From Candidatus Bathyarchaeota archaeon (GTDB lineage: Archaea > Thermoproteota > Bathyarchaeia > Bathyarchaeales > Bathycorpusculaceae), in contig CAVRFW010000012.1 of NCBI GenBank assembly GCA_963720565.1, positions 1-64,000 on the forward strand: a stretch of 64,000 nt of DNA, in the 5' to 3' direction. Within the stretch, counting starts at the first letter, position 1. Each line of letters starts with the position of its first letter. Below the pieces are notes generated by a model that was not told the DNA's origin, searched no databases, and was given only the letters and a program-made list of their open reading frames with translations. A program made the position numbers and the translations under genes. Positions 1 through 64,000 of this stretch are shown here, piece by piece.

Positions 1-1
1 T

Positions 2-52
2 GCAATGACAGTAGTCGGTGCAATAGTAATACTGATGCTGAGAAAGAAGTAA
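2..52 (+). CDS. 3' end of a membrane-anchored surface protein (partial)
   Basis: Frame 2 reads AMTVVGAIVILMLRKK*, a hydrophobic helix plus basic tail; CTTCCCCTTTTTT follows. Confidence 0.7.
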   Translation, partial: AMTVVGAIVILMLRKK

Positions 53-74
53 ACATGTCCTAGACGCAATCTTC

Positions 75-90
75 ACCTTCCCCTTTTTTA
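75..90 (+). terminator. Oligo-pyrimidine/T-tract terminator
   Basis: CACCTTCCCCTTTTTT about 25 nt after the stop codon. Confidence 0.5.
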
Positions 91-592
91 GTTGCAACCA
101 ACAACAGGATTAAGGAGAAAACGGGCACAAACGGGGACTGAATGGGCTCCAGATAAGACTCATCCAGAATTGTCTCGCAACGCTGTCGATATTCCAGTAT
201 TTCTCTTTTCTCCTTTCAGTATAGCGTCTCCGGAGCCCCAGCAAACCCGGGTAATCGTTTGCTCATAAGCGAGTGCTATGTATTATTGGCAACACAAAAG
301 GCTAAGCGAAATACATAGGAAAAAGCGCACACAGGATTATTACAAAAGAATCCAGTTATATTAAACCAAAATAAAATAAGTTAGTTACTAACTACTAACT
401 ACTACTAAAAGGAAAACTAAAAAATGAACGAACCTGCTGTAGCTCTGTACAAAAAGGGGTTTAAGACAAGAATCAAAAATAACTTAAATTTAAACTTAGT
501 TTACGAAAAGAAGTTAGATTTAAGTTTAATTAGAGTTAATATAAAACTTAGGTAAAGTTAATTAGAACCGCCTGCTTTCGTATAAAATCTGG

Positions 593-994
593 GTGAATCG
601 AATGAACAACATTGCACTTGTGGCTCACGATAACAAAAAAACTGACCTAGTTGAATGGTGTGATTTCAATAAAGGCTCTCTCTCCCGATATTGCTTGTAC
701 GCAACAGGGACCACCGGCAGAAGAGTAACCGATAAAACCGGGTTAAAGATAAACTTGCTTAAGAGCGGTCCCTTCGGCGGAGACATGGAACTCGGAGCTA
801 TGATTGCAAATGGGAAGCTGGATTGCCTAATATTTTTCTGGGACCCCCTGGAGTCTCAGCCCCATGACGTAGATGTAAAAGCGGTATTGCGAATAGCAGT
901 CCTGTATAACATACCAACTGCCTGTAACAGGGCTACAGCTGACATGCTAATCTCCAGTTCAATGTTCCACAAAGAAAATCAAAAGCCGGAATAA
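593..994 (+). CDS. mgsA: Methylglyoxal synthase
   Basis: IALVAHDNKK, ATGTTG, SGPFGGD and FFWDPLESQPHDVD motifs. Confidence 0.95.
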   Translation: MNRMNNIALVAHDNKKTDLVEWCDFNKGSLSRYCLYATGTTGRRVTDKTGLKINLLKSGPFGGDMELGAMIANGKLDCLIFFWDPLESQPHDVDVKAVLRIAVLYNIPTACNRATADMLISSSMFHKENQKPE

Positions 995-1016
995 CTAACC
1001 CTTTATTGGTCTCAGG

Positions 1017-1836
1017 TTAGCTCATGAATAAGTTTAGCTGAGATTGTTTTGACGTAGTTCTCTCTTTGGCTCTTCTTTGTTCTTTTGAAAGCAAATTCAT
1101 CCTCTCAAGGACCTGTAGGCAGTTTTCCGGTGCATAACCGTGAAAGTGATTGTTGAAGTAGCCTAGAAACTTTCTTAACCTTCTGAGAAACCTCCAGAAT
1201 TCTCGGAATCCAAGGTTCCAGTTCCTCTTCAGTGTATTGATAATCGAACCATAATTTCTTCCCCCTTCCATGCCATCGAAAATAGGCTAGGTCAGCTGTC
1301 AGATGAACTTCAGGAGGTAGCAATGGTTCATCAACGATCGTGTAAGCAACATCATACTTCTTCAGCAAGTCCCATGTTTCGTCTCTCATCCAAGATAGGT
1401 TCCGAAATTCCACAGCATATTTAAAATTTGAATCAAGGAGACCAAAAAAGGAATCCAAATTTTCCGGATTGTAATCGTATTTGGGCGGAAGCTGAATCAA
1501 CAGACAAGCAAGTTTTCCGCCTGTCTGAAGAGGGCGCATAAGTTCCAGGAAATTGTCCAAATCGGTTTTAACGTCTCCTCTTAATCCCAGCTTTTTATCG
1601 TGCGTAATCAGCTTAGGAAGTTTAGCGGTGAAAACAAAATCAGATGGAGAATACCGCAACCATCCCATCACCATTCCTTTTGAAGGATAGCGGTAAAACG
1701 TCGAATCAATTTCAGCGGTCTTAAAAATCTTTGAATAAGCACGAAGCTTTCGCTTTTCGCCTTTTTGATAGAAGACCCCTTCCCACTCAGTATAGCTCCA
1801 TCCAGAGGTACCCAGAAAAATGTTCTCGTTATTCAT
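1017..1836 (-). CDS. DUF72 family protein (one +1 frameshift near 1168)
   Basis: GTSGWSY, EIDSTFY, LIQLPP, AVEFRN, YFRWHG; the conserved GYFNNH..GYAPEN end continues in the 1017..1271 frame. Confidence 0.85.
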
Positions 1837-2760
1837 ATGACCGTCTCCAAAGCAGCAACAACTTCATCAACACTGCCAAAGGTCTTATCAGAGATTTTAG
1901 ACAGAAGTTCATGCAAGCGAACCCTTCTGTTCGCAGTCATGTCGACAACCTTCCAGCCCTGATGCGCAGCCAACTCCTTCCTCGAAGAAGGAAACTTGGC
2001 ATCTTCAGAAAGAACTGCTCTAATAGACTCAACTCCCGTAAACGGTGTGGCTGGCATGAATTCTCCGGTTTTCTTGTAATGCACAAACCTCGCGGCATCT
2101 GTGTTCATCCTCAAACCATGGTAGGATAACGCAACAATTTTGACCCCGGGCTTGTTTGCTTTTTCGTCAATCTCAATCAACTCCTCATCGGTAAACTGAT
2201 AGATATTATGCAATCCTTTCCCGAACAAGCGACTATAGACAACATCCGAATCAAAATATGGTTCAGCTCTTGAAAGATCCACACAATGCACAATGCTAAA
2301 ATCTTGCATGAAATCACTCACAGCTCGATGTTAGGGGAGCTCTGATTTCCCAAACTATGCGAACTCCCCCAAAGTTTGAAGAAGAAAACAAATCCCGCGC
2401 GTTCTTAACTTCTTGCTTATTCATTGCATATCCAACTGGAGTTTCCAGGACAAGAAAAGGTGCTTTAAGAATTTCACAATATCTTAGCATCTGATTAATC
2501 ACGTTATGGGCTTCATCGGTGGGTCTCAAACCTATCTTATGCGTGAGGTCCTGATGGCAACGAACTGAAAACGTGAAGTTAGTGGGAACGGCCTTTCGCC
2601 ATCCTTCTACACTTCGAACTTCAGGGTACTCATAGAACGTGTAGTTCACCTCAGTAAAATTGAAGACTTGAGAGTATGTTTTCAGTACCTGTTTCCCTGG
2701 AACATTAAAGTAAGCCCAACCGCCTGTACCGACGAGATAATCACTTGATGCTTGTTCCAA
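1833..2760 (-). CDS. Divergent DUF72 protein with C-terminal DUF2795-like domain (frameshift near 2325)
   Basis: VGTGGWAY, EVNYTFY, VWEIR in 2314..2760; HCVDL and YSRLFG in 1833..2321; removing one base joins the two. Confidence 0.75.
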
Positions 2761-2845
2761 AGTTCCATCCTTCCTTAATCAAGCAAAAACTGCGCCAAAC
2801 AATAGTTCTTTTACTGAAGACACTATTATACTGTAAGGTGAATCC

Positions 2846-3463
2846 TTGAAGCTTGTGCGAAAGCACAAAAATCACAAACCATTCAAGCAACTAACACTGG
2901 ACAGTCTCCTTTCTGAAACTGAGAAAAACTTGCCCGAAACAAAAACCAAGCAAGCTCTCGTAAATGTTGACACGGAAACATTACCCTTCAAAAGCAAACA
3001 AATTACAATCACGCAGTTAGCCCCAACCATAAAAAATTATGACGAACTAAATGTAGACACAGATTTCAGACTCGTACCTTCTAAGAAAGCTTTTTCAAAA
3101 ATAAGGTATACACTATGGTTTGATGGGCAAAAAGCATCATCTGATCTCATCGAGATCCCCCAAAGTCTTGTCGCATCCGACGAATTCGAGATAAAGCGAA
3201 TTTTAGATTTAAGAGGAATGACTCCGGGAAATCACACGGTAAAAGTAGAACTATGTGACCTTTTTTCCCCTTCATGCGCTTCAAAAGAAATAGCAATTGA
3301 GTACAAACCTCTGACCAAAGAGGAAAGATATAGAAGAATACCAACAGTCAAGAAGACTGAAGGCGTTGACATAGCTATTGTCTCAAACGACGAAAAAGAA
3401 GTGCTTAGAGAGATTAATGATACACTCAGAAAGGAACAAATCAGCAAAAGAGATAACTGGTAA
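2846..3463 (+). CDS. Hypothetical protein with a beta-rich central domain
   Basis: 205-aa ORF divergent from the DUF72 pair; N-terminal KQLTLDSLL motif. Confidence 0.7.
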   Translation: MKLVRKHKNHKPFKQLTLDSLLSETEKNLPETKTKQALVNVDTETLPFKSKQITITQLAPTIKNYDELNVDTDFRLVPSKKAFSKIRYTLWFDGQKASSDLIEIPQSLVASDEFEIKRILDLRGMTPGNHTVKVELCDLFSPSCASKEIAIEYKPLTKEERYRRIPTVKKTEGVDIAIVSNDEKEVLREINDTLRKEQISKRDNW

Positions 3464-3578
3464 AGTTACCTGACCTCCTAAAAGAACCAGGGATTTTGCT
3501 GAATGGATAAGAAAGTCTGGAACACAACTTTGCCCTGTGTTAAGAGTCCAAATGCCTTTCAGAAATTTGACACGTTGC

Positions 3579-5096
3579 TCAATATGTTTTTGTCCAACAG
3601 TATGTACACAGGTCTTCTCGTTTTAACGTAGTGTTGTTAGGGGCTTCGATTACTGCTCGTATCATTTCTTCCAGAGTTAGGAAACGCAGCGTTGTGAAGC
3701 CTATGCGTTGTCTTATTTCTTCCACCATAAGCTTGTAACTTGGACTCGTCGGGTCAACAAACGCGTTGAGGTCACTGCTGAGTCCGATGTTTCCAAGGCT
3801 TTTGTAGGTTGCAAGGTCGCTGTTCCTGGTTGATACATCAAAAATGCAGGGGTGCAGTTGTGGAGGAGATGCTATTCTTGCATGAATTTCTTTGGGTTTG
3901 AAGGGCAGGATTTTTTCCTTCAGGAGATTTTGCAGTTGCGTTCCTCGTCTGATTGAGTCGTCAACGAGAATTATGCTTTTGTCCTTTATCATCTGGGGAT
4001 TTGGAACCTGTTTGTACTTTGCCACCATTTCTCGGGTCCGTTGTGCAGGGGGAATATAGCTTCTTCCCCAGCCCGGAGTGTATTTGATTAGCGGGCGCCT
4101 AAGAGGAGCAACATACCCAAGAATCTGGTTTGTGGCTGTTTCCAACTCTTCCAAACTAATCTTGCCCTGCTTGAACTCTGCTAGGAGCTGCCGTATTCCT
4201 TCTTTTGCTAATTCAATTTTTCTCTTTACATAACCAACTGAATGGGGCAAACCTGAATCGGCAACGCCCAGCACCAGATCAGCTTTTGCTTCGTCTTCTT
4301 CAGCTAAGAAACCACCGCATCGCTCCCTGACTATTTCGGAGTTTATACCATAGAAATCTGAAGCTGGAAAACCTGAATACACATGAAGAAAAGGGCAAAA
4401 CTTTTTTTTGCCTCGGGTGGGCACTCTCTGTGTCAACCCGTTTTCCCCAATTGAGACTATTTCGCGAAAATCAAGAAACTTGACAACCTCGTACCCTAAA
4501 TTGGGGAAGCCCGTGGTTTCAGAAGCTACAGCCCAACTCTGTTCCTTCGTACCAACCACCAGAGGAAACGTGTCACCGGCAGCATAAATGGCTCTGTCGT
4601 TTTCAGAGAGCAACAGCAGAGAAATCGAACCTTCTATCTTATCATACATTTTCTCTATTCCAGCAACCAGATTCTCGCCAGTTGCTATTAGTTCACCAAC
4701 GAGTTCCGTCTGAGATTGCAGGTTTACCTTTTGCCTTGACTTTTTGAAGGTTGCTCCTTTTTCGATCAGTTCGGAATATAGTTTTTTGGAGTTATTAATG
4801 AAGCCAACTGTGCAGAGGGCGAAATTACCTATTTTTGTTTCGAATTTGATGGGCTGGTCCTCTTTTATGTCACTGATAACTCCTATGCCTATTGTGCCTT
4901 TAAGTTTTGGAAAGTGTTTCCCGAATTTTGATTTGAACTGGCTATTACTGATATTGTGAGATATAGTTTCCATGTAGCCATCAAGTATAGCTATGCCTGC
5001 GACTTCGGTTCCCAGATGAGTGTGGTAATCTGTTCCGAAAAACAAGTCTCTAGCGCAATTGCTTCTTGAGGCAACTCCGAATAGACCGCCCAACAT
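3579..5096 (-). CDS. purF: Amidophosphoribosyltransferase, variant lacking Cys1
   Basis: GGLFG..DLFFGTDYHTHLG N-terminus, ILVDDSIRRGTQL PRPP loop, LCTYCW C-terminus; start placed at ATG 5096. Confidence 0.9.
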   Translation of the reverse strand: MLGGLFGVASRSNCARDLFFGTDYHTHLGTEVAGIAILDGYMETISHNISNSQFKSKFGKHFPKLKGTIGIGVISDIKEDQPIKFETKIGNFALCTVGFINNSKKLYSELIEKGATFKKSRQKVNLQSQTELVGELIATGENLVAGIEKMYDKIEGSISLLLLSENDRAIYAAGDTFPLVVGTKEQSWAVASETTGFPNLGYEVVKFLDFREIVSIGENGLTQRVPTRGKKKFCPFLHVYSGFPASDFYGINSEIVRERCGGFLAEEDEAKADLVLGVADSGLPHSVGYVKRKIELAKEGIRQLLAEFKQGKISLEELETATNQILGYVAPLRRPLIKYTPGWGRSYIPPAQRTREMVAKYKQVPNPQMIKDKSIILVDDSIRRGTQLQNLLKEKILPFKPKEIHARIASPPQLHPCIFDVSTRNSDLATYKSLGNIGLSSDLNAFVDPTSPSYKLMVEEIRQRIGFTTLRFLTLEEMIRAVIEAPNNTTLKREDLCTYCWTKTY

Positions 5097-5574
5097 TAAT
5101 TTCGCATCCAACTTGTTTGGTTGCAGTTTCACCCTAAAAGAGTTGCCGTCTGTTATAGCATTTTTTAAGACTGTTTTCGCAAAGTGCATCTGCAAATAAT
5201 GTTTTGGGATGAGGCTTCTGGTTCGGCGTAAGATTTTTGGGCGATTAGGGCTGGAAAAGAGTCATAGAAAAGCAGTTCGAAGCACCCAAAGAATCAGTTC
5301 TTTGCAGTGTTGCGACACCTCAAATGAGATTTATGGGTTACAAGGGGGACGACATGTGCTTTCCTTCTAACACTCCGTTGGAAGATTGATCAAGACTCTT
5401 TTCCTCTCATCTCTTTCCTGTATTTATTGGGAGAAAACGGCAGTCTTTCTTAGATATATCGATTTTGGGAATATGTCAGAATACAAAACAAGGTATATAT
5501 TAAGTCTTGCGATACGAGTTGTAGTGCTGTATTACACTCCAACAGTAATACAAAACTACACAATGGTGAAAAAA

Positions 5575-5952
5575 ATGAGTCTAACAAACCCAAACACCCA
5601 ATGCATGTTACAACTCTGTGAACTAAAAACAACAGAAGACCTTTTTGAAAAAACAATACTCGAAGCAATCGACGAAGGTTTCTCTTTCTTCGGGGAATCC
5701 TGCAAAGAAGACATCTACACACACCTAGAAAGCTACTATGAACTTGAGAGAAACTACATACCCTACAAAATCGAACACTTCTCTACTGCACTCCACCAGT
5801 GTTTCGGCGTCGGAGCAAAAATAATCGAAATGAACATAATCAAAGCTCTCTGCGAAAAAAACAAGAATTTCACTTTTTCTCCAAAGAAGAGAGACTTGGT
5901 CTTCAATGAATATGCGGAAGGTCTGAAGACCTTCTTAGCGGAGCAAACATAG
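5575..5952 (+). CDS. Small helical archaeal protein (DUF3227/NitrOD5-like)
   Basis: AIDEGFSFFGES..IYTHLE..IPYKIEHFSTALHQCFGVGAKIIE pattern. Confidence 0.6.
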   Translation: MSLTNPNTQCMLQLCELKTTEDLFEKTILEAIDEGFSFFGESCKEDIYTHLESYYELERNYIPYKIEHFSTALHQCFGVGAKIIEMNIIKALCEKNKNFTFSPKKRDLVFNEYAEGLKTFLAEQT

Positions 5953-6019
5953 CAATCTAAACGTCTGCCCACGCTGTTAGATGAATTATCTTTGGGCTTT
6001 TGTCCAAAGAACGAATGCT

Positions 6020-6538
6020 CTATCCGTTTGTTGTGTTGATTCTTATTAAGGAGAAAACCTCGTGCTTATCTCCAAGTGTCTTTCTTCCCTCAAGATAACC
6101 TAATTCTATCAAGAAGCCTATTCCAACGACTTCTCCGCCCAACTTCTCAACCAACGCAATATTTGCCTTCACAGTTCCACCCGTAGCGAGCAAATCGTCG
6201 ATGAGCAAAACCTTCTGTCCGGGTTCAACAGCATCTTTGTGAATCTCAATCGTGTCACATTCATACTCTTTCTTGTACGTTAGGTCTACACACTTGAATG
6301 GCAGCTTGCCCTTCTTTCTAATAGGCACGAAACCTACCCCAAGCTCATAGGCCAAAGCAGCTCCCACTATGAAACCTCTCGCTTCGTTCGAAACTACAAC
6401 ATCAATAGATGTGCCTCGGTAATGATCAGCAAGCAGTCTGACGCATTCTCTAAAGCAGTCCTTATCCCTCAGAAGAGGGGTAATATCCCAAAAAACCACA
6501 CCTTTAAACTCGGGAATACGCCGAACTTTTGACTTCAA
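6020..6538 (-). CDS. apt: Adenine phosphoribosyltransferase
   Basis: FWDITPLL, EARGF, RKKGKLP, LIDDLLATGGT. Confidence 0.95.
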   Translation of the reverse strand: MKSKVRRIPEFKGVVFWDITPLLRDKDCFRECVRLLADHYRGTSIDVVVSNEARGFIVGAALAYELGVGFVPIRKKGKLPFKCVDLTYKKEYECDTIEIHKDAVEPGQKVLLIDDLLATGGTVKANIALVEKLGGEVVGIGFLIELGYLEGRKTLGDKHEVFSLIRINTTNG

Positions 6539-6583
6539 ATCAACTTCCCTACTCTTCCTGTTTTCCGTCTTTAATCCCTCCCT

Positions 6584-7376
6584 TCAAACCATTGCACCCT
6601 TCAAAGCATGCCCGCAATCACAACTCGGTTCTTTTGGCAACCCTGCAACTGTCTCAGCTATTATTCGCTTTACTTTCTCAATGTTTGCCCGCATAATGAC
6701 CATCACTTCATCCACACATACTGGATGATCTTTCCATACATCATAATCCGTAACGGTGGATATCGATGCGTAGCATATTTCGGCTTCGCGTGCAAGAACG
6801 CACTCAGGAACAACAGTCATGCCTACTACGTCTGCCCCCCACGTTCTGAACATTTTTGATTCAGCCTTCGTTGAAAAACGCGGCCCTTCTATGCAAACAT
6901 AAGTTCCTTTGCTATGCGCGTGAATATCTAGATCTCTGGCGACTGCTATCAGTGGTCTTCCGTATTTCTGGACACATCGGTTCTGCAACTGATATGTGGC
7001 AAACCTTTTTCTCCGCAATTGTGTAGAAAGACTGTTCGCGTCTTGTAGTCCTATCAATGAACTGGTCAACGAGAACAATGTCTCCGGGTTTGTAATCTTC
7101 CCTCAATGAACCAACGGTTGAAGGTGCAAGTATCCTTCTAACGCCTAGCTTCTTCAAGGCGAAGATGTTTGCCCTGGCATTGATGTCTGTCGGTCTTATC
7201 GTGTGTCTTTTAGAGTGTCTTGGCAGGAACGCCACAAGTCTGCCACTCAACTCGCCTAGAGTAATTGCGTCAGAGGGCATACCATAAGGCGTGTCTATCG
7301 TGACTTCTTCGACATTCTTGAGGAGTTTTGGATCGCATAGACCCGTTCCGCCGATTATTCCAATTTCTGCTTGCAT
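6584..7376 (-). CDS. mtnP: S-methyl-5'-thioadenosine phosphorylase (frameshift near 6958)
   Basis: [22 protein letters not shown] in one frame; [20 protein letters not shown] in the next. Confidence 0.9.
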
Positions 7377-7439
7377 GAAGTCTTTACTTTGGGTAATCTG
7401 CTTATAAGAATAGCGACTAAAACATTGCCAATTACGTAG

Positions 7440-8513
<1,074 letters not shown>

Positions 8514-8522
8514 TCAACGCTT

Positions 8523-10733
8523 TCATGATTTAGTGAACCTGTCAAACACGGTCAATGTGCTAACGGCGCCACAAGAAGGACATTTATGCAAGAATCCGAA
8601 CCAACTTTTCCTGCAGTTGCTGCAGTATGTAACGGCCCGGTTGTACGTAAAAAATTCAAGCGCTTGATTTTGAACTAGGTGCACAGTCAAGGATAGCAGC
8701 GATTCAGGTTTGTGCTCAGTTTCACCCAAGTCAACTATGCTAAGACTTCCTCCAGTGCTGACACTTTTCAGTTTTCGCGCATCGTCTAAAGCGGCAGACG
8801 CAATTATCGGAAAATCACCGGATTGGAGGCGCATGTGCTTCGCGGTCGAATAAAAGGGTCTGTCTCGAGTTCCTGAAAACCTTATTCTAGCGACTCCATA
8901 CTTCTCAATATCCAATCGAACCAGTCGCTCAGACGCTTCATTGTTAGGAAGGATTGCAGGGTACAACCGTTTTCCATGTTTCCTGCCGAGTTTTTGTTTC
9001 AATACTATGATGGCTTGGATAATTTCCTCTGCAAATTTGCTGCCTTCTTCGGAAGTTGCATCCTTTTCACAAAAAGTCTCCACAGTTTCGCGGAATCCCG
9101 CCAGATTTATCAATCGAGAGCAGTTTTCAAGCCTAAGATACGTATCGTCATTTAGGCTCTGCATTAGAAATGGAAAGAAGGTTTTCGCATGTTGCCTAAG
9201 CACACCATACTTTATTCCGAGGGCGCGAGCTGCCATCTCGTATCTCTCCCGCAGAATCTCGAAGAATTTGTTCTTGTCTTTCTCGCTTTCAATGGCGATC
9301 CGGGGTAAATTAATCGTGACCGCTCCGAGGCAACCGGTTCTCAGAGTATCGATTTCCCAGTCTCCAGTTAGATCTGCCTCAAGCTTGCACCCTGAAGAAG
9401 AGAATACCGGATAACTGTCTCTCTGTAGTGCATTTACAAAGTATGGGGTTCCGGTCACCGTCGCCAAATTGTGAACTTTTAGAAGAACAGCTTTAGCATT
9501 TTCATTCTCTAACGCTTCGCTAGATATTTTGACAACAAGTTTAGGATTCAGCAGTGGTTTTAGAGTACTCTCCTCCAACAATACTTCGGATAAAAGTGAC
9601 GCTATCAAGAGGCTTTCATAAGCAAAATCTCCATATGTTCCGCATGTTTTTCCTTCTGGACCGACCGCTGCCTTATCTGCAATGAATCTCGGAATCGAAA
9701 GCTCTATTCCCAGAGTTGCGTCCGCGTGTTGACTTAGGCTTATTGTGAAGAGACGAAGATACTCCTTTATCCTTGGTGCATCTAATCCTCTGGCGAAAGG
9801 CGCGAGAAACACGTTGAAGTAATCACAGGTTTGGGTGGCATTGAGTTCTTTGCTCCCATGCAAAATGACGTTAAACGTGATTGATAATGCAGATTCAAAG
9901 CTCTTAGGATGTTCTATGGAGAGTTGAAGATTGTTTGCAGCGTTTATGCCGTTTTGGAAGAAGAATCGTAGATCGTGGATTACTTCGTCTGGCTTAAGCA
10001 CCCACGTACCGAGGCATTCTACATGGATGGCGCCTGAGACATGTGCATCGGCGATGTCTCTGGGGAAAATATTCAGGAGGGTATACTCGCCAAAAACTGT
10101 CTCTCCCGCAAATGCTATTTTGTCCATAGAGTCCTCCTCAACACTTTTCGCCTCCATCAAAACCGTTACCTCGTGGACGGGCATGCCAAGTCGCGTAAGC
10201 TTGTGTCTGTAGTCTTCAAGTCCCTTTTCAACCAGTATCCCGTTGACTACCTCTCTAACCAGCGGCGCGGTCAAATACTTGGTTTTAGATTTGAGCAAGC
10301 GTTTTTCAGCCTCTTTGGCTGCCTTCTGAGCTAATTCCGGCGGCATTTTTGCCTCCTTGATAAGCGAATTCGCAATTTTGTTGACATCAAATTCTTCAAG
10401 AGTATAATGTGATGTGCGGATTGTTAATCCGCGGGGTTTATCCGCCTTTTTTTCCACTCTATCCGCGACGTCGAGGACCATCTTGCCCAAATCAGTTAAA
10501 CTGTACTTCTTGGCTTCAGAGTCGGGTTCAATCAAGTCTGCCTTTAGTAGGAATTTTAGGTGATAGGCAAACCTTCCTGCGTCTCTACTTGGATTCATCT
10601 TAAGCGCGTTCATCAATTCGGTATAAGAAAGACCTCCTTTGTCAAAAAGGAGATTTAGGATTTGCAGTCTCAGAGGTGAAGAAACGGCCTTCAGAACTTT
10701 TACTCCGCGAACCCTCTGTGGAAGATTAACCAT
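8523..10733 (-). CDS. Winged-helix + ATP-cone + class III ribonucleotide reductase-like fusion, apparently inactive
   Basis: N-terminal ArsR-like HTH (LRLQIL..LSYTELM..FAYHLKFL), ATP cone (EEFDVNKIANSLIKEA), NrdD core (VTINLPRIA), CxxC..CxxC; ends DRFTKS without RxxGY. Confidence 0.85.
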   Translation of the reverse strand: MVNLPQRVRGVKVLKAVSSPLRLQILNLLFDKGGLSYTELMNALKMNPSRDAGRFAYHLKFLLKADLIEPDSEAKKYSLTDLGKMVLDVADRVEKKADKPRGLTIRTSHYTLEEFDVNKIANSLIKEAKMPPELAQKAAKEAEKRLLKSKTKYLTAPLVREVVNGILVEKGLEDYRHKLTRLGMPVHEVTVLMEAKSVEEDSMDKIAFAGETVFGEYTLLNIFPRDIADAHVSGAIHVECLGTWVLKPDEVIHDLRFFFQNGINAANNLQLSIEHPKSFESALSITFNVILHGSKELNATQTCDYFNVFLAPFARGLDAPRIKEYLRLFTISLSQHADATLGIELSIPRFIADKAAVGPEGKTCGTYGDFAYESLLIASLLSEVLLEESTLKPLLNPKLVVKISSEALENENAKAVLLKVHNLATVTGTPYFVNALQRDSYPVFSSSGCKLEADLTGDWEIDTLRTGCLGAVTINLPRIAIESEKDKNKFFEILRERYEMAARALGIKYGVLRQHAKTFFPFLMQSLNDDTYLRLENCSRLINLAGFRETVETFCEKDATSEEGSKFAEEIIQAIIVLKQKLGRKHGKRLYPAILPNNEASERLVRLDIEKYGVARIRFSGTRDRPFYSTAKHMRLQSGDFPIIASAALDDARKLKSVSTGGSLSIVDLGETEHKPESLLSLTVHLVQNQALEFFTYNRAVTYCSNCRKSWFGFLHKCPSCGAVSTLTVFDRFTKS

Positions 10734-10866
10734 ATCGCTATCCTGTCTCGATTGCGTGAATCTATTATTTTGAAGGCAGAGTTTAAACTTTAGCTATTCC
10801 ATTCTTGCAGCAACAACTCATTTATTAAGACAATATGACGCATTAGTTTATCTGTAATGGAGCTTC

Positions 10867-12171
10867 GTGATCATGAAAATTACCATAGTTCAGTTTCCCT
10901 TCGGAATTGTGGCTTTTGATGAAGACAAGAACGTCGTTGAAAAAGTCTTGTTTTCGAAGAAGACTCATCTAGCAGCTAAAAGCATTCTGAAAATTGAGTC
11001 AGGTAACATCTCTGACGTTACATCTTTGGTGTCAAAGCTCCAGAACCTTGGCTATGACGTTTTTGCTTTCGATACTGCAAACTTGGCCACTGAGGCAGAA
11101 AGAAAACTTAGCCTTAGTGTTAAAGTTCCAGCAGCTTCTGAAATAGAGGCTTTCCGCAATCTCGCAGAAAAAACTGCAATTGAGACCGGCTTTGCCGAAG
11201 ACTCGAAAGCGGTTGCGCTTTGGAATCGGAATGTCAGCATGGAAATAGCAAAGCTGAGGGTCAAAGGTGCAAGTGAAAAAAGAGACTTAGTTATAGCGCA
11301 AGCTATCCAAACACTCGACGATTTAGATAGAACAGTTAATTTGTTCATGGGTCGCCTTCGAGAATGGTATGGCGTACACTTTCCTGAACTCGATCGCCTT
11401 ATCGAAAAACATGAAACTTACGCTCGCCTCGTAATGAACTTAGGCTATAGGGAAGAATTTACTTCTGAAGCACTTGAAAAAGAGGGTATCCCAAAAGAAC
11501 GCGTTGAGATTACAGCAAAAGCTGCTGAGTCGAGTATGGGTGCAGACTTGGCAGAGGCGGATTTGGCGGAAATTCAAGTCCTGAGCAGAGACGTGCTTAA
11601 CCTGTATGAACTTCGAAAGGATATGGAAAACTATGTCGACAGAACAATGGAAGAAGTTGCGCCCAACACCAGAACAATAGCAGGTGCACTTCTCGGAGCA
11701 AGATTGATAGCTATCGCCGGGAGCCTCCAGAATCTGGCTATGCGCCCAGCTAGCACGATTCAGGTTTTGGGTGCAGAGAAAGCGCTTTTCCGTTCACTGA
11801 AGACAGGGGCGCGCCCCCCTAAGCACGGGCTAATCTTCCAACATGCGTTATTGCATGACGCGAAACGTTGGCAAAGAGGAAAGATTGCCAGGGTTATAGC
11901 TGGAAAATTGGCTATTGCGGCGAGGACTGACGCTTTTGGCGGAAAATACGTTGGTAACATCTTAAAGGCAGAAGTGGACAAGCGTATAGAAGAAATTAGG
12001 GCTAAATATGCTGAACCTCCACCGATTAAAGAGAAGAAACCGACAGAATACAGAGAACAAAGGTTCGAGCGGAGGGATCAGAGACCCGAAAGGCAAGGGA
12101 AGCAAAGCCAACCTTGGCGTGATAGACGAGACCGAAAGTGGAGAAAAAATAGGCGTGCACGTGAAGGTTAA
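10867..12171 (+). CDS. nop5: C/D box RNP protein Nop5/Nop56
   Basis: REWYGVHFPEL, PASTIQVLGAEKALF, PPKHG. Confidence 0.95.
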   Translation: MIMKITIVQFPFGIVAFDEDKNVVEKVLFSKKTHLAAKSILKIESGNISDVTSLVSKLQNLGYDVFAFDTANLATEAERKLSLSVKVPAASEIEAFRNLAEKTAIETGFAEDSKAVALWNRNVSMEIAKLRVKGASEKRDLVIAQAIQTLDDLDRTVNLFMGRLREWYGVHFPELDRLIEKHETYARLVMNLGYREEFTSEALEKEGIPKERVEITAKAAESSMGADLAEADLAEIQVLSRDVLNLYELRKDMENYVDRTMEEVAPNTRTIAGALLGARLIAIAGSLQNLAMRPASTIQVLGAEKALFRSLKTGARPPKHGLIFQHALLHDAKRWQRGKIARVIAGKLAIAARTDAFGGKYVGNILKAEVDKRIEEIRAKYAEPPPIKEKKPTEYREQRFERRDQRPERQGKQSQPWRDRRDRKWRKNRRAREG

Positions 12172-12853
12172 GCCTCATTCCCAGTTCGCAGAAATCTATC
12201 AAGCTTACCTTGAAGATGGCGCCCAACGATTAGCTACAAAGAATCTTGTGCCAGGGAAAACTGTCTATGGGGAACGACTATTCCGCTTCAAGGGCACAGA
12301 GTATCGTATCTGGGACGCGTTCAGGAGCAAGCTTGCTGCAGCCATAATCAAGGGTGTTCAAGTAGTGCCCATCAAATCGGGCTCCAAAGTTCTTTATCTA
12401 GGCGCTGCATCCGGGACCACACCCAGCCATGTTTCCGACATTGTAGGAGACGAAGGTCACGTTTACTGTGTGGAATTCGCCTCAAGATCCATCCGAGATT
12501 TGGTTGATAACGTATGTGCAATAAGGTTTAACATGTCGCCATTTCTGGCTGACGCGCGCCTGCCAGAAAAATACCGCATTTTTGTTCAAGGAAAAGTCGA
12601 CTGCATTTACTGTGACATAGCGCAACCTGAACAAGCTAGGGTGCTTGCAGATAACGCTGACGTTTTCCTTAAGCCCTCTGGCTGGATTATGTTAGCCGTG
12701 AAATCCCAGAGCATCGATGTCACCAGAGACCCGGAAGAGATTTATGCGCAGGAATCAAGAATTCTTAAACAACGAGGCTTTGATGTTAGGCAAGTTGTGC
12801 ACTTGGAGCCTTACGATAAGGCGCACGCTATGATTGTAGCGCAACTTCTCTGA
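12161..12853 (+). CDS. flpA: Fibrillarin rRNA/tRNA 2'-O-methyltransferase
   Basis: VYGE, RSKLAA, VLYLGAASGTT, DIAQPEQ; GTG start overlaps the nop5 end. Confidence 0.95.
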   Translation: MKVKPHSQFAEIYQAYLEDGAQRLATKNLVPGKTVYGERLFRFKGTEYRIWDAFRSKLAAAIIKGVQVVPIKSGSKVLYLGAASGTTPSHVSDIVGDEGHVYCVEFASRSIRDLVDNVCAIRFNMSPFLADARLPEKYRIFVQGKVDCIYCDIAQPEQARVLADNADVFLKPSGWIMLAVKSQSIDVTRDPEEIYAQESRILKQRGFDVRQVVHLEPYDKAHAMIVAQLL

Positions 12854-12918
12854 TTTAACCCCCTATCGAAGCATCGTTTATATTTTTCACTGCAATTCCT
12901 ACTCTGTGTGACAGCCAG

Positions 12919-13863
12919 ATGAATCATTGGGAAATGGAAAACGCGGTTCAGCTTGGCGTCACGCTTAAGGAAGCAGGCTTCCAAGTTTCCCAAATGTGCT
13001 GTTCACGTTCAAGCTGTTTCGATTTTGCAGCTAGAAAGAACGGCAAGTTAGTTTTGGCAAAGGTTGATTCTGACGTTGACACGTTTTCCCCAGAAGATTC
13101 ACGTGAACTCAGAGTCATAGCTAGTCGTGTTTCCAGTGCATCGCTCGTTGTAAGTCAGCAAACTCATGGTAAACCTCTGCAGGATGACACAGTGTATTCA
13201 AGGTACGGCGTGTTTGTTGTGACTGAAAAGACCGCGAAGAACCTTGCCTTGGAAATGGGTAATCCTCTGGTTTTCGCCAATCCAGGCGGATACAGCGTGG
13301 AAATCGATGGCAAACTAATTGAGAAAAGGAGAATAGAACTCGGTTTGTCAATTGGCCAGCTTGCCGAGATGATTGGTGTTTCACGCAGAACTCTTTACAG
13401 TTATGAGAGAGGAACTGCAAAAGCATCGGTTACTCCCGCCTACAGAATTGAAGAGACTCTAGGTGTTGCAGTTGCCAAACCGATAAACGTCTTTGAAAGA
13501 ACACAAAAACAGCGTCAATGCCTACTCTTGAAAACGAAGTATGCCATTGCACACAAGACAGTTCTCTACAAGGTCTTCGAGAAATTCGCCTCATGCGATA
13601 TCTCGCCTGTTCACAAGGCGCCTTTTGATTTCATACTGAATGATTCAGAGAGTAAGAGTGTCATCATAGGCTGCGTAGGCGCGAACGATGAAAGTAACCT
13701 GGAGAACCGAATAGAGGAAACGGCGAGTTTCTGTAAGGTGACAGGAACACATCCGGTTCTTATCACGAGAAAAGAGAAAAGCTCCGGTGGAAACATTCCC
13801 TGCTTTTGCCTTGATGAGTTATCTTTGTTGCGATCAACTGAAGACCTAATCATGAAGGTTTAA
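12919..13863 (+). CDS. Archaeal transcriptional regulator with central Cro/C1 HTH (COG1395-like)
   Basis: SCFDFAAR; RRIELGLSIGQLAEMIGVSRRTLYSYE; KAPFD. Confidence 0.8.
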   Translation: MNHWEMENAVQLGVTLKEAGFQVSQMCCSRSSCFDFAARKNGKLVLAKVDSDVDTFSPEDSRELRVIASRVSSASLVVSQQTHGKPLQDDTVYSRYGVFVVTEKTAKNLALEMGNPLVFANPGGYSVEIDGKLIEKRRIELGLSIGQLAEMIGVSRRTLYSYERGTAKASVTPAYRIEETLGVAVAKPINVFERTQKQRQCLLLKTKYAIAHKTVLYKVFEKFASCDISPVHKAPFDFILNDSESKSVIIGCVGANDESNLENRIEETASFCKVTGTHPVLITRKEKSSGGNIPCFCLDELSLLRSTEDLIMKV

Positions 13864-14522
13864 ACCAGTTTCTTCTGCACAGCATCTATTTCGCTTCTGA
13901 CCTTCTTAGCTGGTTTCCATGATTTCCTAACGCAGTCAGGATAATCACGATTGCATTTCAGCCAGCTCTTCAGAAAGAGTATGGTTTTGGGGTCTGTAAG
14001 ATATCCACTGCCAAAGTCGCCATATTCACATCTCAAATCCGCGATGGCCCTGTCGCGTTCGACCTTGGCCAAGATGGAAGCTGCAGACACAACCGGGTAA
14101 GTCTTGTCTGCTCTGTGCTCTGAAATAATTCTCACCTTAAACGACAAGCCTTCCTGAATATGCTGCTTGAAACGGTCTTCAAAAACGTCAGCGGCATCCA
14201 CATAGGCTACATCAGGTCTGAGAACATCTATTACTTGAGTCATGGTTTTTGCTTCTAGCCGGTTGAGTTTGTGAAGTTTTCTCCCACTATCTACTGCCTT
14301 GTCAATTTCTTTAGGCTCTATCTTCACAATGTGCCAGCTTTCCGCTTCACGATTTATTTCAAGCGCCAGTGACTCACGTTTCTTTGGCGACAGAATTTTC
14401 GAATCTCTAACGCCCAAACTAACCAGAACATGTATTCTGTCTTCTCTAAGCGCAACCCCGGCGATAACCAAAGGGCCTATTACACATCCGCGGCCTGCTT
14501 CATCTATCCCAGCGACCAACAT
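13860..14522 (-). CDS. rnhB: Ribonuclease HII
   Basis: GIDEAGRG, DSK, VSAASILAKVERD, GSGY. Confidence 0.96.
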   Translation of the reverse strand: MLVAGIDEAGRGCVIGPLVIAGVALREDRIHVLVSLGVRDSKILSPKKRESLALEINREAESWHIVKIEPKEIDKAVDSGRKLHKLNRLEAKTMTQVIDVLRPDVAYVDAADVFEDRFKQHIQEGLSFKVRIISEHRADKTYPVVSAASILAKVERDRAIADLRCEYGDFGSGYLTDPKTILFLKSWLKCNRDYPDCVRKSWKPAKKVRSEIDAVQKKLV

Positions 14523-14730
14523 CCTAACAATGGCTCCATGGAATGGCTATTCTTCAATCTAAGCTAATAATTCTTCTCCAAACATTCATAACCCAAAACA
14601 ATTTGGTTCATTCTCATTACCACCGTTCAAGGGCATCACAGGCTTTTTTTGGAGCATTAAACTGAGACCAGAAGTCTAATATGCCCATGAATTTCTTCTC
14701 ATATCCAACCTGACAACAAGGCTTAGAAAT

Positions 14731-15942
14731 ATGACACAAGAAGAATCTGCAACAAACTTTCCAAGCGAGGTGGTGAAGGAAGGAAAAACCAAAGTGGTTG
14801 TTCCCAAATTGTCCTCTTATAGAAAACAGCCTTCCGATTATGCCCCCTCAAAAGCTCCAGTGTTCTATAACCCGGTCATGGAGTTGAACCGTGACATAGC
14901 AATTCTAGTTGCCCAGGTTTATCAGCACAAAGTCAACAGGGAAATCTCCATCTGTGAGCCCTTAACCAGCTCAGGAATCCGAGGCGTTCGACTGGCGACA
15001 GAAGTGCAAAATGTGAGAGTGACTTTGGGTGATATTAACAAGCATGCCTTCCAACTTGCAAAACACAATGTTGCCTTGAACATGCTCGGTGACCGAGTCA
15101 CAGTTCAGAATGAAGACGCAAACTGCCTCCTAAGTTGCCATAGCGCACCATACAAGAGATTTGACATAATAGATGTTGATCCTTTCGGTTCTCCTGTACC
15201 TTACTTGGACTCGGCCATCAGAGCTTTGCGTAACAAAGGATTCTTGGCCATTACCGCAACTGATTTAGCTCCGCTGTGCGGAGTGCACGTCAAAGCATGC
15301 GTAAGGAAATATGGCGGAAAACCCTTGCGCACAGAATACTGCCAAGAACTCGCGATTCGACTTGTAGCCGGAAGTGCGGTAACGGCAGCTGCTAGACAAG
15401 ATATTGGCATTCGCGTCTTTTTCAGCCACTCCACGGACCATTATGTCAGGGTTTATTTTGAAATAGTATACGGAGCAAAAAAGGCCGATGAAAGCGTAAA
15501 AAACGTGGGATACATCCTTCATTGTTTCAACTGTCTGCACAGAGAAACCGCAAAGACCGCCTTCGCAGTGTGCACATGCCCCGAATGTGGTGGGGAAATG
15601 GACTACGCTGGACCACTATGGCTCGGAAACATCTTCAACAAAGCATTCTGCGAGTCAATGGCAAAAGAAAATGAACACGTAGCCTTAAGAAACAGCGCAA
15701 GGATTGATAAACTTTTAACTTTAGCCAAGAACGAAGCTGATGCGCCACCCACCTATTATGTTATTGACAAAGTAAGTAACAAACTGCGGTTGCCTGTGCC
15801 CTCTTTGGATGCTATGACGAAACTGCTAATTTCTTCAGGTTTTGGCGCTGTTCCCACGCATTTCAATTCTCGAGGCTTCAGAACGGAGGCATCCGCTTTG
15901 AAAATCCGCGATTTGGTACAGAAGGCCGTTATGTCTACATAG
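14731..15942 (+). CDS. trm1: tRNA (guanine-26-N2)-dimethyltransferase
   Basis: VFYNPVMELNRD, SGIRG, DVDPFGSP, GPLW. Confidence 0.95.
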   Translation: MTQEESATNFPSEVVKEGKTKVVVPKLSSYRKQPSDYAPSKAPVFYNPVMELNRDIAILVAQVYQHKVNREISICEPLTSSGIRGVRLATEVQNVRVTLGDINKHAFQLAKHNVALNMLGDRVTVQNEDANCLLSCHSAPYKRFDIIDVDPFGSPVPYLDSAIRALRNKGFLAITATDLAPLCGVHVKACVRKYGGKPLRTEYCQELAIRLVAGSAVTAAARQDIGIRVFFSHSTDHYVRVYFEIVYGAKKADESVKNVGYILHCFNCLHRETAKTAFAVCTCPECGGEMDYAGPLWLGNIFNKAFCESMAKENEHVALRNSARIDKLLTLAKNEADAPPTYYVIDKVSNKLRLPVPSLDAMTKLLISSGFGAVPTHFNSRGFRTEASALKIRDLVQKAVMST

Positions 15943-16020
15943 AGACTGGTCTTCCTTTGAAAGGCCTAAAGAAAGTTTAAGAGCAGAATTCAGAGTATAC
16001 TCAGAAGAGTGAGAGTTCGT

Positions 16021-16833
16021 ATGGCAGATAGAATTGCCGTAATAGGCGCAGGAATGATGGGTACCGCAATAGTGAAAAGCCTGATAAAAAGCGAGTACGA
16101 GGGTAAAATTGCAGTGGCCGATGTTGCACTAGATAGACTTGATGAACACAAGAAACTGGGTGTGATTGTGAGCACTGACAACCGGCACGTTGCATCAGAA
16201 GCTGACGTTGTCTTTATTGCAGTTAAACCGGGTGAAGTTGAAAAAGTTCTCAAGCAAATTAAAGGCGAAACCAAAAACAAATTGGTTATATCTCTTGCTG
16301 CTACGGTTCCTCTAAATTTCCTAAGAAAGAGTGTTCCTGAGGCGAAGCTTGTAAGAATTATGCCAAATGTGGCCGCAGCCGTTCAAGCATCTTACACTGC
16401 TTATTGTTGCGGAGATACTGTAACGCCTAAAGAGAAAGAAAAAGTTCGAATGCTCTTGAATCTTATGGGCGTTTGCGAAGAAGTTGAAGAAAAGTACATG
16501 GATGCCATAACGGCTCTGACTGGTAGCGGGCCAGGATACATTTCCATTATAATTGAGGCACTCATGTACGCAGGATTGAAGGTAGGATTACCCAAAACTG
16601 TTGCGTTGTATGGTGCTGCACAAACGGTTTTGGGCACTGGAAAACTTGTGATGGACTTGCATGAACATCCTTCAGAAGTGAAGGATATGGTCACAACCCC
16701 GGGAGGAACAACAATCGAGGGCATATACGAGCTCGAGGGGTGTCAAATTCGGCAAGCACTTATGCGGGCAGTCGAAGAGGCAACCAAAAAAAGCCAGCTA
16801 ATCCGGGAAAGAATGGGGTTTACCCAGCAGTAG
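16021..16833 (+). CDS. proC: Pyrroline-5-carboxylate reductase
   Basis: IGAGMMG, RIMPN, GSGPG, VTTPGGTT. Confidence 0.95.
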   Translation: MADRIAVIGAGMMGTAIVKSLIKSEYEGKIAVADVALDRLDEHKKLGVIVSTDNRHVASEADVVFIAVKPGEVEKVLKQIKGETKNKLVISLAATVPLNFLRKSVPEAKLVRIMPNVAAAVQASYTAYCCGDTVTPKEKEKVRMLLNLMGVCEEVEEKYMDAITALTGSGPGYISIIIEALMYAGLKVGLPKTVALYGAAQTVLGTGKLVMDLHEHPSEVKDMVTTPGGTTIEGIYELEGCQIRQALMRAVEEATKKSQLIRERMGFTQQ

Positions 16834-16856
16834 ATCAAATTCCAAGTGCTTCTGAA

Positions 16857-17516
16857 ATGTTTGACACAGTCATATTTGACTGGGATGGAACACTAGCCGA
16901 CACAAGACGCGTAGTTGTAGCTTCTTTTCAAAACGCGCTTAGGGAAATTCAATGCAGAATAAGCGACGAGTTCATCGAGAGACGGATAGGAATCGGGTCA
17001 GCGGAAACCTTTAGAGAAATACTCCGCCACAAAAAGGTGAAAACTGACCAAGCTCTAATTGCGCATCTTGTTGGGAAGAAAATCGCGGCAGAACTCGAAA
17101 TGGACAACGAAATAAGACTCTTTGAGGGTGCCATAGAACTTCTTGAATCCCTGCGAGGAAGAGTCAAGCTTGGTTTGGCCTCAATGAACAACCGAGACGT
17201 GATAGAACACGCGCTTCAATCAAGGGGCATTCGAAAACTATTCAACACTGTTATTACAGCCGAAGACATATCCAGACCGAAGCCCACTCCTGAAATCTTC
17301 TTGAAATGTGCAATAATACTGACAAGCAGTCCAGGCAAGTGTGTTGTTATAGAAGACTCCATTTTCGGAGTTGTCGCAGCCAAAAGTGCAGAAATGAGCT
17401 GCATTGCAGTTCTCACTGGCGTTTACTCAAAAGAGGATTTGAGTAAGGCGCATCCAGATTTAATCCTTAATTCTCTAATGCAGCAGCGAGAAATCCTCGA
17501 CTTCATTTTCAAATGA
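16857..17516 (+). CDS. HAD-family phosphatase
   Basis: FDWDGTL, KPTPEIF, IEDS. Confidence 0.9.
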   Translation: MFDTVIFDWDGTLADTRRVVVASFQNALREIQCRISDEFIERRIGIGSAETFREILRHKKVKTDQALIAHLVGKKIAAELEMDNEIRLFEGAIELLESLRGRVKLGLASMNNRDVIEHALQSRGIRKLFNTVITAEDISRPKPTPEIFLKCAIILTSSPGKCVVIEDSIFGVVAAKSAEMSCIAVLTGVYSKEDLSKAHPDLILNSLMQQREILDFIFK

Positions 17517-17988
17517 TTCAAAAACAGATAGAAGCTGTCGCGCGCGTGCAGGCTTAAACCCAACATGAAAAAAGGCTTTCTATCTTCTATAAGATTCTTC
17601 CATAAACGATATTTGGAGCTTTCTTCTAATCAGTGAATGTGGGAGAGGAGAATGAGAGAGGATAGTTTACTTTTTATCGCTCAGGTTACTTGTGACCATG
17701 CTAAACAGAGGCACTATACACAGACAAACTTCGATATTCTAAACGGTTTTGAATGCATCTTAACGCGATGCATAGAATGTCACAAGGTGCTCATGATGAA
17801 AGTGAGCAAAATCAACTAGTTCTTCACCGACAAGCATTCTTGCGAGGCTAAACTAAAATAGACTGTTGAATATTTTCAGATCAGAGCGTTCGCTTATAAA
17901 AGATTTCTAGAATCTTCTTGGAAAGACTGAAGAATTCATTGAAGCCTACATTTGTGCTCGGTCATATTTTTTAAAAGGAAAATTGAAA

Positions 17989-18034
17989 ACTGTCGATTTC
18001 AACAGTTGAGTTTTAGACTGTTATTTAAAACAGT
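17989..18034. promoter_or_regulatory. Two tandem palindromic operator-like sites
   Basis: ACTGTC-N6-AACAGT (17989-18006) and ACTGTT-N6-AACAGT (18017-18034). Confidence 0.55.
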
Positions 18035-18106
18035 CTTTTATTCTGCCAGTTGGCACTAAGGGAACGGTGTGACATGGGTTGCAGAACTCTAAGCGTGGAG
18101 TGATAG

Positions 18107-18757
18107 TTGTTGGCTAACGGTTTTCAGGAAAAATGGAAGGATAGGGAGGACACATCTTATGCCTCTAGGGTCCGAAACATTGGCAAATCATCCCAAGGTT
18201 TGAAGCATCAAATCGGGGTTGTTACTCAAAAGATAGAAGTTCAGACAAGGGCGCTAGATAATGCTGTTAAACGTTTCGGGAATCGTGATGCTGCCCTATT
18301 TGCTCGCGTCGCCAAGGCCCTATCAGAAAGGGACACATTGCGGGCTAAAGTGTTTGCTAACGAATTAGCGGAAATTAGGAAGGTGGAAAAGATGCTATTA
18401 CAAGCTCAACTAGCCTTGGAAAGTGTCTCATTGCGTCTCAATACTGTTTCAGAACTTGGAGACCTTGTAACGGTACTGTCTCCTGTGGCAAACGTTCTTG
18501 GAAGCGTTCGTGAAGGGATGTCAAATGTGTTTCCGGAGGCTGATCGAGAGATGGGCAGCATAGGCAATTTGCTGAGTGACTTGCTTTCCTCGACAAATCA
18601 GAACATGGATTTGCCGGCAAACGTCGGAAAGGTAGACGCAGAAGCTGAGAAAATACTGCAGGAGGCTGAATTGGCTGCCGAAAAGAGGCTCAGAGCGCGA
18701 CTTCCAGACGTAGGATCTACAATTTCCGCCAAAGAGAGGACAGCCCTTGATTCTTAA
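18107..18757 (+). CDS. Snf7/ESCRT-III (CdvB-like) protein
   Basis: AKVFANELAEIRK..QLALESVSLRL..ELGD..AEKILQEA; MIM2-like LPDV near the C-terminus. Confidence 0.9.
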   Translation: MLANGFQEKWKDREDTSYASRVRNIGKSSQGLKHQIGVVTQKIEVQTRALDNAVKRFGNRDAALFARVAKALSERDTLRAKVFANELAEIRKVEKMLLQAQLALESVSLRLNTVSELGDLVTVLSPVANVLGSVREGMSNVFPEADREMGSIGNLLSDLLSSTNQNMDLPANVGKVDAEAEKILQEAELAAEKRLRARLPDVGSTISAKERTALDS

Positions 18758-19010
18758 CTAAAGCATGCTCGCAACATCGTCGAACAAATATTGCTGCTGC
18801 GATCGACCATTATAATCGTTTGGAAAGGAGGCATTTCGGGAAATCATGGATACTGTTTTCTAGGTTAGAATGATGCAAGGCGAGATACTTCTTATCCTAG
18901 GTGTTGCTGATGAATGGTTGTTGAGAAAACACTATCTTCTATTCAGTATTCATGATTCATAATGCTTTTTTGTCTCCACGCTGGTTTCAATTGTGGTGTG
19001 AAAACTGAGC

Positions 19011-19698
19011 TTGCAGAGCTTACAGGGTTTTTTCAATAATTCTTGGTTCAAACGGTTGGCTCTGGTTGTATACATAGCTTGCGCAGTCATTGTTTATTTT
19101 CTTCTAACAAGGATTGACCTAGTTGTTCATGGAGATTTGTATTACTTTGGCTTGGTTTTTAGTTCGGAGTGGGCAGATCCATATCGGCTTTACATGTGGT
19201 CGATTTACGCATGTTTGGTTATTCCGATCGCCTTAAGCAGTATAGTATTAGGTTGGAGTTTCATGGAGAAGACACAGAAGATTCCTGAAAAACCACAGAA
19301 GACATTGGAAATGTCGGTTAGAGCTTCCAGAGACTGTTATGAAAACAACAGGGAAACCACCCAAGCCAGTTGAGAGGATTCAGAAAGCACCAGAAAAAAC
19401 TCAGCGCGTTCCCGAGGTAAAGATGAGCTTTGAATCAAAAGATGCCGAAAAGCCTCGAGTAACCAGTGGAGGAGCAAATGGAAATAGCGAATTCAGTAAT
19501 GGTATGATAATCGCCTGTCCAAAATGCAAGAAGGTGTTCAGCAGACCTTTGGTTATGCTTGATTTTGGGGGCGGAAAGCCTAAACTCGTGAACGTTTGTC
19601 CCTACTGTAATCAAGCATTAGGCAGCACTGATGAAAAGCAGGGCCTCGAGTTCGGTGTTGATTTAGAGGATAAAGGCAGAAGAGTTACTTTGGGTTAG
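19011..19698 (+). CDS. Two-TM membrane protein with Lys/Pro linker and C-terminal Zn ribbon (frameshift near 19320)
   Basis: IDLVVHGDLYYFGLVFS TM region; removing one base gives ..SVELPETVMKTT.., joining to CPKC..CPYC. Confidence 0.7.
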
Positions 19699-19873
19699 TG
19701 CGAGAAAGCTTGCACTTTTTAGGAGTCGAATTTTGTTGTCTCTGCTATTCTTTCTTGGTTTATGCTCGGCCATTTGTTTTTCTGATTTGACATAGTGTGG
19801 TTTCTGTAATATTGTTCCTGTTAGAATGAGCTTCTTATTTATTGAGAGACAAGATAATATTTGATGAAGCAAA

Positions 19874-20155
19874 ATGCTTGAGGAAAAATGTTCGGAGGAA
19901 AAACAGGAAAAACGTCAATTTGACCTACATACTGCCCTTTGGAAAATTACCGCTCTAGATGAACAGTTGCAAGCATTAGACGGAGCCAAAACAAGTCTTC
20001 TCGAAATAGAAAGAAAACTCATGAACATGATTGACCAAGAGATTGAGGGAAGAGCAGAGAAACGAGAACTGTTGGAAGGGGAAGTCACAGAACTCAAGCA
20101 GAGATGCGACAAATTATTATTCTTCGTAAATACTTTCCGCCAAGAGCAACCATGA
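19874..20155 (+). CDS. Small coiled-coil hypothetical protein
   Basis: Heptad-rich, Glu/Lys/Leu-rich 93-aa ORF. Confidence 0.6.
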   Translation: MLEEKCSEEKQEKRQFDLHTALWKITALDEQLQALDGAKTSLLEIERKLMNMIDQEIEGRAEKRELLEGEVTELKQRCDKLLFFVNTFRQEQP

Positions 20156-20351
20156 GTTCTGATACAACCATTCATTCTTACCATAGTGAAGTTCTCAAGC
20201 ATATATTAAAAGAAGCAAAGACTCCAGGTCACGACGGGACGACCTGGTATTTCGCCGAGTTCGTGAAACACCTCGGTAGTTCTGCGGAACACTAAGTTTT
20301 CAAAAGTAGGATTTTGGGATTAGCTGGACCTGAACTTGCGTTTGTAACAGC

Positions 20352-21534
20352 TTAGACTTTAGCGAGTTTTATCCAGGAGGTTATCTCTTCGATTGTTGGT
20401 TTTTCGCGCTTCCGAGATTTGATTTTTCTCTACGAGACCCTTATAGATTCCATTTATTCTTCTGCTGAGGTCTATCGGATCCTGGTTTGCCAGTGTCTTT
20501 CTATCTGTTACACCAACTTCTTCTAGGAGTGTTAAGTCTTTTCCTTTTACGCCTGGAACCATGGCGAGCTGAGCTAGCCCCTGCAATTTCTCAACAGTAC
20601 CTATGGATGTGCTTGTCTTGTCCGCGATTATCGGGGGGTCGGTCAGGATAAATTCGGCCACGTTCGTTATGCCGATTTCTTTCAGTTCGTTTGCTTTCTT
20701 CGGTCCTATTCCTTTAACGTCTTCTGTATTGCTTAAACTATTGAGTTCTGGTTTAGGCTTGACTACTTCCTCTTTTATCGTGTCTAGCTTCGATTTCATG
20801 TCTGCGATGTCGTCTTTCTGCTTCAAAACTGTGGACACAGCCTTTTTGTTGCTTTGTTCTTGTTGCTCAGAGTAAGTCTTGATTTCGCCAAGTTGTTTTG
20901 CCATTTCTTCTTGAATATCCGATAGTTTGCTGTCAAATCTGTTGGTCAAGTTCATTTGGCTTTGTTTTATGGCCTCCCCCTGAGCAGTCAGCCCTTTTGA
21001 AACCTCTTTTCTAACGTTCTCTAGACTATTGTCAACAACTAATGTCTGTGATTGCACGTCTTCCATGATTTTTTGCTGGGATTGCTGTCCTAAATCTATC
21101 GTCTGTTTTATTTCGTCGCCTTGTTTGCCAAGTTTTTCTGTGACGTCTTTTCTGGTTCTTTCTATGTTTTCGTCTACTAGAAAAACTCGTGCCTGCATGC
21201 TTTCCAAGAGCTTAAACTGGCTTTCTTGGTTATTTTCCAGGATACTAACTTTGTCGGCAATTGCTTTAAGTTGTTCTGTGTTCGACAGACTTTTTACCAG
21301 TGCATCAACAGTAACCCCGCCTAAAATCAGGGCTGCAAGCACTGAGATAAACAAGTAAACCAATACAGGAATCTCCCCAGTCAGACCGCCAATCAAATAA
21401 GGCTGGAATAACGCGTTAAGTCCAAGACTAATCGACATGGTTATCGCGTGAATTGCGCCAAGTACCGCTAAAATGGAAAGAATTCCCAATATCCAAATTG
21501 TTGAGCTTTTCATATTTCCAAACCTCAGATACAC
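20352..21534 (-). CDS. Membrane-anchored coiled-coil protein with DUF4332/HhH domain (frameshift near 20407)
   Basis: Two TM helices, long coiled coil, DVKGIGPKKANELKEIGI; the corrected end reads EKPTIEEITSWIKLAKV*. Confidence 0.8.
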
Positions 21535-21554
21535 ATATTATGAAATATTGTTTA

Positions 21555-22106
21555 CTACGATTTGTTTTTAAGTTTTTCTTCCAGCTCGAGCTCCCCTGTA
21601 TCCACGAAAGTTTCGGGGGTCCAAGCTTTTACGAAACGCCCTGTCTTTGGATCTCGATAGCGCTGGAGAGTTTTGAATTTAGGCTGTTCTATCTTCAGGG
21701 CGCTAGCCATTAGATCATTGCTCCTAGCGAGCAGCAACACATTCATGTTCTCAGCTTGATCTTCAAGATTGAACAGCACTTGATAATTACCCGCTATCGC
21801 GCTATCGGTCTCGATGTTTTCAGAGTTTGCTTGAACGGGCAACTGAATATGTGGCCCTTCTACAATAATGTCTGCTTTGGTAGTCTTTTGATTTTCCATT
21901 CCGAGATATTCAAAGCCGATTATTATGCATGCGATAGACGATGCCGCTGCTGAAACAACAAACAAAGGAAAAGAGGTAGAAGTTGGAAACTGGATTGGGT
22001 TAGCCCAAGTACCATTGGGAAAACATACAGACCAGATTATGGCTATCCACATGCTAAATGAAAACAAAAAAAGGGCAGATGCCACTTTTGTCTTGGTGGA
22101 AGCCAT
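21555..22106 (-). CDS. Hypothetical two-TM membrane protein
   Basis: Two hydrophobic segments; C-terminal RYRDPKTGRFVK. Confidence 0.65.
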   Translation of the reverse strand: MASTKTKVASALFLFSFSMWIAIIWSVCFPNGTWANPIQFPTSTSFPLFVVSAAASSIACIIIGFEYLGMENQKTTKADIIVEGPHIQLPVQANSENIETDSAIAGNYQVLFNLEDQAENMNVLLLARSNDLMASALKIEQPKFKTLQRYRDPKTGRFVKAWTPETFVDTGELELEEKLKNKS

Positions 22107-22118
22107 ATTTCCATCTCA

Positions 22119-22634
22119 TTAAGCGCTTTCTGCTGTAACAACAATTGTTGCCATTGCGGATTGATCCGAACTAACGAGTTTGGCTGTGGTTTCAAGTTCA
22201 AAGTCGAAAACCCATAATCCAGCTGCATCCAGCGTTATCGAACCAGAATCAGGGGTGGCTATTGTAAGGGTCGCTGCTGTTTCTCCGATAGAGTGGGTTG
22301 AGCCTGATGGAACATTTGCGTATTTGACTGTTAATGTGTACGTTGTGTACAATGTGTCAAGAGTTTGTATGTCACTGTTTAAGTGCAAGTGTACGTTGGC
22401 TTTTGTGGTTGATACGCTGATGGCTCCACCCAAATTAGGTACCTCAGCTTTTGTGTAGAGCTTGGTTTCTCCTTCTTCAAGGTTGCCCAAAGAAAAGTTC
22501 TTCAAATTGATGGTCGCTATGTTAATGATGGTCTGGCTTGCTGTTTGTTGCGCTGATTCATAAACGATTGCTGAAACTGACATTATCACTACGCTCAGAA
22601 GCACGAAGGCAAAACCTGCAATCTTCTTTTTCAT
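22119..22634 (-). CDS. Secreted beta-rich protein, possible filament subunit
   Basis: MKKK signal peptide ending VSA; Thr/Ser-rich beta-strand pattern; no membrane anchor. Confidence 0.7.
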   Translation of the reverse strand: MKKKIAGFAFVLLSVVIMSVSAIVYESAQQTASQTIINIATINLKNFSLGNLEEGETKLYTKAEVPNLGGAISVSTTKANVHLHLNSDIQTLDTLYTTYTLTVKYANVPSGSTHSIGETAATLTIATPDSGSITLDAAGLWVFDFELETTAKLVSSDQSAMATIVVTAESA

Positions 22635-22746
22635 ATTCTCATCCAAATTGAGACGTGGAGGTTAAGACTAAAAAAGTCTGCTCACTGAGAATCTTTATTC
22701 AAAATTCACTTGATTAATATTCGGGTTGTCGCTTTCTTTCGATTAT

Positions 22747-23659
22747 ATGCGAAGAAAAATCGTTCTGAGAATAGCGATGTTTGCGATTGGAGCGCTATTG
22801 GTTCTGCCAGTCTATGCTTTCATCTACAATCAAGGAACGCACCAAGTTTCTCAAACGATAGTGAATGTTTTCAGCGGTGTTGAGGTGGTCCAGGTGACTG
22901 GTTCAGTCCCAAACGAAATGGATAGAAGCCAACTTGGCTTTTTCGGCGGTATTTTTTGGAATCCAACGGACTCTGTATATCAAATTACAAGAATCGAGTT
23001 CGACGCTTCATCAGCTAATAGACAAGTGTTCAGTGGAATTTCACAAGGTTCCGGAGTATCGTATCCCACGTCAGGATGGATCCTTTCTGGAAGCAGAATG
23101 GTCTCTTTAGTAACTTTGATTAACGTACAGCCGCACTCTGTTCAGGAGTTCTATGTAAAAATAAGAGGTAACAGCATTGCAGCCGCTTTCCAAATTGATG
23201 TGAAAGTAACGGCTAACGGCACCGTATACCACCAACCATATCAAACCAGACAATCAAGCAGAGATGTCCCGTTTTCTGTGCTTTGGCTCGGCACTGGTCC
23301 TTCACCTCAATTTGGTACCTCCGTCGCGATAGGAAAGGAAATAACTTTCCGTGTCTCACTCCACGAAGATTCCGGCAGAGCAACAATAAGAGCTAATGGA
23401 ATATTGACAATCCAATTGCCCCAAGAATTCACAAATATCCAGAGACATAGGAGGAACGGGCTGGGGACCAGCTACAATTAATGGCAACGTGATAGAAGTA
23501 AGCAACACGTTATCTTTAAGGGAGTCATATCTGACCTACGCGTTCAAGGCTACAGCCCCAAATTATAAAGGCTTATACTTGTGCAACGCTTCATTCAGCG
23601 GGACACCGAATGAGCATCCGATCGCCAACTTCTCTGTCTCGGTAACCGATGGAGTATAA
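22747..23659 (+). CDS. Secreted beta-rich protein (frameshift near 23443)
   Basis: Signal peptide ending VYA; removing one base extends the frame DIGGTGWG..VSVTDGV* to 23659. Confidence 0.7.
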
Positions 23660-23706
23660 TTTACCCGGGCTAACAGATCTATTCCTGATCTTGATGTTTC
23701 TAATGG

Positions 23707-24324
23707 TTAGGAATTAGGGGAAGGGTTTCTTTGAGAGTTTGCCTTGGTTCGGAGAATAAGGTGCGCCAGCACTATCAACACTGCACTAATGGTTATTCCT
23801 GTCGTAATGACGGTGATAGTAGGGTTGTCGGTTTCAGCTATAAAAGCGATGGCAATAGCTGCCAATAAGACTGCGACGTAGAGGCTTGCTTTTTTGCTAA
23901 TGAATTCGTGAAATTCCTCAAATATTTTATGGCGATATCTGCCAAGGAGAATTAGGACAGACACAAAAGCTAGGAGAATAATAAAGAAGGTCCAGGTAAT
24001 TCCGTTCCAGTAGTCTCCGAAGGTTAATAGAAGTCCTATTTCGTCGACGATGAGTCCGCCACCTACACCGTAAAGTATTGCTGCCAGCATATCGATCTCT
24101 TTGTGGTTGTAGTTTATTCCAAGCCAACCCCCCGCCGCGAGGAGAGCTATACCGAACCAGAAGTGGTGAATGTGGAGCCCTCCACTGACCAATACAAGAT
24201 ACGGAAAAGCATAGGTGAAGGCTCTCGCCACGATAAATGATAATGTGAAAGAGACTAGAGCCAGAGTTGCGAGGTGAACCCTCGGTTTAATAGTCTTCGT
24301 CGAGATTAGTTTCAGCCTCATCAA
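23707..24324 (-). CDS. Multi-pass membrane protein with HIHH motif
   Basis: GLHIHHFWFG, YGVGGGLIVDE; about six TM segments. Confidence 0.75.
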   Translation of the reverse strand: MMRLKLISTKTIKPRVHLATLALVSFTLSFIVARAFTYAFPYLVLVSGGLHIHHFWFGIALLAAGGWLGINYNHKEIDMLAAILYGVGGGLIVDEIGLLLTFGDYWNGITWTFFIILLAFVSVLILLGRYRHKIFEEFHEFISKKASLYVAVLLAAIAIAFIAETDNPTITVITTGITISAVLIVLAHLILRTKANSQRNPSPNS

Positions 24325-24678
24325 TTACACGCTACAGTCTCTATAAAAGTTTAAGGTAATCCTGCATAATGGTTCTTTTCGTTTACTTCGAATTCAGTTT
24401 TTCAGCTTGCCTACGAGTTCCCTCGTCTATGTTGACTAGTAATTCATAAAGCCTAATAAAACAAGACGCCGAACGAGAAATCATGTGCATCTTACCAAAC
24501 TTTGTAGCTAATGACCTAACGGAAATAGTACACGAAGAGAAAAAGTTGAAGAGACAATCAAAAACGCAAAATTTGAAGATTACCATAGCCGAACATCCAC
24601 TAATAGAAGCATAGGATCTGCTTTTCCGGTCTGGGCTACAATAAGAAACTATTTAAACGCTACCCACAGTCTCCCTGT

Positions 24679-25239
24679 ATGGCCTGTCATGGCGGATTTT
24701 CTCTAGACGAGTCAATCAGGCGAAAGTGGTACAATCCAGAATCCATACTCAAAGATGCAGGTTTGAAGGCTAACATGGTGTTTATGGATGTTGGATGCGG
24801 TGACGGATTTTTCTCTATGTTAGCTTCAGAGATCGTTGGTCCGGGTGGCAGGATATATGCGCTGGATATTGATGCTTCAGCAATTGAAAGGTTGAAACGT
24901 CAAGCTGCAGATTTAGGATTAACCAACATCAGGGCTACCGCTGGATCAGCAGAAGAAACCGTGTTTTGCATCAGATGTGCTGATGTTATATTTTTCAGTA
25001 TGGTACTTCATGACTTTAGCAACCCGGAAAAAGTTCTTCTGAATTCTAAGAAAATGCTTAAACATACTGGTGTCTTGGTGAATTTGGATTGGAAAAAGGA
25101 GCGGATGAGTTTTGGACCGCCAATGCACATACGTTTCAGCGAAAACAAAGCTGCAGAACTCCTTAAACAAGCAGGCTTCACTGTTGCAGGTATCAAAGAG
25201 GCAGGGCCGCACCACTACGTTGTTACGGCAAAACCATAG
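24679..25239 (+). CDS. Class I SAM-dependent methyltransferase
   Basis: MDVGCGDG motif I, LHD, GPP. Confidence 0.9.
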   Translation: MACHGGFSLDESIRRKWYNPESILKDAGLKANMVFMDVGCGDGFFSMLASEIVGPGGRIYALDIDASAIERLKRQAADLGLTNIRATAGSAEETVFCIRCADVIFFSMVLHDFSNPEKVLLNSKKMLKHTGVLVNLDWKKERMSFGPPMHIRFSENKAAELLKQAGFTVAGIKEAGPHHYVVTAKP

Positions 25240-25450
25240 TTTGCAGCAAATCGAGATACCGCAAATTTGGTAACCTGATTGAACTACTGAGGACAGCATG
25301 AGCGTCTCTGGAACTGCCGACTGTCTTGGTTTTTCATTGTATATGTTGAGTTTCTTTGAAACTATTTTAAGCCATAGTTGGTGTGGGAAGCTTCAGGTAA
25401 TGGGTTTTAAATATAGAAAAGCATAATATCAGGAGTCGAGGGCGTCAGAG

Positions 25451-27250
25451 TTGAACATGCTGATTTTTTTTATCATTTGGGCGATTATATGGTATGTTCC
25501 AATACCGCCTGCAAGATTCAAGCCCCTGTCGTCTCGCCGTTTGCTCCTGCTAGTGATTGGGCTATTTCTTTTCGGAATGAATGTCTTAGCTGCTACGCCG
25601 CTGAGCTTGTTTGTGTATTTTCTCATTTTTTCTAGGTTGTTTGTGGCGATTGGTGAAATTCTTGTCTCCGCAAGTCCATTTGCATTTGAGCAAGTTGAGA
25701 AAAACTTCCGGTTAGGTCAATTTCCCAGTTTACACATCAGCCTCAATAAGAAAAGAAACATTTTGGGAGCCGTTCTGGTAGCGATTTTTCTGGTTTCACT
25801 TTTGGGAATGATTGTCTTCAACGAGGCCCAGCGCGTGTCAAACGCGAGTTACTTCAACAGTTTTATTCAGCAGAGTTCAGATTTACCCTTCAGCAGCACT
25901 ATCCCTGATAATATGGTGCGTTTAGTAACAGAGGAACTTGCGGTTTCAATTGCGAGGCGGCACATGTCAGAGTTCGGCAGCAACACCCAAGTCCTTGATT
26001 GCCATATAACGAAGTCACCCGAGGGCAGACTGGTTTGGGTGGCCGCGATTGGTTCGACGAACATTATTGCAGAAAACTATGTTAAGGGTTTTGTGGTTGT
26101 AGATGCGAATGAACCTGCCGCTGCACCGCAGATTGTACACACAGAGTTTAATGTGGGTGTGGGATTATGGTTGGACCGGAATATTCCTTTCCGCAACTAC
26201 ATGGCTGACATCTCAAAAAGTTATGGTGTGTCATACCTAACGTGGAATGCGGGGTCCGCCAATCCGATTTATGTCGTTACTCGATACGAGTTCGGGTTTG
26301 ATTTGGTAAGACGGTATGCGCCTCCTTTAGCCTATGACTCACAAGGCGTATTGGTGAATGAGCCAAGAGATAGGGCTGAGATTCCTGACTGGATGAGCCA
26401 AGTTTATGATGAAGTCTGGATAGAAGTCATGATAAATGAGATGGGAGGCTTGAGAAGGTCAGGAGGTTTTGATTATTTTGCCGGGGGATTTCTATGGATA
26501 GTTGCACCAAGCCGAGACCGGTTTGAAATGACTGAAGACACGCGCTACATAGTCGATCCTAAGACTGAAGAAGTTGTAGCGTTAATGTGTGTTAATCCTG
26601 TCGGAAATCAAAGGACGCTTTCCGGAGTTTTCAAAGCGACGCGTGAAGGCGTGGTTTTCCACGATTTCAAAACTCTCAACTATGTTTCCGGTATGACCGC
26701 AGAGGACTTGATTGAGGGAAGGCTGCCGAAGCCTGCTACAGGAAACTATTACGCAGTAATGCCTTTGCTCTACGGCGTAGAGGTCGCACCTGGGAATTTT
26801 AGATTAGGATGGTATGTTCCAGTTTATTGGTATGAAGACAGTGGCGAATTCGACGATGACGAGACGGTTTACTTGGCAGGTTTTGCAATAGTTGACGCGC
26901 AGGACACAAACAAGATTGCTTTGACCATAAATGAGGAAGGAATTACAAGTGAACAAATGGTGCAACAGACAAGAATTGACTTTATCAAGCTGTTTGGATC
27001 GGGCGAAGAACCAACCGTTGAACTTACAGCAAATGTACTCAATAGTTATAGTTATGTACAAGATGGTTTGACTCACATAGTTTTACGAATAGACAACACG
27101 ACCTATCCGTGGATTGAGGCAACTCCAACTAGCCTTTCGGTTAACGAATGGAACCAGCTTATGGCAGTCGAGCAGGGTCAGAAGATTTTTGCGTTTATAG
27201 AGAAAAGTGAGGACAAGTGGATTATTTCACAGTTTGAAAACCAAGGCTGA
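25451..27250 (+). CDS. Membrane-anchored hypothetical protein with a large extracytoplasmic domain
   Basis: 599-aa ORF, N-terminal TM bundle, aromatic beta-rich soluble region. Confidence 0.75.
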   Translation: MNMLIFFIIWAIIWYVPIPPARFKPLSSRRLLLLVIGLFLFGMNVLAATPLSLFVYFLIFSRLFVAIGEILVSASPFAFEQVEKNFRLGQFPSLHISLNKKRNILGAVLVAIFLVSLLGMIVFNEAQRVSNASYFNSFIQQSSDLPFSSTIPDNMVRLVTEELAVSIARRHMSEFGSNTQVLDCHITKSPEGRLVWVAAIGSTNIIAENYVKGFVVVDANEPAAAPQIVHTEFNVGVGLWLDRNIPFRNYMADISKSYGVSYLTWNAGSANPIYVVTRYEFGFDLVRRYAPPLAYDSQGVLVNEPRDRAEIPDWMSQVYDEVWIEVMINEMGGLRRSGGFDYFAGGFLWIVAPSRDRFEMTEDTRYIVDPKTEEVVALMCVNPVGNQRTLSGVFKATREGVVFHDFKTLNYVSGMTAEDLIEGRLPKPATGNYYAVMPLLYGVEVAPGNFRLGWYVPVYWYEDSGEFDDDETVYLAGFAIVDAQDTNKIALTINEEGITSEQMVQQTRIDFIKLFGSGEEPTVELTANVLNSYSYVQDGLTHIVLRIDNTTYPWIEATPTSLSVNEWNQLMAVEQGQKIFAFIEKSEDKWIISQFENQG

Positions 27251-27338
27251 GTCAACGTTGGTTGTGAAGTCAATACAGTCTATAATTAATGGTCTAAGTC
27301 ATTTCGTTGTTGCAGGCCAGAGTTTTGCTTCGAAGGCT

Positions 27339-27917
27339 TCATCTTGCTTTCTGGATTTGACCATGTCTGAAACAAGACGTTAAATGGTCGTTAACCATTC
27401 CGACAGCTTGCATAAATGCGTAGCAGATTGTCGGCCCAACGAATTTGAACCCTTGTTTTTTCAGTTCTTTGCTCATGGTACATGATTCTTCTGTTTGCGG
27501 AGTCATCTCTGACATTGATTGGAAGCCATGATCTATAGGTTTCCCATTTACGAATTGCCAAATGAACTTGTCGAAGCTGCCAAGTTCATTTTGAATTCGG
27601 AGGAAAATTTGAGCGTTGTTTATTGTTGCGCTTACTTTTGCCCTATTTCGTATGACGGCTGGATTCCTGAGTATGTTCTCCATATCTTTAGTAGTATATT
27701 TTGCTACAACTTTCGGGCTAAAGTCTGCAAAGGCTTTATTGAGGGCTTCTCTTCGTTTAAGTATTAGCTCCCAAGTCAGACCTGCTTGAAAACCTTCAAG
27801 GCTGAGCATTTCGAATAGTTTTTGATCATCGTGAACTGGTACACCCCATTCTTCATCGTGATATCTGAGGTACAGTGGATTCTGGGTGCTCCAGCACCGA
27901 TTCGGATTGGATTCCAT
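27339..27917 (-). CDS. tag: DNA-3-methyladenine glycosylase I
   Basis: YHDEEWG, LEGFQAGLTW, IRNRAK, FVGPTICYAFMQAVG, NDH..C. Confidence 0.95.
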   Translation of the reverse strand: MESNPNRCWSTQNPLYLRYHDEEWGVPVHDDQKLFEMLSLEGFQAGLTWELILKRREALNKAFADFSPKVVAKYTTKDMENILRNPAVIRNRAKVSATINNAQIFLRIQNELGSFDKFIWQFVNGKPIDHGFQSMSEMTPQTEESCTMSKELKKQGFKFVGPTICYAFMQAVGMVNDHLTSCFRHGQIQKAR

Positions 27918-28117
27918 AGTGTTAAGATTAGACTCTAGAATTTAAAATCTGTTGAGATCTTTAGAGTGCCTCATTTTCCTAATCGCAAATCTTTGAATCT
28001 TGAAAAGCCATGCAAATTGTCACAGCGTCGGCAAGGATTTCTTGTTCCGAATTCACACAAAAAAGTCTTATATTACTATTCGCTGCTTGAATGCAAGTTG
28101 GTCAGAGGAGAGACAAT

Positions 28118-28571
28118 ATGGGTTTCTGTGAAGAAGATGGCTTTGTCCCTTCAGCCCTATACAACTAGATTTCTAATTCAGTTCCTATCGTCTCGGTCGA
28201 AACTTTAGTTGTCATAGATGGTTCATTGCTTTTCTTGAGGAGAAACAATCATCCTGCTAAGGGACAGTGGTGGTTTCCCGGAGGCAGGATACGTAAAGGA
28301 GAGCTCCCTCAAAGAAGCCTGTACTAGAGAAGTCAGGGAAGAAACAAACCTTGAAATCAACTCAATCAAACTCATCGGTGTCTATTCACGGGTTTTTCCA
28401 GAAAGGCACGACATAACTATCGCGTACTTATGCAGATGCAAAAAAGGTAAAATAGCAATCAACAATGAACACTCTGAATATTCACTTTTCAAGACGATGC
28501 CAAAAGGTTTGCATCATTACCTTGTTGAAACCGTAAAGGATTCATTGTGGGAAAAGCAATTAACCACTTAG
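28118..28571 (+). pseudogene. NUDIX hydrolase (GDP-mannose hydrolase-like), interrupted
   Basis: RRNNHPAKGQWWFPGGRIRKGE..REVREET; in-frame TAG at 28166 and +1 shift near 28304; absent from the ORF track. Confidence 0.8.
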
Positions 28572-28610
28572 AAATTGCGCCGCAAAAATACTCTCTGCGA
28601 TATTAGGGTA

Positions 28611-30193
28611 CTACAATTCAACTGCAATTATTCTTTCTAGCATGTTCAATATTTTGACGAAAACTCCACCCAATGGCCAAGTTCGCTGACCATGATTCTC
28701 AAGTTGTTTATATCAGATCGTGTAATAGCTCGGGTCAATACTAATGCGGGGATAAGAACCAGAACGAAGATTAGCACACCGAGTATTAGTTGTATCCAGC
28801 TTGAAAAAGCCATTTGCGAAACTAAGAAGTATGTAATGCCTGCGGTTACAGAGGAGGAAATGAGGATTTTCGCTGACGAGATCCAATCCACAGTCAAGTC
28901 GTAGTATTTCTTTAGCCAGTACAAGGTTAGAATGAGGCTTGGAACTCCAACTGTAAGCGTTGCGATGATTAAGCCCACAACTCCATACTCCATGATTAGA
29001 ACTGGCCCAACTGGAAATCCTATGCCTGTTGAGATAATGGCGAGTATGAGGATAAGTTTGGTTTGTCCTTGGCTGCTAAAAAGGTTGCCTATGCTGAGGT
29101 TTCCAACTAGCTGTGTACAGATAAGTAACCGTGAGCAAAGCCAGAAACAATGGTGCGGTTTGGTATGTCGTGCCAAATAGTGTGGAAACAGCTGGTCCAG
29201 ACAAAGCCATTACAAGGTATGCTACTGGAACTACAAGCAGCGAGGCGTATTTGACTGAGTATTGAAATACGTTTTTCAGTGTTTCTTTATCTCTTTGAGC
29301 ATTGAGTTTTGAGAAAGCGGGAAACAGCATGGTTGTTATTGGAGTGGCGAAGAAGCCTATCAGAACTACAAAGTTTTGGGCTATTCTCAGGTTTCCGATA
29401 ACGGAGTTGTCGTGTCTCGTATATGGGCAGTATGAATCCGTAGTATTGTGTCAGAAAGCCGGCAATTATTGCGGACGATGACAAGGGTACTCCATACTTG
29501 AGCATTTCTATAAGGTATGCTTTCATTTCCAGTTTGAGCGTGGCTGGTTTGGGTAGGCCTCTGTACACAATCCATATGAACAAGCATGCCAACTATTCCA
29601 GCTATTATTGCGGACACGGTGAAACCTGTGACGGCTCCTGTTGTGCCTAAGCCCAGGAGCACAAGCGCTATCATGAGAGCGGTCTTAACTGTTGCCTCGA
29701 CAGATGAGCACTATGCTGTTTAGCTCCATTCTGTCCGTTCCGGTAAATACGGCAGTGGCTGTGCTGATTAGAGCACTGGCGAGGATTGAGAACGAAGCTA
29801 TTCGAATAAGTGGAGTTATTGTAGGACGATTGAAAACGCTTATTGGCCAAATAGTCTGAGAGCAGAAATGAAACAACGCTGAGCACTAGTCCCATAACTA
29901 TCTCGAAAACCAGACCAGTCACGATGACGCTCCTTATTTCTTCAGCCCGGTTTTCTGTCCTGTATTGAGCTCGAATACCGAATCATTGCTGAGGTTATAC
30001 CCCAGTCCCTGAAAATCGTTATCAGACTTGGAGCTGCGAGCGCAATACCGTACAAACCGTACAGTTCTGACCCCAACAATCGAGCTATGAAAATTGAGCC
30101 TACAGCTGAGATAACCGTTGAGACTACCAGACCCCATAAGACATGGAAGCTGCCTTTAGCTGAAACCTTGCCAATATCTGCAGCCTTATTCAT
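28611..30193 (-). pseudogene. Oligosaccharide flippase (Wzx/MOP family), multiply frameshifted
   Basis: Consecutive fragments: SAKGSF..ARLLGSELYGLY, LKYGVPL, LFPAFSKL, YGVVGLI. Confidence 0.85.
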
Positions 30194-30353
30194 CTGTCAA
30201 TTTCCTCAACGTGTTCTTATCGATGTTGATTTTGAAAGGTTTATTGTTTGTGGTTAGTAAAAAACGAGTCCGAATTATTTACGCAAGAAAACGCGTCAAC
30301 TTTTCGCTTCAGGAGCAGGCATGTATTTATTGAATTTGGGGTAAAATTTAAGA

Positions 30354-30969
30354 GTGGTGCTTAATGTACAATTCGATTGTGATTTAAGTTTGGATCTGTC
30401 GTCCTTAAGCGGTTTCGACTTTTCGGTTCTTGTTGGATGGGCTCCGTGGATCTTGATTTTAGGCGGAGTAATAGCGGCTTCAAAGTTGCTAACGATGTTC
30501 ATTAGGGGTTTTGCGGGTAAGATTCTCAAGGGTTGGGGGCGGTAGGATTTTTCGCAGGCCTTTTCTTGCTTGTTGCAGGGATAGTAGTTTTGCTAGTGCG
30601 AGGCTGGAGGGGTTGACACTTGGGTTTTGACTTATTCTTACGGGTTTAGGCTTGGCACTAAGGCCTCTGAGCAAAATTCCTCTGGGAGCACTATTTGGTT
30701 TGATTGCGGGCTTGGCATGTGTCGGCCTTTTGTACATTTATTTTCCCTTGTCGTCAACTGTTCTTGGTTTCTCGTCTATGTGGGTTTATCTTGTGGTTTT
30801 TCTTGTTCCGGCTTTGATTGTTTTTCTGGTTTTTAAGTTTGCGGAGGATTTGGCGAGGTTATTCGGTTTGGTATTGGGTTCGTGGCCTGTGCTGACCGTA
30901 TTGGGTTTCTTATGCATCACCCAGGGTGTGCTGCTATTTCTCAACCAGAGTCTTCTCTCACTATTCTAG
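30354..30969 (+). pseudogene. Multi-pass membrane protein, frameshifted
   Basis: Hydrophobic frames 30354..30545 and 30652..30969 are bridged by a third hydrophobic frame (GFFAGLFLLVAGIVVLL). Confidence 0.6.
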
Positions 30970-31142
30970 TGCAAGCGTGCGCTTGCGGCGACGACAGTTT
31001 TTTTAATGCAATCTTTAGCGCAACAATAGAGAAACCTATTAACCAGTAAAAAGTGTTTTCTGGAAATATGTTGATTAATGCCAGTAGACCAGAAGAAACG
31101 TTAAACTAGAAAGGCAAGCAATAAAACATGAGCTGAGCGAAG

Positions 31143-31478
31143 ATGGCTTATCTGCGGAAAGAGAAGGAAACAATAGAAATTGAACAACCCTTATGCACGA
31201 TTTGGAGTGCAATTCAAGAAGCACTTCGAAACATGGACTGGACTATTGAAGAAGTTGACGGCGAGGCTCATCATGCAAAAGCAAAAACAAAATCAACCTT
31301 CATGTCGTATGGCTCAGTAATAATAGTAGATGCTTGTTACGTAGACAAAAAGACAACACGCGTTTCGATCTCAGCTGAAACGCCTGTCACCACGATTACA
31401 TCTGTGTTTGATTTCGGGAGAACGCGAGATAGAATCGACTTGTTCCTCCAGCAATTGTCGAAACAATTGGCAACCTGA
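31143..31478 (+). CDS. Small conserved-looking hypothetical protein
   Basis: 111-aa ORF, alpha/beta pattern, AETPVTTITS..DFG. Confidence 0.7.
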   Translation: MAYLRKEKETIEIEQPLCTIWSAIQEALRNMDWTIEEVDGEAHHAKAKTKSTFMSYGSVIIVDACYVDKKTTRVSISAETPVTTITSVFDFGRTRDRIDLFLQQLSKQLAT

Positions 31479-31575
31479 TTTTTATCAGGTTTTTTAGCAA
31501 CAACATCAAGATTGACATTTGCGACATGTTTGCGTTGAAACGACGATTGCCTCTGTTTGTTTTGAGTTGGGTTGT

Positions 31576-31830
31576 CTATGAGGAGCGTTGTCCGACGGTG
31601 ATGTTTTTCAGGTATTTTTCTATCTCGTTTTCTGCGTTATCGGCTTTTATGAATATGGGTACATTTTCGATTCCAGTAGCTATGTAGCTGGAAAGTAGCC
31701 ATTCTCCCGGTGCAAACTCCAGGGTCTTTTCCAGTATCCCTTTATCTATCATGAGGGTGTCGCTGATTAGAAGTCGATCGTAGGGTCGTGGAGAGTACCC
31801 ACAAAGTATGTGTGAAGCTGTTGGAGCGCG
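31576..31830 (-). pseudogene. C-terminal fragment of a HerA/DUF87-like ATPase
   Basis: [30 protein letters not shown] resembles the HerA C-terminus; no Walker motifs present. Confidence 0.5.
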
Positions 31831-31869
31831 GTCGTGTTCAGATTGGCAATTCGTTGCGTTGATACGCAG

Positions 31870-32155
31870 GCTCCGATGCACCGCCGAAGAAAATCACCAT
31901 GTCAAAAAGCGGTCTTGAGTACATTGTTCCATCAACGCCTGCAAAGGGAACTGAAACGTCTCCGAAGAACTCTTTTGCAGTTTCATATGCCGTTTTTAAG
32001 TCAAAGTTTATTCGTACAAAGTCTGCAAGAAACTCTTCATAGAGGTTTTTTATGTTTGAGAACTTTTGTTCGCAGTCTGTGACTTGTTTGAACGCACCTT
32101 GCCTAAGCGTATTACCTGTCCTTTTCATCGTATTACTTAGTCTAGATACCGTCAC
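31870..32155 (-). pseudogene. N-terminal fragment of a NurA-like nuclease
   Basis: [23 protein letters not shown] (NurA first acidic motif), then the frame degenerates. Confidence 0.6.
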
Positions 32156-32298
32156 ACGATTACCTTTCTTTTATTGAAACTTTTAAAATAAAAAGTGTTA
32201 TTGACACGTAAAAGTTTAAAAAGCTTCATCTTTGGTTGTCAAGGCAAAGAATAAAAATGCGACAAGGTTATCTTGAATCACTTCATGAAAGCGTTGAG

Positions 32299-32382
32299 GC
32301 GGGATTCCCCAAGCCTGGTATGGGGCAGGCCTGCTAAGTCTGTGGTCGAAAGGCCGCGTGGGTTCAAATCCCACATCCCGCG
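32299..32382 (+). tRNA. tRNA-Ser(GCT)
   Basis: Acceptor GCGGGAT/ATCCCGC, anticodon arm CAGGC-CTGCTAA-GTCTG, long variable arm, GGTTCAAATCC T-arm, G discriminator, CCA not encoded. Confidence 0.95.
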
Positions 32383-32788
32383 CTTTTAGCCTATCTTTTG
32401 GCTTTTTCTTGCATTAGTAGGGTTTCAAATGAACTGAAGACATTTTTTCAGGCATTGGTTTCGACCCCCTTCGGGGTTGAGTACCGTAGGACCCGCTGAA
32501 TAGGATTCGCTGCTTTTCGTATGTAATTTAAACGTGAGTGTAAACCCAACATCCACCGATTATGTCCAAGGAACATCTGAACGTTGACAAAATTCTGATG
32601 TTATGACAGAACAGAGTATTAGCAACAAACTTTTAAAAGTCGATTTTCGCTGAGAACTTGATTTTTGAATGGCGAAGAAAAACCTTCCAGAATGGAAGAA
32701 ATTGATAAACTAAGGCGATATGTCAATTCAGAAACGACTCAAGATAGTCAACGAATAGAAGGTCCAGTTTATGCTGAGCAAACGATTT

Positions 32789-33793
32789 CTAAACTTGAGC
32801 GAGTATTTCGTTTTTCCTCTTCTCATATTCTTCTTTGGTAATGAGGTCTTTGTCAAGTAGTCCTTTGAGGTTTTCAAGACGTGCCGCTATGTCGTCTCCA
32901 ATTTTAGCGGGTTTGGCTGTTGTTTCGCTTTCAACTCTGGGTTTCTTTCCGTTCTTCCTCATCACGAATACTATCAGCAAGATTATTACAACGATAGTTA
33001 TGACCACGCCAATTACGACCAGTAACAGGTTTTGTGGAATTCCCGTTTCCTCAAAGGCTGCTTCTTTTGCCTCGGCCTCGTCAAGATGCTCTGAAGCAGT
33101 CTGCAATTTTAACAATGCTGCATCCCAATCCTCAGCTATCGCCAGAGCAACGGCATCATTCTTTTCTCCTTCTGCCTGACTCAACAGAGACCGAGCGTCT
33201 GGGCTTCGATACGTGGCGTTTGATGCCTCACCCATTTTGTTGTTCACTTCTACTAGCAACGTGTTAAATGATTTCACTCGAGAATCAAAGATTTCCAGCG
33301 AAAAGGTTGGAGAATCCCATCCGAATTCCTCATAGGGGTAGGATGTTCCCTGATATCCGTCTATTCCAATAGTATAGTTGTGCGAACCAACAGCGACATT
33401 TGTTGGAATATGAATGAGCATGGGATTGAAAGTGTAACTTCCATTGGCGGTAACATTTACGGGATTATTAGACAAGTTAAAACCAGTGAAATTGTCTTTC
33501 GCCATCCAGTCAAAGTGGAAACCCACGAAGTAGATTGTGAGTTGCTCAGTGGAGTTATTGTGGAAATAGATGCTAACGGTTGCATTGCTGCCTTGATAGT
33601 AGGGTTGATTTGTCCAGTTTACATTTGCCGAGGCTTGATTTTCTTCAAGGGCAAAAACAACACTGCTGAACATCATACCTGAAAAGATGCTAAGGCAAAT
33701 TGCAGCGACTAATATGCTAAGCGACTTCACTGAATATTTCCTCGAAGATACAGAGTGCCGCGCTTCGTCATATATGTTTTTTCCCAATTTCAC
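32789..33793 (-). CDS. Secreted Ig-like protein with TM anchor and C-terminal SHOCT domain
   Basis: Signal region, many N-x-S/T sequons, TM helix, LENLKGLLDKDLITKEEYEKRKNEIL. Confidence 0.8.
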   Translation of the reverse strand: MKLGKNIYDEARHSVSSRKYSVKSLSILVAAICLSIFSGMMFSSVVFALEENQASANVNWTNQPYYQGSNATVSIYFHNNSTEQLTIYFVGFHFDWMAKDNFTGFNLSNNPVNVTANGSYTFNPMLIHIPTNVAVGSHNYTIGIDGYQGTSYPYEEFGWDSPTFSLEIFDSRVKSFNTLLVEVNNKMGEASNATYRSPDARSLLSQAEGEKNDAVALAIAEDWDAALLKLQTASEHLDEAEAKEAAFEETGIPQNLLLVVIGVVITIVVIILLIVFVMRKNGKKPRVESETTAKPAKIGDDIAARLENLKGLLDKDLITKEEYEKRKNEILAQV

Positions 33794-33968
33794 ATTGGTA
33801 GCGGTTTAGAGTGAGCCCACGAGTTTGCCAAGGAAAATTGACCGAGACCTGATTGTGTGTTAGAAAGTGCAAATTACAGAACAGCAGAGAAGAAGTCTTA
33901 ACTTTTCCGTTTTCTTCTGTATTTTGTCTGCCCTTTGTTTCGTAGCTGATTAAAAAATGTGATAGAAT

Positions 33969-35456
33969 TCAATTATGCCTAAAGTAGTCGCTGATGAATT
34001 TGGTGATGATTTGGGGGTAACTCAGAGCAGACTTCAGAGTTTTTTTAGGATTTTTAACATAGTTGATTATGGACAACCTCTTATATTCCTTGAATGCCTC
34101 GATAGCGATTCTCTTCACTTCATTCGGGGTGAAATCTCCTGTCTCGATTAGCGGCATTCCACGTGTCTGTCTTACCTCGGCTAGGTCTCTTGGTGTCAGA
34201 TTCTCTCTGATAAATCCCTTATCTTTGCATTCTTCATATAGTCTGGTTCCGTACAAAGGTGTGGCGATGTGAAGATGCATGCCCAAATCGTATTCGCGTT
34301 TAAGCCTTAGGGCAAGGTTCACGGTTTTCATCATGTTTTCCTTTTTTTCGCCAGGGAAGCCTATAATGTAAAATGCTGAGGCCGGCAGGTCGAGTTCTTT
34401 GCACATTTTAGCGACTCGGATAGCGTCATCAATTTTGAGGCTTTTGTTGATTACCTTGTCCAGGATGAATTGGTCGCCTGATTCGATGGCGAAGATGACG
34501 CTTTGACATCCTGACGCTTTCATTTTCTTCAGGAGACTCTCGGTTAGATGGTCTGCTCTGATGCCATTTGGTGTTTCCCATTTGACATGGAGGTTGTTTT
34601 CAATAATCTTGTCGCATATTGTTTCGAATCGTTTCTGGTCCAAGGTAAGGTTGTCGTCTTCGAAGAATATGGTTTTTACTCTATACTTTTCTATGACATA
34701 TTTGATGTGTTCAATTACATAATCTGCTGAGTGAGCTCTGAAAGTTTTTCCCATATGCAAATGGACAGAACAGAAATTGCAGTTGAAGGGGCAGCCCCTG
34801 CTTGTGATCATGGATATTGCGCGGTCTTTGAAACTGCGATATTCAATTTTGTCTGGATTAAGGTACTGTTCCATGTTCACTAAGTGGTAGGCTGGGTAAG
34901 GTAACTCATCAAGGTTTTCAATTAACGGTCTAGGCGAGTTTAATGTCAGCTCATTGTTTTCGCGGTAGGCAATTCCTTGAATATCTGCAATTCTTTTGTG
35001 CCCTTCAAAGTGCTTTGCGATATCAAGCATCGTGTATTCACCCTCGCCTACGACTGCGAGGTCAACGTTTTTTGCAGCCTCGAGAAAGTTTACGGGCACG
35101 ACCGTCGTGTGAGGGCCCCCCACAACGGTTAAGATATTCGGGTTAACCTCTTTGACAATGTCTGCGACCTTGGTAGCGTTCTCTGTTTGACAGGTGAAAG
35201 GATTTGATATGCCCACTATGTCCGGGCCAATTCTGGCTATTTCTTCCTTTATCTTCCCGTAGGGCATTCCGACTTCAACTATGTCACCGGCTTTCTGGAA
35301 AGAGGATTCGGTCATGAACGCGTCTAGAATCTCAACTTTGTATCCTTCCTTGTCCAGAACGGCAGCGATATGCATCAACCCCAAAGGAAGATTGCCTGCC
35401 GGTGCGTCAGAGCCGGGATAGAAAGTCTGCGGGGGGTTGATGAGGAGGATCTTCAT
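33969..35456 (-). CDS. B12-binding radical SAM protein
   Basis: PLGLMHIAA, VVGGPH, GEGE, TSRGCPFNCNFC, FEDDN. Confidence 0.92.
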   Translation of the reverse strand: MKILLINPPQTFYPGSDAPAGNLPLGLMHIAAVLDKEGYKVEILDAFMTESSFQKAGDIVEVGMPYGKIKEEIARIGPDIVGISNPFTCQTENATKVADIVKEVNPNILTVVGGPHTTVVPVNFLEAAKNVDLAVVGEGEYTMLDIAKHFEGHKRIADIQGIAYRENNELTLNSPRPLIENLDELPYPAYHLVNMEQYLNPDKIEYRSFKDRAISMITSRGCPFNCNFCSVHLHMGKTFRAHSADYVIEHIKYVIEKYRVKTIFFEDDNLTLDQKRFETICDKIIENNLHVKWETPNGIRADHLTESLLKKMKASGCQSVIFAIESGDQFILDKVINKSLKIDDAIRVAKMCKELDLPASAFYIIGFPGEKKENMMKTVNLALRLKREYDLGMHLHIATPLYGTRLYEECKDKGFIRENLTPRDLAEVRQTRGMPLIETGDFTPNEVKRIAIEAFKEYKRLSIINYVKNPKKTLKSALSYPQIITKFISDYFRHN

Positions 35457-35560
35457 TAGCTGTACCTATGGTAGAGTAGCCCTCGTGATTATTTAAATCC
35501 CCTTACAAACCATTGGTTTTGCGCTGAGCAGTTTGGACAAGAAGAATCTAAATAACTAAT

Positions 35561-36394
35561 CTATTTCTTGGCTATCCAGAGGCTCATTTCCGGGCGACAT
35601 ATACGAGCGTATATTGGGAAAATTGGGCTAAACAGCCATGTGCCCTTGACGTGATAATCCGTTCGGTTGAAAAAACAGAAATGCTCATTTTTTAGCACTC
35701 TTTCGATTCTTTCGTGGTCAAGCGGATGTTCTTTCTTGTGCCAATAATCAGATAGCGTGTAGTCAAGAGATGGAAACTTGACCCCGATAATCTGGAAATG
35801 CAAGGTGTTAATGAGCGGATTTGAATGAAAATAAATGCCCTTCACCAGGTTCGCCAAACCGCTTGGTTCATTCTGCCAATAGTATGGAGAAGCTTCATGG
35901 TCCAGGTACATGACGCCGCCTTTTTTCAGAAAACCCGATAGCCTTCGAAGAGCATCAGCGTAATCTGGAAGGTGATGGAGCACAGAAAAACCGGTGATTA
36001 AGTCGAAGTCATCTCTGTTAAAATGCACGTCTTCTATGGGGGAGTTAACAATGGTTAACTGTCTTGTTCTTTGAAACTTTCTATTTTTGTTTCGTAAAAC
36101 TTGGCACATTTCCGCTGAAATATCTATGGCGGTGACATTATAGCCTAAGGCGAGAAGTTTGTCGGTAATATTTCCAGTGCCCGCTCCGATGTCGAGAGCC
36201 CTCTTGCGGTTGTTTTGAATGAGGCTGCTTGCCTTCTGCAGGGTGGAGTTTATTCTGTTCTGCTCCTGTTTGCCATACACTTCCGGGTGAAACAGCTCAT
36301 AATATGCGGCTTCAAAACGGTGGACTTCGATATTCGCTTCATGTATCTCTTTTTTGCTAATTGCAGGCAAGACCTCCATCATGGTGTTCGCCAA
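35561..36394 (-). CDS. Class I SAM-dependent methyltransferase
   Basis: ALDIGAGTG, SVLHH, LKKGG. Confidence 0.88.
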   Translation of the reverse strand: MANTMMEVLPAISKKEIHEANIEVHRFEAAYYELFHPEVYGKQEQNRINSTLQKASSLIQNNRKRALDIGAGTGNITDKLLALGYNVTAIDISAEMCQVLRNKNRKFQRTRQLTIVNSPIEDVHFNRDDFDLITGFSVLHHLPDYADALRRLSGFLKKGGVMYLDHEASPYYWQNEPSGLANLVKGIYFHSNPLINTLHFQIIGVKFPSLDYTLSDYWHKKEHPLDHERIERVLKNEHFCFFNRTDYHVKGTWLFSPIFPIYARICRPEMSLWIAKK

Positions 36395-36563
36395 GTTTTA
36401 TCCTGTGTAAGCTAAGTTTACTTAGCTTTTTCAGTTCTAAATAACGCTTGCGTTTTCAGCAGTCGATCTTGCCCAATATGGGCATCAGCATGCTTTTATG
36501 GAGGACGCCAGAATTATCAATAACGAAAACGTCTATTTACAATCGAAGAAGGGTCTAGGCGGT

Positions 36564-38093
36564 ATGGTTGAACTTAGAGAAATAGAACAGCAGGTACTTT
36601 GCACATTGGAGAAACTTGGCGGAACAGCTTCGGTGGAGCAATTAATCTCTGAACTTGGGTTCAGTGATGCAGCTGTAATGCGCACAGCCTTAACCCTGCA
36701 AGAGAAGAGTCTTCTCAAGATATATGCGGAACAACAGATTCAAGTCAAACTCACAAACGAAGGAGAACTCCATGCCAAGAATGGCTTGCCAGAACGCAGA
36801 CTCATAAAGGTAGTCGTAGCACTCGGCGGAACCTCCGACCTAAACAAAGCCTTGGAAAAAGCAAAACTCGAAAAAAAGTTTGTGCAAATCGCACTAGGCT
36901 GGGCACTAAGAAAGAAATGGGCAGTCTACGACTCTTCAACCAACACCATCAGAATACCAGACCAACGCTTACACGAGGTCGTAATTTCCGAAGGCGACGA
37001 CGAAGCATTGCTCAGTTTTCTTTGTACTGTGCAGCAGACTACATTCAATAGTCTGGCGGTTAAGCTTCAAGCGGCAGTAGAAACTCTAAAGAAACGCAAA
37101 CTATTGACTGCGGAACCGAAAGCCAAAAGAAAACTTGAAATTACCCAAGAAGGAAAACAATCGGCGCTAGACCGAAAATCAACGACACAAGAAATCACCA
37201 GTCTCACGCCACAGCATATTATCACGGGAAAATGGCGAGAAACCAAATTCCAAAAATACAACATCCAAGCCCCGGTGGCTAAGACTTGGCCAGGAAAAAA
37301 GCACCCGTATCTCCGTTTTATAGAGGAGGTCCGACAGAAACTAGTCCAACTCGGCTTCAAAGAGATGACAGGCACAAACGTTGAAACCGCCTTCTTCAAC
37401 TTCGACGCTCTATACACGCCTCAAGATCATCCCGCCCGTGAAAACTCGGATATCTATTACGTTAAGAACCCGGAATACGGCGACACAACCAAACATAGAA
37501 TCGCGATAGAGAATGTTAGATACACTCATCAAGACGGGTGGCGTACAGGCTCAACAGGCTGGCGCTACAAATACTCAATCCAAGAAGCAAAACGCCTAGT
37601 TCTACGTGGACACGGAACATGCCTCAGCGCTCGAACGCTCCTAAACAAGAACCTAGAGATTCCGAGCCGACACTTTTCCATAGCACGCGTTTATAGACCA
37701 GAAGTTACAGACAAAACGCATCTAAGCGAATTCAACCAAGTTGAAGGCATAATCGTTGATGAAAAATTAACTCTTAAAGACCTGTTGGGTGTACTGGAGA
37801 AGTTTGCCAAGGAAATCGCAGGAGCAGACAAAGTCCGCTTCAAACCCGACTATTTCCCCTTTACGGAGCCAAGCGTAGAACTGAATGCTTACAAAGAGGG
37901 TTACGGTTGGATCGAGATAGGGGGATCAGGGATATTCCGACCAGAAGTAACGTTGCCTCTGGGCGTAGAAGTGCCTGTGATTGCCTGGGGCTTGGGCGTT
38001 GACCGATTGTTCATGATGCGGGCAGGAATTGATGATATCCGCTACATTTTCAGTCAGGATTTAGATTGGCTGAGAAGGAAACAGGTGGTTTAG
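36564..38093 (+). CDS. pheS: Phenylalanyl-tRNA synthetase alpha subunit
   Basis: NFDALYTPQDHPAR, EFNQVEG, YFPFTEPS, AWGLGVDR. Confidence 0.97.
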   Translation: MVELREIEQQVLCTLEKLGGTASVEQLISELGFSDAAVMRTALTLQEKSLLKIYAEQQIQVKLTNEGELHAKNGLPERRLIKVVVALGGTSDLNKALEKAKLEKKFVQIALGWALRKKWAVYDSSTNTIRIPDQRLHEVVISEGDDEALLSFLCTVQQTTFNSLAVKLQAAVETLKKRKLLTAEPKAKRKLEITQEGKQSALDRKSTTQEITSLTPQHIITGKWRETKFQKYNIQAPVAKTWPGKKHPYLRFIEEVRQKLVQLGFKEMTGTNVETAFFNFDALYTPQDHPARENSDIYYVKNPEYGDTTKHRIAIENVRYTHQDGWRTGSTGWRYKYSIQEAKRLVLRGHGTCLSARTLLNKNLEIPSRHFSIARVYRPEVTDKTHLSEFNQVEGIIVDEKLTLKDLLGVLEKFAKEIAGADKVRFKPDYFPFTEPSVELNAYKEGYGWIEIGGSGIFRPEVTLPLGVEVPVIAWGLGVDRLFMMRAGIDDIRYIFSQDLDWLRRKQVV

Positions 38094-38095
38094 CA

Positions 38096-39790
38096 ATGCC
38101 GACAATTGATGTAGAACTTGGCGAACTGGAGAAGCTCTTGAACGTTTCGTTCAAATGCAACATTGAAAAACTGGATGAAGTTTTGACGCTTATTAAGGGA
38201 GAAGTAAAACTTTTCAACCAACAAGAAGGTGTGGTGAACATTGAGATCAAGGACACAAACCGTCCTGACCTTTGGAGCGTTGAAGGCTTAGCCAGAGCAC
38301 TACGCGGATACCTCAATTCTAAAGAAGATTTCGGAGAATACATTGTAAAAGGACCATTGATTGATGTTTCTGTTGATTCGAGGCTTAATTCCATACGTCC
38401 GTTTATGGGTGTTGCCGTCGTTGAAAACTTGAAGTTGAGCGACGCGATAATTAGAGGGCTTATGCACCTTCAAGATAAACTAGACCAAACTTACGGAAGG
38501 AACCGCCAGAAAACCTCAATTGGGCTCTATGATTACGATTTGATGAATCCGCCCTTGCATTATACAGTTGCCAAGCCTGAAAAGGTTAAATTCGCACCAT
38601 TAGGTTTCGAAGAAGCGATGAATCTTGCAGAGATCTTAGAACGCCATCCGAAAGGCATTGAATACGGCAGAATCGTGAAGAGACACAGCGTTTACCCCTT
38701 AATTTTGGATTCGAAAGGGAAGATTCTGTCTTTTCCCCCTATAATTAACTCCAATGATTTGGGGAGGGTCACTGCTGAAACGCGTAATGTTCTTGTAGAA
38801 GTCACAGGAACAGCCCATGAAGCGGTACTTAACGCCTTGAAACTTGTGACTTTAGCTTTGGCTGATAGAGGAGGCCAAGTGTCTTCGGGGACTATTAAGT
38901 ATGCATTTGATGGCTCACAGGTTGTTACTCCTGATTTTCGAAGCAATCTAATGGAATTGAGTGTTGGGTACGCGAACAGAATTCTGGGTTTACAACTAAC
39001 TTCTAAGCAAATGGCAAAGTTGTTGCCTAGAGCTGGTTTTGGCGTTGAAGAAACCAGCGGTGACACCATTATGGTTTCTGTGCCTTGTTACCGCGTGGAT
39101 GTTATGCACCAGGTTGATTTAGTTGAAGACGTCGCAATTGCCTACGGATATGATCGGATTGAACCAGTCTGGCGAGAGCTTCCCACCACCGGAAGCATGA
39201 GCGCTGAGCAGCACTTGATAGACGTTGCACGCGAGTTTATGGTTGGACTGAGTTTCCAGGAAATTTTAACGTACAATCTTACCAACTCTGAAAACCTGTT
39301 TGATAACATGAACATTGAGAAATCCACGATTGTTGAAGTTGCTAATCCCAAAGTTGCAACGATGACATGTCTTCGCAATAGCTTGTTACCAAGTCTTATG
39401 GAGTTTTTAGGCAACAACACGTCAATAGAGTTTCCTCAAAGGATCTTCGAGTTGGGCAAGGTGACAGCACTAGACAATACTAAGGAAACGAAGACTCGAG
39501 ACGAGAATTGGCTGGCAGCCGTAACGGCGCATGTTTCAGCCTGCTTCACCGAAATAAAATCAATTCTCGACTCGTTTTTAATGAATTTTGGCGTGGACTG
39601 GCAGATAAAGGAAACACTTCATTCCAGCTTCATTGAAGGCAGAATTGGAAAAGTACTTGTCAACGGAGAGGAAGCGGGCATAATCGGGGAAATTCACCCT
39701 CTTGTGCTTGAGCGTTGGAAACTGGAGAACCCTGCAGCTGCCTTCGAAATCAACCTGGACAAAATAATCCGAGGCAAACAATCAAAGTAG
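38096..39790 (+). CDS. pheT: Phenylalanyl-tRNA synthetase beta subunit
   Basis: NRPDL, SFPPIINS, DLVEDVAIAYGY, LRNSLLPSL. Confidence 0.97.
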   Translation: MPTIDVELGELEKLLNVSFKCNIEKLDEVLTLIKGEVKLFNQQEGVVNIEIKDTNRPDLWSVEGLARALRGYLNSKEDFGEYIVKGPLIDVSVDSRLNSIRPFMGVAVVENLKLSDAIIRGLMHLQDKLDQTYGRNRQKTSIGLYDYDLMNPPLHYTVAKPEKVKFAPLGFEEAMNLAEILERHPKGIEYGRIVKRHSVYPLILDSKGKILSFPPIINSNDLGRVTAETRNVLVEVTGTAHEAVLNALKLVTLALADRGGQVSSGTIKYAFDGSQVVTPDFRSNLMELSVGYANRILGLQLTSKQMAKLLPRAGFGVEETSGDTIMVSVPCYRVDVMHQVDLVEDVAIAYGYDRIEPVWRELPTTGSMSAEQHLIDVAREFMVGLSFQEILTYNLTNSENLFDNMNIEKSTIVEVANPKVATMTCLRNSLLPSLMEFLGNNTSIEFPQRIFELGKVTALDNTKETKTRDENWLAAVTAHVSACFTEIKSILDSFLMNFGVDWQIKETLHSSFIEGRIGKVLVNGEEAGIIGEIHPLVLERWKLENPAAAFEINLDKIIRGKQSK

Positions 39791-39977
39791 TTTTTTGCCT
39801 ATTGTAGAACAGGTCTTCAACGAATACGAGATGAAACGGGATAAGAAACCTACTTGCCAAGCTTGTGAAGAGACATTTAAACAGCGCTAGGAAAACTTTC
39901 CGATTCTTGACGTGACTTTGTGAATTTAGGCTGAACATATAGGCAAAACATAAATTTGGAAAAAGGAATAACGGTTA

Positions 39978-40277
39978 ATGGTGTTTGTCTTGGTAAGCGT
40001 TAACAAGCTAGTCGGAATGAAAGTAATAACCGCGAAGGCATACGTTCTTGGCGAAGTGAAAGGTCTAGAAGCTAACGTTGAAAATTGGAAAATTACGCAT
40101 CTGCTAATCAGACTTTCAGAGAAGGCTGGAACAGATCTAGGATTTAAGAAAAGATTCGGCAGCGCCACAGTCTCAATGCCTGTAGAATTAGTCAAAGCGG
40201 TAGGAGAGTTTGTTTCAATCGACAAGTCTTTCGAAGAGCTCAGCCGAACCGTTGACATCGTTGAATACAAGGAATAG
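39978..40277 (+). CDS. PRC-barrel domain protein
   Basis: LVGMKVIT..LGEVKGLEAN..WKITHL..VKAVGEFV. Confidence 0.8.
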   Translation: MVFVLVSVNKLVGMKVITAKAYVLGEVKGLEANVENWKITHLLIRLSEKAGTDLGFKKRFGSATVSMPVELVKAVGEFVSIDKSFEELSRTVDIVEYKE

Positions 40278-40466
40278 GAAACGCCGATACGCAAAAACTA
40301 ACACCTAACAAGTATTGCTGAGCTCTTTTTTCTTTCCCCAATCTGATTTCGCACATGAATTCTTCCATATATGATTTAAAGCTGTAATCACAATGTCAAA
40401 GTTCCCACTCAAAATTTGGTTAGGTACGTTTTTTAATCAGTACTCTCTTAAAAGACTCGGTTTTAG

Positions 40467-40757
40467 GTGTTAGATTTGGAAAAAACCATTCAGAAATATC
40501 TGTTGATGATTAAACTAAGTCCCAATATGGCTGCGAAAATTTATGAACCACTAATCGAATTTGACCAGAATCCAATGGCAGGGGTAATCCTGGAAGAGGC
40601 ATATCAGGTTTTTGGTCAATGGGATTTTGCTGTCCTATTTCGTGCTGACACTAATGCTGACGCACTGCATTTCGTCGGAGACAAAATTCGCCTAATAGAA
40701 GGCGTCATCGAGACCCTTACCATACCATTGGCACCCATAAAGAACTACCACAAATAG
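40467..40757 (+). CDS. Stand-alone Lrp/AsnC ligand-binding (GYD-like) domain protein
   Basis: VFGQWDFAV..KIRLIEGVIETLT. Confidence 0.75.
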   Translation: MLDLEKTIQKYLLMIKLSPNMAAKIYEPLIEFDQNPMAGVILEEAYQVFGQWDFAVLFRADTNADALHFVGDKIRLIEGVIETLTIPLAPIKNYHK

Positions 40758-40978
40758 CAGATTGTCTTCTTTGTTATCTCTTTAGTGTCATAGGTCATCG
40801 AAACTACCTGACCTAGAACATCAGACTCTTTCAGAATGCCAACAATTTAACGAAAAACATTGGAAGTTCTTGAAGGGAGTTAGTTGCGAAAAAAAAGATA
40901 TATGACTGATGGATCTCTCTTTTGTCAAGAAGACTTCAGGTGATATTGACGGTTTCATCCAACGATGAAAACAGCGAA

Positions 40979-42085
40979 ATGGTAGTAACACCATGGGAAG
41001 TAAAAGGAAAAGTTGACTACGAACGCTTAATACGGGAATTCGGAACGCAACCTTTAACAAAAGAACTGCTTAACCGAATAGAAAGTCATACCGGAAGTCT
41101 TCATCTCCAGCTTCAAAGACATATCTTCTTCTCCCACCGCGATTTAGATGCAGTAGTAGACCTCTACGAAAAAGGAACAAAATTTGTTCTGTACACCGGA
41201 AGAGGACCATCAGGGCCAGTGCACATCGGGCATCTTGTGCCGTGGATTTTCACTTTGCATATTCAAAAGAAATTCAATACGAGACTTTATTTCCAATTAA
41301 CCGACGACGAGAAATTCCTCATCGACGACGAAGCAACCCTTAAACAAACACGTCATTACGCTTATGAAAACGCTTTAGACCTCATTGCATTAGGCTTCAA
41401 ACCCAACGACACATTCATAATTTACGACGTAGAAGACATAGACCTGCTCTACAGCACTGCGCTAGAAGTTGCCAAAAACGTAACATACTCTACTGCACGA
41501 GCAAGCTTTGGATTCCAAGATAGCACAAACATCGGTTGGGTTTTCTGGCCTGCAATGCAAGCTGCGCCGTGTTTCATCCACGCCAAACTAACAGGTGAAA
41601 ACGTCCCCGCCTTAATTCCGGCCGCAATTGACCAAGATCCTTATTGGAGAGTCACTCGTGATGTGGCACAGAAACTTGGCTATTATAAGCCGGCCCAAAT
41701 CCACTGCCGTTTTCTTCCAGGACTAGGTGCAGGCGGAAAAATGAGTGCATCCATTCCTGAAACAAGCATTTTTACCAAAGACCCTCCCGATTTGGTGAAA
41801 CGCAAAATTTGGAATGCTTTCACAGGAGGCAAAGGAACAGCCGCCGAACAAAGGAAAACGGGGGCCGACCCAACAATATGCTCGATTTTTCAATACTATT
41901 TCTACCTCTTTGAAGATGACGACAAAAAACTACTTGAAAGAGAACACAAATGCAAGAGCGGCGCAATGCTCTGCGGTGAATGCAAGACTGACATAGTAGT
42001 TCGACTTAACAAGTTCCTAGAGGAACATCGCAAGAGAAGAGAAAAAGCGAAAGACACTATTGAACAATACCACATAAAACGCTAA
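40979..42085 (+). CDS. trpS: Tryptophanyl-tRNA synthetase
   Basis: VTPWEV, GRGPSGPVHIGH, IDQDPY, KMSAS. Confidence 0.97.
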   Translation: MVVTPWEVKGKVDYERLIREFGTQPLTKELLNRIESHTGSLHLQLQRHIFFSHRDLDAVVDLYEKGTKFVLYTGRGPSGPVHIGHLVPWIFTLHIQKKFNTRLYFQLTDDEKFLIDDEATLKQTRHYAYENALDLIALGFKPNDTFIIYDVEDIDLLYSTALEVAKNVTYSTARASFGFQDSTNIGWVFWPAMQAAPCFIHAKLTGENVPALIPAAIDQDPYWRVTRDVAQKLGYYKPAQIHCRFLPGLGAGGKMSASIPETSIFTKDPPDLVKRKIWNAFTGGKGTAAEQRKTGADPTICSIFQYYFYLFEDDDKKLLEREHKCKSGAMLCGECKTDIVVRLNKFLEEHRKRREKAKDTIEQYHIKR

Positions 42086-42367
42086 CTGCTAACAAAACCT
42101 TAGGCTCTAAACTGCTTACATCTCCCGAAACAGTCTTCAAACATCAACTTTTGAAACTAAAACGAAACCTTCCAATCTATGATTCTCCGGCGGCACCAAC
42201 GAATCTGCCCCTCGTACACCTCACACTTAGAGGTAATTTAGTAAGACAAGTGCACAATTGTGATGCAACGTTACCGAGAACACTACACCTAATTAGTATT
42301 CATGATTCGCAAGAGTTAAGTTTGGCTGTTGTAGTTCAAAAAGAATAGAACAAACGGAGATAAAAAA

Positions 42368-42670
42368 ATGCCCGAATACTTAGTCTTGATGAAATTAAAC
42401 CCAAGCAAGATAATCGAAACCTTAGACGCTATAAGAAACACAGATGATAAACCTCTCTCGGGTATTAATCTGCGTTACAGCATGAATATTTTTGGATCTT
42501 GGGATGTTGCAGTTTGGATAAACGCTGACAACAACTCCAAAGCAGCAGACTTCGTGCAAAAAAAGATTAAAGACCTCGATGGGGTTACTGAAATATACAC
42601 TGTACCCACATTTCCACATGGAAACAATGGAAAAAATTCAAAGGAGCAAAATCCCCCTTTAAGTCCCTAA
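42368..42670 (+). CDS. Stand-alone Lrp/AsnC ligand-binding domain protein
   Basis: IFGSWDVAV..KIKDLDGVTEIYT. Confidence 0.75.
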   Translation: MPEYLVLMKLNPSKIIETLDAIRNTDDKPLSGINLRYSMNIFGSWDVAVWINADNNSKAADFVQKKIKDLDGVTEIYTVPTFPHGNNGKNSKEQNPPLSP

Positions 42671-42940
42671 CCAAGAGTTCTAGAACAAGAGGAAATAGGG
42701 CGTAATCTTCGAAATCTCTTCTCTTTACCCCTTGCGACGATTCTGGGTTATTTTGTAGACCTATCTTAACTCTTAGTTTCCAAGAAAGTCGATATCAGGA
42801 AAGCGTTATACATTTTCAAATTTCGTTCCTAGAAGAACGAGAAAAGCATCAGGCACCTTCTGTGTGAAGCGGAATTGGACAAAACATTTAATTTCAGAGC
42901 GACAATCTCACACCATCAACCATCTGGGTGCTTAAACTGA

Positions 42941-44005
42941 ATGGAGCGGAACAAACCTAAGTTAACAAAGAAAACGGTGATTCTTCCTTTAGTTGGCATA
43001 GTAGCCTTCTTGCTCTATGTTTACCTCTTTAATGTAGACATCGTGAACATAATTCAGACAGCTCAACGTGCACAACCCATACCTTATGCAGCAGCTATCC
43101 TTGTAAGCTTTGGAGAAATTTTGTTCTACGCGTTCTCCTGGAGAACAATTCTAGATGGCTTGAACGTGAAATTGTCAATAGTGAAATCGTACATTTTCGT
43201 TTTATACGGGAACCTAATAGACATACTAATCCCTGCGGAATCTGTAAGCGGTGAAATCGCCAGAGTCTACTTGGTGAACAGGGAACAAAGTGGCACAAGT
43301 GGCAAGGTGGTTGCAAGCCTTGTCACCTTCCGTTTGCTCAGCATGGTTATGAACGCAGTGTTTCTATTTCTAGGCGCAACATTGCTATTCGGGGTAACGC
43401 AAATTGATCCTTTAATTTTCAACTCAATCCAATTTTTCGTTGTTGGCACCGCAATATTCTTGGTATTTATTTTGGTATTATGCTGGAATGAAACGTGGAT
43501 AGTAAAAATAATCAATAGCATAATCCGTATTGGAGAACTTATTAGTCGCGGAAAATGGCAGCTTCAAAAAGTCCGGCAAGATGCGCACAACGCGGCTAGA
43601 GTTTTCAACAGTTCAATGAAAGAATTGATACGGAAACCTCAAAAGTTGATAGTTCCATCGTTCTATCTAGCTCTCAACTGGACTGCAAGTATGGGCATTC
43701 CCTATCTTGTATTCCTCTCTTTAGGCTATGAGGTCTCATGGGGCGTCATACTCGTAACCACTTCCATCGTAATAGCCGTTAAGTCAATACCCGTAGGAAT
43801 ACCCTTTGAAGTGGGTCTCCCCGAGATTGCCATGACCACAGTATACACAGCGTTAGGTGTTCCTCCCGGAATTGCAGCAACGTCAACAGTTTTAAGCCGG
43901 CTCATAACCCTGTGGCTTAGATTCGTCCTTGGTTTTGCCGCCTATCAATGGACCGAAATTAAAGCGGCTTTGCCTACAAATTCCATCCTGCTGAATGAAC
44001 CGTAG
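42941..44005 (+). CDS. Lysylphosphatidylglycerol synthase TM / flippase-like (UPF0104) protein
   Basis: SWRTIL, IPAESVSGEIARVY, VGLPE, RLITLW; multi-pass. Confidence 0.85.
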   Translation: MERNKPKLTKKTVILPLVGIVAFLLYVYLFNVDIVNIIQTAQRAQPIPYAAAILVSFGEILFYAFSWRTILDGLNVKLSIVKSYIFVLYGNLIDILIPAESVSGEIARVYLVNREQSGTSGKVVASLVTFRLLSMVMNAVFLFLGATLLFGVTQIDPLIFNSIQFFVVGTAIFLVFILVLCWNETWIVKIINSIIRIGELISRGKWQLQKVRQDAHNAARVFNSSMKELIRKPQKLIVPSFYLALNWTASMGIPYLVFLSLGYEVSWGVILVTTSIVIAVKSIPVGIPFEVGLPEIAMTTVYTALGVPPGIAATSTVLSRLITLWLRFVLGFAAYQWTEIKAALPTNSILLNEP

Positions 44006-44664
44006 CTCAAATTTCTCTCTTGAACAGGAAACCAATCAACACCCACTTCCGAGAGTCGGAGAGTCGATTGAACGAACGTCCTAGCAGGAATATAACTTTG
44101 ATGTTTGCTTGACGCGTCTTGTCAGAACACAAGAGGCACATGATTGGGAAAATATAGTGCTGAAAAATGCAGCACCGTGAAATCAACAGAAGTAACACAG
44201 ATTCTCATTAATGTCGGGAATTCACTTAACTTTGCAGGTCGGAGACTTCCGAAATTTGTCGAGGAAATTTGAACCTTCCGGCGATTCAATCTTGCGTCTG
44301 TGATTTCAAAAATTCTCTATTCGGCTCTCCGGAACGATTTTGTAGCCATTCATTGGAGAGTCTACTCAAAACAATTATCGCGCAACCGTTCTTCGAAGGT
44401 TCGAAGAAGAAGAACGATAACTTCGAAAATTGCGTTCGCTTATCCGAGCGCTATTTAGTATGCAATACGTTTTGCCAATTTCAGGGTATTCGGTAAGAGT
44501 GTGTAATTCTGCCTTTCTTTCGCGCACCTTTATGCAGGAGCAGTTCTGAACAGACATTATTAACTGGCTGAAATCGATTGCAGAAATAGATAAGTGCTTA
44601 CTATTTGACTACTAAAATACTTGTCTGATTAATGGAAACAAGAAAAAAATGGTGCCTATCGATG

Positions 44665-45879
44665 CTAATCTTGTATAGCATCTTGATAGGTGATTAGTTC
44701 AACATTAAGTACTGGTTTTACAGCTTCTGATATCCGCGAAGCGACTATGCGTTTTATGTTCTTTTCACTGGCGATGTCTACTATTCTCTGTGTTATTATG
44801 CCATCAAAGATTACTGTCTCGACGTTGCTTGTTTGCTGAAGTTTTTCTGCCAGCTGACTTACTGGTAATTGTTCGATTTGTTCCATTTTCTCGTTGAGCA
44901 GAACTGCTTCAAGCGTTCCCTGCAGTGCCTTGGCTGCTTTGCCAATAGGTTCTGGTACTTCGGTTTTTGGCCGTTCTCTTTTTGGTTTGAAAACTTCAGT
45001 CACTGATACTTTGTTATCTAAAGCTTCCGAGACTTCTTTGCAGTTGCATTCTTCGATTTCTTTCCCTCTGGGTGCGCGAGCAACGTAACGTATGCTTGTT
45101 ACTTGCAAGAGTTCTTTAAGGATTAAGTCTCCTCCGCGATCGCCATCTAGTAAGGCAGTGGATTCTTTTTCCTTGGTAAGTTTCTTTATTGACTCAGGAA
45201 CTTTTGCGCCTTCGAGTGCCACTGTATTGTTTATTCCGCATCTCATCAAATTGATTATGTCTGCGCGTCCTTCAACGATTACAATTTCTTTAGAGCTATT
45301 TAGCCCTGGCCCGGCGGGGAGTTCTTCCGGTCCGTATTTCTCCACCTTGCCCAGTTTCATGGTGTTGCTGATTTCTTTGTAGACCTCATCGACGCTGGGC
45401 ATTGATTCAATATTCCATTTGTGGAGAATTTCTTTGGCACGGTCAATTATGATTTTTCTTCGTGCTTCTCGTACGTCTTCGACTCGCTCAAGACTTACTT
45501 TGGCGCCACATGGGCCTACACGATTAATACTTTCCACGCTTGCTGCTATTAAGGCAGTGCTTACTCTGTCGAGACTGGTAGGTATGGTTATGCTCCCTGT
45601 GGTTCGGTCATTCTTTGAGTGGAGTTCTATTTCTATGCGTCCTATGCGACCAGTTTTCTGAAGTTCTCGCAGGTCAAGTTCTGGTCCAAAAAGTCCTTCT
45701 GTCTGCCCAAAAACTGCGCCTATGACGTCGGGTTTTTCAACGACGCCCTCTATTTCGAATTTCGCGTGAATTACATACTTTATTGTGAAAGTTTGGGATG
45801 TTCCCGTAAATGTGCACCTCCTGGTTCTGTGAGTTAAGTTAGTTTGACCACATGCTTGCGAAATCTTTTCGCCGCTCAT
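44665..45879 (-). CDS. dnaG: Archaeal DnaG (exosome-associated, TOPRIM)
   Basis: VEKPDVIGAVFGQTEGL, IVEGRAD, DGDRGG; the true start may be somewhat downstream. Confidence 0.95.
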   Translation of the reverse strand: MSGEKISQACGQTNLTHRTRRCTFTGTSQTFTIKYVIHAKFEIEGVVEKPDVIGAVFGQTEGLFGPELDLRELQKTGRIGRIEIELHSKNDRTTGSITIPTSLDRVSTALIAASVESINRVGPCGAKVSLERVEDVREARRKIIIDRAKEILHKWNIESMPSVDEVYKEISNTMKLGKVEKYGPEELPAGPGLNSSKEIVIVEGRADIINLMRCGINNTVALEGAKVPESIKKLTKEKESTALLDGDRGGDLILKELLQVTSIRYVARAPRGKEIEECNCKEVSEALDNKVSVTEVFKPKRERPKTEVPEPIGKAAKALQGTLEAVLLNEKMEQIEQLPVSQLAEKLQQTSNVETVIFDGIITQRIVDIASEKNIKRIVASRISEAVKPVLNVELITYQDAIQD

Positions 45880-46062
45880 GGGACTTTATCGACTATTACA
45901 TATTTGCTTTATGAATTGGGACTCGTACTCTTTAAGCTTTCTGGCTTTCCACAGAGTTATTTCGGTTCTTCGTCTAAGGGATTCGCAATAGGAATGAGAC
46001 GATTTGTCTTAGATAGTATTTTGCTCAGAGCAAGAAATAAAAAAAGGTTAAGGAGTAATAGC

Positions 46063-46227
46063 TTAGATTTTCTTCTTGTCGAGAACTTGCCTGAAGGTTT
46101 TTCCGCAGCACTCGTAGAGACCGATCGTGAGTTGTGTTCGTTTTCCTTTCTTGTCAGGCTTACCAGCCATTTTCCATGTTTTTTTCGCGTTTTTTACTTC
46201 TTTTCCACATTTAGGGCATTTTGCCAT
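46063..46227 (-). CDS. Cren7-like small basic chromatin protein with four Cys (54 aa)
   Basis: MAKCPKCGKEVKNAKKTWKMAGKPDKKGKRTQLTIGLYECCGKTFRQVLDKKKI; purine-rich leader and T-tract terminator; below the ORF-track cutoff. Confidence 0.8.
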   Translation of the reverse strand: MAKCPKCGKEVKNAKKTWKMAGKPDKKGKRTQLTIGLYECCGKTFRQVLDKKKI

Positions 46228-46539
46228 TCCATTACCCTCTCTTAAAGCGTTACATATGATACTACATAAAAAATTTACGGTCAGATGAAGATACGTGGGT
46301 ACACATCACAAAGAGTACAGGCTCCCAATTCCGACAACATGGGATTCTCTGAAATTATTATTGGTCTAGCATTTGGGAACTAATCATTCGGCTGGCAACT
46401 TGTAACCCAATTATTCCAGGGCTGTCGAAAATGTATTAAAATCCCGTTCGGAAAACAGAACCAAGTCAACTCCGATAAGGTTGCCTTCTTTTTCTAAGAA
46501 ATTCTTGATGGTTTTCAATGCTATTCGACTTGCTTCTTT

Positions 46540-47181
46540 TTAGTTAAATGTGGTGATTAATGACCATAGGGAGGAGCTGAAGAACCACGCTCCAAAACCG
46601 ACAAAGACAGCAAAGCAGAAAAAGAAAATTGCCCTATGAACTTTTTCGTTCCAGAAACGGCGAGACTTGAAAACTGCAAAAGCCATTATTGAATACACTG
46701 CAAAATCGCAAAGCCAATGAATTACGGCGAACACGGAAAACCCCACGAACCCGAATTGCTGGGCGTTGAGTATTAATGCAGTGCCGATGGTTAACCACCA
46801 AAGAATAAAACCTGCGTTTGCAGCTGTTGTCCATATTCCTGCAGCCAAAGTGTCTTTTTTGCTATGAAAGTATTTATTTTGAGCCATTTTCCTATTTCTA
46901 AAAGTCTGAATACCCATGAACATCATGGCCAAACCTCCAATTAATCCAATGGCGATCGTCACGATCCTCGGAACTGCAAAGTTGCTTAGCCAAAAATAAA
47001 TTATGAACATTAGAGGGAACTCTACTATCCCATGTCCGAGGGATATGAGTAGCCCAGCAGCTTTGCTCTTAGCCGCCTTTTCTATGGTAACGGCAAACAA
47101 AGGACCAGGCATTAAAACCCCTGATAGAGAAATTAACGTCACAGAAGCTAAGAACACGTAGAAGTTTGTGATAAACTCCAC
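46540..47181 (-). CDS. LysE family translocator
   Basis: SGVLMPGP, GHGIVE, N..FILWW..IG. Confidence 0.88.
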   Translation of the reverse strand: MEFITNFYVFLASVTLISLSGVLMPGPLFAVTIEKAAKSKAAGLLISLGHGIVEFPLMFIIYFWLSNFAVPRIVTIAIGLIGGLAMMFMGIQTFRNRKMAQNKYFHSKKDTLAAGIWTTAANAGFILWWLTIGTALILNAQQFGFVGFSVFAVIHWLCDFAVYSIMAFAVFKSRRFWNEKVHRAIFFFCFAVFVGFGAWFFSSSLWSLITTFN

Positions 47182-47319
47182 TTCTGAATTACCTCCTTAC
47201 GATCTAACCGCGGCAGACCTCGCTCATTAGGTGACTATCCACGAACGTGTTAGGTCTCTTCTCCTAATTCAAGATGCTCCATATTTTTTTATTCTGGTAT
47301 AAATGTTCGCCCACAGTTT

Positions 47320-47350
47320 GTATACAAAAGCATCAACAAAACACACTTTT
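47320..47350 (+). repeat. Dispersed intergenic repeat, copy 1
   Basis: GTATACAAAAGCATCAACAAAACACACTTTT. Confidence 0.8.
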
Positions 47351-47356
47351 TTGCGC

Positions 47357-47887
47357 TTAGCGAGAGACGGCATCAGGATAAAGGTCATTTTGGATTCTAA
47401 TTATTTCAGCACTATCATGAGCTGCCGCATAGCACTCTAGAGTTGAATTGTTCAATTCCAGAAAGGTATGACCCCAAACAAATATGGACAAAAGATCCGC
47501 TGCTTCATTTCTAAGCCCTGAGATGTAAAGTGCTGCAGCTAGCGCCTCAACAGTCGTAAGTTTAGTTGCCTTCCCAAAATTTACAGGATTACCGGCAATT
47601 AGAATTGGCAAGCATCTTGATGTTCCTTTCACGTGTTTCAGCAGAACTTTTTCGGCGTGTACCCAACTGCAGTCTAACGCCACTAACCCGAAGTCTTCGA
47701 CGCGGGTTCGGTCAGCGGGCGAGAATGCTATAGCGGAAAAAGGATTCAAAACAACAGCGCGTTTTGGCAGAAATCTTGTCCTGCTTACAATCCTTGCCTT
47801 TCCATGATGTTTTAGCTTCAATCCCGTGCAACGTTTGGGGTCGCATTGATTTGCATGATAAATTGTTATCCTAAGCTGTCTTTCCAC
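47357..47887 (-). CDS. tsr3: 16S rRNA aminocarboxypropyltransferase Tsr3 (DUF367)
   Basis: QCDPKRCTG, LDCSW, AGNPVNFG, LTTVEA, WGHTFLELN. Confidence 0.93.
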   Translation of the reverse strand: MERQLRITIYHANQCDPKRCTGLKLKHHGKARIVSRTRFLPKRAVVLNPFSAIAFSPADRTRVEDFGLVALDCSWVHAEKVLLKHVKGTSRCLPILIAGNPVNFGKATKLTTVEALAAALYISGLRNEAADLLSIFVWGHTFLELNNSTLECYAAAHDSAEIIRIQNDLYPDAVSR

Positions 47888-49439
47888 TAGTTTTTCGCAC
47901 CTTCAAATGACTCATCGGATCATCCAGAACACGAGGAATCCAGTTTAACAAATCCGTGGCCACCATATGATGCCCAATTTCGTTCGCCAGAAAGTCACCT
48001 GCAGCGCCATTAACAAATGCCCCCGCAACCGCAGCCTCAAAGGGATCAACTTTCTGTGCCAAAAACGCACCTACAACCCCTGCAAGCAAATCTCCTGTCC
48101 CTCCAACCGTCATTCCGGGGTTCCCGGTGAAGTTCAGCTTGGTTCGCTTTCCATCGCAAACCACATCTATTGGACCTTTCAGCAAAATCACCCCGCCAAG
48201 AGTCTCTGCCGTTTTCTCAACCACAGATATGCAATCCTCTACGTCTTCAGGCAATTTCTTGCTTGTGAGTATGGTATATTCTCCCGAATGAGGCGTGAAG
48301 ACAACAGGAATCTTTAATTGCCTCCTGAATTGCGCATAAGCCTTCAACCCATCAGCATCCAAAAGCAAAGGCTTGCCAGCTTTCTCCACAACGCCAACAA
48401 GAGCTCTTACAAAGTCTACTGTCTCAGTGTGCAATCCGAGTCCAGGACCCAGAACTACAGCATCAACCGCCTCCACAAATGGCGTTAAGGCAGTAACGTT
48501 GTTCATGTTAAGGTGCTTGCCTTCAAGCTTAACTGTTATCAAGTCCGGAGAAAAAGAGGATATTGCCTGGGCAGTCTTTGCCGGGGCTGCCAAATATGCT
48601 ATATCCACGCCCGTTCGAAGAGCGGCCAGTGCAACCAACGCAGGAGCACCAGAAAACACTTCACTACCTCCAACTACCAATAATCGGCCAAAATCGCCTT
48701 TGTGAGCTCCCTTTGACCTTGCTTTGGTAGCAAGAAAAACATCGCCTGGACCTGCATATTTCTCCAATTCCTTTGGCAGTCCTATGTTCTTTACTACCAA
48801 CTCACCTACGTACTCCGTAGCACTCTGCAATCCTCTTTTTGCCTTGTGAAATGTTAGCGTGACGTCAGCTCTCACAGCGTTAGAATTGACCTCACCCGTG
48901 TCAGAATCGATGCCAGTAGGCGTGTCTACGGCTATTTTAAACGCTTTCAGCGTGTTGATGTATTCAACCAATTGAAACATCGGCGGCCTAAGATTCCCCT
49001 TTGCACCTGTTCCCAGCAGAGCATCAATTACTACATCTGCCTCCACTTGTGGAATGACTGAACTATCCGTAACCTCAAAAATGCGAATGCTTTGGCGCAG
49101 AAACCGAAGCGCTTGCCAGTTTTTGAGGGCAGCCTCATGAATGATATCTCTCTCACTTCCTGCGAGAATCACTGAAACCGAATATCCCAAGCTTAGCAGA
49201 TGCCTCGCTGCCACGAAACCGTCACCTCCATTCCCCCCTAAACCGCAGAAAATAGCTACTTTCTCATCCTTCGAAAACCGCTCTGCCACCAGGGCAGCTA
49301 CAGAGCTCCCTGCATTTTCCATCAGTTGAAGCAAAGAAATACCAAAGTATTCAGCGTTTGTTTCCAAGGAACGCATTTGCCTACTTGTCAAGTCTGCATT
49401 AATTCTTTTAACCGGCATTTCTGAAACACCAATAGTCAA
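47871..49439 (-). CDS. nnr: Bifunctional NAD(P)H-hydrate epimerase/dehydratase
   Basis: LMENAG, GGNGGDG, HKGDFG, LDADG, TPHSGE, GGTGDLLAG. Confidence 0.95.
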   Translation of the reverse strand: MTIGVSEMPVKRINADLTSRQMRSLETNAEYFGISLLQLMENAGSSVAALVAERFSKDEKVAIFCGLGGNGGDGFVAARHLLSLGYSVSVILAGSERDIIHEAALKNWQALRFLRQSIRIFEVTDSSVIPQVEADVVIDALLGTGAKGNLRPPMFQLVEYINTLKAFKIAVDTPTGIDSDTGEVNSNAVRADVTLTFHKAKRGLQSATEYVGELVVKNIGLPKELEKYAGPGDVFLATKARSKGAHKGDFGRLLVVGGSEVFSGAPALVALAALRTGVDIAYLAAPAKTAQAISSFSPDLITVKLEGKHLNMNNVTALTPFVEAVDAVVLGPGLGLHTETVDFVRALVGVVEKAGKPLLLDADGLKAYAQFRRQLKIPVVFTPHSGEYTILTSKKLPEDVEDCISVVEKTAETLGGVILLKGPIDVVCDGKRTKLNFTGNPGMTVGGTGDLLAGVVGAFLAQKVDPFEAAVAGAFVNGAAGDFLANEIGHHMVATDLLNWIPRVLDDPMSHLKVRKTSGKTA

Positions 49440-49563
49440 TGTCCTTTAATAAAAGATAAGCATATCTTTTGGATCTGCCCAGAAAAGCACAGACAGACAT
49501 CAGAAAATTGAAGAATGCTTCAGATCCTGTCTTTTGTGAAGGTGCAACTTCGCAATAGCGCTG

Positions 49564-49833
49564 CTAACTGACCTTCTGCCTGTGATTCCTTCCCTTATAT
49601 TCACGTGAAATTATCATTGTGGATGTTACGAGTACATTTGGAACTGTCCGTATCTTTTCGGATACGAAGCCCTCAAGCATATCCAGGTCTTCTGTTACCA
49701 CTTTGGCGACCACATCATACTCGCCAAAAATGACGTCTACTTGGATGACTTCGTTGAAATCGACAAGTTTTTGGGCTACTTCTCTCTCAGTTCCTGAACT
49801 CACCTTGAAAAGGACATACGCTGTAACAGGCAT
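49564..49833 (-). CDS. Stand-alone Lrp/AsnC ligand-binding domain protein
   Basis: AYVLFKV, FGEYDVVAKV, KIRTVPNV..TSTMI. Confidence 0.88.
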   Translation of the reverse strand: MPVTAYVLFKVSSGTEREVAQKLVDFNEVIQVDVIFGEYDVVAKVVTEDLDMLEGFVSEKIRTVPNVLVTSTMIISREYKGRNHRQKVS

Positions 49834-49982
49834 ACTTTCACCTGACAGGTCTAGTAGTCTCGAAGGTTTAATACTTTTTCTTTGCGCTTAAGCGGTTCTT
49901 GGCAAAAGTTTATCCGCATCACCGCCTACTTTTAGTCTGATTTCAAAATCAATCAATCTGTTGATTTTAAGAGTGAATTTGT

Positions 49983-50708
49983 ATGAAAAAACCCATCAAT
50001 ATCAGCAAAGCTGATGCCATTATAATTGCCAACATCCAAATCGACTTTCTTCCTGGCGGGGCTTTGCCGGTTTTAGAAGGCGACCTAGTGATTCCTGTAA
50101 TAAATGACTACTTAAAAATATTCAGAAGAGCTGGCGCTTCTATCTTTGCTGTTCGGGACTGGCATCCGCAGAACCATGTATCCTTCACAGGTCAAGGCGG
50201 TCAATGGCCCCCTCACTGTATTCAGGAAAGCGAAGGAGCCAAATTTCATCCAGACCTGAAGCTTCCCGAAGGTACAGTGATTATTTCAAAGGCAACAGAT
50301 ACGTTAAATGATAGCTATTCGAGCTTTGGCGGTACTGAGCTAGCGCAGAATTTAGAAATGCAGGGTATTTATCGGCTTTTTGTTGGCGGTCTCGCAACTG
50401 AATATTGCATTTTGAATACGGTTCTTGATTCCCGCAAGCTAGGTTTTGGGACGTTGTTGCTTCTAGATGCTGTTCGCGGGATAAACGCTAAGCCAAATGA
50501 TGCAAATAGAGCGATTGAAGAAATGGTCTCCGCTGGTGCAGAGCAGGTTACCCTAGAGGATTTCCCTGATTTGCTTGACGTTCCATTTGATGAGAAACCT
50601 CGTTCAGATCGAATAGCAGAGAAACCTCTTTCTAAAGTGGAGCTGAAGAAGAAAGCACGAATGAGACCGCGCGGTCCATACAAGAAAGTACGGACCGAGA
50701 GAGGCTAA
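49983..50708 (+). CDS. pncA: Nicotinamidase/isochorismatase family protein with a basic C-terminal tail
   Basis: DFLPGGAL, RDWHP, WPPHC, GLATEYC. Confidence 0.85.
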   Translation: MKKPINISKADAIIIANIQIDFLPGGALPVLEGDLVIPVINDYLKIFRRAGASIFAVRDWHPQNHVSFTGQGGQWPPHCIQESEGAKFHPDLKLPEGTVIISKATDTLNDSYSSFGGTELAQNLEMQGIYRLFVGGLATEYCILNTVLDSRKLGFGTLLLLDAVRGINAKPNDANRAIEEMVSAGAEQVTLEDFPDLLDVPFDEKPRSDRIAEKPLSKVELKKKARMRPRGPYKKVRTERG

Positions 50709-51204
50709 GCCAGAAACCTGTAGCTTTCAATAGACAAGTTCCTTCACATCCTTTTTCGGGGAAGGTCTATCAGCTCGCTTTTGTGTATCTAACGTTAAAG
50801 ACGAGGCGTCATTGTCGAAATGAAACGAAGCTTATTAATACGTAAAATATTTGACGCTTTTTTCACGTTGGAAAAGGGGATTTTCATAGTTTCCCTTGGA
50901 AGGAGATTTGGAATTTCCCCTTTTGTTTAACCTCAATGTCAATCATCCATCATCGAGAAGGCAATTTACTATGAAAAAGCGTGTTTCAAATTTTCAAGAT
51001 ACTCCCGAAACAACGTCGTATGTATATTTTTTAATTTAAACAGTTAAAAAACCCGCAATTTTATTTGCACTATAGTCTTAAACAATTAAATTGTATTGGA
51101 ATATGGTGTGTTTAAGAAATTCGAATCGCGAAATGTCAACAAAACTCTTTGGCCAAGGCTAACCTGCCAAAAGGTTAGACCTGCAAGTATGAAACCCTGA
51201 GGAA

Positions 51205-51621
51205 TTATCGTTCGCCTAAAACTTGTATGATAACTGCACGTTTCCGTGGATAGACATCTGTTTCTACAAAAAACAATGACTGCCAGGTACCAAATTCGAT
51301 ATGTTCATCAACTACTGGCAGTGTCTTGTCAGGAGGAAGTAACATCGAACGCAAATGAGCATGAGCATTGGATGGATGTTGATACTCCTTGTGTTTCGGA
51401 ACCGTCTCCTTGAGAAAATTCTTGATATCGACAAGCAAAGCAGGGTCATTTTCAGTCAGGATTAGTATGCCTGTTGCGTGTGGGGCAAATATGTGCACCA
51501 GACCATTTCTTATGCCTGAATTGGCCACAATTTCCTGAACCTCATCTGTAAGGTCGACAAAGTCAATGGCGGCCTTTGTAACGAATTGGTATCGAGTGTT
51601 AACAACTTTGAAATCTGACAT
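51205..51621 (-). CDS. yjbQ: YjbQ/UPF0047 family protein
   Basis: PHATG, NAHAHL, GTWQ. Confidence 0.92.
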   Translation of the reverse strand: MSDFKVVNTRYQFVTKAAIDFVDLTDEVQEIVANSGIRNGLVHIFAPHATGILILTENDPALLVDIKNFLKETVPKHKEYQHPSNAHAHLRSMLLPPDKTLPVVDEHIEFGTWQSLFFVETDVYPRKRAVIIQVLGER

Positions 51622-51713
51622 TACAATTGCCTCTTTTCTCTATAGGTGCTAGCACGCGCTGCCCCTGAAAAGTCTTTCTTAGAAGCGCTGGATAATTTTG
51701 CAATTCTTACCGA

Positions 51714-51744
51714 AAAAGTGTGTTTTGTTGATGCTTTCGTATAC
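51714..51744 (-). repeat. Dispersed intergenic repeat, copy 2
   Basis: Reverse complement reads GTATACGAAAGCATCAACAAAACACACTTTT. Confidence 0.8.
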
Positions 51745-51937
51745 AGCTTTCTTCGGCAATTAACTTGTTATCACATTGGTGATTGCAGGTGTTGATAAAT
51801 TCGCATGTATTATTGATGCAACCAAACTCACGTAGCAAAGTTATGGCCATGAACAACAAATGAAATTCAGAGGTTTTTTAGCCTTCTTCCACAAAGAATA
51901 ACTTTGTTCTCTCGCATGAAAATGCACTTGTTAAGAG

Positions 51938-54187
51938 TCAGCTTTGCGGCTGTCTCTTGTATTTCTGAAGAGGCAATTTTAGAACTGGGTGTTCAACTAA
52001 GCACTCCTTGAGATAATCGTCAAGAGTAGCAGCTGGAACAACATCAATCGTATAGTCTCTTACATCCACCGAGTGCAAGTAATTCTTCTGAGGTATAACC
52101 ACTTTCTTGAAACCCCAGGCTTCAGCTGCTTTAATCTTCTCGTGCATACCACCCACTGCAGTTATCTGGATAGAATTGCTTACGCTTAGATTTATCTCTC
52201 CTGTTACAGCGACATCTTGCCGTATCGGCTTGCCTTCTATAAGAGAGCACAATAGAATGGCCATGGTTACGCCAGCTGATGGCCCATCTACTCCATAGGA
52301 CTGAGCAAAATCAATATGTGACAGATAGTCCTGTGCAATGTCTACTCCGTATTTCTGAAGAATAACACTTCGCACTTTGGCTATGCTGTCTGAAATGAAG
52401 TTTTGTCCTTTTGCAACACCTGTTACTCGGTAATATCCTTTTAGCGGGATATCCCTTGGAAGCCCGCTTTTTCGTACAAGTTGAGCTTTGACGCCTAGAA
52501 CATTACCCGTCATCTCTCCGCTGTATGGATCATGTACTACTGCCAACCCATATATCTGTCCGAGTTTTGTTCCCTCAGGCTTAATTTCTAATAGTTTGCC
52601 TCTCTCGCTCATCTCGTGCTCAAGGAGTTGTTTTTGAATCGTTTTGCAGTGCTCCCCCAAGGCTTCTAAAACATGGCGTCGCTCCACTACTTTGCCTTCT
52701 TCATTCATTGCTAAAGTTGCTGCAGTTTTAACTATGGAGATTAACGGTCTGAACCTAGTTGAAAGAGCCTCGCGTTTGTTGCTTCGTCGTCTCCCCTCCT
52801 CGACTATTTCAATACAAGCGTCTCGACCAAACGGTGGAAGATTAAAGCGTTTGACTTCTTGCGCAATGAACTGAACATATTTTCGTCTGTTTTCAACTGT
52901 GTTAGGCATATCGTTGTTCATTCGAACAACTTTTCCATAGCCATATATTCGATCCATAAGTGCAGGATGGATCTGGCCTATACTGTCGAAATTGCCTGCA
53001 CCCACTAGAAAGGTAATGGCTGGAACAGGTTCAGTTGACACTGCCATCGCCGCAGTATCCCCTCCATGCCATTTTCCTCGAAGCGTTATTGGTAGTTGGC
53101 CATCCTCCAGTACTGTTAACAGGGTAACCGCCTCCTCTGGATCCAGATTCTTCACTTCATCGATGTAGAGTATTCCAAGTGAAGCCACATGGACATCTCC
53201 TGCCGTGACTCGCTGATGCTCGGGAGTTCCTAGCCCGCCGGTTTGGAATGGGTCCCACGCAACTGAACCGAAAAGCTGAGGGTTCCTGTGACCAGTCGCA
53301 TCGACGAATGGCGCGTGGCCTGAGCTATTATCCACTATCATTTTTGGGACATCACTCTGCTGAGCTCCTCCTCCACCGCGGAGACCGCCCAAGCCACCTA
53401 GACGCGAGAACCACCATATGAAAACGCTGAAGAAAATCAGGCTTCCTCCAGGAATAAAGGTCAGAGGAACCATGCTTATGAACTGGTCTATGAAATATGA
53501 CGTGAAATTGTTGTTATATAATTCCTGCCAAGATGTATCGCCGAGAGATAATCCGTTGGCATTCCATGATTGCCAAGCACTAACCATGAAGTACAATCCC
53601 AGACCCATTAGTAGCAGACCTACGCTAAGCATCAGAATTTGTATGGCTTTAAGACCGATTTTGGTAGTAGCCTTACGTTTAAAGTCTTTGTGCTGCTCTG
53701 TCTGTAGTAATTTCTTTCCTTCTCCCGCCCTATGCATGGAAACACGTGGTTGGCCAGGCATTGAGGAATTTTTCCAGGCAACAATATCAAAGAGTTTTAT
53801 GCCGTGCTCCTTGTAAACTTGAGTAAGCTTTTCAGACAAAGCTCTTCCGAGCAGAGACTTACCGGTTCCAGGATCGCCCAATAGAAGGAGGTATGGCCCA
53901 GGATTTATCACGGTTTTTGCCGAAGATTTTGCCAAATTTGGATTGCTCCAACTTGTATACCACTGCGTCTGTTCCAAATGCTTAAGCTTGTGTACCCACT
54001 CGTTAAGGCACAGAAAACCTTCACTTAGAGCTTGGTCCTGACCAATAACCCAGTTTATCATACTGTCGTCCACAGGGAAGCCTTGTGTGGTTTGGAATTT
54101 TCCCCAGTTCCAGCGAACCTTAACAGTGTGACCTTCCACATTTCGTGTGAGTGTTTCAAAGCCTTCTCCAAAATGGTCAAAAGACAA
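51938..54187 (-). CDS. lonB: Membrane-anchored archaeal Lon protease
   Basis: GDPGTGKS, TM insertion, LYIDE, DGPSAG catalytic Ser, EKIKAA catalytic Lys. Confidence 0.93.
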   Translation of the reverse strand: MSFDHFGEGFETLTRNVEGHTVKVRWNWGKFQTTQGFPVDDSMINWVIGQDQALSEGFLCLNEWVHKLKHLEQTQWYTSWSNPNLAKSSAKTVINPGPYLLLLGDPGTGKSLLGRALSEKLTQVYKEHGIKLFDIVAWKNSSMPGQPRVSMHRAGEGKKLLQTEQHKDFKRKATTKIGLKAIQILMLSVGLLLMGLGLYFMVSAWQSWNANGLSLGDTSWQELYNNNFTSYFIDQFISMVPLTFIPGGSLIFFSVFIWWFSRLGGLGGLRGGGGAQQSDVPKMIVDNSSGHAPFVDATGHRNPQLFGSVAWDPFQTGGLGTPEHQRVTAGDVHVASLGILYIDEVKNLDPEEAVTLLTVLEDGQLPITLRGKWHGGDTAAMAVSTEPVPAITFLVGAGNFDSIGQIHPALMDRIYGYGKVVRMNNDMPNTVENRRKYVQFIAQEVKRFNLPPFGRDACIEIVEEGRRRSNKREALSTRFRPLISIVKTAATLAMNEEGKVVERRHVLEALGEHCKTIQKQLLEHEMSERGKLLEIKPEGTKLGQIYGLAVVHDPYSGEMTGNVLGVKAQLVRKSGLPRDIPLKGYYRVTGVAKGQNFISDSIAKVRSVILQKYGVDIAQDYLSHIDFAQSYGVDGPSAGVTMAILLCSLIEGKPIRQDVAVTGEINLSVSNSIQITAVGGMHEKIKAAEAWGFKKVVIPQKNYLHSVDVRDYTIDVVPAATLDDYLKECLVEHPVLKLPLQKYKRQPQS

Positions 54188-54894
54188 AGCTCTCTTCCCT
54201 CAGTTTTCAACTACTCTCTGGCAAAGAAACAATTAAAGCGCTTATTTCGAAAATGGGAATATTCCTAAAAACCCTCAAAATCTGATTCAGCATCAATTAT
54301 ATTGCGAACGTTCGTTTAGTCCCTTTTACCAAAATAGCTTTTTGCAGAGGTTTTTTTGTTGTTGGAGCCCCTCTTTCCTCCCGTACAGAGAGGAATCTAG
54401 ACGGACTGCAAAGACAGTCACCAATTTACTAGCTGGTCGAAAACTGACAAGCTCAAAACAAGCTTAGAATCGGATAAAAACCTCAATTTGAACCTTTCAA
54501 CAATGGCTTAGAGACCTACCCATGGAGATAATCGGGACCTCATATAAGTACTGTTGAAAATCTCCATACGACAGAAAACAGGGTGCTCTTCGAGGTTGCT
54601 TCGAACTTTTGCCCCCTCTTTTTGTCTCACATGGAGTGCGCGCCATTTTTAGGCTGATCGAGGTCAAAGCGAGACGCACTTGCAGCAACATATACCGTTT
54701 AGGCTTAAAGTGATGCTGAGAGTGGGACCCGAGATTTCTTTCAGAAGGTTCGGATGCGCATGATTCTCCTCAAGACCAATAAGCTGGGCAAGATTGAAAG
54801 CATATATCCTTTCAAACTGCTTTAACCAGAGGCGCGCCAGTCTTCTCGCAATTTTTTCGCTTGCATATTCCTATCAACGACGACTTATCAGAAG

Positions 54895-54914
54895 TCTGTT
54901 GATGCTTTCGTATC
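54895..54914 (-). repeat. Dispersed intergenic repeat, copy 3 (core only)
   Basis: Reverse complement reads GATACGAAAGCATCAACAGA. Confidence 0.65.
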
Positions 54915-55156
54915 CGCTGGTTTGAAAAAGTGAATCACCAGGCATATTGGAGAGGGTTAAGTCTGCGTATAAAGGCGCTTAGTTCGGGGTTATTTTTGTT
55001 GCAGCCTCATATCTGTAGCCAATAGTGTAGGCTAATCTGTTGCAAATTTAAATCGTTGCATGTTGTGTGATTCTTGCATGGTTGATTTGGTTGTATCAGT
55101 ATTATATTGTGACTTAATGTATCACCAGCTCCATCCACGCACTTATGAAAGAAAGA

Positions 55157-55182
55157 GCTGTATACAATAGCATCAACACAAC
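55157..55182 (+). repeat. Dispersed intergenic repeat, copy 4
   Basis: GCTGTATACAATAGCATCAACACAAC. Confidence 0.65.
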
Positions 55183-55235
55183 TTACTATTTCTAACTAAA
55201 TCCAATAGTTTTTTTAGCTCTTTAGGAAGACTAGA

Positions 55236-55684
55236 ATGAGGAGGAAACGACTGTTAAGGAAATTGACAAAATCAAGCTTCGAAGATGGCGCAAGAGAGGT
55301 TTCTATAGCGAGACGGTTTTGGTGAAGCTCCTGCAGAAGAACGGCTACAACGCTGTTCGTGTTCCCGTCAGCAACCCCAGTCTAAATCCTTTACCGGACA
55401 TAATGGCCAGGAAAGGCGAACACACCTACGCTTTTGAAGTAAAAAACGCCAGCTACTACGCCTACTTTCCGAAACAACAAGTTGACAAACTCTTCAGGTT
55501 CCTTAACGAACTCATACCAGGAAGCATAGCTTGTAAGCACGCGGTCGTGGCTGCCCACCTTGGGAAAAAGTGGCTCTTCAAGGAGGTAAGTTGGGACGAG
55601 TGGCAGAAAGACAAACTTCCCGAAAAAATCCGGATTCTCAAACGCGATAGAGGAAACCTGAACATAGAGAAGTGCTACAACTGA
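55236..55684 (+). CDS. Hjc-like PD-(D/E)xK nuclease/resolvase
   Basis: RKRGFYSETVLVKLL..AVRVPVS..PDIMA..AFEVK; the frame is open upstream of 55319 and ATG 55236 is one base out of frame. Confidence 0.8.
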
Positions 55685-55777
55685 GTTCTAACAAAAATAA
55701 ATCTACCGCGAACAGCAATTATTATTTTGATAAGGAAGTATACAATTAGTCTACTCTTCTGTTGAAAAAGAAGGAAG

Positions 55778-56473
55778 TTGCCGATGGCGCATTTGAACTA
55801 CGCGGTAACCGCGGTTGCTCTGAGCAAAACTTACCGGATGGGTGAAACTGAAGTTGAGGTTTTGAAAGACGTAACCTTCAATGCAGCGGAAGGTAGGTTT
55901 GTTGTCCTCTCAGGGCCTTCCGGGTCAGGGAAAACAACATTGCTTAACCTTGTAAGTGGAATCGACAAGCCTTCAAAAGGATCAGTAACAGTTTTTGGCC
56001 AAAACTTAAGTGAACTAAACGAAGACTTTTTGGCTGAGTTTCGCTGCAACAACATCGGCTTTGTTTTTCAATCCTATAATCTGGTTTCGACTTTGACTCT
56101 TGCGGAAAATGTTGCATTTCCTATGGAGTGGCGCAGGCTACCTGAGCTTGAAATTGAAAACCGTGTGAAAGAATTGCTGGAAATGGTTAGTCTGCAGCAT
56201 AGAGCAAACCATTTTCCTGGACAACTAAGCGGCGGCGAACAGCAACGTGTAGCATTCGCCCGTGCATTAGCTAACGATCCGAGACTGTTTCTTGCAGACG
56301 AACCCACTGGCAATTTAGATAGGAAAAATGCACAAAAAATAATCGAAATGTTGCAGTTATTGAAATTAAAAGGAAAAACAATTTTCGTTTCGACTCATGA
56401 CATGAGCATAGTTGGACTCGCAGACGAAAAACTTTGTCTGGAAGATGGAAAAATAGTGAGTCAGAATGAGTAG
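55778..56473 (+). CDS. ABC transporter ATP-binding protein (LolD/MacB type)
   Basis: [25 protein letters not shown]. Confidence 0.95.
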
Positions 56474-58343
56474 CACATACTTTCCTGTGAACGACCTGTT
56501 GCGACGAAAACTTCAAACCGGACTGATTGTGGCTACTCTTACACTAAATGTTGCATCAACACTTTTTCTGTTGCTATTCAGCGAACGGATAGGTTTTGGC
56601 GTAAGCGTGACTGCTGATACGCTGACAGCGGGTCTATCTGCTGTCTTTATGCAGTATGTCTTGTTTGTCGCAGTTTTGCTTTTCGTTGTAGGTGCTTTCA
56701 TTGCTAGCTTCATTACCTTCTTAATGATGAAACAGAGAACACGCGATTTCGGGCTAATAAAAGCCATTGGCTGTCCCAACGGACTTGTTTTCGGTTATTT
56801 CATGACCGAACTTCTAATAGTAACGTTTGCCGGATGCGCCTTAGGCGTATTTTTAGGGTTTGCGCTTGACTCCGCTGTAACCAATTCTTCAAACTTTCAA
56901 ATCTACCAGAAACCGCCAAATTTCTGGTTTGCATTTTTAGTTTTCGGGGCTTTTTTCGTGCTTTCACTTGTGTTTGGGACAAAACCCATTCTGGAAACCG
57001 CCAAGTTGGCACCTTCGAGAGCCTTATCGCATATCCAATATTTCGGATTGGGTACAGGAGGTAAGTTTAGACCGCTGTCCAGATTCGGGTTGACCCTTAG
57101 AATTGCTTCTAGAAGTTTGTTTCGCCGGAGTTCAGCAACGATTAGAATTGTATTCTTGCTGTCAGCAGTTTTCTTTTTGCTCACGGTCTCGATTTCTGGG
57201 GGAATAATCGCCAGTGACACTTCCAAATATTGGGTAGAGAGAGCCGTTGGTAACAATATTGCAGTTGTCGCCCATAGGGATATGGGCAATCAGTATATTC
57301 TGCTCTTGTCGAAATTCTTCGGAGTAGAAGATAACGATAATTTTGACTATACTAACAATACATTTTTGGTTCCAGAAGCTATTCTTGAGCAACTCCGCGA
57401 ATGGCCGGAAATATCGATTATTGATCCGCGTTTGATTCTGATTGAGCATGTTCAGGAACTCAGTGGTTACAAGATTGACTCCGAGACCCTGGCGACCATA
57501 CCGGTTGGGGGCGACAGGACAACTGAGGTTCTTGTGGTAGGCGTTGATCCTGAAAGGGTTGTTGCACAGAGTATGACAGAAGGGCGATCCTTAGAAGCAG
57601 TCAGTGAATGGCAAGCTGTCATTGGTGATACAGTAGCAAGAAGCATGTATTCTCCTGACCGGTCTAAGCGAATAGGCGTTTCTGATCCTCTGCTTGAAGG
57701 GATGAGTATCCGAGAGAACGATTTCAGAATCGTTGGGGTGTGTATTGACCCTATCAACAACGGCAATGTTACGTATGTTCCCCTTAACAACCTGCAAAGC
57801 ATAACAGGTATACAGGGCGTTAACATCGTTCTTATTAAGATTGATGATACTGAGGATTCCGCGATAGTTTCTGCATTGGAGAAAAGAGTTGAAAGCACGA
57901 ATTCGAATTTCTCAGTTTTCGAACTTGATGAGACCCTTGAGAAAGAGACCGCTTTTCTTGAATCAGCATGGTCCATCATAATGCTGTTGCCTCTTCTTGC
58001 ATTGGCAACCACAACCTTGTGCTTGGGGGGGTTTGTAGTTTTAACGTTTGATGAGCAAAGACAGGAATTCGCGGTTTTGCGTGCAGTTGGAACCAACCCG
58101 AAAGCCGTTCTTGCCATTCTGATGATCCAAAGCATAATCGTCTTGATTTCTAGTTTTGTGTGTGGAATATCCTTAGGCGTAATAGCAACATTGCTAATCT
58201 TAGTGCCAAACCCTGTGGTGACAAGCTTCACTATCGCGGAAGTTGCATTGTTGCTGCTTGCAGCATTGGTTGGAATGTTTCTGTCAAGCTTGTATCCTGC
58301 AATGAGACTCGCCAAAACCCCTATCCTAAGAATCATTGTGTAA
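56466..58343 (+). CDS. FtsX/MacB-like ABC permease
   Basis: QRTRDFGLIKAIG and EQRQEFAVLRAVG repeats; multiple TM segments. Confidence 0.9.
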   Translation: MSSTYFPVNDLLRRKLQTGLIVATLTLNVASTLFLLLFSERIGFGVSVTADTLTAGLSAVFMQYVLFVAVLLFVVGAFIASFITFLMMKQRTRDFGLIKAIGCPNGLVFGYFMTELLIVTFAGCALGVFLGFALDSAVTNSSNFQIYQKPPNFWFAFLVFGAFFVLSLVFGTKPILETAKLAPSRALSHIQYFGLGTGGKFRPLSRFGLTLRIASRSLFRRSSATIRIVFLLSAVFFLLTVSISGGIIASDTSKYWVERAVGNNIAVVAHRDMGNQYILLLSKFFGVEDNDNFDYTNNTFLVPEAILEQLREWPEISIIDPRLILIEHVQELSGYKIDSETLATIPVGGDRTTEVLVVGVDPERVVAQSMTEGRSLEAVSEWQAVIGDTVARSMYSPDRSKRIGVSDPLLEGMSIRENDFRIVGVCIDPINNGNVTYVPLNNLQSITGIQGVNIVLIKIDDTEDSAIVSALEKRVESTNSNFSVFELDETLEKETAFLESAWSIIMLLPLLALATTTLCLGGFVVLTFDEQRQEFAVLRAVGTNPKAVLAILMIQSIIVLISSFVCGISLGVIATLLILVPNPVVTSFTIAEVALLLLAALVGMFLSSLYPAMRLAKTPILRIIV

Positions 58344-59033
58344 ATGACTGAATTCTTTCCAAAAATGCTTCAGTGATCCAGTATATGCAGGAAATTGACC
58401 TATAAAATCTTGAAGTTGAAGTATAGGAATAATTGGCACCATATCGTAAAACTTGAAAGTGCCTGGCGTAAGCGTCAGGATAGCAGGAACGAATTGGGCC
58501 CGATGCCACTTTGCGCATTCGATTTCAAACTTGATGTTTGGCAGAGACTCTACAAAAGACTGTGTTCTTTCTATCTGAGCCTCAGCTACTTTCTTTAATG
58601 CTGAAGGAGATATTCCATGCTGCCAACGTTTGCAGTCAATACATATAACCCAAGGTTTTTTACAGCCTATAACGTCCATTTCCCATCGCCGGCCTGCGTG
58701 TTTGAATCGGGTGTTTTTGGAGACATTATATCCGTTTTGTTCCAGGGCGATGGTTGCCACATCTTCAAATTCCTGCCAGCTTAGCAATTCACTGACGCGT
58801 TGGAGGTCGGCGCCAAGGGTCAAGGCTCTGACGGCAATTTTGAGCCTGGCGCAACTATCTGCTTCAATAGTCCCGCTTTTAATATATATGGTCTCGGTTG
58901 TTTCCATTTTCTTAAGCAATTTTGACGCAATACCAGCGGCAATCTTTGCATCTTTATTGACACTTTCAGTTAAAGCAGATCCTTCTTTTGTCATTTTGAG
59001 AATTGATATTAACAGATTTAGCTCAATTGTCAT
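58326..59033 (-). CDS. Restriction endonuclease-like (Mrr/NERD PD-(D/E)xK) protein
   Basis: LSWQEFE, EMDVIG, IDCKRW. Confidence 0.8.
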   Translation of the reverse strand: MTIELNLLISILKMTKEGSALTESVNKDAKIAAGIASKLLKKMETTETIYIKSGTIEADSCARLKIAVRALTLGADLQRVSELLSWQEFEDVATIALEQNGYNVSKNTRFKHAGRRWEMDVIGCKKPWVICIDCKRWQHGISPSALKKVAEAQIERTQSFVESLPNIKFEIECAKWHRAQFVPAILTLTPGTFKFYDMVPIIPILQLQDFIGQFPAYTGSLKHFWKEFSHLHNDS

Positions 59034-59132
59034 AATAAGATCTCACAACATTACAAATAGAAATGGCAAAGTCACGGTTTTCGCAAGACTTTTACAGAAA
59101 ATACGAAGGCTGAATTGTCTCTTGCGTTTTTC

Positions 59133-59162
59133 GTATACAAAAGCATCAACAGAACACACTTT
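59133..59162 (+). repeat. Dispersed intergenic repeat, copy 5
   Basis: GTATACAAAAGCATCAACAGAACACACTTT. Confidence 0.8.
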
Positions 59163-59789
59163 AGAAGGTCACTTCCAGATTGCTAACTCTGTCCTTTAGT
59201 TTCCTTCTATAGAATATTTGAAGAAACATTTCTGGAGTTCGTGATTTACCTACCATATGAATTACCTACGCACCCTCTGACTGAAATGTCTTTTTTCTCT
59301 TCAACTGCAACTCTTCGACTTTTACGGCCTTTTCAATCTCATGGAGAGCATATTTATACGTTTTTTATTCTATTTCTAACAATTTCCTCTTCATTTTTTA
59401 ACTATTTAATTTAAAATATGTATGTTCGACCGTGTTTCGGCATAAAGAACTGAAAGAACCCCCGAAATGAATTCAAGAAAACACTTACTGAAACGCAGAA
59501 CACCAAATTCCAAAAAGAAAAACTGCGGTTGATTATCATTATATACTTAAGGGCATGAACTATCGGCAAAAGCAGCTACGTCAGGCGGGATAGTCGTTCA
59601 AATTACTTTTGCGAAATGCCTCGATTTCTTCTGATTTCTCCCATTTTCAGGATAGATGGAACAGGGCTGTGTGTTTTTCACGTTTTATGTTTTACGTATA
59701 TTTAAGATTCGCTGGATTTCGACGTTGCAGCCTCTTAGTAGAAACGGTTTTTTGACAAACACTAGTTGCAGCATGTTTCAGGTTTGATC

Positions 59790-60518
59790 TTACGGATGGC
59801 TTGTTGCTAGTCTAAAACGCAACAGGTCGAACCCAAGCTTAGTAGAATCTCGAAAAATTCGTATCCCATGGGAATCTTTTTTTTCGACTTCAATCCAACT
59901 TACTGCTACTTCTGTTACTGGGATTCTGTGGCTTTTGCACAACAAAATCATTTCTGTGTCAAGAAAGAAACCGTCTGATTTTGCGTTATCTCGCAAGAAG
60001 GTAGCAACTTCACGATTCATGGCTTTGAAGCCACATTGATGATCGTGAACTCCATCATGAAAAATCAGCCTCACCAATAAGTTGTAAGTCAAACTGGATG
60101 CAGTTCGGGTGAAAGAGCGACAAACCTTGGAACCTCTGACATGCCTAGAGCCAATTACTAATCCTTGGCTTTCCCGGGTACTCTTAACCATAATCGGCAG
60201 AAACTCCAAGCTAGTGGCTAAGTCAACATCCATGAAAACGACAACGTCCCCCTTGGCAGAACCGAGACCCTTCTTTATGGCTTTACCCTTACCCAGCCGT
60301 TGCGGTGAATGATGGAAACTCAAATTGGAATCAGTTTTTGAGAGAGAATCAATAATGCTGGTCGTCCCATCAGTGCTGCCGTCTTCAATCACAACTATTT
60401 CATAAGAGCTCGTTAAGGCTGTTACCGCACGTTTTACCTCTTTGATGCATTGTTCTATGCGTGAAGCCTCATTGTAGGCGGGCAGCACTATTGAAAGATC
60501 CAAGTCGCACGGCATCAT
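59790..60518 (-). CDS. GT2 glycosyltransferase (dolichyl-phosphate hexose synthase-like)
   Basis: PAYNE, EDGSTD, GKGKA, FMDVD, DHQCGFK. Confidence 0.92.
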   Translation of the reverse strand: MMPCDLDLSIVLPAYNEASRIEQCIKEVKRAVTALTSSYEIVVIEDGSTDGTTSIIDSLSKTDSNLSFHHSPQRLGKGKAIKKGLGSAKGDVVVFMDVDLATSLEFLPIMVKSTRESQGLVIGSRHVRGSKVCRSFTRTASSLTYNLLVRLIFHDGVHDHQCGFKAMNREVATFLRDNAKSDGFFLDTEMILLCKSHRIPVTEVAVSWIEVEKKDSHGIRIFRDSTKLGFDLLRFRLATSHP

Positions 60519-60716
60519 TCATTCTCTGACACAATTCCATGCTATTTGGCATAAATGATTTGCGTTTTCGCCTAACGAGAATTCGGGTATGTACCGCCAC
60601 AAGCACACTAACTTCCATGTTTGCGGCAAAACTACCTTTAAATCACTTGCTCAATGAAACATTAAAAAACCTCCAACACGCCACATATTAAATGCTCGGC
60701 AGGAAGTGCTTGGTCA

Positions 60717-62300
60717 TTGAGTTTCCAATCATTGCTAAGAAATAAATTAGACGGATGGCGGCTTGCACTCCTTGCTTTTATCATAGTTTATGGGGCTTTC
60801 TTGCTTCTTAATCTGGGCTACATGACCGTTCAATGGGATGAAATGCCGCACTTGTACGGAAGCCTACTTTTATCCAATGGACAATTCCGAGACTATGTAG
60901 CCACGTATGGATACTATCCGCCGCTTTACGATATAGTAACGTCTGGCTTCTTTAAACTGCTCGGAGCAAGCGCTTTCTCAGGAAGGCTCACATCAGTAGT
61001 ATTCTCATTGCTTTCAGTATGGATTGTGTTCGAATTCGCGAACCGTACCTACGGGCCAAAAACAGCCCTCGTCGCCAGCATTGTACTCGGAGTCACACCC
61101 GGGTTCTTTTGGCTTTCTAGGGCAGCTATGCTGGAAACTGCATTGATTTTCTTCTTTTCTGGCGCTCTGTACTTTTTCTTTTCTTGGCTACGCCTTAGCC
61201 AAAAAAAGGCGCTAGTCTTGTGCGGGATAGCTGTAGGTGTAGGTTTTCTTGCGAAATACCAAATCCTTGTCGCCGGCATAGTTATGTTAACCGCTATAGT
61301 GCTCCTGGGTAGGGACAAAATTAGGGTAAGATTTTCCAAATTTTTAGTACTTCCCGTGATTGCAGTACTCGTTATTATTCCTTGGGTTTTTGTTCTTTAC
61401 GAGATAAATGGCTTGGAGAAACTCGGAGAACTTCTATACGTAATTCAAGAAGGTGGGCAGGACCGTGCAATCTACAGTGGAAGATTTCCCCTGCCAGTGT
61501 TCTATCTTATTGAGATGACATGGCCCTATAATGATGTCCACCCTGTCTCCCTGCCTTTATACTGTTTGGGCTTAGCGGGGTTGGGATTGTGGGCTTATCG
61601 TAGAAAAGCTGAGGATAAGTTCTTTCTCATATGGTTTATTGTGGTTTATGTTTTCTTCACGTTAATCCCGAATAAACAGTGGCGTTATGTTACGCCTCTT
61701 TTTCCGGTGCTGGCGATTTCAGCCGCAAGTCTGATAGTGTTTGTGTATGGGAAACTGAGAGACTGTTGGAACATGCCTCAGGCTAACGTTAGCAGAAAGC
61801 GTTTGCTCAAGGTCGCCGCAGTCGCTTCAATTATTGTTTCATTGTCAACTGTAGCCTACAGCGGCATGGAAGCATATCAGATGGTTGCGAGGGACCAAAT
61901 TCATATGCCTACGGAAGAAGCTGTCAGCTACGCGGCTCAGCGATTGAATCAGAACGAGTCAATTATAGTTGTTTGTGCTTTCAACTACTTCAACAAAGAC
62001 ATGGTTAAGTTCTATCTTCATGCTGATGGAATTACAGACAATCAGGTGCTTCAGTATCCTGAGATGCCTGTGGACTCTTTCACGCCAGACTTTAATGTAA
62101 CCGAGCTGATTGCACTGTGTCAAGAAAGGAATGTGAAATATGCATTTCTGCCAGAGTATGGAGGTGAGATTCCCTATTTTGGGTCAAACCTAACTGCAAT
62201 GCAGGTCTATCTTGAACTTATTGATTCAGGAGGGTTTAGTTACAGCTACCGAGTTGGCAGTTTCCCCCGCACCATCACGATATTCTCTTTCGAGCATTAA
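60717..62300 (+). CDS. GT-C membrane glycosyltransferase (ArnT/PMT-like, GT39/83)
   Basis: WDE after TM1, YPPLY, FLAKY, RYVTP. Confidence 0.88.
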   Translation: MSFQSLLRNKLDGWRLALLAFIIVYGAFLLLNLGYMTVQWDEMPHLYGSLLLSNGQFRDYVATYGYYPPLYDIVTSGFFKLLGASAFSGRLTSVVFSLLSVWIVFEFANRTYGPKTALVASIVLGVTPGFFWLSRAAMLETALIFFFSGALYFFFSWLRLSQKKALVLCGIAVGVGFLAKYQILVAGIVMLTAIVLLGRDKIRVRFSKFLVLPVIAVLVIIPWVFVLYEINGLEKLGELLYVIQEGGQDRAIYSGRFPLPVFYLIEMTWPYNDVHPVSLPLYCLGLAGLGLWAYRRKAEDKFFLIWFIVVYVFFTLIPNKQWRYVTPLFPVLAISAASLIVFVYGKLRDCWNMPQANVSRKRLLKVAAVASIIVSLSTVAYSGMEAYQMVARDQIHMPTEEAVSYAAQRLNQNESIIVVCAFNYFNKDMVKFYLHADGITDNQVLQYPEMPVDSFTPDFNVTELIALCQERNVKYAFLPEYGGEIPYFGSNLTAMQVYLELIDSGGFSYSYRVGSFPRTITIFSFEH

Positions 62301-62313
62301 ATGCGCATTTGCC

Positions 62314-62760
62314 TCATTGGATTTCGAGAAACTCGAATCCTGTTTCTTTGTTTATTACTCTGCATGCCTTTGGGCAAATTAGTTCCAGAATTACCAATTC
62401 ACCTATGTGCCAAACGTCAACTCCCATACGCACGCACCCGGTAACCGTTTCATTTTTTCTGCCGAAGCTTGCATGCATATGTAGCTTAGGTTTTCCTGAT
62501 TCATCGACAACGATTGTTCCTGCGCCACAACATTCATGCACACCGTTTAACAATGTAATCATAGGTTTAGGAGGAAGCGCAGAGCCATCGCTGGGTCCTA
62601 CTACAATCCGGCTACCCTCTTTTGCACCGCCTAGAAAAAGACAAAATGCCGCGGAAATTTTTTTCTCATTGGCGAATGATTCAACGACATCAGGAAGACG
62701 ATCACCATCATGTAGCCTGAGGACGAAGACTCTGCCAAGTTTTGCTTCGGAATACTGCAT
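62314..62760 (-). CDS. PPC domain (DUF296) protein
   Basis: VLRLHDGD, HMHASFG, TVTGC. Confidence 0.88.
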   Translation of the reverse strand: MQYSEAKLGRVFVLRLHDGDRLPDVVESFANEKKISAAFCLFLGGAKEGSRIVVGPSDGSALPPKPMITLLNGVHECCGAGTIVVDESGKPKLHMHASFGRKNETVTGCVRMGVDVWHIGELVILELICPKACRVINKETGFEFLEIQ

Positions 62761-62859
62761 TATTGCACCCCTCGCGAATCTGTTACAAGATAAGAGTTGT
62801 TGACTATAAGAATAATCTTGAATTGTGGGTGCATTCGTGACTTGATGCTTATGTCGAGT

Positions 62860-63021
62860 TTATACTCGTTTGAGGTAGAGAGGTTTTTCAGCTTCTTTTT
62901 GTCTTTTTTCTGCGCTTATGTCCGTTTCGGTGCATGTTGCTGAAATGACTGGTCCTTCTATTACTAAATCGTCCGTTGTTTTTTGAACTGGAATTCTGTG
63001 GAGCTTTGAGTTAGGACTCAT
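62860..63021 (-). CDS. Putative 53-aa small protein
   Basis: MSPNSKLHRIPVQKTTDDLVIEGPVISATCTETDISAEKRQKEAEKPLYLKRV; AT-rich TATA-like sequence upstream. Confidence 0.45.
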   Translation of the reverse strand: MSPNSKLHRIPVQKTTDDLVIEGPVISATCTETDISAEKRQKEAEKPLYLKRV

Positions 63022-63245
63022 TTCTGAACTCTCGTGGAGGTATATGTTATTATAAGTAGTAAGACTTAATAAACGTTTTCTGATTCAATTTACTAAAATA
63101 ATCCAAGAGACAAGAGACTGAACTTAAGCTTCATTCAACCGAAGTTGAACGCCGCGACCTTAATCTTTTCTCAATAATCCTCTGCACTGCGCAGGCTAAT
63201 GTTTTGCCTGGAAAAGGCAAATTGAAGGTACTATAGACCTCTACA

Positions 63246-64000
63246 CTATTCTGAGAAGTAAGTTGTCAATTGTTTCTGTTTTTTCTCTTCTTTGACAAGT
63301 TGTGAGACTTTGATTCCAACTCTTCTGATCTCCAAATTTCCTTCGCTTAAGAATTTTTCTAGAAGGGCTCGAATAACACGCTTTGAGACCTCAGGATCTC
63401 TATTTAATTGTTCCATGGTGGTTGACCTACTTCGCACAGTCAAATCCGTCATTATAGTCATTATGCCTACTTGTTTGAACAACAAATTCTTCTGCACGAG
63501 TTCATCGTAAATCTCTCCGAATAACTCATCAGTCTTATTCGAGATCAAAACCAAGTCGCGTGTATCTTGTTTCAGAGTTGCGATCCGGCTGATGGACACT
63601 GCGTCACCCGCTTCCTTCACCGGTTCATTGTCTATTCCTTTGGAAGCATTGCAGAAATATACTCCTGAGGCTTTTCCGAAAACTTCAACAAGCCTTTGGA
63701 CGTCATATCTTGATAAATCGGCTATTGTCTTAATGGACAATTCGCTCATTCTGTTTGCGGTTTTCCGCCCAACACCTATAAGTCGGTCCACGGGCAACGG
63801 GTTTAGGAAGCTTGCAACCTCATCAGGTTTAATGATTGTCAAACCGTCAGGTTTCTGAGCATCAGAAGCGATTTTGGCGACAAGCTTGTTTGGGGCTACA
63901 CCCACCGAAAATATGGTGCCAACTTGCTTCTTAACCTCTGTCTTCAACGTTTTTACCAGTTCTTTCGTTTTTTCAAAGTTTCCCTCTACTTTGTGAGAAA
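63246..64000 (-). CDS. dinB: Y-family DNA polymerase IV (partial, 5' end outside the window)
   Basis: SVGVAPNKLVAKIASD..KPDG, GVGRKT, IRRVGI; C-terminal PIP box QKQLTTYF. Confidence 0.95.
   Translation of the reverse strand, partial: SHKVEGNFEKTKELVKTLKTEVKKQVGTIFSVGVAPNKLVAKIASDAQKPDGLTIIKPDEVASFLNPLPVDRLIGVGRKTANRMSELSIKTIADLSRYDVQRLVEVFGKASGVYFCNASKGIDNEPVKEAGDAVSISRIATLKQDTRDLVLISNKTDELFGEIYDELVQKNLLFKQVGIMTIMTDLTVRSRSTTMEQLNRDPEVSKRVIRALLEKFLSEGNLEIRRVGIKVSQLVKEEKKQKQLTTYFSE

What the first reader, a model, noticed from the sequence alone, without database searches (positions are those of the whole stretch)
8523..10733. Class III ribonucleotide reductase pseudo-enzyme fused to a DNA-binding winged helix: candidate archaeal (d)NTP-sensing transcription factor
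Seen: an intact 736-aa ORF with an ArsR-like wHTH (about aa 1-95), an ATP cone, a full-length NrdD-like barrel and an intact C-terminal CxxC..CxxC site. It ends ...VFDRFTKS*, and the convergent pyrB stop lies 10 nt away, so no other frame can supply the missing tail. Established: active NrdD needs the glycyl-radical Gly in R-x-x-G-Y just after the Zn site, and here that position is Lys. By eye the first active-site Cys (KPDEVIHDL) and the GNL Asn (GCL here) also look replaced, and no nrdG activase is adjacent. Inference: a dead enzyme keeping its allosteric nucleotide sites was repurposed as a sensor linked to DNA binding, functionally analogous to bacterial NrdR. It sits beside purF, apt, mtnP and pyrB.
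Basis: partly seen in the sequence, partly recalled or inferred. Interest (0 to 1): 0.88.

Follow-up and report, generated by a model that had tools for sequence, protein, structure and literature searches.

The report
Dead anaerobic reductase with DNA-binding head
This archaeal gene encodes a full-length copy of the anaerobic ribonucleotide reductase that has lost its radical chemistry and its substrate-binding motifs and has gained a DNA-binding domain; it is probably an undescribed gene regulator tied to DNA-precursor and pyrimidine synthesis.

Summary
Window 8523-10733(-) is an intact 736-aa ORF: ArsR-type winged helix, ATP-cone, NrdD barrel and Zn ribbon, ending FDRFTKS* where active enzymes have R-x-x-G-Y (Gly to Lys). 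The protein is catalytically dead and belongs to a large archaeal family (544 species genomes; 254 of 401 sampled genomes of the phylum). It is under strong purifying selection (dN/dS 0.02-0.08). The claim that it kept its allosteric sites is not supported. The NxN flap, HxHD, ATPAE loop and loop-2 glutamines of the barrel are lost, and the cone lacks the usual Lys-Arg pair. The winged helix and cone are the most conserved parts. This genome has a separate nrdR-nrdD-nrdG operon, so the protein is not simply the local stand-in for NrdR. Only pyrB is a conserved neighbour (76 of 80 orthologous loci); purF, apt and mtnP are not. In other lineages the gene lies directly upstream of a working reductase (7 of 26 diverse loci; 28 of 30 in one family), often followed by pyrB. 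The window's layout therefore looks like that arrangement minus the reductase. Best reading: a DNA-binding regulator of deoxynucleotide or pyrimidine supply. Ligand and DNA target are unknown. This scan found the same family earlier on other DNA. I found no paper describing it.

The parts
10440..10721 (-). ArsR/SmtB-type winged helix-turn-helix, residues about 5-98 (alpha1-alpha2-alpha3-recognition helix-beta hairpin wing-alpha5)
   Evidence: Pfam DUF7347 and HTH_5 above their cut-offs. AF2 secondary structure H5-16, H20-32, H37-43, H52-64, E68-71, E76-79, H81-97, with pLDDT mostly 82-89. The N-terminal model matches CzrA, HlyU, SmtB, CadC and NolR-DNA at TM 0.7-0.78 and rmsd 2.4-3.3 A. Lowest dN/dS of the protein, 0.022.
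10200..10424 (-). Variant ATP-cone, residues about 104-178: beta-hairpin roof reading I-R-T-S instead of V-x-K-R, then four helices ending Y175-R176-H177-K178...R181
   Evidence: Pfam ATP-cone 28.8 bits vs cut-off 25.8. Fold. Foldseek matches to NrdR models 9a6n_B and 7p37_A. Column counts. dN/dS 0.035.
8634..10136 (-). Catalytically dead NrdD alpha/beta barrel, residues about 200-700. C79-equivalent is E250; HxHD reads H237-V-E-C; ATPAE loop reads I-L-P-N-N; C449 sits at the thiyl-Cys position
   Evidence: Pfam NRDD E 5.4e-64. TIGR02487 scores 232.7, below its cut-off of 326.35. AF2 pLDDT mostly above 90. The top ~35 Foldseek PDB matches are all NrdD, E 1e-17 to 1e-27. Site-by-site counts. 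dN/dS 0.082.
8562..8633 (-). Zn ribbon CxxC...CxxC (C704, C707, C718, C721)
   Evidence: Aligned to the canonical Zn-site cysteines. Three of these columns were counted: kept in 54-55 of 62 family members.
8523..8561 (-). Stub of the glycyl-radical domain, ...STLTVFDRFTKS plus stop. R732 is kept, Gly is replaced by K735, Tyr by S736
   Evidence: 0 of 121 close homologues have RxxGY and all end at the same point, FDRFxS[TA]*.
10760..10797 (-). Conserved promoter block of the gene: TAGCTAAAGTTTAAAC (10781-10796, TATA-like) and AATAATAGAT (10760-10769)
   Evidence: 64 of 79 orthologue upstream regions carry TTTAAAC 49-68 nt before the start, with conserved flanks. Unique in the 2.09-Mb genome: PWM score 28.6 bits against 18.0 for the next best hit. 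Found only in family f1 among 26 diverse loci. Its role as an operator is not shown.
7584..8513 (+). pyrB (aspartate carbamoyltransferase catalytic chain), convergent; the only conserved neighbour on the 3' side
   Evidence: TIGR00670 scores 393.9 vs cut-off 236.95. Convergent downstream in 76 of 80 orthologous loci. pyrB or pyrI is directly convergent in 11 of 26 diverse loci.

Best explanation
The gene encodes a DNA-binding regulator built on a catalytically dead class III ribonucleotide reductase. Shown: the fold, the domain order, the loss of every radical-chemistry element and of the substrate-binding motifs, strong purifying selection on all parts, and a recurrent position next to working reductase genes and pyrB/pyrI in other archaeal lineages. 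Inferred: the ArsR-type winged helix binds DNA. Inferred: the very conserved variant ATP-cone, rather than the barrel's old sites, receives the signal, most likely an adenine (deoxy)nucleotide. Inferred: the barrel and Zn ribbon mainly serve as a dimeric scaffold that couples the cone's state to the geometry of the two DNA-binding heads. Inferred: the targets are genes of deoxynucleotide and/or pyrimidine supply, and perhaps its own promoter. In this genome the ancestral neighbouring reductase appears to have been lost from between the gene and pyrB. Reduction is done by a separate nrdR-nrdD-nrdG operon. The protein must therefore act in trans or on other targets here.
For: Architecture and fold. 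Dead chemistry: RxxGY in 0/121 close homologues. In 62 HTH-bearing members, counts are C79-equivalent 0/62, second His of HxHD 0/62, and ATPAE P 9/62 and E 15/62, with the NxN flap lost. 25 of the 60 columns near-invariant in canonical NrdD are kept in under 20% of members. No separate Gly_radical protein was found in the genome, which is 88.8% complete. Not a relic: dN/dS is 0.022 for the wHTH, 0.035 for the cone, 0.082 for the barrel and 0.051 for the Zn tail, from 92 non-independent pairs of 59 genes. Spread: 544 species genomes encode a relative, and 254 of 401 sampled genomes of the phylum do, including 56/56 in family f15. Most conserved parts: 23 of the 24 invariant columns of A1 lie in residues 22-234, mostly in the HTH, cone and linker, and the remaining one is N475. 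Link to reductases and pyrimidine genes: a PF02867 reductase lies directly downstream on the same strand in 4 of 4 closed genomes of three families and in 28 of 30 f15 loci. Among 26 loci of about 24 families, a working reductase lies directly downstream in 7. Four of those are class I/II type; three are NrdD, accompanied by glutaredoxin in L121 and by NrdG in L134. pyrB or pyrI is directly convergent in 11. Three loci show psi-NrdD, then reductase, then convergent pyrB (L115, L126, L134). NrdR above its cut-off is confined to 20 of 151 genomes of the class, so most carriers of this protein have no NrdR.
Against: DNA binding and ligand binding were not tested. The cone lacks the Lys-Arg pair that contacts the phosphates in solved ATP-cones (PMC11226230 passages). 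The same R-T-S variant occurs in the inner cone of methanogen-type active NrdDs that carry a second, outer cone. By analogy with tandem cones described in the Burnim preprint (passage), it could be a non-binding cone. No operator shared between its own promoter and any reductase or pyr promoter was found. The conserved promoter block is family-specific, and the neighbouring nop5 promoter also looks conserved in close relatives. In this genome the reductase operon has its own NrdR. 8 of 26 diverse loci show no reductase or pyr neighbour, 2 of them cut by contig ends. Related pseudo-NrdDs exist with two cones and no HTH, so the dead barrel may have a role that needs no DNA binding.
Confidence: 0.55

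Rival explanations
1. It is a protein-level regulator or scaffold rather than a promoter-specific transcription factor. The dead barrel and cone bind a working reductase, or a pyrimidine enzyme such as ATCase, and modulate it. The winged helix serves dimerisation or only general tethering to the nucleoid.
For: HTH-less pseudo-NrdDs with two ATP-cones branch next to the HTH clade, which suggests a function of the dead barrel that predates the HTH. The barrel is under purifying selection (dN/dS 0.082). No shared operator was found.
Against: The neighbouring reductases belong to two unrelated-looking types, PF02867 and NrdD, which is easier to explain by regulation at the DNA level than by a common protein interface. 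The HTH is the most constrained part (dN/dS 0.022) and has the full ArsR repressor layout, with a conserved basic recognition helix RDAG[KR]FAYHLK.
Confidence: 0.2
2. It is a DNA-binding regulator, but the signal is not a nucleotide. It might be a metal or redox signal read by the Zn ribbon, other cysteines or the ArsR-type head, or a metabolite bound in the remodelled barrel.
For: The head belongs structurally to the metal- and redox-sensing ArsR/SmtB family. The Zn-site cysteines counted are kept in 54-55 of 62 members. The canonical nucleotide contacts of both cone roof and barrel are missing.
Against: NF033788 (metalloregulator ArsR/SmtB) scores 31.3 against a cut-off of 55. The cone is nearly as constrained as the HTH and keeps the aromatic and basic last helix that holds nucleotides in solved cones. 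The genomic link is to nucleotide metabolism, not metal resistance.
Confidence: 0.15
3. It is still an enzyme: a reductase using another radical source, or a different chemistry in the old barrel.
For: C449 sits at the thiyl-radical position in this protein. The fold and the Zn ribbon are intact.
Against: C449 varies among close orthologues: L, I, V or Y in 39 of the 77 that matched the pattern. The glycyl-radical domain is cut off. The HxHD, ATPAE and NxN substrate elements and the second Cys are gone. No activase is nearby and no stand-alone glycyl-radical protein was found.
Confidence: 0.03
4. It is a non-functional relic or an assembly artefact.
For: Read support at the stop codon is thin.
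Against: Intact ORFs of the same length and ending occur in 121 of 121 close homologues and in hundreds of species. dN/dS is 0.07 overall.
Confidence: 0.02

Closest known systems
NrdD, catalytic subunit of class III (glycyl-radical) ribonucleotide reductase (PF13597, TIGR02487; solved structures from T4, T. maritima, P. copri and S. thermophilus)
   Same: Same barrel fold, same Zn ribbon, same position of an ATP-cone in front of the barrel. It shares motifs such as N-L-P-R, R..D and the H-D-L-R block. In my tree the nearest active relatives are the methanogen-type NrdDs with two cones; one such cluster contains the Methanococcus vannielii NrdD.
   Different: No glycyl-radical domain, no second Cys, no HxHD, ATPAE or NxN substrate elements, and the thiyl Cys is unconstrained. 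It scores below the NrdD equivalog cut-off. It has an added ArsR-type winged helix where the methanogen-type enzymes have an outer ATP-cone.
NrdR (TIGR00244), the reductase-specific repressor of most bacteria and some archaea (abstract of PMC9110341 seen in search listing)
   Same: [quoted passage not shown] The cone part of the model matches NrdR structures. In several lineages the gene sits directly upstream of reductase genes.
   Different: The DNA-binding domain is a winged helix, not a Zn ribbon. It has about 560 extra residues of dead enzyme. The cone lacks the Lys-Arg roof pair. It coexists with a true NrdR in this genome. No binding boxes were identified.
ArsR/SmtB family winged-helix repressors (CzrA, SmtB, CadC, HlyU, NolR)
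   Same: Five-helix plus hairpin layout, TM 0.7-0.78. Pfam HTH_5 is above its cut-off. NCBI names many members 'ArsR family transcriptional regulator'.
   Different: About 100 residues of a 736-residue protein. It scores below the NCBIfam metalloregulator cut-off. The sensor module is a cone plus dead barrel instead of metal sites.
Enzyme-derived regulators ('trigger enzymes' and pseudoenzyme sensors) in general; this comparison is recalled and comes from no call
   Same: An enzyme fold reused as the sensing part of a DNA-binding protein.
   Different: I know of no case built on a ribonucleotide reductase. None was found in my searches.

Membership tests
NrdD (class III RNR catalytic subunit) | Ten-stranded alpha/beta barrel with finger loop; NrdD fold | tested here: met
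   AF2 pLDDT 89.6, pTM 0.80. The top ~35 Foldseek PDB matches are all NrdD. Pfam NRDD E 5.4e-64.
NrdD (class III RNR catalytic subunit) | C-terminal glycyl-radical motif R-x-x-G-Y | tested here: not met
   The protein ends FDRFTKS*; the Gly column holds K735. 0 of 121 close homologues have the motif.
NrdD (class III RNR catalytic subunit) | Thiyl-radical Cys on the finger loop (T4 C290) | tested here: inconclusive
   Present here as C449, but C in only 38 of the 77 close homologues that matched the pattern and mostly non-Cys in deeper members.
NrdD (class III RNR catalytic subunit) | Second active-site Cys (T4 C79 equivalent) | tested here: not met
   E250 here; Cys in 7/7 canonical and 0/62 family members.
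NrdD (class III RNR catalytic subunit) | Substrate triphosphate site (HxHD motif, ATPAE loop) and NxN flap, as described for P. copri NrdD | tested here: not met
   H-V-E-C, I-L-P-N-N and S-V-E here. Second His 0/62, P 9/62, E 15/62, flap Asn at most 5/62. Roles taken from PMC11226230 passages.
NrdD (class III RNR catalytic subunit) | Curated equivalog score (TIGR02487) | tested here: not met
   232.7 bits against a cut-off of 326.35.
NrdD (class III RNR catalytic subunit) | Zn ribbon CxxC...CxxC | tested here: met
   C704, C707, C718, C721.
NrdD (class III RNR catalytic subunit) | Partner activase NrdG encoded alongside | tested here: not met
   0 of 80 orthologous loci have nrdG within 6 kb. 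The genome's nrdG sits beside the canonical nrdD on contig 9.
NrdR | N-terminal Zn-ribbon DNA-binding domain; about 150 aa; passes TIGR00244 | tested here: not met
   No TIGR00244 match for this protein. It has a winged helix instead. The true NrdR of the genome scores 155.5 vs 124.65.
NrdR | ATP-cone that binds ATP/dATP | not testable with these tools
   The cone fold is present. The roof Lys-Arg pair is replaced by Thr-Ser and the last-helix Tyr and Arg residues are kept. Binding needs a bench assay.
NrdR | Acts at boxes upstream of reductase operons | tested here: inconclusive
   The gene lies upstream of reductase genes in 7 of 26 diverse loci and 28 of 30 f15 loci, but not in this genome. 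No shared box was found. There is a weak shared TGATC 8-mer in f15.
ArsR/SmtB winged-helix repressors | alpha1-alpha2-alpha3-alphaR-beta-beta-alpha5 fold | tested here: met
   (TM 0.7-0.78 to CzrA, SmtB, HlyU). HTH_5 scores 27.2 vs 22.
ArsR/SmtB winged-helix repressors | Curated metalloregulator model NF033788 | tested here: not met
   31.3 bits against a cut-off of 55.
ArsR/SmtB winged-helix repressors | Dimeric, sequence-specific DNA binding | not testable with these tools
   Needs EMSA or DAP-seq.
ATP-cone (PF03477) | Pfam gathering score and the beta-hairpin plus four-helix fold | tested here: met
   28.8 vs 25.8. E104-106, E112-114, then H117-128, H132-148, H156-169, H173-178.
ATP-cone (PF03477) | Roof Lys-Arg pair contacting the triphosphate (P. 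copri K7, R8) | tested here: not met
   T107 and S108 here; T 51/62 and S 60/62 in the family, preceded by Arg in 60/62.

The most novel reading that the evidence does not exclude
This family is the ancestral, widespread regulator of DNA-precursor supply in Thermoproteota and some Asgard archaea, filling the role that NrdR has in bacteria. A whole dead reductase serves as the sensor, perhaps reading the (d)NTP pool through its remodelled cone or barrel. The protein controls the reductase and the pyrBI genes that it has stayed beside across many families.
Probability: 0.3. Interest if true: 0.85.

Novelty: new variant of a known kind. Interest (0 to 1): 0.72.

Why it matters
How most archaea control ribonucleotide reduction is poorly known, and NrdR is rare among them: here it passes its cut-off in 20 of 151 genomes of the class. 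This family is present in most sampled lineages of a whole phylum. That includes a family with many closed genomes in which it is universal (56/56) and sits in front of the only PF02867 reductase gene found (4/4 closed genomes; 28/30 f15 loci). If it is the regulator, the question becomes directly testable in cultured carriers. It would also be a clear case of a complete radical enzyme turned into a sensor. On the practical side, sources label many members 'anaerobic ribonucleoside-triphosphate reductase'. That label can wrongly credit genomes with an anaerobic reductase.

Tried and rejected
- **Operator search.** The conserved block TAG[CT]TAA..TTTAAAC upstream of the gene occurs once in the genome. 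A PWM built from 63 orthologue sites scores 28.6 bits there and at most 18.0 elsewhere. Among 26 diverse loci only the f1 locus L122 scores high. So there is no evidence for a regulon, and I do not count the block as an operator.
- **TGATC repeats in f15 loci.** The strict pattern TGATC-N4-9-TGATC-N4-9-TGATC is absent from three of four closed genomes, and its four matches in G377 lie far from that genome's locus. It is rejected as a test. A softer shared 8-mer remains only a weak hint.
- **Homodimer of the HTH (residues 1-100, two copies).** Complex prediction gave no verdict.
- **Expression.** No RNA holder is listed.
- **Reads.** Four DNA runs gave thin contig cover and no indels. No listed piece bridges the stop codon.
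- **Segment alignment of own NrdD residues 231-328 to the PDB**, meant to map P. copri E290, N298 and Q309: no NrdD match. The loop-2 statement therefore rests on canonical-column conservation only.
- **First scan of genome contigs with the 26-sequence alignment** failed for lack of a conserved stretch. It was repeated with 10 sequences.
- **Stand-alone glycyl-radical 'spare part' (PF01228)** in the genome: none found, at 88.8% completeness.
- **Taxon names for the two-cone pseudo-NrdDs:** none on record.
- **Literature.** Six searches, plus passages read in 10.1101/2022.04.23.489257, PMC11226230, PMC13450708, PMC3019208 and PMC2795772, found no description of the fusion. Subscription journals and supplements were not seen.
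Full report
**What is there**

Window 8523-10733 (minus strand) is an intact 736-aa ORF. Pfam finds an ArsR-type winged helix (DUF7347 13-88, HTH_5 19-69) and an ATP-cone (105-175). It also finds an NrdD domain at 210-732 that matches profile positions 17-538 of 562. The NrdD equivalog model scores 232.7 bits, below its cut-off of 326.35.

An AlphaFold2 model built on a 78-sequence family alignment is confident: mean pLDDT 89.6, pTM 0.80. Its best ~35 PDB matches are all class III reductases (S. thermophilus, P. copri, T. maritima, T4), with E 1e-17 to 1e-27 at 13-18% identity.

A separate model of residues 1-200 (pLDDT 80.5) matches ArsR/SmtB repressors (CzrA, HlyU, SmtB, CadC, NolR with DNA) at TM 0.7-0.78. 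Through the cone it also matches NrdR. The E-values are weak, none at or below 0.001.

**It is catalytically dead**

- The protein ends FDRFTKS*. Aligned to seven RxxGY-bearing NrdDs, the R, G and Y columns hold R732, K735 and S736.
- None of 121 homologues of 68-95% identity has RxxGY; all stop at the same point.
- The Cys equivalent to T4 C79 is E250. It is Cys in 7/7 canonical sequences and 0/62 family members.
- The thiyl-radical Cys is still present here (C449). Among close homologues that matched my pattern it is C in 38, L in 19, I in 11, V in 8 and Y in 1; 44 did not match. It is therefore not constrained.
- No nrdG lies near the gene in 80 orthologous loci. No stand-alone glycyl-radical protein was found in the genome, which is 88.8% complete.

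**The old nucleotide sites are not kept**

I used passages of the P. copri NrdD paper (PMC11226230). I also used the alignment of that structure to this genome's own active NrdD (chain numbering is paper numbering plus 4). With these I followed the named sites into 62 HTH-bearing family members.

| Site | State in the family |
|---|---|
| NxN flap over the active site | lost (Asn at most 5/62) |
| HxHD triphosphate motif | first His 45/62, second His 0/62, Asp 10/62 |
| ATPAE loop | Pro 9/62, Glu 15/62 |
| Gln residues of the loop-2 region, invariant in canonical NrdD | kept in at most 10% |

Of 60 columns at least 90% conserved in the canonical set, 18 are kept in 80% or more of the family and 25 in under 20%. 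The canonical set is small (7 sequences) and was drawn from hits to this protein. I could not place the s-site residues E290 and N298 exactly.

In the ATP-cone, the roof Lys-Arg pair that contacts the phosphates is Thr-Ser (51/62 and 60/62), preceded by an Arg (60/62). The last helix keeps Tyr (55/62), Arg (56/62) and a final Arg (62/62). The same R-T-S variant is found in the inner cone of methanogen-type active NrdDs, which carry a second, outer cone. Whether this cone binds a nucleotide is therefore open.

**It is maintained by selection and is widespread**

dN/dS (Nei-Gojobori, 92 non-independent pairs among 59 orthologues) is 0.022 for the winged helix, 0.035 for cone and linker, 0.082 for the barrel and 0.051 for the Zn tail. 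In a 26-sequence alignment down to 27% identity, 23 of the 24 invariant columns lie in residues 22-234, mostly in the HTH, cone and linker; the remaining one is N475.

- A search of 1.84 billion cluster representatives gave 1775 hits, 324 of them at E 1e-30 or better.
- 544 species-representative genomes encode a relative. 75 of the 80 best loci are labelled Bathyarchaeota, Bathyarchaeia or Bathyarchaeales.
- Source names of more distant members include Nitrososphaerales and Odinarchaeia.
- In a sample of the phylum, 254 of 401 genomes have a full-length match. Some families are at 56/56 and 25/25, others at 0/23 and 0/16.

In a FastTree tree rooted on this genome's own NrdD, no active sequence falls inside the HTH clade. 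That clade has 66 tips, five of them N-terminally incomplete sequences. Its support is 0.60, and 0.996 one node deeper. A grade of HTH-less pseudo-NrdDs with two cones lies between it and the methanogen-type active enzymes. Sampling is biased towards hits of this protein.

**Genomic context**

This genome has a complete nrdR-nrdD-nrdG operon on another contig. Its NrdD carries RVVGY; NrdR and NrdG pass their cut-offs. No PF02867 reductase was found. NrdR above its cut-off occurs in 20 of 151 genomes of the class, almost only in the window's own family.

Around the gene, only pyrB is conserved: it is convergent in 76 of 80 orthologous loci. nop5 is divergent upstream in 47. purF, apt and mtnP are present in 1, 2 and 2.

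In other lineages the picture is different.
- In 4 of 4 closed genomes of three families, the only PF02867 reductase found lies directly downstream on the same strand.
- The same holds in 28 of 30 loci of family f15. One of the two exceptions is cut by a contig end.
- Among 26 loci from about 24 families, a working reductase follows directly in 7: class I/II type in four and NrdD in three. The NrdD is accompanied by a glutaredoxin in L121 and by NrdG in L134.
- pyrB or pyrI is directly convergent in 11.
- 8 show neither, two of them cut by contig ends.

Three loci read psi-NrdD, then reductase, then convergent pyrB. I infer that this is the older layout and that the window's lineage lost the reductase from the middle. 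That would explain the 9-nt tail-to-tail junction with pyrB.

**What I could not show**

No DNA target was found. The gene's promoter carries a block (TAGCTAAAGTTTAAAC, then AATAATAGAT) that is conserved in 64 of 79 orthologue upstream regions. The block is unique in the genome. It is confined to family f1, and the neighbouring nop5 promoter also looks conserved in close relatives. I therefore treat it as a promoter, at most a candidate site of autoregulation.

In f15-type loci a TGATC-containing 8-mer occurs in both the gene's and the reductase's upstream regions in 8 of 29 loci, against at most 4 for any 8-mer in 200 shuffles. The loci are kin, and a stricter pattern failed.

**Reading**

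The best-supported explanation is a DNA-binding regulator of deoxynucleotide and/or pyrimidine supply built on a dead NrdD. The conserved cone is the likely receiver and the barrel a dimeric scaffold (confidence 0.55). Rivals are:
- a protein-level regulator or scaffold (0.2);
- a regulator with a non-nucleotide signal (0.15);
- a still-active enzyme (0.03);
- a relic (0.02).

**Novelty**

Six full-text searches and passages of five papers showed no description of this fusion. Subscription journals were not searchable. Databases name members either 'ArsR family transcriptional regulator' or 'anaerobic ribonucleoside-triphosphate reductase'. Earlier notes of this scan describe the same family on other genomes with the same reading. 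I re-tested their main claims here. I differ on one point: the nucleotide sites of the barrel are not kept, and the cone is a variant.

Noticed in passing
window 6584-7445 (-): The MTAP (mtnP) gene is split into two overlapping reading frames. 6912-7445 matches profile 6-148 and 6584-7078 matches profile 141-267 of NF006334. This is a frameshift or an assembly error.
   Followed up: partly
window 3579-5195 (-): The gene read as purF scores 120.5 bits against a cut-off of 350 for TIGR01134 and matches only profile positions 2-293 of 432. It is a divergent amidotransferase rather than a clear purF.
   Followed up: partly
L001 (G000 contig 9) 590-650: Upstream of the genome's nrdR-nrdD-nrdG operon lie the palindrome CTATGCATAG and a CACTAT...ATAGTG pair, possible NrdR boxes.
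   Followed up: no
proteins P0193, P0202, P0203, P0233, P0235, P0236, P0249, P0251, P0262: A second kind of pseudo-NrdD. For the seven scanned with Pfam it has two ATP-cones and no HTH; all nine lack RxxGY, and some also lack the Zn ribbon. It branches between methanogen-type active NrdDs and the HTH clade. No taxon names are on record.
   Followed up: partly
proteins P0171, P0178, P0183, P0186, P0208, P0214, P0216 and others: RITGY-bearing NrdD hits of 1000-1700 aa with 2-4 matched stretches, probably intein-bearing active enzymes.
   Followed up: no
L083-L112, upstream of the pseudo-NrdD and between it and the reductase gene: TGATC-rich repeats at about 15-16 per kb, against 5.6 per kb over the whole loci. 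The 8-mer AAATGATC is shared by both regions in 8 of 29 loci and is absent from 58 kb of coding sequence. A strict triple-repeat pattern failed.
   Followed up: partly
L083-L112, 5' end of the pseudo-NrdD gene: Members of this family carry an acidic N-terminal extension (runs of D and E) before the winged helix.
   Followed up: no
L124 2804-7128: Pseudo-NrdD matches span 4.3 kb, which suggests two tandem copies. Genomes of that family (f4) each show two matches.
   Followed up: no
window 1105-2760 (-): One full DUF72 ORF, then an unassigned 162-aa ORF and a partial DUF72 ORF (profile 5-119 of 217). This may be a broken second copy.
   Followed up: no
L074, L076, L077: Three of the 80 best loci sit on contigs of bins labelled Limnocylindrales, Nanoarchaeia and Acidoferrum. 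At 62-67% identity to the window protein, these look like binning errors.
   Followed up: no
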